Shown here piece by piece: positions 1 to 64,000 of a stretch of 64,000 nt of DNA. Under the pieces are notes generated by a model that ran no database searches, had not been told where the DNA came from, and saw only the letters and a list, made by a program, of their open reading frames with translations. Within the stretch, counting starts at the first letter, position 1. Every line of letters begins with the position of its first letter. The DNA comes from a virus. Taxonomy: Duplodnaviria > Caudoviricetes. The position numbers were made by a program, and so were the translations under genes. The stretch spans positions 32,001-96,000 of the IMG/VR virus record IMGVR_UViG_3300033121_000719. The stretch is one strand, 5' to 3'.

Positions 1-243
1 ACATACGTAGCGGATTTTGTAATAACATACCAAGACGGAACCGTTGAGGTAATAGATACTAAAGGCTTACCAGATAGCGTTTCAAAAATAAAAAAGAAAT
101 TATTCCACTATAAATATCCAGGCGTAAAATATACGTGGATAAGTTACAGTAAACAGGATGGTGGATGGGTTGAATATAAAAAATTATCTTTAGCGAGAAG
201 TAAGAGAAAAAGAGAAAAGAAAAAGGTTGATAAAAATGGCTGA
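1..243 (+). CDS. DUF1064-like PD-(D/E)XK nuclease, 5' truncated by the window edge
   Basis: Frame 1 reads TYVADFVITYQDGTVEVIDTKGLPD...KKKLFHYKYP to TGA at 241-243; not in the ORF track. Confidence 0.7.
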   Translation, partial: TYVADFVITYQDGTVEVIDTKGLPDSVSKIKKKLFHYKYPGVKYTWISYSKQDGGWVEYKKLSLARSKRKREKKKVDKNG

Positions 244-1240
244 TAAACACGTTTACAACAGAATATACACCAAAGAAGAATTTGATTTAGTCAATAAAAA
301 GAATATAGATATTATAGATGATTTTCTTGAGGAATATACTCAGAGAAAAATAAAAAAAACAACACTATATCAATATTATAATGATTTAAGAATAGTTGCT
401 CTTTTTGTTAGAAGATTTTGTGATAACAGATCGTTTTTAGAACTCAATAAAAGAGATTTTCGCAAAATGAGCATTTGGCTGAACGATGAGTGCAAAATGT
501 CGTCAGCAAGAACAAACAGAGTTATGTCAGCTTGTAGATCAATGTTGACATACATTGAAGATAATGATGACTATGAATATAATAATAACATAGCCAAAAA
601 GGTTAGGGGGCTGCCAAAAGAAGCAGTAAAGACAAATGAAGATGATTTCTTTATGTCTTTTGAACAGATAATGAAGGTCAGAGAAGAACTTTTAAAAAGA
701 GATGAGATTCAATTATGTCTCTTACATATGATATTCTTTGATAGTGGCGCAAGAAGAAACGAAGTTTTTCAAATTCAGAAATATAACCTTCTTGATAGCA
801 ATAAAACTAATTTAGTTATTGGTAAAAGAGGTAAAACTTTTCCATTAGTTTATATGGATGATACAAAAGAACTTATAAAATTGTGGCTTGAAAAAAGAGG
901 TGAGGACGATATAGATTCTTTGTGGGTAACTTATAATGGTTCTGTAAAAAAGAAGGCATCATATAATAATTTATATGAGTGGACTTTAAAAATACGAAAT
1001 ATTTTAAGTGAAATTGAAGGAAAAGAAATACGGATATTTCCACATAGTTATCGTCATAGTCGTTGTGAATCTCTTTTGCAAGGGACTGATACAAGAATTA
1101 TTGATAAAGAAACTGATCTTCCAAAAAAATTTCCTTTAGAACAGGTTCAAATATTTTTGCATCATGAAAATCCATCAACCACACAGGGATATGCAAAAGA
1201 TCATAGTGAAGATTTAATTAATGAAATGTTTAATATATAA
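236..1240 (+). CDS. Tyrosine recombinase (integrase family) upstream of the tape measure gene
   Basis: Catalytic motifs SGARRNE, FPHSYRH, LHH..PSTTQGY; ATG at 236. Confidence 0.85.
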   Translation: MADKHVYNRIYTKEEFDLVNKKNIDIIDDFLEEYTQRKIKKTTLYQYYNDLRIVALFVRRFCDNRSFLELNKRDFRKMSIWLNDECKMSSARTNRVMSACRSMLTYIEDNDDYEYNNNIAKKVRGLPKEAVKTNEDDFFMSFEQIMKVREELLKRDEIQLCLLHMIFFDSGARRNEVFQIQKYNLLDSNKTNLVIGKRGKTFPLVYMDDTKELIKLWLEKRGEDDIDSLWVTYNGSVKKKASYNNLYEWTLKIRNILSEIEGKEIRIFPHSYRHSRCESLLQGTDTRIIDKETDLPKKFPLEQVQIFLHHENPSTTQGYAKDHSEDLINEMFNI

Positions 1241-1271
1241 TGATAGAGAGATTCATTCTCTCTAAAGGAGG

Positions 1272-4200
1272 ATGAATATGGCTGTTGATATGTCAAGGCG
1301 TTATCACGTCAAGGTTCTTTTAGAAGGTGATGTAAAAGAATTAGAAGAAAGTTTAAAAAATAGACCACCCATAAAATATAAAGCTACACTTGGGGCTGAT
1401 ATAGATACAGATGCCGCTGACTACAAAATACAAATGTGGACTAATAGATTGACCAAAATGACTTCTGGCAAACTGTTGAATATTGGTCAATTTGATTTGA
1501 TGGATAGAAATAGGATAACGCAACAAGTAAATGAATTACAAAATTTAATTGGTGGGTTTGGAGTTAAGGGTGGCCCATCCGTAAAGGCAGTTGAACTTGC
1601 TTTTAGCAACTTAAGTGCGGCAATATCTGTTACTGATAAAAATATGAAGGCACATAAAAAGTCAAGTGATGATCTAACTAAATCACAAAAACAACAAGAA
1701 GCCGCCACGCAAACCTTAAATCATCAGGTTAATACCTATGAAGACCAAATAAAAAGAATGTCCGCAAGACAGCCAGCAATTTTCAATACTGAAGAAGTAA
1801 AAAAAGCTGTTGAAGAGTTTAGGCAACTTGCCACTGTGGCAAAAGCAACTGGAAACTATGAAAACTTAAAGAAAAATTTAGATAATTTATCAGAATCTTT
1901 TAATCACATAAAAACTAAGGCAACTGAAGCTGGCGGAGCTGTTTCTAAGCAAAACATGACTTGGGCTAACTTTGGCGAAATGATAAAAATAGCAATTAAA
2001 AAACTATCAGCGTGGGCTATTGCGACTGAAATTCTTTTTGAGGTAAACAAACAGTTTAAACAAACAGTAAAGTATGTGACTGATTTAAATACTGAAATGA
2101 CAAAGATTTTAATGGTTACTGATTTGACAAAAAATCAAGCAAAAGAATTAGTTGAGAGCTACAAAGAGTTAGGTCGTGAGCTTGGTGTTACTACATTAGA
2201 GGTGGCTAAAGGCGCAATTGAATGGCAAAGGCAGGGCAAAAGCATAAGCGAAACAAAAGAACTTTTGAGAGACAGTGTTATGCTTGCTTCAATTGCAAAT
2301 ATGGATCAAGCAAAATCAACTGAATATCTTACCTCAATTATCAATGGTTATCAGTTGAGTTTGGATGAAGTAAAACCTGTTTTAGACGGGTTGATTGCAC
2401 TTGACAATAATTATGCAACCAGCGTTGAGGAAATTGCTCAGGCTATGCAGAGAGTTTCAAATATTGCAAATCAAGCTGGAGTTCCTTTAAAAAACTTAGC
2501 GGCTCAAATTACAGTTATATCTTCTGTTACAAGAAAATCAGCAGAATCTATTGGTGAATCATTAAAAACCATTTACTCAAGAATGCAAAATGTGAAACTT
2601 GGGAAATCTCTTGATGAAGAAGGTCAACGAATTAGTGATGTTGAAACTGTTCTCAGTAGACTTGGTGTAAAACTAAGAGATGATGTTACTGGTGAATTTA
2701 GAAACATGAATGATGTAATGGAAGAAACCAGAAAAATCTATAAGAAACTTATGGATGAAGGACAGACCACAAGAGCAAACCAATTAGTTACGGTTTTTGC
2801 TGGTATCAGACAGGCTGAAAACTTAAAAGCATTTTGGGGTAATCCTGATATTTATGAAGAAGCTCTTAATGTTTATGATGAAAACCTTGGAATTATGGAA
2901 GAAAAATACAAGGCCAAAGCTGAAAGTATTGAAGCATATAATAATAGAATAAGTGCTGGCTGGGAAAATACTAAGGCCGCATTTTTTCCAGAAGAAAGCT
3001 ATCTTCGTTTATTGAAATTTACTGATGGATTGCTTGCATTTACTCAGGCTTGGGGAAAACTTAATACAGAAATAGATAACAGTAATATTTTATTGCGCTT
3101 ATTTTCAAATATAGGCGGCCCTATATTAAGAGGCATAGGAACTGGAGCTGTAACTGCATTTCAACAAACACCAACTGATGAAATGACTCAGTATGCAAAC
3201 AGTGAAATAGGTAAAAGAAAAGAAAGAATTGAGAGAATTAAGCGCGGAGAAGAAGACTTGCTTGGCGCAACATCTCAACAATATAGAGATGAACAAATAG
3301 CTCAGCTAGAAGCTGAAATTGAAGAAATAAAAAAGACCATTCCAACAGAATATCAATATAAAGATTATGAAGATACTAGAGAAATGGAACGCCTTAAGGC
3401 CGCAAGCGGAATTGGTGATTCTTCAAAATCAAAACCTGTTATGCCAGATGAATGGTTTGACTTAGTTTCTAAAATGGAAGCTTTGACTGAAGTTGATAAT
3501 AAACTGTTAAAATTAAAAGCAGATTATGAAGAAACTGGAAAAATGACTTTTGACCAGCTTACTCAGTTGCAAGATGTTCTTCCAGATTCATATCTTCAAT
3601 TTGTAAAAGCTGAAGGCGACCAACTTATTTTGAATACTGATGCATTAAAAGAATATATGATAACTAAAGCTCATAATACGGTTGTAACAGCGGACGATAA
3701 CAATGCCTCAGAAGAACAATTAAACATTTTGATAGCCTACGAAAACCAACTTAGATCAGGAGTTATAGGTGCTGTAGAAGAAGCCGCTAAACAACAAAAG
3801 GCATACGACCATATCCTTCAACTTACGATCAATATGCTTAAGCAGTCAAAAGAAGATGAAAAGAAGGCACTTCAAGAAGAACTCAATAGATATAAAAAGA
3901 TTATTGATAATAAAAAGAAATTGCTTGATCTCCAATTAAAAGAACTTCAATATCAAAATAAGATTGAAGATAAGAATAAATCAATTTCAAAAATACAAAA
4001 TGAGTTGCTTGAATTACAAGTTGATAATAGCGAAGAAGCGGTCGCAAAAAGACTTGAACTTGAAGAAGAACTTGAAAAGCAAAATGAAGAATTGTCAGAG
4101 ATGCAAAATGAGCATAGCATTGAGATGCAGAAAGAAGCTCTTGACGAAGAATTAAGAAACTTTAGTCAAGCAATTGATGATAAAATAAGTGAAATTGATA

Positions 4201-4844
4201 ATTATCTCAACCATGAGGGTGAAATTACTCAACAAGCTATAGCTATGATTGGCAATATGTCTTATAATTTATACCAACAGTTGATAGACTATAATTATAA
4301 ATACGGTGATGGTAAGAAAGAAACAATTGATCTTGAGTGGAAGCAAGTTAGAGCTTTACAGGCAGTAAAAAACGCCGCTTATGAAGCTGCCGCCGCAATT
4401 AGTTCAGTTGATATGTGGAGTTATGAAAACGCACCTTGGGATTGGACTGGTAAACCAGAGACTGATCCATACAGTTATGAAAACGCACCTTGGGATTGGA
4501 CTGGTGAACCAATTGGATACCATCATGATGGAATAAAATCTGGAAAAGTTGGTAGAACACCAAATTTAAGACAAGATGAAGTATTAGAGATTCTTACTAG
4601 AGATGAAACTGTTTTGAAACCATCAGATATTAATAACTTGGTAAGTAAAATTCCAAGTTTAGCTGGCGGTAGAATTGGTTCTGGTGTTTCTTTTGATAAC
4701 TTAATAAATCTAACAATTCATGGAAATGTAACTGATAAAAATATTGCTGATATAAAAACAATAGTGAATGAAGCTGTTGCTAAACTGAATAAATCTCTTA
4801 CTGATAGGGGATATTCACCAAACGCTACTGTTTATTCAATTTAA
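1272..4844 (+). CDS. Tail tape measure protein (TP901-family core)
   Basis: 1190 aa, helical/coiled-coil; SAESIGESLKTIYSRMQ and VETVLSRLGVKLRD motifs typical of TMP cores; AGGAGG RBS. Confidence 0.9.
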   Translation: MNMAVDMSRRYHVKVLLEGDVKELEESLKNRPPIKYKATLGADIDTDAADYKIQMWTNRLTKMTSGKLLNIGQFDLMDRNRITQQVNELQNLIGGFGVKGGPSVKAVELAFSNLSAAISVTDKNMKAHKKSSDDLTKSQKQQEAATQTLNHQVNTYEDQIKRMSARQPAIFNTEEVKKAVEEFRQLATVAKATGNYENLKKNLDNLSESFNHIKTKATEAGGAVSKQNMTWANFGEMIKIAIKKLSAWAIATEILFEVNKQFKQTVKYVTDLNTEMTKILMVTDLTKNQAKELVESYKELGRELGVTTLEVAKGAIEWQRQGKSISETKELLRDSVMLASIANMDQAKSTEYLTSIINGYQLSLDEVKPVLDGLIALDNNYATSVEEIAQAMQRVSNIANQAGVPLKNLAAQITVISSVTRKSAESIGESLKTIYSRMQNVKLGKSLDEEGQRISDVETVLSRLGVKLRDDVTGEFRNMNDVMEETRKIYKKLMDEGQTTRANQLVTVFAGIRQAENLKAFWGNPDIYEEALNVYDENLGIMEEKYKAKAESIEAYNNRISAGWENTKAAFFPEESYLRLLKFTDGLLAFTQAWGKLNTEIDNSNILLRLFSNIGGPILRGIGTGAVTAFQQTPTDEMTQYANSEIGKRKERIERIKRGEEDLLGATSQQYRDEQIAQLEAEIEEIKKTIPTEYQYKDYEDTREMERLKAASGIGDSSKSKPVMPDEWFDLVSKMEALTEVDNKLLKLKADYEETGKMTFDQLTQLQDVLPDSYLQFVKAEGDQLILNTDALKEYMITKAHNTVVTADDNNASEEQLNILIAYENQLRSGVIGAVEEAAKQQKAYDHILQLTINMLKQSKEDEKKALQEELNRYKKIIDNKKKLLDLQLKELQYQNKIEDKNKSISKIQNELLELQVDNSEEAVAKRLELEEELEKQNEELSEMQNEHSIEMQKEALDEELRNFSQAIDDKISEIDNYLNHEGEITQQAIAMIGNMSYNLYQQLIDYNYKYGDGKKETIDLEWKQVRALQAVKNAAYEAAAAISSVDMWSYENAPWDWTGKPETDPYSYENAPWDWTGEPIGYHHDGIKSGKVGRTPNLRQDEVLEILTRDETVLKPSDINNLVSKIPSLAGGRIGSGVSFDNLINLTIHGNVTDKNIADIKTIVNEAVAKLNKSLTDRGYSPNATVYSI
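4419..4505 (+). repeat. Perfect 33-bp direct repeat within the TMP gene (SYENAPWDWTG x2)
   Basis: agttatgaaaacgcaccttgggattggactggt at 4419-4451 and 4473-4505. Confidence 0.95.
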
Positions 4845-4853
4845 CGTTAATGA

Positions 4854-4885
4854 TCCTTAGTAGGACTCTAAAGTCCTACTAAGGA
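4854..4885. other. 14-bp perfect stem-loop between TMP and Dit
   Basis: tccttagtaggact-ctaa-agtcctactaagga; no U-tract. Confidence 0.7.
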
Positions 4886-4908
4886 ATTCATAGAAAGGAG
4901 ATGTAAAT

Positions 4909-5709
4909 TTGGCCGCTAATTTTAAAGGATTAGAGTTTATTTTTGACAACAAAAGTTCAGACTTTTATGGATTGAAGTTATATAATTCAGATACTGGAAG
5001 TTCTGAAGGTGATGCTGGTTCAAAAGTTGAAATTCTTGAAAAAACAATTTTGAGAAAACCAAAAACAATTCTTTTTGGTACGAGTCAAAATACTCAACTT
5101 GAGTTTGACCTAATTATAGGAAGCACATCAGAAGTTGATGCTCAAACTAGAAGTGCGATTTCAAGATGGTTACTTGGTAGAAGTTCATACCTTCCACTAA
5201 GCATTGTCCAAGAGGATATGTTGTCAACAATTTATTATGTCATTTTTACAGAAATGAAACCAGTATTTTATGGGAATTTAAATTATGCTTTTGTTGCTCA
5301 TGCCAAATGTAATGCTCCTTGGGCTTATATGAGTCCAAAAACAAGCACATATAACTATAGTGGAAGTAGCATAGTTTCAACAACTATAAATTACAATAAT
5401 CTTTCAGATAATAATGATTACACTGATACAATAGTTTCTTTTACAATGAATGGTATTGGAAACTATTTTACAATTACGAATGTAACTGATAATAATAGAG
5501 TTTTTTCATTTACTAATATTTTACCATACGAGACAATAACTGTAAACGGGAATACTCTTGAGGTATATTCTTCAACTGGATTAAAAAGAGTCGATTCTTT
5601 CAATAAAGGTTTTGTCAGATTTGTGCCTGGAATAAATGTCTTGCAAATACAAGGTGGAATTAATCAATTAAGTTTTACCACTGAATTTGCAGTAAAAGCT
5701 GGAGGTTAA
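4909..5709 (+). CDS. Distal tail protein (Dit)-like
   Basis: Directly after TMP; C-terminal FVRFVPGINVLQI motif; beta-rich. Confidence 0.75.
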   Translation: MAANFKGLEFIFDNKSSDFYGLKLYNSDTGSSEGDAGSKVEILEKTILRKPKTILFGTSQNTQLEFDLIIGSTSEVDAQTRSAISRWLLGRSSYLPLSIVQEDMLSTIYYVIFTEMKPVFYGNLNYAFVAHAKCNAPWAYMSPKTSTYNYSGSSIVSTTINYNNLSDNNDYTDTIVSFTMNGIGNYFTITNVTDNNRVFSFTNILPYETITVNGNTLEVYSSTGLKRVDSFNKGFVRFVPGINVLQIQGGINQLSFTTEFAVKAGG

Positions 5710-5711
5710 CG

Positions 5712-7628
5712 ATGAATCAAGGTTTTGATTATTTTAATAGATACCAGATTCCAACCTTTACTCTTTGCAATCCTGATAAAACTCAATTATATATTTTGGG
5801 TGATATTTATGATAGAAAGCTAACTTTAAAATACAACGCAATATCAGAATTGTCGTTTACTGCAAAATCTGGTACTGCATATTATGATCTTTTGAATTAT
5901 AGAAGATTAATACATATTGAAGAATTTGGATACTTTATGATTACTGGAATTGAAAATGAATCTGATGGTATCCAAGACATCAAGAAAATAACAGCCCAAT
6001 CAATAGATGTTGAATTATATTACAGAAAATTGTCAAACTTTAAGGGAACTTATAAGTTTTATGACTATTTTAATCCATCTACAACTTTGATTGGGACATT
6101 ACTTGCATATTTACCAAATTGGAGTGTTGGAGTTATTGATGGTTCTCTTATACCATTGTATAGAACTTTTAATGAAACTGATACAACTATCTATGCTTTT
6201 CTAATCAACAAAGTTGAACAAGCGTATAAATGTGTTTTTGTTTTTGATTATGAAAACTATACAATTTCAGCGTATTCTCCAAGTACCGCTACGAAAAATA
6301 CTGATATTATATTGTCTCATAAGAACTTGATTGAAGATATAAAAATCAAAACATCAACAGATCAGTTGGTTACAGCGTTAAATGTGTTTGGAAAAGGCGA
6401 TCTTGATATTAGAACAGTCAATCCTCTTGGCACTGCAACTTTATATGATTTTACTTTTTATAAAAATGCTGAGTGGATGAGTGGTTCATTAATTAGTAAA
6501 ATAACCGCATGGGAACAACTGGTTGACACTTATCAACCAACATATGCAACAAAACTTACTGAATTAAAAAACTTATATGAAGAATTGACAATATTAAACT
6601 CTGAATATGCTGATTTAAAAGCTGACTATAACTCTCTTGATGGCGTAAGAAAAGCTAGAATAGAACAGGGAAATTCAGACCTGTCTGGAATTACAGCCCA
6701 ATGTGAAGCCAAACAAGCAGAGATGGATTCAAAACAAGGACAGATAGATAATAAAAACACACAAATAACAGCCAAAAAAGCTGAACTTGTAGCGATAAAT
6801 GACCTACTTAAATTTGAAAATAATTTTACCGCTTCTGAATTGATTGAATTAAACAACTTTATTATAGTTTCTACATATCAAAACGAAAATTTTGTGCAGA
6901 CTGACACTATGACAAATGCTGAAATACAAGATATGGCTCAACAATTATATGACCAAGCCGCTGATGTTTTGAGTAGAATGGCTCAAGCTAGATATACATT
7001 TGAACTAAATGCGGTAAATTTTATTTTTGCCATAGAGTATGCAAGATCAACGATACAACTTGAACTTGGAAGTGTAATAAATCTTGAAGTTAGTGATGAT
7101 GTTTGGGCTTATCCAATCCTTCTTGAAATATCATTGAACTATGAAGACCCAAATGATTTTGAATTAACATTTGGAAATAGATTGAGACTAGATAATGGCC
7201 CAATGACGTTTGCTGATTTGCTTGGTTCAACAGTAAATAATAACCTTAAACTAGCTACTAATGATGTAAAATGGAATAGCTTTGATGATAACTATAAAGA
7301 TGGAGTTTCAGCATTATTGACTGAGGCTTTTGATGCTTCAAAAAATGCTATTATTTCAGCGACTAACCAAGAAATTAGAATAAATCAGAATGGTTTATTG
7401 GGAAGAAAATATATTGGCGTAGTTGCTGGAAGTCCAATTTACGATCCTGAACAATTGTGGATGATTAATAATCAAATTGTTTTCACAGACGATGCTTTCA
7501 ATAGTGTGAAATCAGCTATTGGTAAAATATCAACTTCAAGTGGATCGTTCTACGGCGTAATAGGTGAAAAAATTTATGGGAAAAATATAGTGAATTGGAA
7601 CTGTTATGATAATAACGAAATTTGTTGA
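5712..7628 (+). CDS. Tail spike/Tal-like protein, N-terminal part (prophage tail endopeptidase-like fold plus coiled coil)
   Basis: Follows Dit; ends shortly after EQLWMINNQIVFTDD...SAIGK...YGVIGE; appears to continue in the 8844 ORF. Confidence 0.75.
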   Translation: MNQGFDYFNRYQIPTFTLCNPDKTQLYILGDIYDRKLTLKYNAISELSFTAKSGTAYYDLLNYRRLIHIEEFGYFMITGIENESDGIQDIKKITAQSIDVELYYRKLSNFKGTYKFYDYFNPSTTLIGTLLAYLPNWSVGVIDGSLIPLYRTFNETDTTIYAFLINKVEQAYKCVFVFDYENYTISAYSPSTATKNTDIILSHKNLIEDIKIKTSTDQLVTALNVFGKGDLDIRTVNPLGTATLYDFTFYKNAEWMSGSLISKITAWEQLVDTYQPTYATKLTELKNLYEELTILNSEYADLKADYNSLDGVRKARIEQGNSDLSGITAQCEAKQAEMDSKQGQIDNKNTQITAKKAELVAINDLLKFENNFTASELIELNNFIIVSTYQNENFVQTDTMTNAEIQDMAQQLYDQAADVLSRMAQARYTFELNAVNFIFAIEYARSTIQLELGSVINLEVSDDVWAYPILLEISLNYEDPNDFELTFGNRLRLDNGPMTFADLLGSTVNNNLKLATNDVKWNSFDDNYKDGVSALLTEAFDASKNAIISATNQEIRINQNGLLGRKYIGVVAGSPIYDPEQLWMINNQIVFTDDAFNSVKSAIGKISTSSGSFYGVIGEKIYGKNIVNWNCYDNNEIC

Positions 7629-8844
7629 TGTAAAAATAGTTAGAACGAATCATAATCACTATAAAAATCTTGGTTATGACGCTAAATATAAAAGCGTCAT
7701 AACCATTCCAATAGAACATTTAACGTTGGGCAGTCACGTTGAGATTGAAGTTAAGTGCGATTATTGCGGTCTTATTATAAAAAAAATGTACAGGCAAATT
7801 ATAAAAGAAAGAAAAGATTCTGTTATAAAAAAAGATTGTTGTAAAAATTGCGCCAATAAAAAAAGAACAGAATCTAATCTTTTATTATATTATGTGGAGA
7901 ATACATTTCAAAGAGACGACATAAAACAAAAGATAAAAACAATATTGATAGAAAGATACGGATACGACAGCATCTCAAAAACAGAAGAAAATAAAAAGAA
8001 AATATCAGAAATATGGAAAAACAAACCTAAAAAAGAAAAAGATTTAATTGTATGTAAAATGATGGAAACACAAATAAAAAGATATGGAATGTGGTATACA
8101 AAGACTGAAGACTATAAAGAAAAAAAAAGAAAAACTTGTATAGAAAAATATGGCACAGATGATTTTTCAAGATCAGTAATTGTTAGAGACAAGTATAAAA
8201 ATACTATCAAAGAAAGATATGATAATGTTGATAATTATTTTGCAACTAAACAGTTTAAATCATACATAAAACAATATTGGATGCTTCTATATGGAGTAGA
8301 TCATTATTCAAAAACTGATAATTTTCATAAAAAAATTTGTTCATATTGGGATAATGTCACTGAAGATATACTAAAATATAAAAATGAAAAAACATCAAAA
8401 ACCGTAAAAGAAAGATATGGGGTTGATTATGTTTTTCAATTAGAATCTGTTAGAGAATCAATAAAGAACACTTCAAGAAATGGTTCTAAGCCTCAATATA
8501 AACTATATTCTATATTGAAAGAAATATTTCCAGAATATATGATTTCTTACAATTTTATTGATGCGCCATATACACTAGATATTTTATTATTTTTTGAAAA
8601 CATCAAGATAGACATTGAGTATGATTGTTCTTATTGGCACACACCAGAGTTGGACAAAAAAAGGGACAATATATTAATTGAAAGAGGGTATAAAATCTTA
8701 AGAATAAAATCAGGGAGAAATATTCCTGAACACGAAGATTTGAAATCTTCAATAAATATATTATTAAAAACTGAAGAAAAATACCTAGAATTATTTTTAA
8801 TAGATTGGAATGAAACTATATATAAAAAAAAGAGAGGTAAATGA
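7606..8844 (+). mobile_element. Putative free-standing homing endonuclease (Zn ribbon, KxxxxERYG repeats, DUF559/Vsr-like nuclease domain)
   Basis: CDYC..CCKNC; repeated ERYG/EKYG; C-terminal LDIL..IDIEYDCSYWH..DKKRD..RGYKILRI; Lys-rich and A-rich compared with flanking tail genes. Confidence 0.75.
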
Positions 8845-10934
8845 TGAGTAATTGTTTAATTTTACAAACTAAAACAAAAGTATTTTTTGGATCAGATACA
8901 GCTCTCACAACAAAAATAAAAGATGAATATATTAGAGTGAGTAAAAATCAAGAAAAAATATATACATTTAAAAATGGGATTATGTTTTGTTCTGGAAATA
9001 ATTTTTATGTTGATAAAATAGTTTCATATTTTTCTAATGTTAAATGGTTGGATCAAAATAATATATCACTATTTATAAAAGAATTAAATCCTAAAAAAAA
9101 TAAGGAAGTCTTTAATATAGAGATTATTGTAGCGATAATTGAAAAAAATAGTGTATCTGTTTTTCAGATATCTGAATACAATAACTATGACGTTGTAAAA
9201 CTATCAGTTAATGATAACGAAACTAAAGTGTTTTCTGCTGGAATTGAAACCAAAAAATGCGTTGATTTTGCTGTGCATGAATTAAATTTAAAAAACAATG
9301 TATTTGACGTGTATAGAAATGTTTTTAATAAAATAAAATGTGAAAAAATAGGCGGAAACTTACAAGTATACGAAGTATCAAATTCAATAATAAAGCATAT
9401 TGACGAGCCAATTAAAGATGATATTATTCCAAGGATTTCTGTGTATTCAGTAATTGGCGAGGCACTAATTGGCAAAATTTTAGCTGGTAATCAACTTACT
9501 ATTACAAATGATTCCAACACGTTCTATGTTGATGGTTCTGGTGTTTCGTTAACTACATCAAATCTTCAAGGAACTGGAAGAGTTACAATAAATGGACTGA
9601 ATGGAATTAGACTTCAAAAAATAGTTCCTGCTTCTGGAAGTTCTTCTGGAAGTGTAATAAATACATTTTGGGTTGATAGTCAAGGAAACTTACAAATAAC
9701 TGGTAATTTAGTTGCCGCAACTGGAACTTTCAACGGAAGTTTATCAACTGAATTGGGAAGTATTGGTGGGTGGATTATCACTAAAGATGGATTGATGGAT
9801 AATTTAGGTAACTATATCTATAGTGACGGTAGAGTTCATCTTGGTATGCTTGATATAAATGGGTCTACTGCAACTTTCAATGGGTATGTATATGCCGATA
9901 ACTTGGTTGGTCTTATTACTGAAGCTAAGTTGGCTGATGGTAGTGTTACAAATGCTAAAATTAAAAATTTGAGCGCAGACAAGATAAATGCTGGAACGCT
10001 TAGAGCTATCAACATTGAAGGATGCACAATAAGATGGGGTTCAAATAATTCTTATGCTATAATGCGTGATGTTGGAACTGGAGCACTAGAAATATCTTCA
10101 AACAATGTTATACAAATGGTAAATTATAATGGACAAAATGCCAGCGGACTTATTTTAAAGTCAGATGATGCAATTTTTGGCGGAAACTCAAAGACAACTA
10201 TTGGAACTTTATCTTCAAGCACAATAAATCTCAACGGTTCTCTTATGACAAGAGGACAATATGCCCAAACGCAAACCGTATATGTTGGTAATAAAAGAAT
10301 GGTGTTTGTAAATGGATTATTTATGGGTGCTACTGGATGGAATGGCACAACATATCCTCCAACTGAAAGTGGAACTCCAATAACTACAGAACCTAACTTT
10401 ACTTGGACTGAGGGTGGACTAGAGTTTATTGCTGTTGATATAAGTAATGATTGGCAAACGCCTGGCGATTTTTCTAGGAGATTGGATTTATCTTATTCTA
10501 AAATACCAGCGGATTGCTATTATGTTGGTTTAGCTATTTTTAATGCTTCTTCGTATACAACCTTATGGCCTAATCATTTTCAATATGTTCCAAATGGAAA
10601 TTCTTATGATGTTCACACAAATTATAACAATGTAACGCTTGGATTTTGGATTAATAATGATTCTTGGACAGGATTTACAGGATTTTCAATAAGTGGAGAT
10701 GGTAGTGGCTATGAAAGTCCTGCTGCTGCTGTTTATGATTTTTGTAGCAAGAAATCACAAAGTAGTCCTCTTAATATTGGTGATATTTACCTTTCTGGAA
10801 CTATGGAACGTTTTTATGGTGGAGTATATAATTATTTTGAATGGAATAATGATACTATAGATTATAGTGATGGAAGCTGGAATATAGATAATAAAAAAAA
10901 ATGGATGATTTGTGTTAAAAATCCAAACCCATAA
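8844..10934 (+). CDS. Fusion: N-terminal Ntn-hydrolase (proteasome beta-like) domain + C-terminal part of the tail spike protein
   Basis: M-S1-NCLIL..GSD17..EKIY..CSG..SAG..KIGGNLQVYEV, then YSVIGEALIGKILAGNQLTITN and beta-helix tail repeats; RBS GAGGT favours the second ATG at 8844. Confidence 0.7.
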   Translation: MSNCLILQTKTKVFFGSDTALTTKIKDEYIRVSKNQEKIYTFKNGIMFCSGNNFYVDKIVSYFSNVKWLDQNNISLFIKELNPKKNKEVFNIEIIVAIIEKNSVSVFQISEYNNYDVVKLSVNDNETKVFSAGIETKKCVDFAVHELNLKNNVFDVYRNVFNKIKCEKIGGNLQVYEVSNSIIKHIDEPIKDDIIPRISVYSVIGEALIGKILAGNQLTITNDSNTFYVDGSGVSLTTSNLQGTGRVTINGLNGIRLQKIVPASGSSSGSVINTFWVDSQGNLQITGNLVAATGTFNGSLSTELGSIGGWIITKDGLMDNLGNYIYSDGRVHLGMLDINGSTATFNGYVYADNLVGLITEAKLADGSVTNAKIKNLSADKINAGTLRAINIEGCTIRWGSNNSYAIMRDVGTGALEISSNNVIQMVNYNGQNASGLILKSDDAIFGGNSKTTIGTLSSSTINLNGSLMTRGQYAQTQTVYVGNKRMVFVNGLFMGATGWNGTTYPPTESGTPITTEPNFTWTEGGLEFIAVDISNDWQTPGDFSRRLDLSYSKIPADCYYVGLAIFNASSYTTLWPNHFQYVPNGNSYDVHTNYNNVTLGFWINNDSWTGFTGFSISGDGSGYESPAAAVYDFCSKKSQSSPLNIGDIYLSGTMERFYGGVYNYFEWNNDTIDYSDGSWNIDNKKKWMICVKNPNP

Positions 10935-10946
10935 AAGGATAAAAGG

Positions 10947-11138
10947 ATGCAATACATTTTAGATGAAAATATGAAAAAAATATTATGTGATAGTTTGTTA
11001 TATCTTGATAAGGTTTCAATAGCAGGATGTCAAAATATCCTGCTATTGTCACAAAGTATCGCAAGAATACAAACAGTTATTGATGAACTGGACAAACAAG
11101 ATGTTCCAATAAACGTTACTCAGGAGATAAAAAAATGA
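10947..11138 (+). CDS. Small hypothetical protein (tail module)
   Basis: ORF with RBS, coupled to the next gene. Confidence 0.5.
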   Translation: MQYILDENMKKILCDSLLYLDKVSIAGCQNILLLSQSIARIQTVIDELDKQDVPINVTQEIKK

Positions 11139-11485
11139 CTGATGCTGTAAAAAGAATTCCTGATATTCCTCTAGTTGCTGGCGGAAAACAAAGGATTTAT
11201 TTTAATAATTATGATGCCAATGGAAATATAGCAGACATAAGTTCTACTGTTGGCGTTTATGTTTCAATATGGAGATATGGTGATTCTAGTGGTTCAGCAA
11301 TTTTAAAAAAGACTGGAACAAAGACTGGTTCTGCTGTACCATATCAATTCTATATTGATTTTGCCACTAATGATACAAAAGATTTGTATGGAGCTTATCA
11401 GTTTCAAACCATACTTATTGATTCGACAGGCAACGAAATAAGAAATAATACAGGGCGATTTATATTTGACCCTAGAATACCATAG
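11135..11485 (+). CDS. BppU-like/Ig-like virion accessory protein
   Basis: Beta-rich; DTKDLYGAYQFQ motif; tail context. Confidence 0.5.
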   Translation: MTDAVKRIPDIPLVAGGKQRIYFNNYDANGNIADISSTVGVYVSIWRYGDSSGSAILKKTGTKTGSAVPYQFYIDFATNDTKDLYGAYQFQTILIDSTGNEIRNNTGRFIFDPRIP

Positions 11486-11494
11486 GAGGTAGAA

Positions 11495-11911
11495 ATGGGT
11501 GTAAGTAGATTATGTGCAGATTCAGTTAATGATTTGCTTTTAGGTAGTATTAGTTTTTCAGTTCCTGCGACATGGTATGTTGCTTTAAGCACTACCCATA
11601 TTTCAAGTTCTGGAAGTGGACTTACTGAACCATCAAGTGGTTCTTATGCTAGAGTTGCTGTTACAAATAGTTTATCTAATTTCACAACTTCTTCTAGCGG
11701 CAGTAAAGTTAATATTAATGCTATAACTTTCAACGAAGCGACTTCAGCTTGGGGAACAGTTCTTGATGTTGCATTAGTTGACAGTTCAGGTTCAGCCGCA
11801 AATGTCTGGTATTATCAGGCTTTAGCTGACCCAAAAATTATTCAATCAGGAGCGACATTTAATTTTCCAGCAGGAACTCTACAATTTAGTGTTTCAGGAA
11901 GTCCTCTATAA
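11495..11911 (+). CDS. Phage tail fibre/structural protein
   Basis: WYVALST..EPS.GSYARVAV..ITFNEAT.AWGTV motif common in phage tail proteins. Confidence 0.7.
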   Translation: MGVSRLCADSVNDLLLGSISFSVPATWYVALSTTHISSSGSGLTEPSSGSYARVAVTNSLSNFTTSSSGSKVNINAITFNEATSAWGTVLDVALVDSSGSAANVWYYQALADPKIIQSGATFNFPAGTLQFSVSGSPL

Positions 11912-11923
11912 AGGAGGATAAAG

Positions 11924-12481
11924 ATGTCAACAGATATAGTAGTTAATGTAATAAAACAGGAAGATGTATGTGTAGATGTTTTATACATTACTGAATTTTC
12001 AGTTTGTGCATTATATCAAACTGAAATGACGATAGATATTGACGCTAGTTCATTTGACGTAATAACATCTTCTTTTTTGAAAATAGTTTATCATATTGAT
12101 ATGACAATCAATAATTTAATAAATTATTTAAATGAAAGATCAGCTAAAATAATTATTCCAGATGTTGTGATTAGCGTTCAAAACAAAATATTAGAAAATG
12201 TAAGGAATAATATCGTTGTATTTCCAAATACAACGATATTTGCAACACCAAAATCAACATTAAAGGCTAGTAATGAAACAATAATATTTCCCAATACTGA
12301 ACTTCTAATTTATCCAAAACAAACAATTAATGTTAGTTGTAAAATAATTATACCAGATGTGGTTATAAGTGGAAGTCCAAGAAAATTTGGATATTATTAT
12401 TTATCTGATTGGGATAATACATATTTTGGCGACATTGACAACTTATATTTATCAGAAATTGAAACATATGATATTCCATAG
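11924..12481 (+). CDS. Hypothetical virion protein
   Basis: Strong RBS; internal repeat KIIIPDVVIS. Confidence 0.5.
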   Translation: MSTDIVVNVIKQEDVCVDVLYITEFSVCALYQTEMTIDIDASSFDVITSSFLKIVYHIDMTINNLINYLNERSAKIIIPDVVISVQNKILENVRNNIVVFPNTTIFATPKSTLKASNETIIFPNTELLIYPKQTINVSCKIIIPDVVISGSPRKFGYYYLSDWDNTYFGDIDNLYLSEIETYDIP

Positions 12482-12495
12482 AAAGGAGGTTTTTA

Positions 12496-13596
12496 ATGGG
12501 TTTAACACCAAATTTAGGCTTAACAACCTATGATGTTTCAGAGGGAGCATCTACAAAAGTTATTAATTGGAGACAAGTAATTAGCGGAAGTCCTTCTGAC
12601 ATGACAAAAATAGATGATTGGGCTGGAAATATTAATGAGATCATTTCCGTATTAAGAACCTCCAACGGAATAAATCCAGTAATTGGAAGTATAGTATCAT
12701 CTGATAGTGGCTCTTCTTATTATGAAGCTGGCTCTAATAATATAACCCTATATTATGATGGACTTATGATTGAATTTGTTCCAAACACAACCAGCTCTGG
12801 TTGTGTTTTATTAGATATAAATGGATTAGGTGTAAGAAGTTTATATAAACAAAATTCAGATGGAACTCAATCTAATTTAATATCAGGCGATTTACAAGCA
12901 TATCATGGCTATTTATTCAGATATAGTTCTGTAAATGATGCTTGGATTTATGATTTGTCTTTTATTGGTTATTTGACAGGCGGTCATGTTATTCAAGTAA
13001 ATAGTGGTTCTACTGTTCAAAGAAACTATTTAAATATTAAATCTGGTAGCAATATTACATTGAGTTACGAAGATAATACGTCTGGAAGTTTAACAGATAT
13101 TACTATTAGTGGTAGTAATACTTATCATACAATTTCTGGTTCAAGTGGTTCACAATTAGCATTTCAACCTGTTTTAAAATTTACGGGTGATGGTGTAACA
13201 AGTGTAGTTAACTCTGCTGGTTCAACAGTAGTGACAATTACTGCTGGTTCATATAGTGGTAGCTCTACAGGTGGTGGGCATGTAATTGTTGATTCTAGTG
13301 GTTCAATTATGCCACAAGAAACTAAATTAAAATTTGTAGGTGCAACAGTCACCGATTCGAGCGGTAGCACAATAGTGACAATTACTACTGGTTCATCAAG
13401 TGGAAGTTCCACTATTGATGGACATATTATAATAAGTGATACTGAGACATTAACGCAAAGACCAAAAATGAAGTTTACTGGAACTGGTGTGAGCGTAGCA
13501 GATGATTCTAGTGGAAGTACAATAGTTACCATTACTGCTGGAAGTGGTGTGCCATCCTCATCAGTAGATTTTTTGATAGTTCAAATATTTTCATAA
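12496..13596 (+). CDS. Ser/Gly-rich tail fibre-like protein with ~50-aa internal repeats
   Basis: TPNLGL N-terminus; repeated GH(V/I)I..LKF.G..V.DSSGSTIVTIT; N-terminus paralogous to the 14593 ORF. Confidence 0.7.
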   Translation: MGLTPNLGLTTYDVSEGASTKVINWRQVISGSPSDMTKIDDWAGNINEIISVLRTSNGINPVIGSIVSSDSGSSYYEAGSNNITLYYDGLMIEFVPNTTSSGCVLLDINGLGVRSLYKQNSDGTQSNLISGDLQAYHGYLFRYSSVNDAWIYDLSFIGYLTGGHVIQVNSGSTVQRNYLNIKSGSNITLSYEDNTSGSLTDITISGSNTYHTISGSSGSQLAFQPVLKFTGDGVTSVVNSAGSTVVTITAGSYSGSSTGGGHVIVDSSGSIMPQETKLKFVGATVTDSSGSTIVTITTGSSSGSSTIDGHIIISDTETLTQRPKMKFTGTGVSVADDSSGSTIVTITAGSGVPSSSVDFLIVQIFS

Positions 13597-13606
13597 AGGA
13601 GTAAAA

Positions 13607-13963
13607 ATGGCAACAGCAGTAAAAAGATTATTGTCTGGTTCTACTGGTGGTGATGGAATCATGGTATCAGGTTCAGCAACAGCTACAGCGGTAACTGTTC
13701 ATACCGCCACTTCAAGCACTACACAAGGAACATACGATGAAATATGGCTATGGGCGTTTAATTTAGATTCGTCTAATGTTTCATTAACACTTGAATACGG
13801 TAGTAGTACAACAAATACATTAATAGTTTCAATTCCTGCACAATCTGGATTAATACCAATCTTGCCTGGATTGATTCTTCAAAACTCGTTAACTATAAAA
13901 GCATTTGCGACAACAATAAATAAAGTTGTACTAGTTGGTTTTGTGAATAGGATGACTGATTAA
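13607..13963 (+). CDS. Small virion structural protein
   Basis: TVHTA..DEIWLWA.N..GFVNR; beta-rich; RBS. Confidence 0.55.
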   Translation: MATAVKRLLSGSTGGDGIMVSGSATATAVTVHTATSSTTQGTYDEIWLWAFNLDSSNVSLTLEYGSSTTNTLIVSIPAQSGLIPILPGLILQNSLTIKAFATTINKVVLVGFVNRMTD

Positions 13964-13964
13964 T

Positions 13965-14504
13965 ATGAGTATAGATTTTGCTCCACATGACATGACAAGT
14001 AATAGTTCACATTCGCCATTTATTGCGTCTGTTTCATCATATTATTCTGGTGATTTTATGGCTAAAAATGCGTTCAATGCAAGCATAACAAGTCCATTAT
14101 CTTATTGGGTTGCTTCAACATCAACAGGATGGCTTATGTTGTTTACGGGAGGTAATAGATATGTTTTAAATAGTTATGCCATTGCCGCAAATACAATTCC
14201 TGAACCTTCTAGGATGCCCAAAAATTTTACAATGCAAATTAGTGATGATGGCGTAACATGGGTTATAGCTGACACTAGAACAAATCAAACATCTTGGGGG
14301 TCTGGAGAAATTAGAGCTTTTGATTGTGCATCTCCAACGGTAGGTAGGTATTTTAAATTAAATGTAACAGCTAATAATGGAGATGGTGTATTGGTTGTTC
14401 AAGAATTGTATTTATATGGAGATGTTGCATCAGCACCTGCCTGTTACTTAAAAGGAAGAAATAGGAATAGGACAGATTTTAGAGGTGTTTCATTATCATT
14501 ATAA
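13965..14504 (+). CDS. Discoidin (F5/8 type C)-like domain protein
   Basis: MTSNS..ASVSS..KNAFN..W..MPKNFTMQISDDGVTW..RYFKLNVTANNG. Confidence 0.75.
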   Translation: MSIDFAPHDMTSNSSHSPFIASVSSYYSGDFMAKNAFNASITSPLSYWVASTSTGWLMLFTGGNRYVLNSYAIAANTIPEPSRMPKNFTMQISDDGVTWVIADTRTNQTSWGSGEIRAFDCASPTVGRYFKLNVTANNGDGVLVVQELYLYGDVASAPACYLKGRNRNRTDFRGVSLSL

Positions 14505-14592
14505 CGAAAAGTGAATTTTATTACAATATATATAGCGACATACAGGTTTTAAATAACTTAAGACCCATGTGCGAACATATTAGAAAGGAGGC

Positions 14593-17500
14593 TTGATGAC
14601 AACTACACCATTTTTAGGTTTAGATATTTATACTATTGCTTCTGGTTCTCTAACCAAAGTCGTAGATTGGCGTAATGCTATAGCAGGAACAAATAGCAAT
14701 ATGACAGATATTGATACTTGGGCTAGTGGTATTAGTGGTTCTGTAACAGGACTATTATCGTCTTATGGTATTTCACCTGTATCTGCTAGTTTAGTTAGTA
14801 CAGGAAGTTTTTCAAGTTATTATGAAGCAAGTTCTAATTCTATTGTGAACTATGCTGACGGTATGATGATGGAGTTTATACCTAATTCCACAAACTCAGG
14901 TAGTGTGACATTGAACATCAATGGGTTAGGAGTTAGGAGTTTATATAAAGTAAATTCTGATGGAACGCAAAGTTACATGCAAGCAGGTGATTTGGTTTCG
15001 TATAGAGGTTACTTATATAGATATAGTTCAGTAAATAATGCTTGGTTGGCTGATATGGTTTTAGTTGGCTATAATCAAGCAGGACACTTAATTAAAGTTG
15101 GTAGTGGTTCAACTGTTGTCAGACCTGTTTTAAACTTTATTGCTGGTAGTGGTGTAAGTGTTACTTACTTTGATAATGTTACAGGAAGTGCTATTGATTT
15201 GACAATAAACAGCAACGGACATACTATAATTAACTCTAGTGGTAGTGCTTTTGTTCAAAGACAAAACTTAAAGTTTGTTGGTGCAACCGTATCTGACAGT
15301 AGTGGTTCAACAATTGTTACTATTACTGGTGGAAGTTCTGTTTCTGGAAGCTCGCCTTATTATTTAAGTTCAGGGATAACTGGAAGTCAAATAAACATAA
15401 CAGACAACAACAATGGAACTGCGACATTTACTGGTGGTAGTGTATTGTTATATGATAACCCATATTTCTTAGGAAATGTGTCTAAATATTATGTATCTGG
15501 CTCAACGTTTACCTTTACAGATGGGGCAGAGGAATATGTTGCAATAAAATATAATTCTGGTAGTCCTTATATGTATAAGGAAACTAATATAAATAATTTG
15601 AATTATAGTGACACGGTTGCAGTGTTGACTTGTTGGAGAGTTGGAAATACAGTACATTCTTTAAATTTGGATAGCACAGGTGATGGATTATCAAATAAAC
15701 AACAAACAACAGATTACAGAACTGACCTTTATAGAATTGACTATAATGGAGGCATGTTAATATCTGAATCTATTACGCCCAACCCAAGAACTGTTGTCGT
15801 AACTGGCGCAACCGTTTATGCGGCCAATATTCCTCAAACTGTGGGTGCGTTTAATTCAAGCACAGATACAATGACTTTAGTCTATCACTCTAGCGGTAGC
15901 TGGTTATATACAAATGAATTAGTGTATAACAATACTCAATATGATGATGGCACAAATTTACAGTCAATTCCACTAAATAAATGGGCAGTTCGCTGGTTCT
16001 ATCGCTCCATTGGAGATGTAAAACAGGTGTTTTATGTTTTAGGTGATGCAACATATAATAAACAAGCAGATGCAGAATCTTTATCAATACCTAGAACGGA
16101 TTTACCACCTGTTATAAAAAGACATTGTATCTTGATTGGTAGGTCAACTATTCAATTAAATGCAACAAGTGGTAATATGGAGTATTTAGCAAGTGCGCCT
16201 TTAGCTGGACAAGCTACAATTAGTCATAATGACACAACAAACATACAAGGTGGAGATTCTGGAAGTTCTCAGTATTATCATTTGAATTTATCAGATTACA
16301 CTATGGCTACATCTTCAGGTTCTATTACAAAAGAGCCAACTGGTTTCTTATATCCTGAATCTGTAATTATATCATATGACTCAACAGCGAGAACGATTTC
16401 TATTTCAGGCTCTACTACAGCATACTGGCAAGGAAAACCAATAAGTGCATTATCTGGTAGTTATGTTTCAGGTTCTCATACAAACTCTGCTGGCGTATAT
16501 TATTTTTATTATGATAGTGGTAGTTTTGTTTGGTCTACGAGTCCTTGGTCTTTTGATAAATTACAGATTGCATATGTAAGTTATTCAGCGGATAATAAAT
16601 ATGGCATGAGAGAATGTCATGGAATAATGCAATGGCAAACACATAAAGAATTACATGACACTATAGGTACATATAAAAATTCTGGTGGAGATATTACTGG
16701 CGTAAATTTTGGTTCAACGACAGCTACAGATAGACGACCCGTTGTTTCTGCTACATCAATATATGATGAAGATATGTTGACTACTTTGTCGTCCTTGACA
16801 AGTGGGAGTTATACTAAATACTTCTTGTCAGGTTCATCAATAAACAGTGGTTCGTTCATTGTTGAAACAGCAGAAATCGTACCTCTCTCTGGCAACAATC
16901 CTTACTATAATTCGTATACTGCTCCAAATTGGGGTCAAACCCTAATGGCAAATAATTCGTATATGAGTGTATGGTTGGTTGCTATGCCAATGGCGTCTGA
17001 TACTACTAGCCAAAAATATAGATATTTATGGATTCAGGGACAGAGCAACGGAAACCTTTCTTCGCAACAAGCATTGAGTCCAGCTTCTTTAAATCTTGGT
17101 GGATTGAGTGCAAGATCACCTGAATTTGTATTTTTAGCACAATTTATTTTACAGTATACGGGTGGAAACTGGAATATCAATAGTATCGTAAATCTAACTG
17201 GAAATAAATTAAATCAGGTTGGTAGTGCTGGTGGGACATATTTAACTGGTGTAACAACGAGTGGTTCAAACTTAATTGGAACAGGGACACCAACGAGTCC
17301 ATTAGGATTATACATTCAAGGCAACTTAAATGAAATCCCCGTTTTATCCACAGGTGGAAGTGGTTTACAGAGTTCTGGAAGTTCTGTAGCGCAAATAGTG
17401 GCTAGAACTAGAGACATATTGAGTGCTGACCGCACTTATTATGTAAATCCAACTACGGGTAGTGATACTTATAGTGGACTAAGTTCTGGTTCTGCTTTTG

Positions 17501-18174
17501 CAACAATTCAAAAAGCAATGAATGTTGTAGGAACATTAGATATTGGTTTATATAATGTTACAATTCAATTAGCTGATGGAACATATGCAGAAAATGTTGT
17601 TGCAAAGCCTTGTGTTGGTGCTGGAACAATAACTCTTAAGGGCAATTCTGTAACTCCTGCAAATGTTAACATAGCAAAATCTACGGGGACTTTAATTCAA
17701 GTATCATATTGTCCTCAAAATTGGGTTATTAGAGATTTAAAATTATCTGGTTCAATTGTAGGTTCAACTACTGGAATTATTGTTAGTGGTGGAAATACTC
17801 AAGTTGGTATTGCTAATATCGTGTTTAACGGAAACTTTATTGATATTAACGCCGCCGTTGGTGGACAAGTTAATGTAATTGGTGATTATAGTATTACCGC
17901 TGGAATGAATTGTCATTGGTTGGCTGGAACAAGTGCTGTAATTAATGCGTCAAACAAAGCAATATCAATAAGTGGTTCTCCTGCAATTGGAAGTGTTTTT
18001 GTACTCTGTCAAATGCTTGGAGTAATTAACACCTATAATTGTACTTTTGGATATATGACAGGCACAAGATATATAGTTACAACTAATGGCATTATCTGGA
18101 CAAACGGCGGTGGAGCTGCTTATTTTGCTGGAACTGTAGCTGGTTCAACTGGAACAGGAGGACAGTATGTCTAA
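14593..18174 (+). CDS. Large tail fibre/receptor-binding protein with C-terminal beta-helix
   Basis: 1193 aa; RTYYVNPTTGSD..AFATIQKA..TIQLADGTYAE motif; SGS-rich. Confidence 0.8.
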   Translation: MMTTTPFLGLDIYTIASGSLTKVVDWRNAIAGTNSNMTDIDTWASGISGSVTGLLSSYGISPVSASLVSTGSFSSYYEASSNSIVNYADGMMMEFIPNSTNSGSVTLNINGLGVRSLYKVNSDGTQSYMQAGDLVSYRGYLYRYSSVNNAWLADMVLVGYNQAGHLIKVGSGSTVVRPVLNFIAGSGVSVTYFDNVTGSAIDLTINSNGHTIINSSGSAFVQRQNLKFVGATVSDSSGSTIVTITGGSSVSGSSPYYLSSGITGSQINITDNNNGTATFTGGSVLLYDNPYFLGNVSKYYVSGSTFTFTDGAEEYVAIKYNSGSPYMYKETNINNLNYSDTVAVLTCWRVGNTVHSLNLDSTGDGLSNKQQTTDYRTDLYRIDYNGGMLISESITPNPRTVVVTGATVYAANIPQTVGAFNSSTDTMTLVYHSSGSWLYTNELVYNNTQYDDGTNLQSIPLNKWAVRWFYRSIGDVKQVFYVLGDATYNKQADAESLSIPRTDLPPVIKRHCILIGRSTIQLNATSGNMEYLASAPLAGQATISHNDTTNIQGGDSGSSQYYHLNLSDYTMATSSGSITKEPTGFLYPESVIISYDSTARTISISGSTTAYWQGKPISALSGSYVSGSHTNSAGVYYFYYDSGSFVWSTSPWSFDKLQIAYVSYSADNKYGMRECHGIMQWQTHKELHDTIGTYKNSGGDITGVNFGSTTATDRRPVVSATSIYDEDMLTTLSSLTSGSYTKYFLSGSSINSGSFIVETAEIVPLSGNNPYYNSYTAPNWGQTLMANNSYMSVWLVAMPMASDTTSQKYRYLWIQGQSNGNLSSQQALSPASLNLGGLSARSPEFVFLAQFILQYTGGNWNINSIVNLTGNKLNQVGSAGGTYLTGVTTSGSNLIGTGTPTSPLGLYIQGNLNEIPVLSTGGSGLQSSGSSVAQIVARTRDILSADRTYYVNPTTGSDTYSGLSSGSAFATIQKAMNVVGTLDIGLYNVTIQLADGTYAENVVAKPCVGAGTITLKGNSVTPANVNIAKSTGTLIQVSYCPQNWVIRDLKLSGSIVGSTTGIIVSGGNTQVGIANIVFNGNFIDINAAVGGQVNVIGDYSITAGMNCHWLAGTSAVINASNKAISISGSPAIGSVFVLCQMLGVINTYNCTFGYMTGTRYIVTTNGIIWTNGGGAAYFAGTVAGSTGTGGQYV

Positions 18175-18454
18175 TATTCATTTTGATATGATGGATATTG
18201 AATTTGATATGGAAGAAGGATTATTGTACTATATTACTAATGGTTTGTCTTTATTTAACGTAACTGGAGACGTCCTTATGAATGAAATTTTAGCAGGACG
18301 TTATCGTGTCATAGGTGGCGACAATAACGATGCTTTTACATTGTTGGGACTAACCACTCCTGTAAAAATTGAAGAAAGAGTGGCAGCACTTGAAGCAGAA
18401 AATGAATCCCTAAAACAAGTTATTCAGGAGATGTTAACAAATGTCAGCAATTAG
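18167..18454 (+). CDS. Small tail-associated protein/chaperone
   Basis: C-terminal IEERVAALE coiled coil; follows the fibre gene. Confidence 0.5.
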   Translation: MSNIHFDMMDIEFDMEEGLLYYITNGLSLFNVTGDVLMNEILAGRYRVIGGDNNDAFTLLGLTTPVKIEERVAALEAENESLKQVIQEMLTNVSN

Positions 18455-18610
18455 TGATTTTTTAGACAAACGTGTGTCAAAAGGAAAGATGACAAGAGAA
18501 CAAGCTGATTTAGCACTAACCAATTTTACAAAAGAAAAAAAAGATATTAAAAAAATAAACGATATTGTTAAAAGGCTTGAAAAACTAGAAAAGAAATAAG
18601 TATTTTTATA

Positions 18611-18633
18611 AGGGAGTTGAAATATACTCCCCT
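18611..18633 (+). terminator. Stem-loop before the lysis genes
   Basis: gggagt-tgaaatat-actccc. Confidence 0.45.
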
Positions 18634-18652
18634 ATAATCTAAAAAGGAAGAT

Positions 18653-19663
18653 ATGATAGATATAAATAAATGGCAAAGTCTATGGAATAGTTTAATTTAT
18701 AAATGGGATTTGAATAAAATAAATACTGATTATGAGTTATTTATAGATGTTTCCCATTGGACGCACAATTCATCTTTTAATGAAGAAAAATTTGCAGAAC
18801 AAATAGAAAAGAAAAATTTAAAAGGTATTATTTTTAAAGTTAGTGATGCTACAAGAGATACAGGAAAATTATATTTAGATGATAAAGCTGAAGTATGGTA
18901 TAATTTAGCACAAAAATATAAATTATTAACTACTGGTTACCATTGGCTACAGCCATCTGTAGACCCAAAAATAGCTTATAAATATTATGACTCTTGGATG
19001 AAAGACCATCCTTGTACTTTACCATATGTCGTTGATTTTGAAGAGCCTAGTGTCGTAAATGCCTCTGATTATCTTTGGAGGTTGAAAACATTTCTTGAAT
19101 GTGGAAAACCAGATTCAATTATTTATACAGCTACAGGATACATTTCTACTTTAAAATCTAAAATTACATCTTCAAACTGGAACAAAAATTTTGGTTTTAT
19201 GTCTGGATATACATTGTGGGTGGCTCGGTATTCAAGATATTGTCCTAAAAATTTGTTTCCTTGGAAAGAAGATGGTTGGGATTTATGGCAGTATTCTGCA
19301 AAAGCAGATTATCCTTTTTATTCTGATGGTGATGGCATGGATGGTAGAGAGTGGGGGTTACCTAGTGGTGGATTAGATATGAATTGGGTAAAGAAATCCT
19401 ACTTATCTCAATTTACAAGTGGTAGTAATACCATTACTCCTGAACCAGAAAAAGAAACATCTTTTGGAATATATACTAACAGAAATATGAATGTAAGAAA
19501 TAAACCTTCTACATCTGGAATCATTGTTGACAGTCTACTAGAAAATACAAGAATTAAGATAAAAGAGATTGTTGGAAATTCTGCTTGGGCAAAAATAGAT
19601 GAAGAAAAATTTGTATGTCTCACTGAGAATGGAATAAATTACGTTAATTGTAAGGAGGAATAG
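18653..19663 (+). CDS. GH25 endolysin with C-terminal SH3-like domain
   Basis: FIDVSHW, YHWL, VVDFEE, IIYT, LWVARY, LWQYS, LDMN; C-terminal MNVRNKPSTSG. Confidence 0.85.
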   Translation: MIDINKWQSLWNSLIYKWDLNKINTDYELFIDVSHWTHNSSFNEEKFAEQIEKKNLKGIIFKVSDATRDTGKLYLDDKAEVWYNLAQKYKLLTTGYHWLQPSVDPKIAYKYYDSWMKDHPCTLPYVVDFEEPSVVNASDYLWRLKTFLECGKPDSIIYTATGYISTLKSKITSSNWNKNFGFMSGYTLWVARYSRYCPKNLFPWKEDGWDLWQYSAKADYPFYSDGDGMDGREWGLPSGGLDMNWVKKSYLSQFTSGSNTITPEPEKETSFGIYTNRNMNVRNKPSTSGIIVDSLLENTRIKIKEIVGNSAWAKIDEEKFVCLTENGINYVNCKEE

Positions 19664-20671
19664 ATGGGTATATATACAAATAATGCAAGAGGTATTCAAT
19701 TAGGTGAAAATGCTATATCAGTTGATATTGATAAAATAAAAGGAAAGATTGATTTTATCGTTGCAAGAGGTGTTGATGGAACAAATGTTAATAAGAAATT
19801 ATGGTTAAATCCTAGAATTGGCGAGAATGTTACTTTAGCTGATAATTTAGGCGTTCCGTTGGTTATGCTTTTTGCTTTCTCAGTTGACGATTATATTGAA
19901 AACGCCCCTGAAAAATTGCCTGATTTTGACGAAAAAGATAGACACGTATCTTTGTTAGATCAAGCAATTTTTATTGGATCAACCAAAATTAAAAGAAAAA
20001 TATCCGCAATTATTATTGAAGCAACAAGTTTAATTGCTTCTGATGGCAGGGTGATGACTGAAACAAACTACAAAAATTATCTTGCGTTTTTTGTTTCTGG
20101 TATCTGGAATAGATATAAAATTCCAGTATATATTTATGCGGATAATGAGATTATGAAAAAATATTGGGGAAAGTTTGATGTAATGAATGGGTATCTATCT
20201 GGATTTGATGGTATGTGTTCGTTTTCATCTTTGACCCCAGGCGCACTTCCAACTACAATCAGTGTAGACAACATCCCTGTTCCAAATGATTATTATAAAG
20301 TTTCATATATTTGTAATGCACCATATATTCATTTTACCAAGTATGCCAGCACAGCATACATTTTAAAAGAGATTAGAGACGCATCTGGAAATAGTATAAA
20401 GGTTCCACTGTGGCAATACTTCAAACCAAAAGCAACATTGTTCAACACTCTTGGTTTTATTCCAAATGTAGCCACGCCAATTGTTACTCCAACTACTCCT
20501 GAAACTCCAATTGTAACCCAACCAACAGTTTCAATTGATTTGAGTGAACTTCAAGAAGGGTTGGAACATTTAAAAGCTGAACAAGATGCTGAATTACAAG
20601 AAGAAAAGAAACAGACTGCTCTATTAGAATGGTTGGTTTCTACAATTAAAAGAATTTTTAACCTTATTTAA
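19664..20671 (+). CDS. Degenerate GH25-like protein
   Basis: IDFIVAR, IPVYIYA, LWQY; catalytic Asp and DxE positions not conserved. Confidence 0.5.
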   Translation: MGIYTNNARGIQLGENAISVDIDKIKGKIDFIVARGVDGTNVNKKLWLNPRIGENVTLADNLGVPLVMLFAFSVDDYIENAPEKLPDFDEKDRHVSLLDQAIFIGSTKIKRKISAIIIEATSLIASDGRVMTETNYKNYLAFFVSGIWNRYKIPVYIYADNEIMKKYWGKFDVMNGYLSGFDGMCSFSSLTPGALPTTISVDNIPVPNDYYKVSYICNAPYIHFTKYASTAYILKEIRDASGNSIKVPLWQYFKPKATLFNTLGFIPNVATPIVTPTTPETPIVTQPTVSIDLSELQEGLEHLKAEQDAELQEEKKQTALLEWLVSTIKRIFNLI

Positions 20672-20682
20672 GGAGGTTTCTT

Positions 20683-21087
20683 ATGACACTAAAATTTTCT
20701 GTTGGCGTTAGAAACGCTGAGATGGATGCCATAGAAACAGCAGTTGGTAGTTCAGCAGTATTAAAAATATTTGCGGGGTCTGTTCCCACAAATATCACTG
20801 ATTCTGATACTGGAACTGTTTTGGCTACATTGAATTTACCTGCTGATTGGATGAACTCTGCTTCTAGTGGGAGTAAGACAATGAGTGGTGTGTGGAGCGC
20901 AAATGCTTCTGGCTCTGGTATTGCAACTTATTTTAGAATCTATGCTACTGGTGGAAGCACTCAACACATTCAAGGAACAACTTCTCTTGTTGGAGATGGA
21001 GGCGATCTGATCTTGGATAACACAAATATTCAAAGTGGTCAGACAATTTCTGTTACGGAATTTACGATAATTTCTGGAAATGCTTAA
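20683..21087 (+). CDS. Virion structural protein
   Basis: LKIFAGSVP..VLATLNLP..ASSGSK..ATYFRI..GDLILDNTNI..GQTISVT motif typical of phage structural proteins. Confidence 0.7.
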   Translation: MTLKFSVGVRNAEMDAIETAVGSSAVLKIFAGSVPTNITDSDTGTVLATLNLPADWMNSASSGSKTMSGVWSANASGSGIATYFRIYATGGSTQHIQGTTSLVGDGGDLILDNTNIQSGQTISVTEFTIISGNA

Positions 21088-21098
21088 GGGGGATATAT

Positions 21099-21668
21099 AT
21101 GTCCTCTTTATATAATTTAGTAAAAGTAAAAACCAATACGACTGGTTCAGGAATTATTGATTTAGGAAATCCTGTTTCTGGTTTTTTATCTTTTTCAACT
21201 GGTGGCGTTTTAGATGGAGATACTGTGTCTTATGGCATTATTGATTCTACAAACTCAGAAGTTGGAAAAGGTTTTTATTCTGCTTCTGGTTCAACTTTAA
21301 CTAGAAGTGTTATAAACAGCACAAACAACAATAACCCAATATCTTTATCTGGTGACGCTACAGTTTTTATTACTGCTTTAGCGGATGATTTTAGAAGGAC
21401 AATACAAGTTACAGTTGATTTTGGTTTTTCTAGTGGTAATGAAGGCGATACTGCCATTGTTACAGTTCCATGTTCTTGGGTAAAATCAGATTCAATTATA
21501 TTGTGTAATGCGAGTGGTGGAAGTACATTAGACCATTCAGGTGAAGATGCAATGATTGAGGACATTCAAGGATTTGCAACAAATATTGTTGAGGGCGTTA
21601 GTTTTGATATAGTTGCTTATGCTCCCTTGGGAACGTGGGGACGATATAATATAAACGCAATCTTATAA
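21099..21668 (+). CDS. Virion structural protein
   Basis: VKVKTNTTGSG..EVGKG.Y..TLTRSVI.STN..ISLSG.ATVFIT motif. Confidence 0.65.
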   Translation: MSSLYNLVKVKTNTTGSGIIDLGNPVSGFLSFSTGGVLDGDTVSYGIIDSTNSEVGKGFYSASGSTLTRSVINSTNNNNPISLSGDATVFITALADDFRRTIQVTVDFGFSSGNEGDTAIVTVPCSWVKSDSIILCNASGGSTLDHSGEDAMIEDIQGFATNIVEGVSFDIVAYAPLGTWGRYNINAIL

Positions 21669-21684
21669 AATAGGAGGACATAAT

Positions 21685-23121
21685 ATGTCTGTAATGATAA
21701 AAAGTGGCAATAGTGGCGAACTTGCTGAAGTAAAAAGCGGATCGCTAGTTACTGCCTTAACGCAAGACCCTGAAAATGCAGGTATAGTTGCGTTTATGAG
21801 TCAAAACGATGATGGAAGCGTCACTGGAACTCAATACCTAAAATCACCAGAAACTTCTGGTGATTTTAGGCTAAGAGTTGGAGTTGATACTCTCTATTTT
21901 ATTGACACATTCAACTATGCGGCACAAAATACTTCAAACTGGATTTATAGAACATCAACCCTAACTACAACGTGGGCTGGTGGTTATATGACATTAAATG
22001 GCGGAGCGGCTACTGGTACAGGTTCAACGTCAGTTCAAACGTATAAATATATTCCCATGTATGGGGCTTCATCTTTGTATGTTGAAATGAGTATAGCATT
22101 GACCAACACTCCACCCGCCAACTGGCAGGCTGATTTTGGTTTAATGACTATGGGTACATCTGCTCCATTTACTCCTTCTGATGGTGTCTATTTTAGAATT
22201 ACATCAGCTGGTATATATGGGGTAATGAATTATAATACAAGTGAATCTACAACTAATTTATTAATTTCTGCTTCTGCCATTTCTCTTAATTCAAACAAGA
22301 AATTTACTATCGTTGTAAGTGAAGATGAATGTGAATTTTGGATGGATGATGTCTTACTTGGTGAAAAAAAAGTTCCAGCAGGAGTTGGACAGCCTTTTAT
22401 GGCGGCTTCTCAACCATTTGGTATGAGATTGGTTCATACAAATACTGCTGGTGCAATTTGTCAACTCAAAATTAGTGATGTAATTATTTCTCAAGCTGAC
22501 TTGAATGTGACTAAGCCTTGGTCATATCAGATGGCTGGAACTGGTCATATGTCATACCAAGCTCAAAATGGTGCAACTATGGGTTCTACTGCAAACATGA
22601 TAAACAGCTATAATCCCACTTCTGGATCAATTGCAAACGCTACTGTATCCGCTTCTTTTGTGGGTCTTGGTGGACAATTCGCTGTTTTACCAACATTAAC
22701 TGCAAATACTGATGGTATTTTGTGTAGTTATCTCAATCCAGCGCCAACAGTTAACTTGACGGGAAGAACTTTAGTTGTCAACGGAATAAGAATCAGCGGC
22801 GTTGTTACTACATTATTAGCAACGTCTGGTTCTGCGCCAGTCATTTACCTATTTTCTGCCGCATTTGGACATACAGGAATATCATTAGCTACCGCAGAGG
22901 GAGCTACAGCTAAATCGGCAAGGCGTGTTCCATTAGGAATTCAGACTTATGCTGGAAATGCTGTGGCAGGAACTCTTGGACAATCAGTTGAAATTAATTT
23001 TGAAACCCCAATTGTTGTAAATCCTAATGAATATTTTCAAATAGTGGCAAAAAACGCTGGAACTGTAACTACATCTGGGGTTATTACTTTCTTGGTAACG
23101 ATCATTGGATATTATCAATAG
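21685..23121 (+). CDS. Virion structural/fibre-like protein
   Basis: 478 aa, Thr/Gly/Ser-rich, beta-rich. Confidence 0.6.
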   Translation: MSVMIKSGNSGELAEVKSGSLVTALTQDPENAGIVAFMSQNDDGSVTGTQYLKSPETSGDFRLRVGVDTLYFIDTFNYAAQNTSNWIYRTSTLTTTWAGGYMTLNGGAATGTGSTSVQTYKYIPMYGASSLYVEMSIALTNTPPANWQADFGLMTMGTSAPFTPSDGVYFRITSAGIYGVMNYNTSESTTNLLISASAISLNSNKKFTIVVSEDECEFWMDDVLLGEKKVPAGVGQPFMAASQPFGMRLVHTNTAGAICQLKISDVIISQADLNVTKPWSYQMAGTGHMSYQAQNGATMGSTANMINSYNPTSGSIANATVSASFVGLGGQFAVLPTLTANTDGILCSYLNPAPTVNLTGRTLVVNGIRISGVVTTLLATSGSAPVIYLFSAAFGHTGISLATAEGATAKSARRVPLGIQTYAGNAVAGTLGQSVEINFETPIVVNPNEYFQIVAKNAGTVTTSGVITFLVTIIGYYQ

Positions 23122-23148
23122 GCCTAAATCCTAGAAAGGATGTGACCT

Positions 23149-23910
23149 ATGATATTTGATGCTCTTGGTAGTTTGCCATTAGGCGCGACAATTGAAAATA
23201 TAAATAATGCTTATTTAGTTCAAACACTAGAATCATCAAATGTTTTAAGTAACTCAATTGTTTCAATATCTGCTAGTTTAGTTAAAAATGTTGACAATAT
23301 TGTAGTTGTTGCAACTGGAAGTATTATTGCTGGAATAAATTGTTCATTAAATCAAATCGCTGAAAATGCAACAACAGTTTCAAACACTGATATTTTAATA
23401 ACTGCCTCAACAATTCAAACATTACAAAATGTTTCCAGTATATCAAATTCTGAAACAAAGATAAATTCTTATCTCGTTGAATCATTAAATAATGTTATTT
23501 CAATAATCAATTCAACATTAAGCATAAAATCTAACTTAACTTCAAACCTAAATGATTCTAATAGCATTTCAACTGCAAAGATAATTGTTACTGGTGCTTC
23601 TAGCAATAGATTAGAAAGCGTTTCCAATACTTCCAATGCCTCAGTGTCCATATCTGCAAATTTAATATCAAACTTAAGTGATGTTGTATTTAGTGGTTCA
23701 TGTAATGTATACTTTAGACCAGCAACCATATCATATTATAATTTTGATTCTAGTGTGTGTTATAGTTATGATATAGTTTTGGAATACGCCAATACGTTAG
23801 GAATTGAAGGAAACATGGCAGATGTATTTGTTGTTGATGCAGACATAACTGATAAAAAAGATTTTTATAGTTCTGTGTGTGATTATATAAAAATGGAGGC
23901 AAACTTATGA
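23149..23910 (+). CDS. Ser/Asn/Ile-rich repeat virion protein
   Basis: ~21-aa repeats (L.QTLE...S.S....I). Confidence 0.5.
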   Translation: MIFDALGSLPLGATIENINNAYLVQTLESSNVLSNSIVSISASLVKNVDNIVVVATGSIIAGINCSLNQIAENATTVSNTDILITASTIQTLQNVSSISNSETKINSYLVESLNNVISIINSTLSIKSNLTSNLNDSNSISTAKIIVTGASSNRLESVSNTSNASVSISANLISNLSDVVFSGSCNVYFRPATISYYNFDSSVCYSYDIVLEYANTLGIEGNMADVFVVDADITDKKDFYSSVCDYIKMEANL

Positions 23911-24209
23911 CTTCACCTCATGTTGGGGATATAGGAACTCCTTTTACAATTACAGTTCATAAAACTGATGGTATTTCTATCTTAGACGTTAGTTCAACCA
24001 CAGCTAGAAACATAATTTTCACAAAACCAAATGGAATTAAATTAGTAAAGTCAGCAGATTTAGCTACTGATGGAACTGATGGGAAAATATTATACAAAAT
24101 TCAGTCTGGTGATATTGATGTTTCTGGAACATGGAAAATAAGAGGACAAGTAACTTTTGTGAATGGGAATTGGTTTACTGACGAATTGTCATTTACAGTT
24201 TTGGATTAA
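23907..24209 (+). CDS. BppU-like Ig-fold protein
   Basis: VGDIGT..KPNG..DGTDGKILY..GDIDVSGTWKIRG. Confidence 0.65.
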   Translation: MTSPHVGDIGTPFTITVHKTDGISILDVSSTTARNIIFTKPNGIKLVKSADLATDGTDGKILYKIQSGDIDVSGTWKIRGQVTFVNGNWFTDELSFTVLD

Positions 24210-24211
24210 AT

Positions 24212-24246
24212 AAAAATACCCCTGCAATTTTGCAGGGGTATTTTTT
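24212..24246. terminator. Bidirectional rho-independent terminator at the convergence of the two gene blocks
   Basis: aaaaatacccctgcaa-tt-ttgcaggggtatttttt. Confidence 0.9.
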
Positions 24247-24255
24247 GTGCTTCAA

Positions 24256-24618
24256 TTATTTTTCTAGTTTATTTAGAATTTCTCGTTCTTTTTCTAAATC
24301 TCTATTGACTGCATTTTCTTCTGTGAATTTTTCAGGATATCTTGCTTTAAGTTTATCAATATTATTTTGAAGTCCTTTTTCAATATCAATATTTAACATT
24401 CTACATAGGTTCACAAGATACCAAAATTGGTCAAAAATTTCTTCTGATACATTTACTTTATCTAATGGTTTATTATATGCGAATTGTTTTTTGAACGCAT
24501 CTAATAATTCATTTGCTTCGGTGGAAGCTCCAATTGCCATGTGTAATTGGTTATTAAAATCACTACCCAAATCTGGACACGTTCTTGAAGATTCTTCCAT
24601 ATATTTATAAATATTCAT
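24256..24618 (-). CDS. MazG-like nucleoside triphosphate pyrophosphohydrolase
   Basis: HMAIG..TEANELLDAFKK..EEIFDQFWYL..NIDKLKARYPE.F; own AAGGAG RBS at 24625-24630, in frame with the upstream GIY-YIG ORF. Confidence 0.85.
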   Translation of the reverse strand: MNIYKYMEESSRTCPDLGSDFNNQLHMAIGASTEANELLDAFKKQFAYNKPLDKVNVSEEIFDQFWYLVNLCRMLNIDIEKGLQNNIDKLKARYPEKFTEENAVNRDLEKEREILNKLEK

Positions 24619-25311
24619 TGACAACTCCTTTATTGTTCGTTTAATCAGTTTTGTATTGCTTATTTTTTCTCTTGTTTTATTAGATACTTCATGATTTAGT
24701 TTCGATTGTGATATTTTCTTTTTGTGCTCTTCTGATTTTGGTATTCCTTTTGTTTTCCCTTTATTTGCTAAACTTATTTTTTCTCTTGTTTCCTTACTGA
24801 ATATTTTATTTTTATTTGCTAAAGAGATTTTGTCTTTTTCTTCTTGTGTGTGTTTTCTGTTCCACCATTGAGATAATTCACCTTTTTTCCCATATTGATG
24901 ATTTTTGTCTCCAGACAAACGACCTTTATTTGATTTTCCTATTTTTAATTTTGTTTCTTCAGTTGGAATCCATCCTAATGTAGATTCTCCACCAAGAGTC
25001 ATATTATATCCATTTGAATTTTCAAAATGAATATAGGAATTATAAAACTTAATCCAATACATTTCTTTTTCATTTAATTCGGTGATTGAATCTGATATAT
25101 CAATTATTTCCCAGATTATATCGTTTTCTCCATACTTATTTATAGCATTATGAAAAACAACATTTTCTTTGTTTTTTGATGAAATATGATCTCTTTTTCT
25201 TGCATCCAAACTTCTTGTTGTTTGTCCTATATAACATTTCCCATTAGAAAATGTTGCTTTATATATTATTCCAAGACAGTTTGTTTTTTTATTATCATAT
25301 TCTATTATCAT
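24619..25311 (-). mobile_element. GIY-YIG homing endonuclease with NUMOD3-like repeats; reads through into MazG
   Basis: GIIYK..YIGQT..R..H; ELNEKEMYWI; GYNMTLGG; repeated EET/HKxKIS motifs. Confidence 0.85.
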
Positions 25312-25319
25312 TTTCCCCT

Positions 25320-26749
25320 TTATCCACATTTACTAAAACCACAATTACAAACAATACATCCAGCCTCTAATCTCATTTTTTCTCCACAGTTGGGGCAAGT
25401 CATTTTTCCATCTTTGTCCTGTTTTGTTTGTTGTTGTTTTTTTGGTTTAGTTTCTTTAATAACAATATTGCCCTGTTCATATTTTTCTTTAATATATTTC
25501 GCCAATGCATCTGGACAAGAATTTTGAACATCTTTCCCTTGTGATTTCAATATGGTACACGCAGGACATTTTATATTGCTTAATTGGTCAACAATATTGT
25601 CAACTTTTATTCCACTACGAAAGGCCAAAGAAATTAATCTGCTAATTGCATTAATGTTTGATTGACAAATCCCACCTCTTCCCGTATTAATGAACGTTTC
25701 AACAATATTGCCATTTTCATCTCGACATAAATTTATATATAAATTCCCACATGCAACCCGTCTTTTTACGTTTGAACCATATGTTTCACCCAATTCTTCT
25801 TTGTCAACAGGATCGATATAATCATATTGTTGAATTTGCTCTTTTTCTTCTTCTTTATACGTTGAAGCTGTTGATAATGTTTGATTTTCTCTACATCCAT
25901 CACGATATACCGTTAATCCCTTTAATCCAGACTTCCAAGCATAAAAATAAATGTCATTAATGTCTTTGATAGAAGCATTTTTTGCAAAATTTACAGTTTT
26001 TGAGATACTTAAATCAACTGTTTTTTGAATTATTGACACCATATCAACATGGTCTTTTGGAGTCATATCAGAAGCGGTTACGAATATTTCCTGAAACTCT
26101 TTAGGAACTTCTTTTATTCCTTGACAAGACCCGTTATTTTTTGATATTTTATCCATTAATTCATCAGAATATAATCCAAGTTTTTCAAGTTCTCTTTTAA
26201 AAACTGAATTTACAACATAATATAATGTTCCTTCATAAGTTCTTCTGGTGTAACAAAGAGCATATGTTGGCTCACACCCGCCATTTACATTTGCTAAAAA
26301 AGCAATAGTTCCATTTGGAGCAATACTCAATAGAGACGAGTTCCTTATACTAATTCCCCTTTTTTCCCATTCACTACCTTTCCAAGCTGGATATACGCCC
26401 CTCTCTTTTGCTAAATCAATTGAACATTTTAACGCCGAATCATACATTGTTTTGGACACTTTATCAGCAAACGCAAGACCGTCTTGAGAATTATATCTTA
26501 TTTTTAATTCATATAGCACATCAGCTAGTCCCATAAAACCCATTCCAATGGGTCTAATTTGTTTTGTTACTTTGTCAATTTTTTCAAGAGGAAGAATATT
26601 GACTGTTATCATGTCGTCAAACCATCTTGTAGCTTTATAAGCCAACTCAGATAGTTTTTTGAAATTAAATGATCCGTTTTCAATGCAAGATGTCAGATTG
26701 ATGCTACCAAGATTGCACGAAGAATATGGAATATTACTAAATTCAGAAC
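25320..26749 (-). CDS. nrdJ: Class II (B12-dependent) ribonucleotide reductase, exon 2 (TSCPD domain and C-terminal Zn ribbon)
   Basis: (C)SEF..SCNLGSINL, RPIGMG, SIAPNGT, SISKTVN, KGLTVYRDG. Confidence 0.9.
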
Positions 26750-26959
26750 CATGCTACACTTATTTTCATAAGCACTTTCGTTTGTAGTCTGGACTATACA
26801 ATCTGCATAAAAATACAGGAGTGATGGTAGTCTCTGAGGGTTGATATAAAATCCTTCCCTGCTGATTGTCCAATTCTCAAAATTGTTACTCTATGGTATT
26901 TGAGACTCTAAGGAGTTTCCAGCATATCCACTCTTTTAAATCCCCATTCATTTTGGTTT
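26750..26959 (-). ncRNA. Group I self-splicing intron (210 nt, no ORF) in nrdJ
   Basis: Exon 1 ends aatccc-U and pairs with IGS ggggatt; P tgctggaaa, Q aatcagcagg, R tcagagactac, S gattgtatagtcc; terminal G; splicing restores TNPCSE and a 764-aa ORF. Confidence 0.93.
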
Positions 26960-27824
26960 AGGGATTGGTATAAACTTTTGTTGAAATGTGTTTATTAGTA
27001 TTTGCCTTATCCATTAACGAAGAAAAATTTACCCCAGGTTCAGCAGTTTTCCAAGAGCTTTCTGTTATTTCCTTCATTAGCTGTTTTGCTTTAACTGTTT
27101 GATAAATTTTTACTGGATAACCTTTATTTTTCCAATTATCAATGTCTCCGTCCCATTCTTTATCGTATATTTCTTTACATGATTCATAATCTGGAAAACA
27201 TAAATCCCAATTTTCATCATTTTCAACTGCGTTCATAAATTCATCAGTCATTGATACTGATATATTCATTCTATGAAACTTTGTTAAGTCGTCTTTACAA
27301 TGAATAAATTCAATAATTTGTGGATGCCACATCTGTAAGTTAACCTTTAGTGCGCCTTTACGAGATGGATTAAATTTTGTCATTTGGTCTGCTGTGGCAT
27401 CATATTTTTCCATGAATGTTATAACACCACCTGAGTATCCTTTGCTTGTGTTTACCGCTGATTTTGCGGGTCTAAGAACACTTAAATCCGTTCCAGCACC
27501 ACCGTTTCTTTGAAAAATTTTAGCAAATTCTGCATCAAGTCTGCAAATATCATCAATTGTGTCTCTTGTGTCGCATATAAAACATGATGATAATTGGCCT
27601 GGATTTTCAGGGTCAGCATTTAATAAAACAGGAGTGCTAAAAACAAACGACATTGAAGACATTGCTCCATAAATTTGACCTTCAATTTCTTTTCTTTTTT
27701 CGTCATTGTCCTCAGCTTTAGATATTCCTTTTGCTACACGTGAACACAAATCTTCCCAACACAGTTCATTATCTTTAAAATACTTTTTTTCCTTTAATAA
27801 TTTTAGTGCATCATTATTTATCAT
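26960..27824 (-). CDS. nrdJ: Class II ribonucleotide reductase, exon 1
   Basis: STPVLLNA, QLSSCF, GGAGTDLS.LRP, RKGA, NISV, AEPG, ending TNP. Confidence 0.9.
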
Positions 27825-27838
27825 CGTCTAAAGTCTCC

Positions 27839-28372
27839 TTATAGGTTGAATTTTTTAATAAAACTACTAACTTTGTCTTCAAGTTGTTCAAGAGTTCCAT
27901 TGTTAGTAATAATGTGTGAATGAAAATAGTTGTCTAATGCAGTTTCGCTTTTATGATTTTTTTGTTCTTCTGACAGCATACTTATATGGTTTGGTCTTTC
28001 CACTCTGACTGAAATTATTGGCATATTTTTTTGCGTAAAATATTCAATTTCATTTGGAAATCTACAATCAGATATAATAAAATAATCAAATAAATCTGAA
28101 AAAATTCTTATAAAGTTATCAACTTCTTTTACCCAAAAATCAGGGTCTTTTTCTCTAACAATATCAGTTCCAATTCTTTGTAAAAGACTTCTTCCGTAAT
28201 CATCTTTTACACCATCCCAACCAAAATATTTTTGACAATAGAATTTAAGAACATCCGCATAATGTAGGATAATTACTCTTTCGCCACAATCTGATAATTT
28301 TGATTTTAATATGTTAGCAACAGTGTCTTTTCCGCCTTCAGCTTTAGCTGAGATACATATTATTTTTTTCAT
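27839..28372 (-). CDS. Deoxynucleoside monophosphate kinase-like
   Basis: ISAKAEGGKDT P-loop, RSLLQRIGT, ISDCRFPNE, HKSE. Confidence 0.8.
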   Translation of the reverse strand: MKKIICISAKAEGGKDTVANILKSKLSDCGERVIILHYADVLKFYCQKYFGWDGVKDDYGRSLLQRIGTDIVREKDPDFWVKEVDNFIRIFSDLFDYFIISDCRFPNEIEYFTQKNMPIISVRVERPNHISMLSEEQKNHKSETALDNYFHSHIITNNGTLEQLEDKVSSFIKKFNL

Positions 28373-28911
28373 ATTTTTACTCCTGTAAATGTTTGAATAT
28401 AATTATATATTTGATTCCAATTGTTTGCTCTCTCAGGTTTTCTGAGATATTTATTCCAAGGTCTATCTACAAGGATTGATAATCCATAAAATTTTAGGAC
28501 ATGCTCTGGATTATCGTCAACTATAATATCTCCTTTTATAAGAGACTTGTCTGATGTTACTATAAAATCATTTTTTGTCTCTTTAGATAAAAACCCATTC
28601 TCATGCAGAAAAATATATTTACAATTATCAATATTATTTACTGTTGCAAAGATAACTCTATGTCCTTGTTTCCTTAGTTTATCAATATTTTCTTTTGCCC
28701 CTTCAATTGGTTTGCAGGCGTAATAAATATCTGGACTTTTTATATAATCATAAATTTTTTCTCCACATTCTTTTTTTACAAAAAGAGAGATATTCCAATC
28801 TGTTATATTGTCAATTTTTAGGTTATCATTATAATCAGCATTGTACATCTCAAGCCATACTGGAACTAAATCAAGTACAGTATCATCACAGTCAACTATG
28901 ATTGTTGCCAT
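28369..28911 (-). CDS. 5'(3')-deoxyribonucleotidase (HAD family)
   Basis: VDCDDTV, DKSLIKGDIIVDD, PWN. Confidence 0.85.
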   Translation of the reverse strand: MATIIVDCDDTVLDLVPVWLEMYNADYNDNLKIDNITDWNISLFVKKECGEKIYDYIKSPDIYYACKPIEGAKENIDKLRKQGHRVIFATVNNIDNCKYIFLHENGFLSKETKNDFIVTSDKSLIKGDIIVDDNPEHVLKFYGLSILVDRPWNKYLRKPERANNWNQIYNYIQTFTGVKI

Positions 28912-28923
28912 TCTATCTCCTTT

Positions 28924-31900
28924 CTATATAAGATTTTTCTTAGAAATTAAAGAATCAACTGTGTCAGTAACAACTGAATATTTTGCTATCCACCATGTTT
29001 TATCTGTTTCTGATCTAACAAATTTTCCATTGACCATACTTACTGATGGTTCTTGAACAAAATTATCAACATATATAATATCTCCACCAAAAATTGGAGT
29101 ACCATCATAAATTGGTTTTCTTATTTTTAGAGAATCTTTTTTTCCATTTGCTAAACAATAACATTCAATTCTTGGTGAGTATCTAGTGTCTACTTTATCA
29201 ACATAAATATACCTTTTATTCAATTCAGGATATGTTGAATAGATTCCACCAAGAATAATGGTTTCACAAACAATTTGTTCAGCAATACTTATTTTTTCAT
29301 TTGGCAGACTTTCAAACATTTCTCTGAGTTCACTCAATCTTTTTTCCTTTGTTTTAGCAACAAGTGTTTTAGTATATTTACTTTTTCCTTCAGTAAATTC
29401 TTTAAAGATTGTGAAGAGTTTTTTATTATTACCAAATCGCTGAAAATAATTTATTTTAATTAAGTCCTCAAACTTTGAAGACATACTACCATTCTCTTCA
29501 GCATAAACCAAGAAATCCAAAAAATTATCAAACTTCATTGTTGACAGTAGATATAGTTTTTGACTTAGTGCTTCGCTAAAACCTTTTATGCTTGTTAGAC
29601 TTGATGTTATTTGGTTTGTTTCTTTGATTCCAGTAATTGTCCTGTTATCTTGACCAAACATAGGTTGAGGAAATGTTATTTGATAAGCTGATTGTGCCTC
29701 AAGTCTTGTTTCTGCCATCCTATCTTTGTCGCCTTTTTCCTCAAGAACTCTTAGAATTGTTTCATAAAATTCAATTGGATAATGAGCTTTAAGATAAGCA
29801 CCAATCAAAGAATCACCAGCATAGGAGTAAGAATGTGAATTGCTTGTTACTAAACCATTTTTAGATACAAAAGTATGTGCTGGATCAGCCATTTCAATAT
29901 CATACACCATTTCTTCGCAAACGTAATCAATAGCCACTATTTTTGATAGAATTGTTTCAATTCCTTTTTCAAAAATTTTTGTTCTATTATTTTTATAATG
30001 TATTTTCTTATGACAAGAGACACATAACCACTGATAATTTGAATACTCATTATGTGTTTCGTCTAAATCAATATGATGGACTTCAAATCTACAAGAATCA
30101 TATAGTTTATTGCACAAAGAACAGCTTGACTTATTTTCAATATTTTCTCGTCTAAAATTATTATATATAACAGTTGATCCATCTGGTATTTTTTGAAAAC
30201 CCATTTGACCTTTTTTAGGAATATTTGATTTAAAAATACCATTCGTGAAACGGTATTTTGCATTTGATTTTATGTAAACACCTTTTGTATATAATTGATC
30301 CCCAACATTCAGTTCTTCTAATTTTTTTATTCCACTTGGCGTTGGAAATTTATGATTCATTGTACATACAATTGATTGTCCAGATTCCACTAAAACTTTA
30401 TATGTTTTTCTAATCCCTGATTGATAAATATTTACAATTTTGTTTTTTCTAATTTTTCCATCATCGTACATGGATAGTGCATTGCCATATCCACATCTCT
30501 TGTATTTTTTATGTAGATCAAGATGGTTGGTTTTAATTGCATAATCTTTATCATTCATTATAAAAAACATTTCTTCAATAGTTGGATCAAATCTACCTAT
30601 ACTTCCAGCTTTTTGAATTTTAGTTGAACCAGACACGCAGGCATTGAATGAGTAGCGTGAACTGTCTTCAATAATTTGCCAAGTGTTGTGTGAGATAGAT
30701 TCAGCATTTTCTTTGTCTATTTTTTCTTCTTCAATCAGTCTCTTTGTCATTCCTTCAAGAAAAATTTCTTTATATTTTATAACCTTTTCAGGTCTTTTCT
30801 TTGCAATATTTTTAACAACCTCATAGGTTACTGAAATTGGAATACCAGCATAAGCTAATACTTGCATAGCATTTTCTTGGTATAACATATAAGATTGTGG
30901 AAATTCTTTAGTTTGAATCAATGAATCTAGTGTTTTTACACCATATTCAAATGGTTCTCTGGCCTCAAATTTTTTATAATTTGACTTAAATCCAGGTCTA
31001 ATTGCCGCAATAAAGGCTGATAACTCTGATATATTCCTTGGTGAATATTTTGCAACTCTACCTTTTGTGGATGTTTGTTCAACTTGATTGATGCCCATTG
31101 TCCAAGCATTTTTATATACAACCCAAGTTTTTACATCACCTTTTGTTTTTTCAATAATGTCTGTCAATGGCAGAGGCTCAATCCCAATTCTCTCGTATAC
31201 TTTATAAATCAATTCAACGACTGAAACTTTTAACAAATCATTCTTTAAAAACTTGTAGTTTTCAGCCCAAAGACCATCCATCAAACAACACACATGCTCT
31301 GTATTTCCACTTTTAATTCTTATAAGTCCAATTTCATCTCTAATGTTTTCATTGAAGATTAAATAAGCGCAATTATGAACTGCAAAATTATTCACAGTGT
31401 AGCTATTATCTTCATCTACTTCAAGATTAAACACTTCAACATCATTTTCTTCAATTCTTTTTATGTTATCTACATTATAAAAACAGTATCCATTTTTGTA
31501 AAACTGCTTGCTGTGATAACCTGCGCCAATTTTTAATAAAAATGATGGTCTACAATTTACAGTTCTTCCTTCTATTTTTTCAGTTCTAAAATCTCTTGTT
31601 TGTATAATTGTGCAACATTTATTTTGTACTTTCTGTATTATTTGCTGAAATCCCAAAAGCAACTCTTTGCTTGTGCTGGAAATTCCAATGGCTCCTTTTT
31701 TTGTAGTATGACCATCAGCACTAATATATCCATCTATCAATGATGACAACAAATTTTTTGGCAAATCAAAAACAAATTTTGGGAGTTTTTTCCCATATGA
31801 ATATTTGCCAAAATCTTGTAAAAACTCATAAAAATTCTTGTTGTTTATATATATTTTGTAGGCTGTTTTTTCTTCACTAACTCTAAATTTATATATTTCT

Positions 31901-33936
31901 CCAATTTTTTTCAAAATTTCTCCATCAATTTGATGTTTTCCGCAAGAAATAACTATCCTATAATCTCCACTTCCTTTTAATCCTCTTTTAAATGTCCATC
32001 CGTCTCCTAAGTACCTTCCAACTATCCACCAAAAAGTTTCTTTATCTATTGGGACAGTTTTTATATCTGGAATTATAGACTCGTTATTTATTGGAGATGC
32101 TATTTTATATAGATTTTTATTTTTAAGTATTTCTTTCAATTCAACCCACTTTGGGTCTTCAATAATTTTATTTGCTCCCTTATAATATGTTTTTGTAGCA
32201 TAAAATGGATGATTTTCTGTTGCTCTAATTGTTTGTCCGCCAATTTTTACTTCAAGAACATCGTTTGAATTTTTATTCATAAGTGCTTTTACTTTACGAA
32301 ATCTTCCATTGTGAGTAAAAACTTCGTCATCTGTTGTTATTTCTTCTATTGACTTATATCCGTTTTTTGTAAAAACTTTTGTTCCAGAAACAAAACAAGG
32401 ATGCGGAGTTACACTACCAACAATTCCAAGGTATCTTGAACTCATTTCAAATATTTTGTGATACTTTTCATCTATATAATCAAATACATCTAACGCTTCT
32501 TTTTCTTCACCTTCAAGGTGTTTATAGTCAAGTTCAAATTTATCAATCTGAGATGAAACTTCGTTTGCTGTTTCAAAATCAATCATTCTAGCTCTCGCTA
32601 ACATTTTCCATGCGGCTTTAGGTTTCATTGTACCATAAGCTATCATTTGATAAGAATGATCTTCACCAATGATTTCAGATTGAGCTTCAGCAAACACCTC
32701 TGGATTACCTAAGTTTAAGTCAATATCTGGAAGTGTTTTTGCTTCCAAAATTCTTTCTTTTGTGATAAATCTTTCAGGAAACATTTTTACTGATGCTGAA
32801 ATTCTATCAACTGTCGTCAATCCTAATAGGTTTGTTATATAAAAAGATGGAGCTGAACCTCTTCCAGTAAAAGTAATTTGTCCACCTTTTTCTTTAGCTC
32901 TTTTTACAATTTCATAATCAATCAAAAAATAGTCAGACATATTTGTTTCAACAATTGTGTCAACCTCTTTTTTGATTTCCTCAACATAATGAGGATGTTT
33001 TGAAACATCAATAGTTTCTTTTTTCTTATCCCAAAGAGACCAAACAAGATCAGAAAACGTCTTATTTCTTTCATCTTGTGACTTATCTGGATACAGTGTT
33101 GGTAGTTTTACATTAGTTCTAAACACATCAGACTCATATTCTTCAACGTTTAAGAGCAAATTTGTGTTATAAAATGCCTCTTTTATTTGAGCCTCTGTTA
33201 ATGCCCCTTGTGACACGAATCTTTGATATGCGTCCTCATTTGATGGGTAATCCATATACCATCCATCTTCATCTTCATATGATATATGCTTACTCAATAA
33301 ATAGTCATCTCTATCAGAACTTTGCTCTGGATAAATAAAATGTGAGTCACAACCAAAAATAATTGGAATATCGTGTTTATTTGATAGGTTTATAATTTCT
33401 TTATTTAATTCAAACTGAGCTTGTGTGTTATGATTCTGGACTTCAAAGAAAAAGTTTTTGCCAAATCTCTCTTGAATTTGTAAAAATAAATTTTCGTACT
33501 CATCTTTATATTTCCATAATCCACCAATACAAGCTGACGTAATCCATACATCATCTTTTGGTAATGAAAACAATAAATTGAAATCAATTCTAGGCTTGTA
33601 ATAGAATCCTGTCAAACTAGCTTCTGACAGGATTCTATTTAATGATTTTCTACCATTTTCATTTTTTGCCATTAACACAATGTGTGCGTTTGTAGCATCT
33701 TTTTCCAATCTATCTTTTACAATATATGCTTCAGTTGAAAATAGAAATTTAAGATTATAGTTTTTAGCTAACTCAAAATATTCTATATATCTTCCTTGCC
33801 ACCCATGTTCACATGATGATAATAAAGTATGACCAAGTTCAATTGCTCTTTTGGCATAATCCTCTGGAGATACTGGTGAATCTGGAACTAAAATATTACT
33901 GTAGTATGAATGTTTATGGAAATTGCTATATGTCAT
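28924..33936 (-). CDS. dnaE: DNA polymerase III alpha subunit (PHP domain) with two inteins
   Basis: HKHSYYS PHP motif, GRGSA, LPDIDL, KNDLL, RPG, LYQE, YSFN/SH, YLKAHYP. Confidence 0.95.
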   Translation of the reverse strand: MTYSNFHKHSYYSNILVPDSPVSPEDYAKRAIELGHTLLSSCEHGWQGRYIEYFELAKNYNLKFLFSTEAYIVKDRLEKDATNAHIVLMAKNENGRKSLNRILSEASLTGFYYKPRIDFNLLFSLPKDDVWITSACIGGLWKYKDEYENLFLQIQERFGKNFFFEVQNHNTQAQFELNKEIINLSNKHDIPIIFGCDSHFIYPEQSSDRDDYLLSKHISYEDEDGWYMDYPSNEDAYQRFVSQGALTEAQIKEAFYNTNLLLNVEEYESDVFRTNVKLPTLYPDKSQDERNKTFSDLVWSLWDKKKETIDVSKHPHYVEEIKKEVDTIVETNMSDYFLIDYEIVKRAKEKGGQITFTGRGSAPSFYITNLLGLTTVDRISASVKMFPERFITKERILEAKTLPDIDLNLGNPEVFAEAQSEIIGEDHSYQMIAYGTMKPKAAWKMLARARMIDFETANEVSSQIDKFELDYKHLEGEEKEALDVFDYIDEKYHKIFEMSSRYLGIVGSVTPHPCFVSGTKVFTKNGYKSIEEITTDDEVFTHNGRFRKVKALMNKNSNDVLEVKIGGQTIRATENHPFYATKTYYKGANKIIEDPKWVELKEILKNKNLYKIASPINNESIIPDIKTVPIDKETFWWIVGRYLGDGWTFKRGLKGSGDYRIVISCGKHQIDGEILKKIGEIYKFRVSEEKTAYKIYINNKNFYEFLQDFGKYSYGKKLPKFVFDLPKNLLSSLIDGYISADGHTTKKGAIGISSTSKELLLGFQQIIQKVQNKCCTIIQTRDFRTEKIEGRTVNCRPSFLLKIGAGYHSKQFYKNGYCFYNVDNIKRIEENDVEVFNLEVDEDNSYTVNNFAVHNCAYLIFNENIRDEIGLIRIKSGNTEHVCCLMDGLWAENYKFLKNDLLKVSVVELIYKVYERIGIEPLPLTDIIEKTKGDVKTWVVYKNAWTMGINQVEQTSTKGRVAKYSPRNISELSAFIAAIRPGFKSNYKKFEAREPFEYGVKTLDSLIQTKEFPQSYMLYQENAMQVLAYAGIPISVTYEVVKNIAKKRPEKVIKYKEIFLEGMTKRLIEEEKIDKENAESISHNTWQIIEDSSRYSFNACVSGSTKIQKAGSIGRFDPTIEEMFFIMNDKDYAIKTNHLDLHKKYKRCGYGNALSMYDDGKIRKNKIVNIYQSGIRKTYKVLVESGQSIVCTMNHKFPTPSGIKKLEELNVGDQLYTKGVYIKSNAKYRFTNGIFKSNIPKKGQMGFQKIPDGSTVIYNNFRRENIENKSSCSLCNKLYDSCRFEVHHIDLDETHNEYSNYQWLCVSCHKKIHYKNNRTKIFEKGIETILSKIVAIDYVCEEMVYDIEMADPAHTFVSKNGLVTSNSHSYSYAGDSLIGAYLKAHYPIEFYETILRVLEEKGDKDRMAETRLEAQSAYQITFPQPMFGQDNRTITGIKETNQITSSLTSIKGFSEALSQKLYLLSTMKFDNFLDFLVYAEENGSMSSKFEDLIKINYFQRFGNNKKLFTIFKEFTEGKSKYTKTLVAKTKEKRLSELREMFESLPNEKISIAEQIVCETIILGGIYSTYPELNKRYIYVDKVDTRYSPRIECYCLANGKKDSLKIRKPIYDGTPIFGGDIIYVDNFVQEPSVSMVNGKFVRSETDKTWWIAKYSVVTDTVDSLISKKNLI
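29839..30639 (-). mobile_element. Intein 2 in DnaE (267 aa) with HNH endonuclease
   Basis: FNA|CVSGST ... CTMNHKF ... CSLC..VHHID..HN..N...LCVSCHKKIH ... VYDIEM..HTF..LVTSN|SH. Confidence 0.92.
31372..32397 (-). mobile_element. Intein 1 in DnaE (342 aa) with LAGLIDADG endonuclease
   Basis: HP|CFVSGT ... ATENHPF ... GRYLGDG, GYISADG ... VFNLEV..DNSY..FAVHN|C. Confidence 0.95.
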
Positions 33937-33962
33937 TTTATGTTATTACCTCCTTTAGATTA

Positions 33963-33990
33963 ATTATACCACAAATTTTAATTAAGTCAA
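33963..33990 (-). promoter_or_regulatory. Sigma70/SigA-type promoter upstream of dnaE
   Basis: TTGACT-N16-TATAAT with extended TG; the 33 bp at 33960-33992 are identical to 54009-54041. Confidence 0.75.
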
Positions 33991-34776
33991 GTTATTTTTG
34001 AATTCGCACTTTTCTTTGACTGAACACAGAAATTTACAGAAGTAGTCATTACTTTTATCTAAGTTAGGAAACCACTCTTCTTCTTTTTTTATTTTCTCAA
34101 CAACTTTATCAACCCAATCAACTATTTGACTTATTTCATATGGATCAACTTTAATTGTAACAAGTCTTTTATTTCTTATAAACCATATATTTATTGTATC
34201 AACCTCAATGTCAAGTTCTTGATATATAAAATATACATATAAAAAGAATTGTTTTTTATATCCTTCAATTACAGCATTATCTGTGTAATCACCTTTTAGC
34301 TTCTTTGTTTTATAGTCGTATAAATGATATTTTCCAGTTTCTTTATCTTTCAATACAAGATCAGGTTTAACTATCATCTCAATGTCTTTATATTTGGCAT
34401 TTACGGCTTCTTCAATATTTATAACTTCATATTTGCATTTATCAAATACAAAATCCTCAAAGAAAGATAATCCATCAAGGTAATATGTATCACACATATT
34501 TTTTGGAAAAGGTGGTGGAGCATGAAAAATATTTGCTATGAAATTTTGTTCATAGTAATCTTTCAAATCCCAAAAATCCAATTCATTCCTAAAGAATTTT
34601 TCAAGAATTGAATGAACAAAAGTCCCATAGTCACTAAAAAAATTACCTTCTCTATCGTTTTTTTCAACATAAGTAAGATACCAAGCAAGTTTACAAGTTT
34701 CAAATGAACTCAATCCACTATACGAATATCTTATATTTTTAATTCTTTCTTCTGCAAGCTCTTTATTTATTTGCAT
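33982..34776 (-). CDS. PD-(D/E)XK nuclease (RecB/Cas4-like exonuclease)
   Basis: YSYS.L..FETC, GTFVHSILE, KPDLV, YDYKT, C-terminal CKFLCSVKEKC. Confidence 0.85.
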   Translation of the reverse strand: MQINKELAEERIKNIRYSYSGLSSFETCKLAWYLTYVEKNDREGNFFSDYGTFVHSILEKFFRNELDFWDLKDYYEQNFIANIFHAPPPFPKNMCDTYYLDGLSFFEDFVFDKCKYEVINIEEAVNAKYKDIEMIVKPDLVLKDKETGKYHLYDYKTKKLKGDYTDNAVIEGYKKQFFLYVYFIYQELDIEVDTINIWFIRNKRLVTIKVDPYEISQIVDWVDKVVEKIKKEEEWFPNLDKSNDYFCKFLCSVKEKCEFKNNLT

Positions 34777-34784
34777 CTATTCTC

Positions 34785-36713
34785 CTAATCTTGAAAATTT
34801 GGTGGAATGTTTTTGTCTTTTGGATCAAATGCTGGAATTGGAGAAGTGTCATTGTTCCATTTATATCTTTTATTTAACTCTTTTGATGTGTTATAAAACC
34901 TCATGCTAGGATAGTCAAAGAACGCTTTTGTTGAACCAACTTTTCCAGTATATCTATTCTTAAAAAATTCTATCTCAACATCTTCATCTATTGGTTCTCT
35001 ACCTTTTCTATATTTTCCATGCTGATCTAATTCACCTTCTTTTTCTGATTGTGAAAATCTGTGAACTCCAACTATGTATTGTGCTAGGTTGCCAAGAGAA
35101 CCGCTACCTGCCACGTCATCTGCCATTAGTTTTCTCATCTCAGACATTTTTCTAGGATGAGCAACTAGAACTATTAAGACATTATATAGGTCTGCAAGTC
35201 TTGTCAACTTTGCCATAAAATCTTTTTGTTTAATCAACTCATTTCCAGTATCAGAAATACCAATATCAAGCGTCATAAGATTATCTAAAATCCATATCTT
35301 CACGCCAAATCTTCTTGTAACTGAAACAGCTCTGTCTAATATTTCATCAGCGTTATTTGTTTTTCCATCAAATTCCCAAATTCTACCTTTATACCATTCT
35401 CTCATTTGTGTCTTTGTTTCAGTAGGAATGACCCTTACAAAATCATTTTTCATTCTGATATTTTCTTTTCCTGCCATAGTGGTTTCAATCCAGTTTTTCA
35501 AAACTGAACCATTTAATTCACCACTAAATATAAAAGTATCATATCCTTGATTGAGAGCTTCGCAAATGAATTCTTGGTTAATATAAGAACTTTTGCCACT
35601 TCCACGACTTCCAGTAAATAAAACAACACTACCAAAAACATATTTATAAATAATGTTATTAATATTAGCTAAAGAACTAACAAGTCCTTGGGCTTTTTCA
35701 ATATCAAATTCTTCAACTTTGCTCAAGTCCGCAACGTCTGGAACTGGAACTTCTTGTGCATTTGAAATTAAGTCAAAAATAGCATTTCTACCAAAGAAAT
35801 AATATACTTCATTAATGTCTTTTGGCTTTACTATTTTCTCGTTTAACTCAACTTTATAATTGTCTGTTATATCAACAAATAAAGTTCTCCAAGTACCAAG
35901 TCTTGAACAAACTTCTTTTCTCATTTTTATACCAGCTTCATCGTTATCAGACCAAACAATTATCTTATTGAATTGTTCAAGAAAGTCCCAATTTTGTTCA
36001 ATCCATCCATAATTATTTGCACCAAAAGGAACTGAAACTGAATTGAGCAATCCACATTCTATTAAAGTAAGTGTGTCAATTTCACCTTCCGTAATTATCA
36101 ATGGTTTTGATGGTTCAACTTTATTCATATTGAATAATAACGGTAGAGTGTCAGCACCTTTTTGTGACCAAGTTTTTGTGTCTTTTTTTGATAGCTTTCT
36201 AGCTGGACGATATTTTACTGTGCATAACGTGTCGTTCAAATCATAAAAATGGAAAACACAGTTTTCTTGATCGTCTGATTGAACATCACAATAGTCTAAT
36301 GTTTCTTTAGAAATACCTCTTGTAACTAGGTATTCTTCAACCTTAGTTCTGTTATTTGAACATTCTCTCTCTGGATAAACATAGTCTCTTTTTGCTTTAA
36401 GACCTTTTTCCCCAAAGTTAAAATTGATTTCTGCTTCTTCAAATAGTTTTTGTAAAGATTCTAAATAAGTCAACTTATAAAATTTCATGTAATGGTCAAT
36501 TATTCCGTAACGAATTCCGCACCCAAAGCACTTATACGCCATATCATCATTTGACCATATGAAACTGCCAGTATCTTCATCGTGAAAAGGACATCTTGAT
36601 TTTATTTTTCTTTCGTCAAAATCTACCAATTCTAAATCTTCAGCTATCATAAAAGCCGCAGAAACACCCTTTATTTGTTTTGCCTCTATTATTAATTGTT
36701 TATCTATAAACAT
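34785..36713 (-). CDS. Primase-helicase (Zn finger + TOPRIM + SF4 helicase; T7 gp4/Twinkle-like)
   Basis: CPFHDEDT..CFGC, ITEGEID, DNDEAG, KDINE, GSRGSGKS, ILDNLM, LVAHPRK, KNR. Confidence 0.9.
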   Translation of the reverse strand: MFIDKQLIIEAKQIKGVSAAFMIAEDLELVDFDERKIKSRCPFHDEDTGSFIWSNDDMAYKCFGCGIRYGIIDHYMKFYKLTYLESLQKLFEEAEINFNFGEKGLKAKRDYVYPERECSNNRTKVEEYLVTRGISKETLDYCDVQSDDQENCVFHFYDLNDTLCTVKYRPARKLSKKDTKTWSQKGADTLPLLFNMNKVEPSKPLIITEGEIDTLTLIECGLLNSVSVPFGANNYGWIEQNWDFLEQFNKIIVWSDNDEAGIKMRKEVCSRLGTWRTLFVDITDNYKVELNEKIVKPKDINEVYYFFGRNAIFDLISNAQEVPVPDVADLSKVEEFDIEKAQGLVSSLANINNIIYKYVFGSVVLFTGSRGSGKSSYINQEFICEALNQGYDTFIFSGELNGSVLKNWIETTMAGKENIRMKNDFVRVIPTETKTQMREWYKGRIWEFDGKTNNADEILDRAVSVTRRFGVKIWILDNLMTLDIGISDTGNELIKQKDFMAKLTRLADLYNVLIVLVAHPRKMSEMRKLMADDVAGSGSLGNLAQYIVGVHRFSQSEKEGELDQHGKYRKGREPIDEDVEIEFFKNRYTGKVGSTKAFFDYPSMRFYNTSKELNKRYKWNNDTSPIPAFDPKDKNIPPNFQD

Positions 36714-36744
36714 TTTACAATTCCTTTCATTATTTATGTAAAAC

Positions 36745-36774
36745 GAGGCGTAGTTAAATATTTAACTACGCCTC
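36745..36774. terminator. Perfect 30-bp palindrome after ssb; likely terminator on the - strand
   Basis: gaggcgtagttaaat|atttaactacgcctc, followed on the - strand by gtttt. Confidence 0.6.
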
Positions 36775-36796
36775 AAGTTGTACAAAAAATGTCTAT

Positions 36797-37171
36797 TTAG
36801 AAAGGAATGTTTCCGTCTTCTTCGTCTTCAACAACAGGAGGGGTATCCATCTTGCTATCTTCAACAGGTGCGTCACCTTTCATTGTAAAATCCCAAATAA
36901 CAACGTTGAGGTAGGTTTTGAAACTACCGTCATTTTGTTTCTTTGAAACATTTGAAATCTTCCCATTCGCAATAATCTGATCTTTTGGCTCCAAATTTGC
37001 GGCTTTATCTTTTGCTTTACCAACAAATGTAGCAAACCATGTAGAGTTAATCCATTCCTTTTCACCATTTCTGTCATCAGATTCACTTGAGCCTAAACGA
37101 ACTCTAATATATTTGTCCTCAACTTTTTCCTTGTGCCAAAAAGTAAAGTAACTGTTTTTGAATAAAATCAT
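36797..37171 (-). CDS. ssb: Single-stranded DNA-binding protein
   Basis: OB-fold-like; acidic tail ending EDEEDGNIPF. Confidence 0.8.
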   Translation of the reverse strand: MILFKNSYFTFWHKEKVEDKYIRVRLGSSESDDRNGEKEWINSTWFATFVGKAKDKAANLEPKDQIIANGKISNVSKKQNDGSFKTYLNVVIWDFTMKGDAPVEDSKMDTPPVVEDEEDGNIPF

Positions 37172-37183
37172 TTTAAAATCTCC

Positions 37184-38152
37184 TTATTGTGTAATAGTAT
37201 TTAATTCGTTTAATAAATCATTTAATACGGAAACGTTGCTAATCTTTTTTGGATTACCAGAGGATTCGTATTTCTTTACAATATTCATAACATCAGCATT
37301 TGAGCTTCCACCCAAAGATTTAGCAATCTCAATCACTTTTTCTTGAAGTAATTTCAATTTTTCATTAGGGTCTTCTTGAGTAGCAAGAATGACCTGTTTT
37401 GCATCAGAGCCAGACTCAAGATATTGCATCAACTGTTTACCAACATTTGGTGTAATAACAAACGTCTTCTGGTCAAAAATACTTGTTCTGTCTTTTGAAC
37501 CATAAGCATTATGTTCATTATCAATTTCAAAAAAGCTGGTAAATTCGTATTCCATACCTTCACGCTGAACTGGATTGAGACCAACTTTACGAATGGTAGT
37601 CTTTCCAGTTGAGGGGTCTTTTTCCTGAATATATTCCTGTTTTGAACGCATAGTTGCAATAATATGAATATCAGTCTGCAACATGGTATCAATAAATCTG
37701 TTTAATTGAGGTGTAACATCTCGCCAAGCAGTATAACCGTTTCCAGTTCTCTTTGCGGCATTTCCTTGCTGTTCCAACAAACCACCTTGTCCTGCCCAAA
37801 GATGCGTGGTGCTGTCAATAATAGCAACTTCTTTTCCAGCTTCATAAGCTAACAAAATAGCGTCAGTATATTTGTTTGCTTCAAAAGGTGGTTGAAGTGT
37901 GATTGCACAATATTCACCAATTTTTGTTGAACCAATTTCTTTGTCAACGTAAAGTTCACCTGAACCGTTTTCGCTATCAATAATAACGATTTTGTCCCAC
38001 AAATCAACGTCATTCAAAGTAGGATATTTTTCTTTCATCATGCCATAAGCAATCAGTAAAGCACCAGCCGTTTTACCACCACCAGAAGGGGCGGCAATAC
38101 CAAGTTTGAGTTTAGCTTTTTTACGTTGAGCCTTCTTTAATTCTAATGCCAT
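37184..38152 (-). CDS. AAA_24/Sak4-like ATPase (recombination protein)
   Basis: APSGGGKT, IDSENGS, IIDSTTH.W, HIIATMRSK, QREGMEYEF. Confidence 0.85.
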   Translation of the reverse strand: MALELKKAQRKKAKLKLGIAAPSGGGKTAGALLIAYGMMKEKYPTLNDVDLWDKIVIIDSENGSGELYVDKEIGSTKIGEYCAITLQPPFEANKYTDAILLAYEAGKEVAIIDSTTHLWAGQGGLLEQQGNAAKRTGNGYTAWRDVTPQLNRFIDTMLQTDIHIIATMRSKQEYIQEKDPSTGKTTIRKVGLNPVQREGMEYEFTSFFEIDNEHNAYGSKDRTSIFDQKTFVITPNVGKQLMQYLESGSDAKQVILATQEDPNEKLKLLQEKVIEIAKSLGGSSNADVMNIVKKYESSGNPKKISNVSVLNDLLNELNTITQ

Positions 38153-38275
38153 AGGGTTTTAGTTCTCCTTTTTCTAATAATAAAAAATTTTTGAATACGA
38201 TAAAAAACAATTAGGTATAATATTAGAATTTAACTTGAGTTCATTTATTCTCCTTTTATATTTTAATAATAATTA

Positions 38276-38304
38276 ATTATACCACAAAAACTCTTTTTTG
38301 TCAA
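38276..38304 (-). promoter_or_regulatory. Consensus sigma70/SigA promoter upstream of the recombination/replication genes
   Basis: TTGACA-N17-TATAAT with TG. Confidence 0.8.
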
Positions 38305-38479
38305 GGGTTTTTAAGAATCTCGTTTTCCAAAATCGTTATTTCAACTAATTTTGTATATGTATATCTATTTTTATAACAATCACAATATGTCTTGATTGCT
38401 TCATCATATTCTGTTATATGACCAGTTTCGCACCAATAATACTCTTTTTTATCTTTGAAATATATGATGTAGTATTTAT

Positions 38480-39442
38480 TCATTTGAATATTTGACTATA
38501 AATTTCTTGTCCAAGTATATATGCAAAATAAGAAGGAATGCCACTACATCTTTCATGCTGTTTATCAAGAGAAATATTATCTTCAAAATAAAATTCATCA
38601 GGAACGGTCTGTATTCTTAAACATTCTCTAACATTCAATCTTCTTGGCATATTGATTTGAGTTAATCTAACATCATAGTTTGGTGGTTCTGGATGTAGTG
38701 GTAACTGTCTAGCCTCTGAAACAATCGTATAAGATGGTTCATCCCATTGTCTTTGTCTATTTGCAGTTATATATCTTGAAGAAAATCCTCCTGAATAGTG
38801 GTTTATGTTGTTTTTTATATTAATGTTTCCTTGAATATCAAATATAGCATCTCTCAATGTTTTTTTATTTTCAGGTAGATATTCTTGAGGAAATGTGAAA
38901 ATTTTATTAATATCTTTTCTAACCCCAACCATAAACATTCTTTTTCTATTTTGAGGAACTCCATAATTATAACAATCTATAATTTTCCATTCAACATTAT
39001 AGTAACCATCATTAAAAACTGATACTAAATAATCAAAAAATGATTTGTTCTTATTTGAAACTATTCCTGAAACATTTTCAGCTATAAATACTTTTGGTTG
39101 ATTTTCAATAATAATTCTTGAAAAATGATAACCTAAGTCTCCAAGTTTTTTATCATTTGTTCCATTCATTGAACCACCAACGCTAAAAGGTTGACATGGA
39201 AATCCGCCCACGTATATGTCGGCATATGGTAGATCACCAGTTTTTATTTTTTTAGCATCCAATATTCTTGCATGGTTTCCAATATTACGATTATATGTAT
39301 CAACTGCATATTTTTTTATATCAAACGCATCAATTATATTGAATCCTGCTTTTTTAAAACCAATAGCGCCAATACCTGCACCACAAAACATATCAACCAT
39401 AGATATATTATTTTGTTGTAGTTGTATAATGTCATGCAACAT
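38480..39442 (-). CDS. C5 cytosine DNA methyltransferase family (possible carboxymethyltransferase)
   Basis: MFCGAG, GGFPCQPFS, AENV, YGVPQNRKR, RRLNVRECLRIQ; atypical motif X. Confidence 0.9.
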   Translation of the reverse strand: MLHDIIQLQQNNISMVDMFCGAGIGAIGFKKAGFNIIDAFDIKKYAVDTYNRNIGNHARILDAKKIKTGDLPYADIYVGGFPCQPFSVGGSMNGTNDKKLGDLGYHFSRIIIENQPKVFIAENVSGIVSNKNKSFFDYLVSVFNDGYYNVEWKIIDCYNYGVPQNRKRMFMVGVRKDINKIFTFPQEYLPENKKTLRDAIFDIQGNINIKNNINHYSGGFSSRYITANRQRQWDEPSYTIVSEARQLPLHPEPPNYDVRLTQINMPRRLNVRECLRIQTVPDEFYFEDNISLDKQHERCSGIPSYFAYILGQEIYSQIFK

Positions 39443-40238
39443 ATTCTTTATATATCTCCCTATAGATTTTTTGAATTTCATATACTTTAGTGCATCCAAA
39501 CACCTTTAGAAAGTGATCCCTTACTCCGCTCTCTATTTGAGAGGGACTGTTTCTTCTATAAAGATTTAATTCATCAATTTCTTTTTTGAACGCAATATAT
39601 GACGGCATTTTTTGTTTGGGACTATTTATTTGTCTCCATGTAAACTGAGTTATATAATTGATAATCAAATTGTTTTTATAAGGAGTAATAAGTGTCTTTT
39701 CTGTATTTTTTAAATACGCTCTTAATTGTCCTCCACCAGATTTGTTTGGATTATTTAAATTTTCTAATATTTCTTTTTTAAATCTTTCTGGTGTTTCATC
39801 TTTTCTAAATTTAATAGATTCTTTTTTGCCATCTCCAGTTATATCAAAATCAAATCCCATTATTACAGCGTCACTTATTATTTTTGGTCTGCAAAAAATA
39901 AATGGATAAATTGTTTCTATGTGAGTTTTTCTACAGGATTTTATTTCAGTCATCAATAATCCAATATTGTGTCTTGTTTCTTGTAGAGATAGTTGAGGAA
40001 TCTGTGTAATTATTTGTTCTATTCCACTATTATCACAAACTATTTTAGAATATTTTAAATCCCTAGATAATGGATTCAAATAAAATGTTTGACAAATAAA
40101 ATTTTTTTCTAAATTTTTTAATGAAAAAAATAAAACCAAAGAATCCATTCCTGCTGAAAAAAATAAATCTACTTTATCTCTTCCATTTGTTTCTTCTGAC
40201 ATTGTTTGCAATAGAATGTCTCTATATTCTTCAAACAT
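39432..40238 (-). CDS. Asparagine synthetase-like (adenine nucleotide alpha-hydrolase) amide ligase domain
   Basis: LFFSAGMDS PP-loop; MG.D.D..G; TPY; K.P...AFK; Q.ESG. Confidence 0.7.
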   Translation of the reverse strand: MFEEYRDILLQTMSEETNGRDKVDLFFSAGMDSLVLFFSLKNLEKNFICQTFYLNPLSRDLKYSKIVCDNSGIEQIITQIPQLSLQETRHNIGLLMTEIKSCRKTHIETIYPFIFCRPKIISDAVIMGFDFDITGDGKKESIKFRKDETPERFKKEILENLNNPNKSGGGQLRAYLKNTEKTLITPYKNNLIINYITQFTWRQINSPKQKMPSYIAFKKEIDELNLYRRNSPSQIESGVRDHFLKVFGCTKVYEIQKIYREIYKEYVA

Positions 40239-40250
40239 TATTATTTTCTC

Positions 40251-40967
40251 CTATTTTATAGCAACATAACCTTCAAAATTCATCCATCTCCAAAAAGTAT
40301 CAACTTTCTTAAAACCAGCCTGCCTAAGCATATCTTTATTCCAATCTGATGTCATTGGAACAAGCACACCTTCAAGAGATAATCTTTTTCTATCAATTTG
40401 TTCTTGAGTATATCCATTGTTTGATTTCATTTTTAAGTATTCATTAACCATAATTTCATTTAATTGACTACAATTTCCAAGAACTTTTTCAACCATGATA
40501 AAACATCCATTGGAAGATAAATTATCATAACATTTTTGAATTACTTCTTGTCTATATTCAATTGGAACAAATTGAATTGTAAATACTGACATGATAAGAG
40601 TATAAATATCAACTGGAAAATCTACCCTTAAATCAAGATTATTAATTGAAACAATCCCAGTTTTTATGTATCCTTGATAAGATGTTCTTGCTTTTTCAAG
40701 CATTGGTTCTGATACGTCTATTCCTTTAAATCTAGCTTGTGCCCCATATTTATTTACAAATTCATGTAGATTTAATCCGTCTGAACATCCTAAATCCAAT
40801 ATGACTTTATTTTTACTTTTATCTAAAAAATAACACCCAATATCATAAACAGTCTTTCTCATTACTCCGTATTGAGGTATTGATCTTGACAACATATCCT
40901 CAAATACTTCAGTAACTTTTTCATCAAAAGTCCATTTACCTTCTGGCAAAGTTTCGTCCCTATTCAT
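40251..40967 (-). CDS. CmoA-like carboxy-SAM synthase
   Basis: WTFDEKV..VFEDMLSRSIPQY, LDLGCSDG, FTIQF, MVEK, GY...I..KR.SLE.VL match CmoA hallmarks. Confidence 0.85.
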   Translation of the reverse strand: MNRDETLPEGKWTFDEKVTEVFEDMLSRSIPQYGVMRKTVYDIGCYFLDKSKNKVILDLGCSDGLNLHEFVNKYGAQARFKGIDVSEPMLEKARTSYQGYIKTGIVSINNLDLRVDFPVDIYTLIMSVFTIQFVPIEYRQEVIQKCYDNLSSNGCFIMVEKVLGNCSQLNEIMVNEYLKMKSNNGYTQEQIDRKRLSLEGVLVPMTSDWNKDMLRQAGFKKVDTFWRWMNFEGYVAIK

Positions 40968-41319
40968 TGTTTTTATTTTCCTTTCTTTTTATAACTGCAT
41001 TATAATTATCTAATTTCATTTTATTCTCCTTTTATTCATCTTCATCATCAATGCTTGTTAAAATGTAATTTCCTTCACCAAATGCTTCATCACAAATTTC
41101 AACTACGTAGTCTGACATTTTATTCCTCCTTTTTACCAAGGTTCTCCGTACTCGTCATAATCAAATTCATCATCTTCCTCTATTTTTAAATTATGAGGAC
41201 GATATACTTTAGTAATTACACAATCCCTTGTGTATGGATGATTATTTAAAAACTCATCCATTTGATTGGGTGAAATGCCCATAGAAACAGCAGTTTTAAA
41301 AATAGATTCTACTTTTCCA

Positions 41320-41622
41320 CTACTTTTTGTCATTGTCTATGTCCTTGTTTTTTATTTTTGTTATTAATATCTCTAACCTTAGTAATAATCTTTGGATTTT
41401 AATGTCAACTCTTTCCATTAGATTCAATGATTCATAATTATAACAGTCAGTAAAAAATTCTTTATCACCAATATATTCACTAATATATCCAGTAACATAC
41501 TGGTATCCATAGTGTTTATCTGGACAATTATAAGATTCTTCCATTAAACACCATCCATCCAGTACTTCTTGGTAATGATCCATTTCTTTATTGCAAACTG
41601 GACAATTCATATTAAAAACCAA
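41320..41622 (-). CDS. Hypothetical protein (Cys motifs)
   Basis: ORF track; CPVC. Confidence 0.4.
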   Translation of the reverse strand: MVFNMNCPVCNKEMDHYQEVLDGWCLMEESYNCPDKHYGYQYVTGYISEYIGDKEFFTDCYNYESLNLMERVDIKIQRLLLRLEILITKIKNKDIDNDKK

Positions 41623-41750
41623 ATATTTTCATTACAGCAAATATCTGTAATAATGAGATTAAAATTCCAATAATAATTATAGCGTAAGACATAAATTTGA
41701 TTTGTTTATATCTCTTGAACATCATACCTCCTATAAAAATGAATTTTATC

Positions 41751-42296
41751 TTAAATAATTTTGTGACATAACCCAAGTTTTAAAGCATCTTGCGCTGGAA
41801 TAAACCAATCCGCTTTTCTTTCTTTATAAGAATTTAATTTTTCTTGCATGATGTTTGAGTTTTCTGTAATTATGTTGTCATATAATACTTGAAGTCTTTC
41901 CATTTCAGATACTTCTTGCTTGATTCCTTCTAGTTTATCTCCAATAAAATTTGAAACTTCATGATATAAGAGTGTAGCGTTTTTGCCCATATACCTATTC
42001 TTTGATGCCATAAATATCCATAACCCCATGCTCATAGCTCTTCCAAAACAATATGTATGAATTGGGGTGGAATTGTTAATAATCAAATCAACTAAAGATA
42101 ATCCGTCATAAACACTTCCTCCACCAGAATTTATATATAGACAAATTGGCTCCATTTTAAAGTTTCTAAATGTTTCAGCCTTACATTTATCATCATACGT
42201 AATGTCAAAAATCTTGTTAACAACACCGTCTATCGTAGAAGCATTGATATATCCAGACAAAAATATATTTTTGTTTTTTGAAATATCTTCCCACAT
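41751..42296 (-). CDS. ClpP-like serine protease (S14)
   Basis: LYINSGGGSVYDG, AMSMG, LLYHE, DWFIPAQDALKLGL. Confidence 0.85.
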   Translation of the reverse strand: MWEDISKNKNIFLSGYINASTIDGVVNKIFDITYDDKCKAETFRNFKMEPICLYINSGGGSVYDGLSLVDLIINNSTPIHTYCFGRAMSMGLWIFMASKNRYMGKNATLLYHEVSNFIGDKLEGIKQEVSEMERLQVLYDNIITENSNIMQEKLNSYKERKADWFIPAQDALKLGLCHKII

Positions 42297-42415
42297 ATCT
42301 TATTCTCCTTTATAAATTCGTACTTTTATTGGTTTTTTATACACCGTATATGGGGGTGTAATATAACTTAACCCCCATATATACAGGTGGTTAAACACAT
42401 AAAATATTTGTTTTA

Positions 42416-42733
42416 TTATAAAACTGTATTTTCATTCCCAATTCTATCACAATCATCACATAAAGTCAATAACCAACTACCATTACGCAATCTTCCTTCT
42501 TTACCACATCTTTCACAGGTTATTGCGCTTTTATTTTCTGCTTCCTGAATTAGTTTATCAAACTCAGGAGTAGACCAATTGACATATGCTCTCAAAGTAC
42601 CAAATTTCTCTTTTATTTGAACAAATTTTATATCATCAGGTTTGTTATCGTATAGAAAATTAATAATACCAGACCAACCAATACCAACACAATTTAAAGC
42701 ATCTTCTCTATCAATATCTCCATATCCACTCAT
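42416..42733 (-). CDS. Conserved phage hypothetical protein
   Basis: GW..I, QIKEKFGTLRAY, CERCG, TLCDDC. Confidence 0.65.
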   Translation of the reverse strand: MSGYGDIDREDALNCVGIGWSGIINFLYDNKPDDIKFVQIKEKFGTLRAYVNWSTPEFDKLIQEAENKSAITCERCGKEGRLRNGSWLLTLCDDCDRIGNENTVL

Positions 42734-42903
42734 AGTTCAGTCTCCTGTAATTCTTGATACACACAATTTATTGTTTCATTTGTGCTTGCATCAACAGCAA
42801 CAAGATTTGATTCTGGTTCTAATTCTTCAAAAGGAACCAATGAAAAATACCATTCAGATTCGTCATCGTCTTTGTGTAAAAATAGTTTCATAAAACGCTC
42901 TTT

Positions 42904-43149
42904 TCATTTATTATCGTCATAAATATAGCACATATCATTTGTATTAGGACAAAAATAAAAACCATGATAAGGTAGATTCATATTTGTATCAAGAACTTTT
43001 AGATACTCGTTTACCTCATGAGATTCTCCGCAAGACTGACATTTGTCAATTTTTATCCACTTTAAAGCATGCGTACTTTCACTTAGTTTAATTCCCGTTT
43101 TAGCGTCTCTCAATGTTATTATAGCTGAATTGATTAAGAATTTTTTCAT
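42904..43149 (-). CDS. Hypothetical protein
   Basis: ORF; stop codon lies inside a junction site. Confidence 0.5.
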   Translation of the reverse strand: MKKFLINSAIITLRDAKTGIKLSESTHALKWIKIDKCQSCGESHEVNEYLKVLDTNMNLPYHGFYFCPNTNDMCYIYDDNK

Positions 43150-43334
43150 TTTAAATACACTTGTTCAACGACATAATTATAGTCAGGACTTGTATCTCTG
43201 TCAACAAAAATAGACGCTACTTCTGATACTTTTTCATCTTGAGAAATATGTTTTACGTCACTCTCTCCATAACCAGCTATAATTAGGTCTACAATCTGTA
43301 CATACAGCTCATTTAGTTTCATAAAACTCTCCTT

Positions 43335-43526
43335 TTATTTTCTATAATCTTTCACAATTTTATATTCACCTTCTCGCAAATAACACCACCTATCAAAACC
43401 ATCGTAATAATAAATAGTATTGTCTTTATCTATTTCTTTTACTAAAACAATCTCTCCAACACCATTCCCAAAACAAATAGTTGTTATTTCTGCTCTTAGA
43501 ATTGTTTTGCCTCTTTTTTCTCTCAT
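43335..43526 (-). CDS. Hypothetical protein
   Basis: Start and stop both lie within junction sites. Confidence 0.55.
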   Translation of the reverse strand: MREKRGKTILRAEITTICFGNGVGEIVLVKEIDKDNTIYYYDGFDRWCYLREGEYKIVKDYRK

Positions 43527-43538
43527 AAAACTTTTCTT

Positions 43539-43823
43539 TTATTGTAATAAAAGTCCTTTTTTATACTTCTTAAACTTCGCTTTTGAATCAGGTACAAGTT
43601 TCTTTTCATGCTGTTCATGTTCCCATTCAAAGATTTCTTCGCAAAGCGCACAACCAGCGTGTCCATTACAGCTATTATTCCCACATTGAGGACATATCAC
43701 CATTGGGCCTTCGCAATAATCACACCATGACCATTCAAATTGTTTATCATTCATGTTTTCTTGCAACATTTTCCCACCTTCAATAGCAGACGATAATAAT
43801 TTTTTAAATATTTTATTTTTCAT
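43539..43823 (-). CDS. Cys-rich hypothetical protein
   Basis: CDYC, CPQCGNNSCNG..C..C. Confidence 0.55.
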   Translation of the reverse strand: MKNKIFKKLLSSAIEGGKMLQENMNDKQFEWSWCDYCEGPMVICPQCGNNSCNGHAGCALCEEIFEWEHEQHEKKLVPDSKAKFKKYKKGLLLQ

Positions 43824-44054
43824 AATCTATCCTATAAAAGAGCGTTTTTATTACTCATATTTATAAAAAACAGCAACAACAAATCGTGAATTAATATCCA
43901 TAACTACACGATTATTTTCATCATAAACAAGGTATTGTTGATTGGTTGTATAATCTATTCTAACATGATTATCTTCTTTTGCATAGATATAACCCAAGTC
44001 AAGAACATATAACGATTCTATTTTCCACATATTTTCTCCTATAAAAGTACATTT

Positions 44055-44321
44055 TTATTCATCTAAAATTGATTCAATGCAAGTCTTTTTGTGACCTTCT
44101 GTTCTCATATTGTTGCCACACTTTTTACAGGTGTTGTAATAATGATCTTCGCCTTCCATTCTCCAAACAATGTTTCTTATTTCGTCTAAAGTAAATTTGC
44201 CCTTCATATAAACAACTATGTCAGAATCCTCATTTTTTATATCAACTACATTTTTATCAAAATGCAAATTGAAAAATTCTTTTAATCCATCACCTGTTTC
44301 TTCTGGTGTTCCTCTTAGCAT
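44055..44321 (-). CDS. Hypothetical protein
   Basis: AGGAG RBS; bounded by junction sites. Confidence 0.55.
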   Translation of the reverse strand: MLRGTPEETGDGLKEFFNLHFDKNVVDIKNEDSDIVVYMKGKFTLDEIRNIVWRMEGEDHYYNTCKKCGNNMRTEGHKKTCIESILDE

Positions 44322-44345
44322 ATTTTCTCCTATAAAAGATAGTTT

Positions 44346-44708
44346 TTATTTTATTTTTGCAAATTCTACACACAAAATATTTTTTATCTTGAATACATTT
44401 TTGAATTCCATATTAGGATAGGCTTCAGACTTTACGGCAACTTCATAATTTAAAAATTCATAATCTTTGTATTGTTCATCATATAAAAATATTGTGCCAA
44501 AAAATTCGTTGTTGACAGCTTTAGTAACTTTTGTTATAACGCCTATTACAATGGACTTATCATCTTGAGGTACGTTATCATGTACTAAATTAATTACAAC
44601 AGGAATATCTTTTAATTTATCCGCTATTTCAGAGTATGTACTACTAATCCATATATTAGGATTATTCATATCAAATATTTTTTTATCTTTTACTGTTATT
44701 GATTTCAT
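44346..44708 (-). CDS. Hypothetical protein
   Basis: AGGAG RBS; bounded by junction sites. Confidence 0.55.
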   Translation of the reverse strand: MKSITVKDKKIFDMNNPNIWISSTYSEIADKLKDIPVVINLVHDNVPQDDKSIVIGVITKVTKAVNNEFFGTIFLYDEQYKDYEFLNYEVAVKSEAYPNMEFKNVFKIKNILCVEFAKIK

Positions 44709-44775
44709 ATTTTCTCCTATGAAAAGTATAATCTATTACCTGTTAATCACGATTTTAGGCGTTTAAGTATAATTA

Positions 44776-44803
44776 ATTATACTATATTACTTTTGTTTGT
44801 CAA
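44776..44803 (-). promoter_or_regulatory. Sigma70/SigA-type promoter within the accessory region
   Basis: TTGACA-N16-TATAAT. Confidence 0.65.
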
Positions 44804-44959
44804 CCCATTCAACAAGTCTTTTCAAATCATCAATCAACTCTTGAATTTCTGATATTGACATTTTGCACAACAACGAATTATCTGGTGATCCAATATCAAT
44901 CAATAAGTTACATTGCGTCTCACCATCTACAATATCCGTGATGTTATAATCAACAAGTT

Positions 44960-45208
44960 TCATCCCTTAACTCCATTTGTGTAAATAATATACCCTTTAT
45001 TTGTTCCATGACCACAACATGCAGATATGGCGTCTTTTATATAGCCAAAACAGGCATCATATCCTTCTGGTGTTGGCGGTAATCCACAATATTTACAAAC
45101 TCTCAAATCGTTCCAATTAACGGGATCATTGTTATCTGAATATTTCCAAAGCCTGTCTGTTTCGTCAAAATAAATTTCATAACCTCTTGAATATGACGTT
45201 GCAGTCAT
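44960..45208 (-). CDS. Conserved phage Cys-rich protein
   Basis: C..CG.PPTPEGYDAC.G......ACCGHG. Confidence 0.6.
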   Translation of the reverse strand: MTATSYSRGYEIYFDETDRLWKYSDNNDPVNWNDLRVCKYCGLPPTPEGYDACFGYIKDAISACCGHGTNKGYIIYTNGVKG

Positions 45209-45217
45209 TTTTCTCCT

Positions 45218-45526
45218 TTACGTATAAACAACACCATAAATAGTGCCTGTTTCTGGAACAACCACAATAACAACACAATCATTTCTTCCATCGTAAAACA
45301 TTTTCTTATATCTTTCTGCTCTTTCATCATCAACAATAACTTTATGTATACCAAAGAGTTCATGACTATTAAACTGTTGTATAAACGTAAGTTCATCACA
45401 TACAATGTAAGAATTTTTACACCCATTCAATGATTCAATTCTTTTTAAAAGTTGATACGTACTAGTATAACTAAATCCGTAAATTGAATGGTAATTATCT
45501 GATATAAACTTTTCGTTATCGTACAT
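45218..45526 (-). CDS. Hypothetical protein
   Basis: ORF with GGGAG RBS. Confidence 0.45.
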   Translation of the reverse strand: MYDNEKFISDNYHSIYGFSYTSTYQLLKRIESLNGCKNSYIVCDELTFIQQFNSHELFGIHKVIVDDERAERYKKMFYDGRNDCVVIVVVPETGTIYGVVYT

Positions 45527-45757
45527 TTTTCTCCCAATAAATCTAATTTTTTATTTCTTTTAAGATTAAGATAAAAACAATACATTGCCTTTATCTTCAT
45601 ACCAATCCCTAACCTCTAACCAATTATCAGCAGAAGTTTCAACTATCTCTTCGGAATCATTATCATACATGCAAACATCAATGTCTCCATATTTTAATTT
45701 TACACTATATAAAAAATCAATCCAATCACTAATTTTTGATTTCATAAAAATCCTCTT

Positions 45758-45973
45758 TTATTTCTTGAAAATAAACATACGATCATCATTAAAAATAATA
45801 TCTGCCATATCAGATTCAATAACAAGATTACCTTCAATATTTTTTTTAAAATAACAATAATCTTTTATAGCATCAATAACCTCTGAAACCCCTACAATAT
45901 CTAATAATTGATTTAATGCCTGAGTTCCAGAATAATCAGTATAATTAACTAACACCCTATCTAATTCGCTCAT
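45758..45973 (-). CDS. Hypothetical protein
   Basis: Start and stop within junction sites. Confidence 0.5.
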   Translation of the reverse strand: MSELDRVLVNYTDYSGTQALNQLLDIVGVSEVIDAIKDYCYFKKNIEGNLVIESDMADIIFNDDRMFIFKK

Positions 45974-45995
45974 AAAAAATAAATTTTATGTGGTT

Positions 45996-46901
45996 TTAAT
46001 TATATTTTATATTGATAAAATCCAAAACTTCACCCAATTTTAATTTATTTATACAATAATCCCATAATTTTGGATGAGTTAATTTCATTTTTTGAAATCT
46101 ATTCGGCTCATTCTCTGAATCAACACCAAACATACAAAACATACAGCCTGTTCTATCATAACCCATATCATAAATCTTAGAATATGGTAAATTATATTTA
46201 TGGATATATTCCCATATGTCTTTTTCTGTCCAAAAAGCTAAAGGTGTAGAATTAGGATTATTTTTATCAAACGCATTACAACCATATTTCATATAATTTG
46301 TTTTTCTTCTAAAACTTTCTTCAGTCATTACTCCAATAATTGGTTTTCTATTTGTTTCTTTTTCATATTGCTTCATTGGAAGTTTTTTCAAAATATTACA
46401 ACATATATGTGAAATTTTAAATGGAGCGTCAATTAAAAATTTCCATTTTTCACTTATTTTAAAATTGCCTTTATAACTTCCATTTAATCTTAAATCTTTT
46501 AATTTTTCAGAATTAGTATTTCGACACTCATATAAATATTGACTTTGTGTTTTACTGATAATTGGATATCCATATTGTTCAATTACTTGTTTAAAATTCA
46601 TCTTTGGTTTTACCCAAACAACATTGTCAATAGTTTTTACAAATTCTCTAATTTCTGGATATTCTAATCCTGTATCTGAAAATACAGCAGGAACTAATTT
46701 TGAATCTGGAATAAACGCTCTATTTCTAACTAAATCTAAAAGCACAGTAGAGTCTTTTCCACCAGAAAAAGCAACATAAACTTGACCATTATAATGATTA
46801 TACCATTGTTCTATTTTTTCACAAGACATATCAATCTTGTCTTGCAAAGGTAAAGATAAACGATATTGTAATTCTTCTTTAGTTACCTTGTTATCTACCA
46901 A
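45996..46901 (-). CDS. PAPS reductase family protein
   Basis: AFSGGKDST, DTGLEYPE, CC..LKK.P, PL.FW...DIW.YI, RTGCMFC. Confidence 0.85.
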   Translation of the reverse strand: MVDNKVTKEELQYRLSLPLQDKIDMSCEKIEQWYNHYNGQVYVAFSGGKDSTVLLDLVRNRAFIPDSKLVPAVFSDTGLEYPEIREFVKTIDNVVWVKPKMNFKQVIEQYGYPIISKTQSQYLYECRNTNSEKLKDLRLNGSYKGNFKISEKWKFLIDAPFKISHICCNILKKLPMKQYEKETNRKPIIGVMTEESFRRKTNYMKYGCNAFDKNNPNSTPLAFWTEKDIWEYIHKYNLPYSKIYDMGYDRTGCMFCMFGVDSENEPNRFQKMKLTHPKLWDYCINKLKLGEVLDFINIKYN

Positions 46902-47074
46902 ATACTCCTCCTTAAAAACCCAATAAAAGGTAAATTTTATTTAATTAACCCTTAATTTCTTTCACTTTTTTGTTAGTTCTTCAATTTTCTTATTGTTTTT
47001 ATCAATTGATTCGTCAATTCTTGCTATTATTATCTCTAACTTTATCAATATTTTATTGAGAAAAAGTATCATAA

Positions 47075-47257
47075 TTAGTCACCATCAAAAAACAGTACCT
47101 TTACACAAAAGATGATAAACAATAATACACAACAAATAAGAATAAAAACAAAAATAAAAAATGTAATATATGGAAAAAACCACACTATCAAAGACAACAA
47201 AGATAAACTTCCTAAAACTATTACACTTGATGTAATCCATTTCATCTTTTCGCTCAT
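47075..47257 (-). CDS. Small membrane protein
   Basis: Two hydrophobic segments. Confidence 0.5.
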   Translation of the reverse strand: MSEKMKWITSSVIVLGSLSLLSLIVWFFPYITFFIFVFILICCVLLFIIFCVKVLFFDGD

Positions 47258-47943
47258 AATTTATCCCTCAAATTTCTTAATCTATTCTCAGCTAATTTAA
47301 AAACCTCAGTGTCATACTCAACCCCAACAAAGTCTCTGTCGTTTCTGATACACCATTCTCCAGTTGTTCCTGAACCAAGAAAAGGATCAACCACTAAGTC
47401 TCCAATATCAGTAAAGGGAAACAACAAACGGTCAATAAGCTCTATTGGTTTTTGCCATCTTATACAATGTCCATCTTCTTTTTTTATTCTTTCTTTAGCA
47501 ACCGTAGTCAAACAAATATCTGTTATTACACTTGTGGCAAGTTTAGTCGTTCTTCCACTTTTGTTTAGCCCCTTGCTTTTTGCTGTAGCCTTTTCAACTT
47601 GAACCCTATCAGGATAGAATTTAAATTTTTTGCCTTTACTAAAAATTAGAATATCATCGTGACATTGACGAAACCTATCTTTAGGAAAGTTACCAAACTC
47701 ATTTTTCCAGATTAACCAGTTTACAAAATTAGAATCCTCAAAAGATTGTAAATAACATTTAGCTTCTGCTACACTATGCCAATCTGTCATAATAATAAAA
47801 ATACCATTTTGTTTCAAAAATTTCCAATAGTGGTCAATCCATGAAAAATCTAAGTTCTCGTATATCATGTCAGCAAAAACACAATCAACGTATTGACCAG
47901 TAAAGTGTAGTGTCATATTGTCTATGTTGTAAATATTGTACAT
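47254..47943 (-). CDS. N4/N6 DNA methyltransferase (beta class), atypical catalytic motif
   Basis: FADMIY in place of DPPY; QKP..L; VVDPFLGSGTT. Confidence 0.75.
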   Translation of the reverse strand: MYNIYNIDNMTLHFTGQYVDCVFADMIYENLDFSWIDHYWKFLKQNGIFIIMTDWHSVAEAKCYLQSFEDSNFVNWLIWKNEFGNFPKDRFRQCHDDILIFSKGKKFKFYPDRVQVEKATAKSKGLNKSGRTTKLATSVITDICLTTVAKERIKKEDGHCIRWQKPIELIDRLLFPFTDIGDLVVDPFLGSGTTGEWCIRNDRDFVGVEYDTEVFKLAENRLRNLRDKL

Positions 47944-47969
47944 CTATTTTTCCTTATAAATTCATCATT

Positions 47970-48488
47970 TTATTTACTTATTTCTTCAAATATAATCTGT
48001 TTTGGCAACATATTTTTACAGATATACACACTTGAGAATGGAGGATTTAAACTTGGTCTTTGTTCTCCGTAATCTTTAAAATAAGCAATACGTCTATTTA
48101 AATACATTATTTCAAAATCATTATCCCTAAACATATTGAATCTTTTTTGACTTTCAAATAATCCTACAACTCCAACCAACATGGCAAATGGAATATTTAA
48201 TTCAAAAAGTCTAGCAAAAACATCACCCTTTAAAGAATAAGGAGGATTACTAATAATATAATCTATTTTTATTTGTGGTTGCCATTTGAAAAAGTCTTTT
48301 CCATCATTAAGATGAGAATATAATACAGTATTGTTTTTACCAATTGTTTTAACAAACAAACTATCCTGCGTATCAAAAGGACACCAAACTGTTGTTTTTG
48401 GTTTAATATATTTTAATAATGGAGTTATTGCGTATTCTGGTGTATAAAACTCATCATTGCCACTATCTGCCACTTTGTCCATTTTCAT
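47970..48488 (-). CDS. Small adenine-specific methyltransferase
   Basis: DEFYTP, VWCPFD, DFF, ISNPPYS. Confidence 0.8.
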   Translation of the reverse strand: MKMDKVADSGNDEFYTPEYAITPLLKYIKPKTTVWCPFDTQDSLFVKTIGKNNTVLYSHLNDGKDFFKWQPQIKIDYIISNPPYSLKGDVFARLFELNIPFAMLVGVVGLFESQKRFNMFRDNDFEIMYLNRRIAYFKDYGEQRPSLNPPFSSVYICKNMLPKQIIFEEISK

Positions 48489-48524
48489 TGATTGTTTATT
48501 CCTTTCTAAGAAACCTAATAAAAA

Positions 48525-48737
48525 TCACATTTCATTTCCAAAAATACTACCAAAACAATAATCACAACGTTGTAACTCATATTCTGGAATTTCACCATTT
48601 CTATAATCTTCAGCTTTGCTTGCAGGAATAGGAACATACACGTTATCTTTGTTTCTATAATATCCAAAACCAAAACATTCTGGACAATTTTCATAATGAT
48701 GCACTTCGCATTTTGTACATAATTTTAATTTCAACAT
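48525..48737 (-). CDS. Cys-rich hypothetical protein
   Basis: CxxC x3. Confidence 0.5.
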   Translation of the reverse strand: MLKLKLCTKCEVHHYENCPECFGFGYYRNKDNVYVPIPASKAEDYRNGEIPEYELQRCDYCFGSIFGNEM

Positions 48738-48762
48738 AATTCGTCCTTATGAAATTACCGTT

Positions 48763-48963
48763 TTATTCCATTAATTTTGCATCATCAATTAGTTTACATA
48801 AAATTTCTTTAGCAAATTCTTTACCCATTGTTTCAGTATATAATCTAATTTCTGGTTCACCGTATTCGTCACATCCAGAGACAATATCTAATTGCCCAAA
48901 GTAACCTTTGTCATCACTCCAAGATATACTTAATCCGTCTGAAATTGAAATTTGATAACTCAT
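48763..48963 (-). CDS. Hypothetical protein
   Basis: ORF; stop codon within a junction site. Confidence 0.5.
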   Translation of the reverse strand: MSYQISISDGLSISWSDDKGYFGQLDIVSGCDEYGEPEIRLYTETMGKEFAKEILCKLIDDAKLME

Positions 48964-48966
48964 AAT

Positions 48967-49809
48967 TTATTGTATCCCTTTTATATTTTCAGAAATATAT
49001 TTGTAAATTTTCCACATTGGTAAAACGGGAGTACTTGTTTGTAATACTTTCGATATGTCCCAATTTTTAACACAATTATATATTTCTTCTTTTTTGTTTG
49101 CATTATTGATTACAAAAATAATTTCTTTTTTATATAACTCATTTTTATCTAAAATTTGTCCACATTTAGCACCCCATGCACAAATTTTAAAATCATATTG
49201 TTTGTTTTTATAAATTTCAATAGAAGGAGAAGAAGGTGTTGATAAATTATGATCATCATATAAAACAAAATCTTTAAAACTATATCTCTGTTTTTTATTT
49301 AACCCTTTTTCTGGTTTTTTGTAAATATTAAAACAACAATGAATATCTCTATCTGTATAAATATTTTTACCCAAATCTTCGCTATAAATTAAATCAAATT
49401 CATAAAAAATATAAGTATTATTTAATTGACTAATTGGTAAAATAAAAGCAATATAATCTCCCAATTGATAACATTTTTTCATAAATTTTAATGCTTCATT
49501 TAACCTTGCACCAAAAGGAGGATTCCCAATAAATAATCTACCTTCTTTATATGGAAGATTTAACTCTAAGAAATCTTGCTTTATAATGGAATCATCCTCT
49601 GGTTCTAAATCGTAAGCAATACATCTTTTTATTTTTTTGCTAAACGCTCCATTGCCAGCAGAAGGTTCAATGACTTCCGTTATTTTTTCATTCTTTAAAA
49701 CTTCTCTTGCCTTATCAATACAATACTGTGCGGTTTTGTCTGATGTATAATATTTATCAAGATGTAATTTGTTTGAATTTTGTGTCAAATCTCGCTTAAA
49801 TTGTTGCAA
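48967..49809 (-). CDS. N6-adenine DNA methyltransferase (gamma class)
   Basis: DKYYT, IEPSAGNGAF, QDFL, GNPPFG, IAFILP; TTG start after AAGGAGGT. Confidence 0.85.
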   Translation of the reverse strand: MQQFKRDLTQNSNKLHLDKYYTSDKTAQYCIDKAREVLKNEKITEVIEPSAGNGAFSKKIKRCIAYDLEPEDDSIIKQDFLELNLPYKEGRLFIGNPPFGARLNEALKFMKKCYQLGDYIAFILPISQLNNTYIFYEFDLIYSEDLGKNIYTDRDIHCCFNIYKKPEKGLNKKQRYSFKDFVLYDDHNLSTPSSPSIEIYKNKQYDFKICAWGAKCGQILDKNELYKKEIIFVINNANKKEEIYNCVKNWDISKVLQTSTPVLPMWKIYKYISENIKGIQ

Positions 49810-49851
49810 AATACCTCCTTTTTGATTTAAAAACCACATAAAAATGGGATT

Positions 49852-58405: not shown

Positions 58406-59292
58406 GCTAAAATCATCCCTTCAAATTCACTTTGATTATCAACTAAATATTTTGGATGGGTTTCATAAGAGATTGGGACTTTTGTAAATGTAGATGGTCT
58501 TCCAAACAAGTCTGATCCAACAGATAAACAATTATCAATCTTTCTTTTTATTCCGTCTTTAACCCAATCTTGATTGAGAGATTGTTCACCCCAAGATTCT
58601 ATTTTTAGTTTTACATTTGAATACCCACCCATGTATGAAAAATGCCATCCAGCGTTTTGAATAAACTCACCCTCTTTAAAATTTCTCATTACACAGAATG
58701 AATTTTTTCTAAACGTTTTAAATCTCATAAGCATATTTCCATACCACCTTTCATTCTTTAGAACATTCAAATAATACCAATAAAAATCATGTTGTAAGTG
58801 ATATACTGTATTCGTATTGCTTGAGCAAATAAGTTCACCAATGATTTCATTTCTTGGAATCTCATCACAGTCTCCTAATATGACAATATCATCATCATTT
58901 ACACCAGCATTTATTAATGGTCGTATCAAAATCTCTTTTTCAAAAGAATCGTTTCCGTATGATAATACATTTTTATCCCAATGCGTTTGAGCTTTTAGCT
59001 TATCTATAACAAGATTATATGAAGTATCTCTTTGAGAATACTTCAAATCTGTATATTCAATAGGAGTATCAAATACTGTTTGATATATGATTTTATTCTT
59101 ATATTTTTTGAATAAATGTTCGTTTGATACAAAATTGAATGGCTTTTGTTTTCCACTATGAGTGAAACACGATTCACTAATCACAAAATAATCTACAACA
59201 TCATAAAGTTCTTCAATTTTTAATTTCAACAATTCAATTTCATTAAAGAACTGAAAACAACAGTAAACTTTATTGCTCATGCAATACTCCAT
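58402..59292 (-). CDS. GT17-like N-acetylglucosaminyltransferase
   Basis: FFNE.ELL, VDYFVISE..THSG..KP, GDCDEIP, GWHFSY. Confidence 0.85.
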   Translation of the reverse strand: MEYCMSNKVYCCFQFFNEIELLKLKIEELYDVVDYFVISESCFTHSGKQKPFNFVSNEHLFKKYKNKIIYQTVFDTPIEYTDLKYSQRDTSYNLVIDKLKAQTHWDKNVLSYGNDSFEKEILIRPLINAGVNDDDIVILGDCDEIPRNEIIGELICSSNTNTVYHLQHDFYWYYLNVLKNERWYGNMLMRFKTFRKNSFCVMRNFKEGEFIQNAGWHFSYMGGYSNVKLKIESWGEQSLNQDWVKDGIKRKIDNCLSVGSDLFGRPSTFTKVPISYETHPKYLVDNQSEFEGMILA

Positions 59293-60151
59293 CCCTATCT
59301 AAAAAGTTGAATTTAAAGGTTTCTATATGGGAACTAGCCCAATGATTTCTGTTATGTTTAGCCCAACCATAAGGTGCTATGGTATATTTAGATTTCTCGT
59401 TTAACCAAGCTGGTATAATAGCAAAAGAACTGTTGCTCATTATCAAATACTTTGCATTTGCTACACAAAAATAATCAGTTCCAATTGAAAAATGATATGT
59501 TTTGTATGGAATAATACTACTTGCATATTGGACATCATCTGTTATACAGATAAATTTCATCTTTGGATTTATTCTTTTCATGTAAGCTATTGAATCATTC
59601 CAGTATTTTTGAGAAAGCAAAACATCAGGCATTGAACGATATTCAGAACCACCACGAACATTTATTACACACGTATCATCATCAAGCTCTATATTTTCTT
59701 TTTTCAAAACATCGTTGGATTGTTCAACAAAATCATCTTTGAAAGTTAACCAGTTACGGATATTATTTTTTTCACTTTTAAAATATCTTGCATCTTGACA
59801 GCATCTTATGAAAAGTTTAGTTTCATCTTTTATGTTCCAAATATCAGGATCATATTCGTGCCAATCAATACTATCACCATCTGGATGTGTTATGTGCTGA
59901 TATTTTTCCCTCCATATGTTTTCAACTCCAACTGGAAGTTCATCATATCCGCAGTTATTTTCAATTCCATAATCAATATTTAAAAAATACAGTTGCTCAC
60001 TCCCTCCATAATAGTCATATGACGGATGTTTATTGAATCCAAACTGATAGTTATTATGTTCTGCTACCATTCTGGTGACAGTATATATAAATAAATTGTT
60101 TCCACAGTTTCCAGAAAGTCCAGCGGTTATCATTATTTTCTCTCTTCCCAT
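59270..60151 (-). CDS. GT11 alpha-1,2-fucosyltransferase-like
   Basis: G..GN.LF.Y, Q...YF, INVRG, ITDD, IMSNSSF..AWL. Confidence 0.8.
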   Translation of the reverse strand: MGREKIMITAGLSGNCGNNLFIYTVTRMVAEHNNYQFGFNKHPSYDYYGGSEQLYFLNIDYGIENNCGYDELPVGVENIWREKYQHITHPDGDSIDWHEYDPDIWNIKDETKLFIRCCQDARYFKSEKNNIRNWLTFKDDFVEQSNDVLKKENIELDDDTCVINVRGGSEYRSMPDVLLSQKYWNDSIAYMKRINPKMKFICITDDVQYASSIIPYKTYHFSIGTDYFCVANAKYLIMSNSSFAIIPAWLNEKSKYTIAPYGWAKHNRNHWASSHIETFKFNFLDRDGVLHEQ

Positions 60152-60795
60152 TTGTTGGTAAAAATATAGAATAAAGACCTCTCAACTATATGTGATTCTG
60201 ATGGTATCCTTGTGTAGTCCACAAAACCCATGATTTTTCTATAAAAATTTCTACTATAAAACAATATATTTTGCTTTGGAACAATGTATTGACCACCTGG
60301 CGCAAATCTAACCCATTCAGGATATGCAACGTTTTCAAACATAACATCTAAAAACTGATTATAGTTTGAGAAAAACCTGTTTGTTTCCTGTCCGTGAGTT
60401 GATATATGAGAAGAAATATACCAACTGTTATTTATCTCCATATATCCACCATCAAAATCTTTCTTATGTGCAAAAGATTCTGGAACGTTGTCATATGCTT
60501 CTATAGGTGTGAAATCATTTCTGACTATTAGTCTATTGAATACTTCTTCTCTACAGTGGTCAAATGGATTTCCCTCTAAAAAAGCAATTGTTTCTGGCAA
60601 TCTATCGTAGTTATTATAGATATAATGACATATATCGTATATGTTATATCCAACATTTGGCACTTTTACAACATGATTGTCATATGGTAAATCATTACTT
60701 TTGTCATATATTAAATAATTGTTAGTATATTTTGTTATCCAGTCAATATTGTTTTTCCATTGAGAGATAACAAAAAAGGTATTTGTTTTACACAT
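60133..60795 (-). CDS. DUF3431-like protein
   Basis: IYDK, PNVG, YI..NYD.LP...FL.G.PFDH, GGQYIV, ER. Confidence 0.7.
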   Translation of the reverse strand: MCKTNTFFVISQWKNNIDWITKYTNNYLIYDKSNDLPYDNHVVKVPNVGYNIYDICHYIYNNYDRLPETIAFLEGNPFDHCREEVFNRLIVRNDFTPIEAYDNVPESFAHKKDFDGGYMEINNSWYISSHISTHGQETNRFFSNYNQFLDVMFENVAYPEWVRFAPGGQYIVPKQNILFYSRNFYRKIMGFVDYTRIPSESHIVERSLFYIFTNKWEERK

Positions 60796-61066
60796 TTTTC
60801 TCCATCATCAACATCCTGTTGTTATCTATTTCATATTCATTTACACTAAAAATATTAGAAATGTTATCTCGCATCATTTTATAAAAATCACTGTGTCCAG
60901 CACAGTGCATCGTGTTATAGGCTAGATATGCAAACCTTACAGAATTCCATACAGTATTAAACAGTACTTGTCTATATGCCAAATCCCAACCTTGAGAAAC
61001 AAGTGGGCTTGCTAATCTTGTTAGATATTCAACGATTTTTTGAACTTGATCTGCATCAAAATCCAT
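60788..61066 (-). CDS. Hypothetical protein
   Basis: ORF with RBS. Confidence 0.45.
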   Translation of the reverse strand: MDFDADQVQKIVEYLTRLASPLVSQGWDLAYRQVLFNTVWNSVRFAYLAYNTMHCAGHSDFYKMMRDNISNIFSVNEYEIDNNRMLMMEKNV

Positions 61067-61082
61067 TTTATTTTATCCTTTT

Positions 61083-61733
61083 TTATTCTTTATAAGGCCA
61101 TACTGGAAGATTTCTATGATAACCAAATGGGATAACATTTAAATTTTCAGCCATTGGTGTTTCGTATGAAAATTCAACAGCCACAGTTAATGGTGCATAT
61201 TTTATCCCATTTTTTAAAAACTCTGACTTCCAATAGCAACAAATATTACCATCCTCATTATAATATCCTTGTTCTTCTTTTAGATAATATCCCATTCTTG
61301 ACGGGAGTTCCATAAGTTTTCGTGATCTTAAACTAAAACCACCATTACCAACCCTTGATCTTGTTCCGTCATTAGCCATATAAGAGTTTGGAACTACAGG
61401 CCAAGGACTTCCAATATAATCAAAATATAACCAGTTATCATCCCACTTTTTAGGATTTAATATCCTTGCGTGATCTTGAACTGTCAAACAATGTGATGTA
61501 TCAACATATTTATATAAACTAAGAAACATAAAGTTGTTGTATACATTTATGTTTGTTATGTTTTCACATTCACAAAACTCAATTTTATCAGGTAAGTTAT
61601 CTGGTTTTTTATTTGACAATAATTTGATCGCACCAAATTGAATAGATTCTGAACATTCAAGTAATGATAGAATAGTATTATTGATTCTTTCAGTACAATC
61701 AACAGCTATTAATGTAACATTAGTAGATTCCAT
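61083..61733 (-). CDS. DUF5672-like putative glycosyltransferase
   Basis: FDYIGSPW, VGNGGFSLRS, NED, FSYE, PFGYH. Confidence 0.75.
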   Translation of the reverse strand: MESTNVTLIAVDCTERINNTILSLLECSESIQFGAIKLLSNKKPDNLPDKIEFCECENITNINVYNNFMFLSLYKYVDTSHCLTVQDHARILNPKKWDDNWLYFDYIGSPWPVVPNSYMANDGTRSRVGNGGFSLRSRKLMELPSRMGYYLKEEQGYYNEDGNICCYWKSEFLKNGIKYAPLTVAVEFSYETPMAENLNVIPFGYHRNLPVWPYKE

Positions 61734-62415
61734 GTTTTCCTAGTATATAATTGTTTTCTTTTTGTATAAGCTCTGGCGTTATTTTTGAGGAAATTGATTC
61801 TCCCCATAGATAATTTATAACAGTCGCATCCTTTCCAATAAAAGGATTTCCATATTTTTTATATAAATAATAGTACCAATCGCAATCATAGGCGTAATTT
61901 AGATTTTTATCCATTCCAGGAATATCATTTGTGTTTTTTATTGTAATACAACTAGGAGTTCCTATTGTGTTTGCAATCATAATACTTGGATTCATATATG
62001 GAATATGAAGATTGTATGTTGATTTTCTGTCGTTACTATGAAAATATGGGTGAGCATACCACACTCTATTGTTATTATATAAATCTAGGTTGATATAAAA
62101 CAATGAATAATCATTGTATAAATAGTCGTCCTGACATAATATTTTTATATATTCTCCTGTTGACAACTTGATTGCATTTGTTGTGTTAGCTGAAGGATTT
62201 CCAATATCTTGAGTATTTCTAAAATATTTTATGTAAAGTCTATCATCCCATTTTTTACATAGATTCATAATTTCATTATCTTGGCTGTGGTCTGATATTA
62301 CAACGTCAAAATCTCTGAATACTTGAGTATTCATCTTACAGAATGAATACTCAAGAACCTCAGCACCTTTGCCATGATATTCATAAGTTGGAATTGCTAT
62401 TGATATTTTTGTCAT
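61720..62415 (-). CDS. GT2 glycosyltransferase
   Basis: ISIAIPTY, VVISDHS, KILCQDD, IGTPS, D.DWY. Confidence 0.8.
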   Translation of the reverse strand: MTKISIAIPTYEYHGKGAEVLEYSFCKMNTQVFRDFDVVISDHSQDNEIMNLCKKWDDRLYIKYFRNTQDIGNPSANTTNAIKLSTGEYIKILCQDDYLYNDYSLFYINLDLYNNNRVWYAHPYFHSNDRKSTYNLHIPYMNPSIMIANTIGTPSCITIKNTNDIPGMDKNLNYAYDCDWYYYLYKKYGNPFIGKDATVINYLWGESISSKITPELIQKENNYILGKHGIY

Positions 62416-63128
62416 TCTTTTCTTTTCTCCATTAGAAAGTTTTTCATCTTTGAACAATCCATGCTTACATTTGTTGGCATTGTGTCATCAATTTTTCCAT
62501 CAGTTGGTTTTACATTAGGATTTGTTTTTATGGCAAGCTCGTAGACACTTTTTAATTCTGTTCCAACATTATATACACCAACAGCATTGTTCTTAATTAA
62601 CTCTACTATTAGTCTTGCTATTACGTCAATTGAATCAAAATTTCCTACTTGGCTTGTTATACCAAAAGCATAGGGAAATGGATTTGGTTTGAAGGAAGTT
62701 CTAATCAGTAAATAGTTTTTCATTCTTGCTTGCACGTAAGCATCACCCAATAATTTCGTATAACTATAAAAGTTGCGGGCATGTACTGGAACGTCTTCTT
62801 CAGTGGCATTATCTACTGACCCACCATAAATATAGTCCGTACTTATGTGAACAAGTTTTTTGCCAAGCATAAAACAACTGTCTACCAAGTCCATAACTCC
62901 AAGATAGTTCACATCCCAATGGAGTTCTTTTTCTTTTGAATATGTTGATGTGTTTGCAATACAATTCAAGATAGTATTATATCTTCCAACATAGTTTATA
63001 TATGTTTCAGGATTTCTAATATCAATCCCGTTATTCTTTCTGCTTACCATCCCCCAATTGGTGAGCGTTTTTATTTCTGTAGCAAGTCTTCCGTCACCTA
63101 AAATTAAAACATCATCGTACATTCTCAT
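62412..63128 (-). CDS. RmlD-like NDP-4-keto-sugar reductase
   Basis: LGDG.L, VHISTDYIY, YSYTKLLG. Confidence 0.85.
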   Translation of the reverse strand: MRMYDDVLILGDGRLATEIKTLTNWGMVSRKNNGIDIRNPETYINYVGRYNTILNCIANTSTYSKEKELHWDVNYLGVMDLVDSCFMLGKKLVHISTDYIYGGSVDNATEEDVPVHARNFYSYTKLLGDAYVQARMKNYLLIRTSFKPNPFPYAFGITSQVGNFDSIDVIARLIVELIKNNAVGVYNVGTELKSVYELAIKTNPNVKPTDGKIDDTMPTNVSMDCSKMKNFLMEKRKE

Positions 63129-63999
63129 ATCCTTTTAAAACATCTTCAACATAATTGAAAATATCATCATCATATAGAGGCGAAGCACCAATAAAGAACA
63201 CGTGGTCTAAGACTTTATTTGCCTCTGGATATTCTCTAAAATCTCCTAAATGAGCAAACCCCTTGTGCATAAGAATATTGCCTGCAAAATAATGTCTTGT
63301 CTGAATAAGGTTTGTTTCAAGATAACTTAATAGTTTATGTTTTTGTTCAGAGTTGTTACATACAATAGGTGTTCCAAACCAAGATGTTTCAGCACCGCCA
63401 ATTTCGCTTGGAATATGGACATTGGTTACATATTTTAAAATTAAATTAGACAAAACCTTCTTGCTCTTTTTACGATTTTCATGTATGCTGTCTATTTTAT
63501 TTAGTTGTTCCAAACCAATAGCACCCTGCAAATCCAATGGTTGCAAATTATATCCCATTCCAGTAAATACGTATTTATGGTCAACCACACCATCATAGTT
63601 TTCAATCCATTTATCAAAACGATGTTTGCAAATCCCATCTGGAAGTAAGTTTTCAGTACCAGAACATACACAACCTCTTGCCCAAGTGCTATAATTTCTT
63701 GCATAGTTAATAATGTTTCTGTTATCTGAGATAACCATTCCACCATGAATGGTGGAAATATGATGAGCCGCATAGAAACTGTTGCTTGAAGCTACTGCAT
63801 ATTCATTTAGGTATTTACCCCTCCACTTGCTTCCAAGACTATCACAGTTATCAAGGATCAATTTAAGACCATGTTTTTCACATAAAAACAGGATTTTATC
63901 AAAGTCAGGAGGATTCCCTAACACTGGTGAAACAAAAATTGCCTTAGTTTTTGACGTTATTTTTTCCTCAATTTTATCTAAATTGAAATTCAGTGTATC
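63112..63999 (-). CDS. RfbH/DdhC-like PLP-dependent 3-dehydratase (DegT family), 5' truncated by the window edge
   Basis: LGNP, DNCDSLG, SFYAAHHIST (His in place of Lys), WARGCVC..C, HKYVF..GYNL, TR.YFAGN. Confidence 0.85.
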   Translation of the reverse strand, partial: DTLNFNLDKIEEKITSKTKAIFVSPVLGNPPDFDKILFLCEKHGLKLILDNCDSLGSKWRGKYLNEYAVASSNSFYAAHHISTIHGGMVISDNRNIINYARNYSTWARGCVCSGTENLLPDGICKHRFDKWIENYDGVVDHKYVFTGMGYNLQPLDLQGAIGLEQLNKIDSIHENRKKSKKVLSNLILKYVTNVHIPSEIGGAETSWFGTPIVCNNSEQKHKLLSYLETNLIQTRHYFAGNILMHKGFAHLGDFREYPEANKVLDHVFFIGASPLYDDDIFNYVEDVLKGYENVR

Positions 64000-64000
64000 C

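What the first reader, a model, noticed from the sequence alone, without database searches (positions are those of the whole stretch)
7551..9476. Tail gene split by an endonuclease plus an Ntn-hydrolase domain, with a duplicated junction peptide: possible intein-free protein rejoining
Seen: the tail protein stops shortly after Y-G-V-I-G-E-K-I-Y-G-K (7551-7583). Tail-like sequence resumes at Y-S-V-I-G-E-A-L-I-G-K (9444-9476). Between them lie a putative homing endonuclease and a ~200-aa domain fused to the C-terminal half. The ORFs overlap, so there is no room for an intron core, and there are no intein motifs. The fused domain has proteasome-beta hallmarks: Ser1 after Met removal, Asp17 (GSD), EKIY, CSG, SAG and GGNLQVY. 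Known: Ntn hydrolases use residue 1 as nucleophile, and the archaeal proteasome-beta homologue Connectase (Ser1) ligates proteins by transpeptidation at a shared recognition sequence. Fractured phage genes with split inteins flanking an endonuclease are also known. Inference: this is a selfish element that repairs its host gene post-translationally. The Ntn domain either swaps the two copies of the VIGE...GK motif to join the halves, or cleaves itself off so the halves can assemble.
Basis: partly seen in the sequence, partly recalled or inferred. Interest (0 to 1): 0.88.

Follow-up and report, generated by a model that had tools for sequence, protein, structure and literature searches.

The report
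Proteasome-like enzyme cassette splits tail gene
A phage tail-tip gene is cut in two by a mobile cassette carrying a homing endonuclease and a proteasome-type enzyme domain, and that domain probably repairs the split protein after translation, which would be a repair route that does not use an intein.

Summary
The Tal-type tail-tip gene is split at 7551-9476. The N-half (5712-7628) ends with YGVIGEKIYGK plus a 14-residue tail. The C-half resumes with YSVIGEALIGK. Between them lie a DUF7487/Vsr-like homing endonuclease (7606-8844) and a ~195-residue domain fused to the N-terminus of the C-half.

An alignment-based AlphaFold2 model of the domain has pLDDT 94.7. It is a proteasome-beta fold (Z 19.9), and the Ser after the initiator Met aligns with Thr1. 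Ser1, Asp17, Lys37 and Gly50 are conserved or invariant.

The family has at least 241 clusters at 50% identity. In all 150 listed hits the domain sits at the protein's N-terminus, and it is nearly always followed by the same Tal motif. Of 17 loci examined, 13 have the same endonuclease directly upstream and one keeps only its remnants. Uninterrupted homologues carry a single motif.

So this is a recurrent selfish cassette. The fold, the catalytic residues and the anatomy are shown. Connectase-like ligation of the halves is my preferred mechanism (about 0.4) but is untested. Protease-only processing is the main rival.

The domain is probably the uncharacterised 'FC4' proteasome homologue of Fuchs et al. 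2021. This scan noted the same cassette earlier on other DNA.

The parts
5712..7628 (+). N-terminal half of the Tal-type tail-tip protein (638 aa).
   Evidence: Pfam Prophage_tail and YOMG_N; phrog_6211 positions 10-632 of 1168. tblastn matches the N-terminal ~630 residues of longer uninterrupted tail proteins in 104 phage records.
7551..7583 (+). Junction motif copy 1 (YGVIGEKIYGK), at the end of the N-half.
   Evidence: It aligns to the single motif of uninterrupted homologues. In 11 split loci the N-half keeps G-[VI]-[IC]-x-[ED]-[KR]-[I] and then diverges.
7584..7628 (+). Variable 14-residue tail of the N-half. It overlaps the endonuclease translation-initiation region.
   Evidence: Across loci the tail is 5-17 residues and is not conserved. 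In several related loci its codons spell the endonuclease RBS and ATG; in the window they cover the endonuclease start at 7606. It could be a leaving group or an inert appendage (inference).
7606..8844 (+). Free-standing homing endonuclease (412 aa): N-terminal zinc-ribbon region, DUF7487 repeats and a C-terminal Vsr/DUF559-type PD-(D/E)xK nuclease.
   Evidence: Pfam DUF7487 at 5.4e-21 and DUF559 weak; phrog_12131 and phrog_3339 'homing endonuclease'. The E-Y-D...H...D..R...L...G..ILRI signature is visible. Homologues sit directly upstream of the Ntn gene in 12 other loci.
8832..8837 (+). Shine-Dalgarno sequence (GAGAGG) for the Ntn/C-half ORF.
   Evidence: It lies 6 nt before ATG 8844, which favours a start reading M-S-N-C-L. 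Related loci all have GGAGG before M-S.
8844..9428 (+). Proteasome-beta-like Ntn-hydrolase domain (~195 aa). The nucleophile Ser codon is at 8847-8849.
   Evidence: AlphaFold2 with 97 sequences gives pLDDT 94.7 and pTM 0.89. The Foldseek top matches are all 20S beta subunits, E ~3e-9. VIA-align gives Z 19.9, rmsd 2.6 over 175 residues, and model Ser2 aligns to Thr1 of mature chains.
9444..9476 (+). Junction motif copy 2 (YSVIGEALIGK), at the start of the C-half proper.
   Evidence: A strict pattern finds the same motif after the domain in 100 of 137 family members of 240 aa or more, and most of the remainder show it by eye. The surrounding 66 nt (9449-9514) are the only DNA-level match of the 6.5-kb region in the phage collection.
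9444..10934 (+). C-terminal half of Tal (fibre or receptor-binding part).
   Evidence: phrog_19445 'tail tip protein Tal' at residues 355-470. tblastn matches tail-tip proteins.

Best explanation
SHOWN. A selfish cassette made of a free-standing Vsr-type homing endonuclease gene and a proteasome-beta-like Ntn domain is inserted in the most conserved motif of a Tal tail-tip gene. The gene is therefore expressed as two polypeptides. One is an N-half that ends with a partial copy of the motif plus a junk tail. The other is a separately translated Ntn domain followed by the full motif and the C-half. The domain begins M-S, so removal of the Met would expose Ser1 as a free N-terminal nucleophile. 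The Asp17 / Lys37 / Gly50 catalytic set is conserved.

INFERRED. The domain acts once, after translation, on the duplicated motif to restore a working tail tip. The route I think most likely is Connectase-like transpeptidation:
1. Ser1 attacks the N-half at its motif copy and releases the junk tail.
2. The acyl group passes to an amine. This is either the enzyme's own Ser1 alpha-amine or the new N-terminus of the C-half.
3. If the Ser1 amine accepts it, the result is one chain of N-half, Ntn domain and C-half.
4. If the C-half N-terminus accepts it, after the same enzyme has cut at motif copy 2, the result is a seamless Tal plus a free Ntn domain.

The endonuclease would spread the cassette by cutting the conserved motif DNA of uninterrupted alleles.
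For: Fold. AlphaFold2 gives pLDDT 94.7. The listed Foldseek matches are all 20S proteasome beta subunits. VIA-align Z scores are 19.9 to beta subunits, 17.4 to Anbu, 14.9 to HslV and 10.8 to Connectase. Model Ser2 aligns to Thr1 of mature chains.

Catalytic residues (numbering includes Met). Among 97 members, K38, G51 and G170 are invariant, and S2, D18, R31, G133 and G171 are at least 90% conserved. The only PDB sequence hit is a beta subunit, and it aligns GaD with GAD, K with K and csG with rSG.

A free N-terminus looks obligatory. There are 241 cluster representatives with E <= 1e-3. In all 150 listed, the domain starts at or within a few residues of residue 1 and never has more than about 25 residues upstream. 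128 of the 150 begin MS, and most others have an internal M-S or I-S that suggests a miscalled start.

Substrate logic. The domain is almost always followed by the Tal motif. The N-half keeps 6-11 motif residues and then a non-conserved tail. In several related loci that tail is encoded by the endonuclease RBS and start, and in the window it covers the endonuclease start codon.

Cassette. The same endonuclease family lies directly upstream in 13 of 17 loci. L023 keeps only endonuclease remnants in a 124-nt gap while the split and the Ntn domain persist. The Ntn ORF has its own strong RBS in every locus examined. Uninterrupted homologues have one motif.

Precedent. Connectase forms an amide between its Thr1 or Ser1 amine and the substrate, and recombines proteins that share a recognition sequence (PMC7980362).
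Against: - No experiment or proteomic data bears on ligation.
- The domain is structurally nearer to hydrolytic proteasome beta, Anbu and HslV than to Connectase, and it keeps helices H1/H2 that Connectase lacks (PMC8665760).
- Having the full catalytic set fits hydrolysis as well as transfer.
- The one-step version does not explain why the motif is duplicated. The seamless version needs an extra self-cleavage.
- Genes split by free-standing endonucleases can work as non-covalent pieces. The same endonuclease family splits the tape-measure gene of Lactococcus phage AM1 with no Ntn domain.
- Distance-matrix tests did not show the endonuclease and the Ntn domain co-evolving more tightly than either does with Tal.
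- The lower GC of the cassette is not mirrored in GC3.
Confidence: 0.4

Rival explanations
1. Protease only. The Ntn domain cuts itself off the C-half, trims the junk tail of the N-half, or does both. The two halves then assemble non-covalently in the tail tip, for example through the duplicated strand. No peptide bond is formed.
For: - The closest structural relatives are hydrolases, with Z 15-20 to proteasome beta, Anbu and HslV.
- The full hydrolytic residue set is conserved.
- Endonuclease-split genes that work as non-covalent pieces are an established phenomenon (from my own knowledge, not checked here). This same endonuclease family splits the AM1 tape-measure gene without any helper domain.
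- A His-Leu/Ser pair just before motif copy 2 is enriched (His 44%, Leu 61%) and could mark a cleavage site.
Against: - It does not explain why an enzyme needs to accompany the endonuclease at all if the pieces can simply assemble.
- It does not explain why the enzyme must be fused in cis, one copy per C-half.
- A near-invariant Ser in place of Thr is unusual for hydrolytic proteasome homologues and is shared with some Connectases (PMC7980362).
Confidence: 0.3
2. Native two-gene tail tip. The Ntn domain is an ordinary N-terminal adaptor or a virion-borne enzyme domain of a fibre protein, for example one acting on the host envelope. The endonuclease is an unrelated intergenic hitch-hiker.
For: - Tal proteins often carry enzymatic domains.
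- The endonuclease family occurs in many other contexts without the Ntn domain.
- Three Ntn-bearing genes lack any endonuclease nearby (L010, L012, L020).
- The endonuclease and Ntn distance matrices are not significantly correlated.
Against: - In phage tail loci the Ntn domain was never seen without the endonuclease or its remnant: 13 intact plus 1 remnant among 14 loci where a split Tal gene or the endonuclease adjoins the Ntn gene.
- The domain always sits exactly at the conserved motif, where uninterrupted homologues are continuous.
- The N-half carries a redundant partial copy of the motif.
- An adaptor role would not need an invariant residue-1 Ser and Lys.
- The domain is never internal or C-terminal in the 150 listed hits.
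Confidence: 0.17
3. Repair at the nucleic-acid level. The cassette is removed by RNA splicing, translational bypass or DNA excision, so that a single Tal chain is translated.
Against: - No Rfam intron family matches 7000-10000 even at E <= 10.
- The ORFs overlap or abut with no non-coding core.
- The Ntn domain is in frame with the C-half, has its own RBS and is under strong purifying conservation.
- The two motif copies share only 19 of 33 bases, too few for recombinational excision.
- The contig of the main holder bridges the cassette with no joints.
Confidence: 0.03

Closest known systems
Connectase (archaeal monomeric proteasome homologue; protein ligase; PMC7980362)
   Same: Both have a proteasome-type Ntn fold with a Ser1 or Thr1 nucleophile. 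In both, the substrate logic involves two partners that share one recognition sequence. The Connectase amide intermediate on the enzyme's own N-terminal amine would, in this case, directly join the N-half to the Ntn/C-half chain.
   Different: Structural similarity is only moderate (Z 10.8, against 17-20 for proteasome beta and Anbu). This domain keeps helices H1/H2, has no KDPGA motif, is fused in cis to one substrate, is encoded by phages, and travels with a homing endonuclease. Ligase activity has not been tested.
Fractured genes: split inteins flanking a free-standing homing endonuclease (Dassa et al. 2009, from my own knowledge)
   Same: An essential gene is split by an endonuclease ORF, and a protein-level self-processing module is attached to the gene halves. 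The overall selfish-element logic is the same.
   Different: There is no Hint fold and there are no intein blocks. The module is a single Ntn domain on the C-half only. The N-half carries only a partial motif copy plus a junk tail. The extein junction is duplicated, whereas an intein leaves it seamless.
Genes in pieces made by free-standing endonucleases (for example the split nrdA of phage Aeh1, from my own knowledge; the split tape-measure gene of Lactococcus phage AM1)
   Same: A free-standing endonuclease sits between two halves of a functional gene. In AM1 it is the same endonuclease family.
   Different: Those cases have no accompanying enzyme domain, and the halves assemble non-covalently.
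'FC4' proteasome homologue cluster of Fuchs, Alva and Lupas 2021 (PMC8665760)
   Same: It is described as a Firmicute proteasome homologue whose C-terminal domains resemble phage tail proteins. One family member here is a Paenibacillus protein. It is probably the same family.
   Different: I could not verify the identity, because the representative accession could not be fetched. The paper gives no model, no function, no endonuclease or split-gene context and no duplicated motif.
20S proteasome beta, HslV, Anbu and BPH (MEROPS T1)
   Same: They share the fold and the Thr1/Ser1, Asp17, Lys33 and Gly47 equivalents.
   Different: This domain is below the Pfam PF00227 threshold and uses Ser where those use Thr. 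It is fused to a tail protein. Ring assembly is unknown and unlikely given a presumably trimeric fibre context (inference).

Membership tests
Proteasome-beta-type Ntn hydrolases (MEROPS T1 / Pfam PF00227 clan) | Alpha-beta-beta-alpha Ntn sandwich with the proteasome strand and helix order. | tested here: met
   The model has pLDDT 94.7. The listed Foldseek matches are all 20S beta subunits. VIA-align gives Z 19.9, rmsd 2.6, 175 residues aligned.
Proteasome-beta-type Ntn hydrolases (MEROPS T1 / Pfam PF00227 clan) | Nucleophile Thr or Ser at the mature N-terminus. | tested here: met
   Ser follows the initiator Met in 128 of 150 members and is at least 90% conserved. Model Ser2 superposes on Thr1 of mature chains. 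Met removal before Ser is inferred from the known specificity of Met aminopeptidase.
Proteasome-beta-type Ntn hydrolases (MEROPS T1 / Pfam PF00227 clan) | Equivalents of Asp17, Lys33 and Gly47. | tested here: met
   With Met counted, D18 is at least 90% conserved, and K38 and G51 are invariant. They align to the GAD, K and SG of a beta subunit.
Proteasome-beta-type Ntn hydrolases (MEROPS T1 / Pfam PF00227 clan) | Sequence match to the Pfam Proteasome model above its cut-off. | tested here: not met
   There is no PF00227 hit at E <= 0.1. This is a distant homologue detectable only by structure.
Connectase | Proteasome-like core lacking helices H1/H2, with Connectase-specific insertions. | tested here: not met
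   The model has helices at 53-64 and 71-81 in the H1/H2 position. Z to Connectase is only 10.8. The description of the Connectase core comes from PMC8665760.
Connectase | KDPGA-type recognition sequence in the substrate. | tested here: not met
   The shared sequence here is h-[VI]-[AG]-[ED]-x-h-x-G-[KR]. There is no KDPGA.
Connectase | Transpeptidase (ligase) activity through an N-terminal amide intermediate. | not testable with these tools
   This needs biochemistry.
Inteins / split inteins | Hint fold with blocks A, B, F and G, a Cys/Ser at the N-junction, and His-Asn plus Cys/Ser/Thr at the C-junction. | tested here: not met
   No intein or Hint Pfam hits in any of the three ORFs. The domain fold is Ntn. 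The junction residues differ.
Group I / II intron with endonuclease ORF | Structured intron RNA core flanking the ORF. | tested here: not met
   No intron family at E <= 10 in 7000-10000 apart from a chance-level 23-bit partial hit. The ORFs overlap and leave no non-coding core.
Free-standing PD-(D/E)xK (Vsr/DUF559-type) homing endonucleases with DUF7487 | DUF7487 repeats plus a C-terminal Vsr-like nuclease motif, sited between conserved host sequences. | tested here: met
   DUF7487 at 5.4e-21, above its cut-off. DUF559 is at 0.012 in the window, and MTES_1575 hits are on record without a weak or faint mark for the homologues in L005 and L007. PHROG 'homing endonuclease' families match. Cleavage activity was not tested.

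The most novel reading that the evidence does not exclude
This is a new class of protein-splicing element. A homing endonuclease travels with a single-turnover proteasome-fold Ser1 transpeptidase. That enzyme recognises the duplicated Tal motif on both gene halves, swaps their C-terminal parts, and releases itself. The result is a seamless full-length tail-tip protein. Functionally this would be an intein analogue built on Ntn chemistry. Orphan copies in bacterial mobile elements may use the same chemistry to graft a foreign receptor-binding half onto a helper phage's tail tip.
Probability: 0.3. Interest if true: 0.95.

Novelty: new variant of a known kind. Interest (0 to 1): 0.85.

Why it matters
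Selfish endonuclease elements are known to stay harmless in three ways: RNA splicing (introns), Hint-domain protein splicing (inteins), or sitting between genes or leaving non-covalent pieces. A cassette that carries a proteasome-type N-terminal nucleophile enzyme would add another solution.

If the enzyme ligates, this would be the second natural proteasome-fold ligase after Connectase. It would also be the first case of Ntn chemistry used for protein rejoining in viruses.

It would offer a new family of sequence-specific, self-contained protein ligases for biotechnology. The family is diverse, with at least 241 clusters at 50% identity.

It also marks the conserved Tal motif as a hot spot where receptor-binding modules may be exchanged, which bears on how phage host range evolves.

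Even the protease-only reading gives a first functional context to an uncharacterised proteasome homologue family (probably 'FC4').

Tried and rejected
- Single-sequence AlphaFold2 of the domain failed (pLDDT 34) and was replaced by the alignment-based model.
- phmmer of the domain against PDB sequences gave only chance hits.
- The word-indexed homologue search found only the protein itself.
- The search for related loci with the 97-row alignment had no usable conserved stretch. With 7 rows it found 2 viral loci and 1 genomic locus.
- A profile search of 401 genomes of the phylum of a Paenibacillus host found 1 new copy. The domain is rare in the bacterial genomes searched.
- Complex prediction of the Ntn domain with the last 60 residues of the N-half returned no verdict (score 0.00, controls not run). 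This is no evidence either way.
- Sequencing runs: no RNA holder is listed and only contigs are available. The main holder bridges the cassette with no joints, and a wastewater run holds scattered identical pieces. These data cannot address splicing or cassette-free alleles.
- Composition: the endonuclease and the Ntn domain have lower GC than both Tal halves in 7 of 7 loci, but GC3 does not follow. This may be amino-acid bias and not foreign origin.
- Mantel tests of module distance matrices (n = 10 loci) were inconclusive about the endonuclease and Ntn domain moving as a unit.
- The Perkons genome paper has no virion proteomics and no comment on these ORFs.
- Literature searches for an endonuclease plus Ntn or proteasome-like tail element returned nothing.
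- No solved structure is detectable by sequence for the Tal halves.
- ESM Atlas gave only sub-threshold leads to small Bacillota proteasome-like clusters.
- I could not confirm that FC4 is this family, because the accession could not be retrieved.

Full report
**Setting.** The window lies in a complete 132.8-kb viral contig with terminal repeats. Its GC content is about 31%. The region holds a tail module: tape measure (1272-4844), Dit-like protein (4909-5709), then three tightly packed ORFs.

**Observation.** ORF 5712-7628 (638 aa) is the N-terminal part of a Tal-type tail-tip protein. It matches Pfam Prophage_tail and YOMG_N, and positions 10-632 of the 1168-position phrog_6211. It ends with Y-G-V-I-G-E-K-I-Y-G-K (7551-7583) followed by 14 more residues.

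ORF 7606-8844 (412 aa) starts inside that tail. ORF 8841/8844-10934 starts on the endonuclease stop codon (ATGATG with TGA). After about 200 residues it reads Y-S-V-I-G-E-A-L-I-G-K (9444-9476) and continues as Tal-like sequence (phrog_19445).

The two peptides share 8 of 11 residues but only 19 of 33 bases. In the uninterrupted homologue on MT835481, Tal-N residues 1-630 and C-half residues 195-323 map to record stretches that overlap by 72 nt, around one motif. Bacillus phage Kirov likewise has one continuous 886-aa gene.

**The middle ORF.** It matches Pfam DUF7487 (5.4e-21) and weakly DUF559 and MTES_1575, which are Vsr-type PD-(D/E)xK nucleases. It also matches two PHROG families annotated as homing endonuclease. 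Relatives occur in many phages in other contexts. In Lactococcus phage AM1 a relative splits the tape-measure gene.

**The fused domain.** It has no Pfam or PHROG hit, and a single-sequence fold failed. A full HMMER scan of 1.84 billion representatives found 241 clusters at E <= 1e-3 and 154 at E <= 1e-10. In every one of the 150 listed hits the match begins at or within a few residues of the protein's first residue. 128 of the 150 begin M-S, and most exceptions contain an internal M-S or I-S that suggests a miscalled start.

A 97-sequence alignment gave an AlphaFold2 model with pLDDT 94.7 and pTM 0.89. Its strand and helix order is that of proteasome subunits.
- Foldseek returned only 20S beta subunits among its listed matches (E ~3e-9, probability 1.0).
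- The Foldseek-independent search gave Z 19.9 (rmsd 2.6, 175 residues) to beta subunits, 17.4 to Anbu, 14.9 to HslV, 13.8 to BPH and 10.8 to Connectase.
- In that search, model residue 2 (Ser) aligned to residue 1 of mature chains.
- With Met counted, K38, G51 and G170 are invariant, and S2, D18, A20, R31, F48, G133 and G171 are at least 90% conserved.
- A profile search of PDB sequences hits only a beta subunit. The hit is not significant alone, but it aligns these columns to Asp17, Lys33 and Gly47.

The GAGAGG Shine-Dalgarno at 8832-8837 favours ATG 8844, which gives M-S-N-C-L. Met aminopeptidase removes Met before Ser (established knowledge), so Ser1 would be the free N-terminal nucleophile.

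**Recurrence.** Psychrobacillus phage Perkons is the only one of 50,697 phage records with the domain. It has the same layout:
- a Tal-N that ends G-V-I-G-E-K-M-Y-C-K plus 10 residues;
- a homologous endonuclease;
- a protein that starts M-S-S-L-L-V-L-Q, with the domain followed by L-I-V-G-E-R-I-Y-G-K.

I examined 17 loci carrying the domain.
- 13 have an intact endonuclease of this family directly upstream, usually with overlapping stop and start codons. Where the contig reaches far enough, a Tal-N lies before it.
- L023 has no endonuclease. Its 124-nt gap still encodes remnants of the endonuclease N-terminus (M-L-F-V-D-Y) and C-terminus (L-D-D-W), while the split and the Ntn domain persist. 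This is the expected decay stage of a homing endonuclease.
- Three copies are outside this context. Two are orphans in bacterial mobile-element-like regions (L010, L020). One is a stand-alone 196-aa domain after an uninterrupted Tal part (L012).

**Anatomy of the junctions.** N-halves keep G-[VI]-[IC]-x-[ED]-[KR]-[I] and then diverge into tails of 5-17 residues. In several related loci the tail codons are the endonuclease RBS and start codon, and in the window the tail covers the endonuclease start at 7606. The tails therefore look like a by-product.

C-halves restart with a strongly conserved h-[VI]-[AG]-[ED]-x-h-x-G-[KR]-h-h-A-G-x-x-L-x-I, often preceded by His-Leu or His-Ser. A strict pattern finds this in 100 of 137 members of 240 aa or more, and most of the rest show variants.

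Each Ntn ORF has its own GGAGG-type RBS. The DNA around copy 2 (9449-9514) is the only part of the 6.5-kb region with a nucleotide-level match in the phage collection, at about 81% to Lactococcus 949-group tail genes. That level of conservation fits a homing target.

**What it is.** It is a recurrent cassette (endonuclease plus Ntn domain) that fractures the Tal gene at its most conserved motif. No intron family is detected and there is no non-coding core. No intein signal is present.

**How it most likely works (inference).** Four features point to a single-turnover self-processing enzyme that acts on the motif and not to a structural adaptor:
- an invariant N-terminal Ser with the full proteasome catalytic set;
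- obligatory placement at the extreme N-terminus;
- fusion in cis, one copy per C-half;
- a dispensable tail on the N-half.

Connectase shows that this fold can ligate. Its Thr1 or Ser1 hydroxyl attacks the substrate, and the acyl group moves to the enzyme's own alpha-amine as a stable amide. Partners that share the recognition sequence are then exchanged (PMC7980362).

Applied here, the first half-reaction alone would join the N-half to the Ntn/C-half chain. A full exchange at the two motif copies would give a seamless Tal and a free domain, and it would explain the duplication. I put covalent rejoining at about 0.4.

Protease-only processing followed by non-covalent assembly is the main rival, at about 0.3. 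It is favoured by the closer structural kinship to hydrolases and by the AM1 precedent of a split tail gene with no helper domain. A native two-gene tip with a hitch-hiking endonuclease gets about 0.17, and nucleic-acid-level repair about 0.03.

**Tests that did not decide.** These were the complex prediction (no verdict), the sequencing runs (contigs only), GC against GC3 and the Mantel tests.

**Known or new.** Fuchs, Alva and Lupas (PMC8665760) list a Firmicute cluster 'FC4' whose C-terminal domains resemble phage tail proteins. They give no model and no function. This is probably the same family, but I could not verify it.

Full-text searches found no description of an endonuclease plus Ntn cassette. 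The Perkons paper does not discuss these ORFs.

This scan noted the same kind of cassette earlier on other DNA (e1-5780325, e1-5780326). Those are unchecked AI notes that agree with what I tested here.

I file it as a new variant of the endonuclease-fractured-gene theme. If ligation is shown, it would be categorically new.

Noticed in passing
L022 (Lactococcus phage AM1, KY554768) 1-7392: An endonuclease of the same family (AM1_153, annotated as 'zinc-ribbon-containing protein' here and as 'homing endonuclease' in the RefSeq copy NC_049854) sits between a large tape-measure ORF and an 81-aa ORF that is also annotated as tape measure. The tape-measure gene looks fractured by this endonuclease family, with no Ntn domain present.
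   Followed up: partly
L026 2887-3935: A second selfish insertion lies about 10 codons upstream of the cassette junction. Tal-N stops at 2886. A LAGLIDADG_2 ORF follows (3085-3684). A short frame at 3834-3935 then encodes W-K-H-A-I-T-S-E-G-I-V-T-N-K-V, which is the missing end of Tal-N. This looks like an intron with its own endonuclease, but Rfam found no intron family. The conserved motif region seems to be a hot spot for mobile elements.
   Followed up: partly
L010 6001-9216 (Paenibacillus tianmuensis, WP_174551242.1) and L020 9280-10629: Orphan genes encoding an Ntn domain plus Tal C-half sit in bacterial genomes with no Tal-N, endonuclease or tail module nearby. Their neighbours include AbiH, an AEP-type primase, HNH and HTH genes. 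They could be prophage debris. They could also belong to satellite-like elements that graft their own receptor-binding half onto a helper phage's tail tip.
   Followed up: partly
L023 621-745: The 124-nt gap between Tal-N and the Ntn gene keeps recognisable remnants of the endonuclease N- and C-termini. This is an internal deletion of the endonuclease with the split architecture retained.
   Followed up: yes
L012 1-2037: A stand-alone 196-aa Ntn domain gene lies 9 nt after an ORF that carries a single uninterrupted Tal motif and about 450 further residues. The contig ends 40 nt later, so the context is unknown.
   Followed up: no
window 6789-7568: In the main holder run, low-depth variant contigs (10-13% different) cover 6789-7104, 7149-7394 and 7396-7568. 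The last ends inside motif copy 1. A related strain is present, and its junction state is unknown.
   Followed up: no
window 9449-9514: These 66 nt encoding the motif and the residues after it are about 81% identical to tail genes of Lactococcus 949-group phages. The rest of the 6.5-kb region has no DNA-level match in the phage collection.
   Followed up: partly
L008 14637-15498: The related 131-kb gut phage that carries the same cassette also has an NrdD gene with intein and LAGLIDADG hits. Genomes with this cassette appear to hold several kinds of selfish elements.
   Followed up: no
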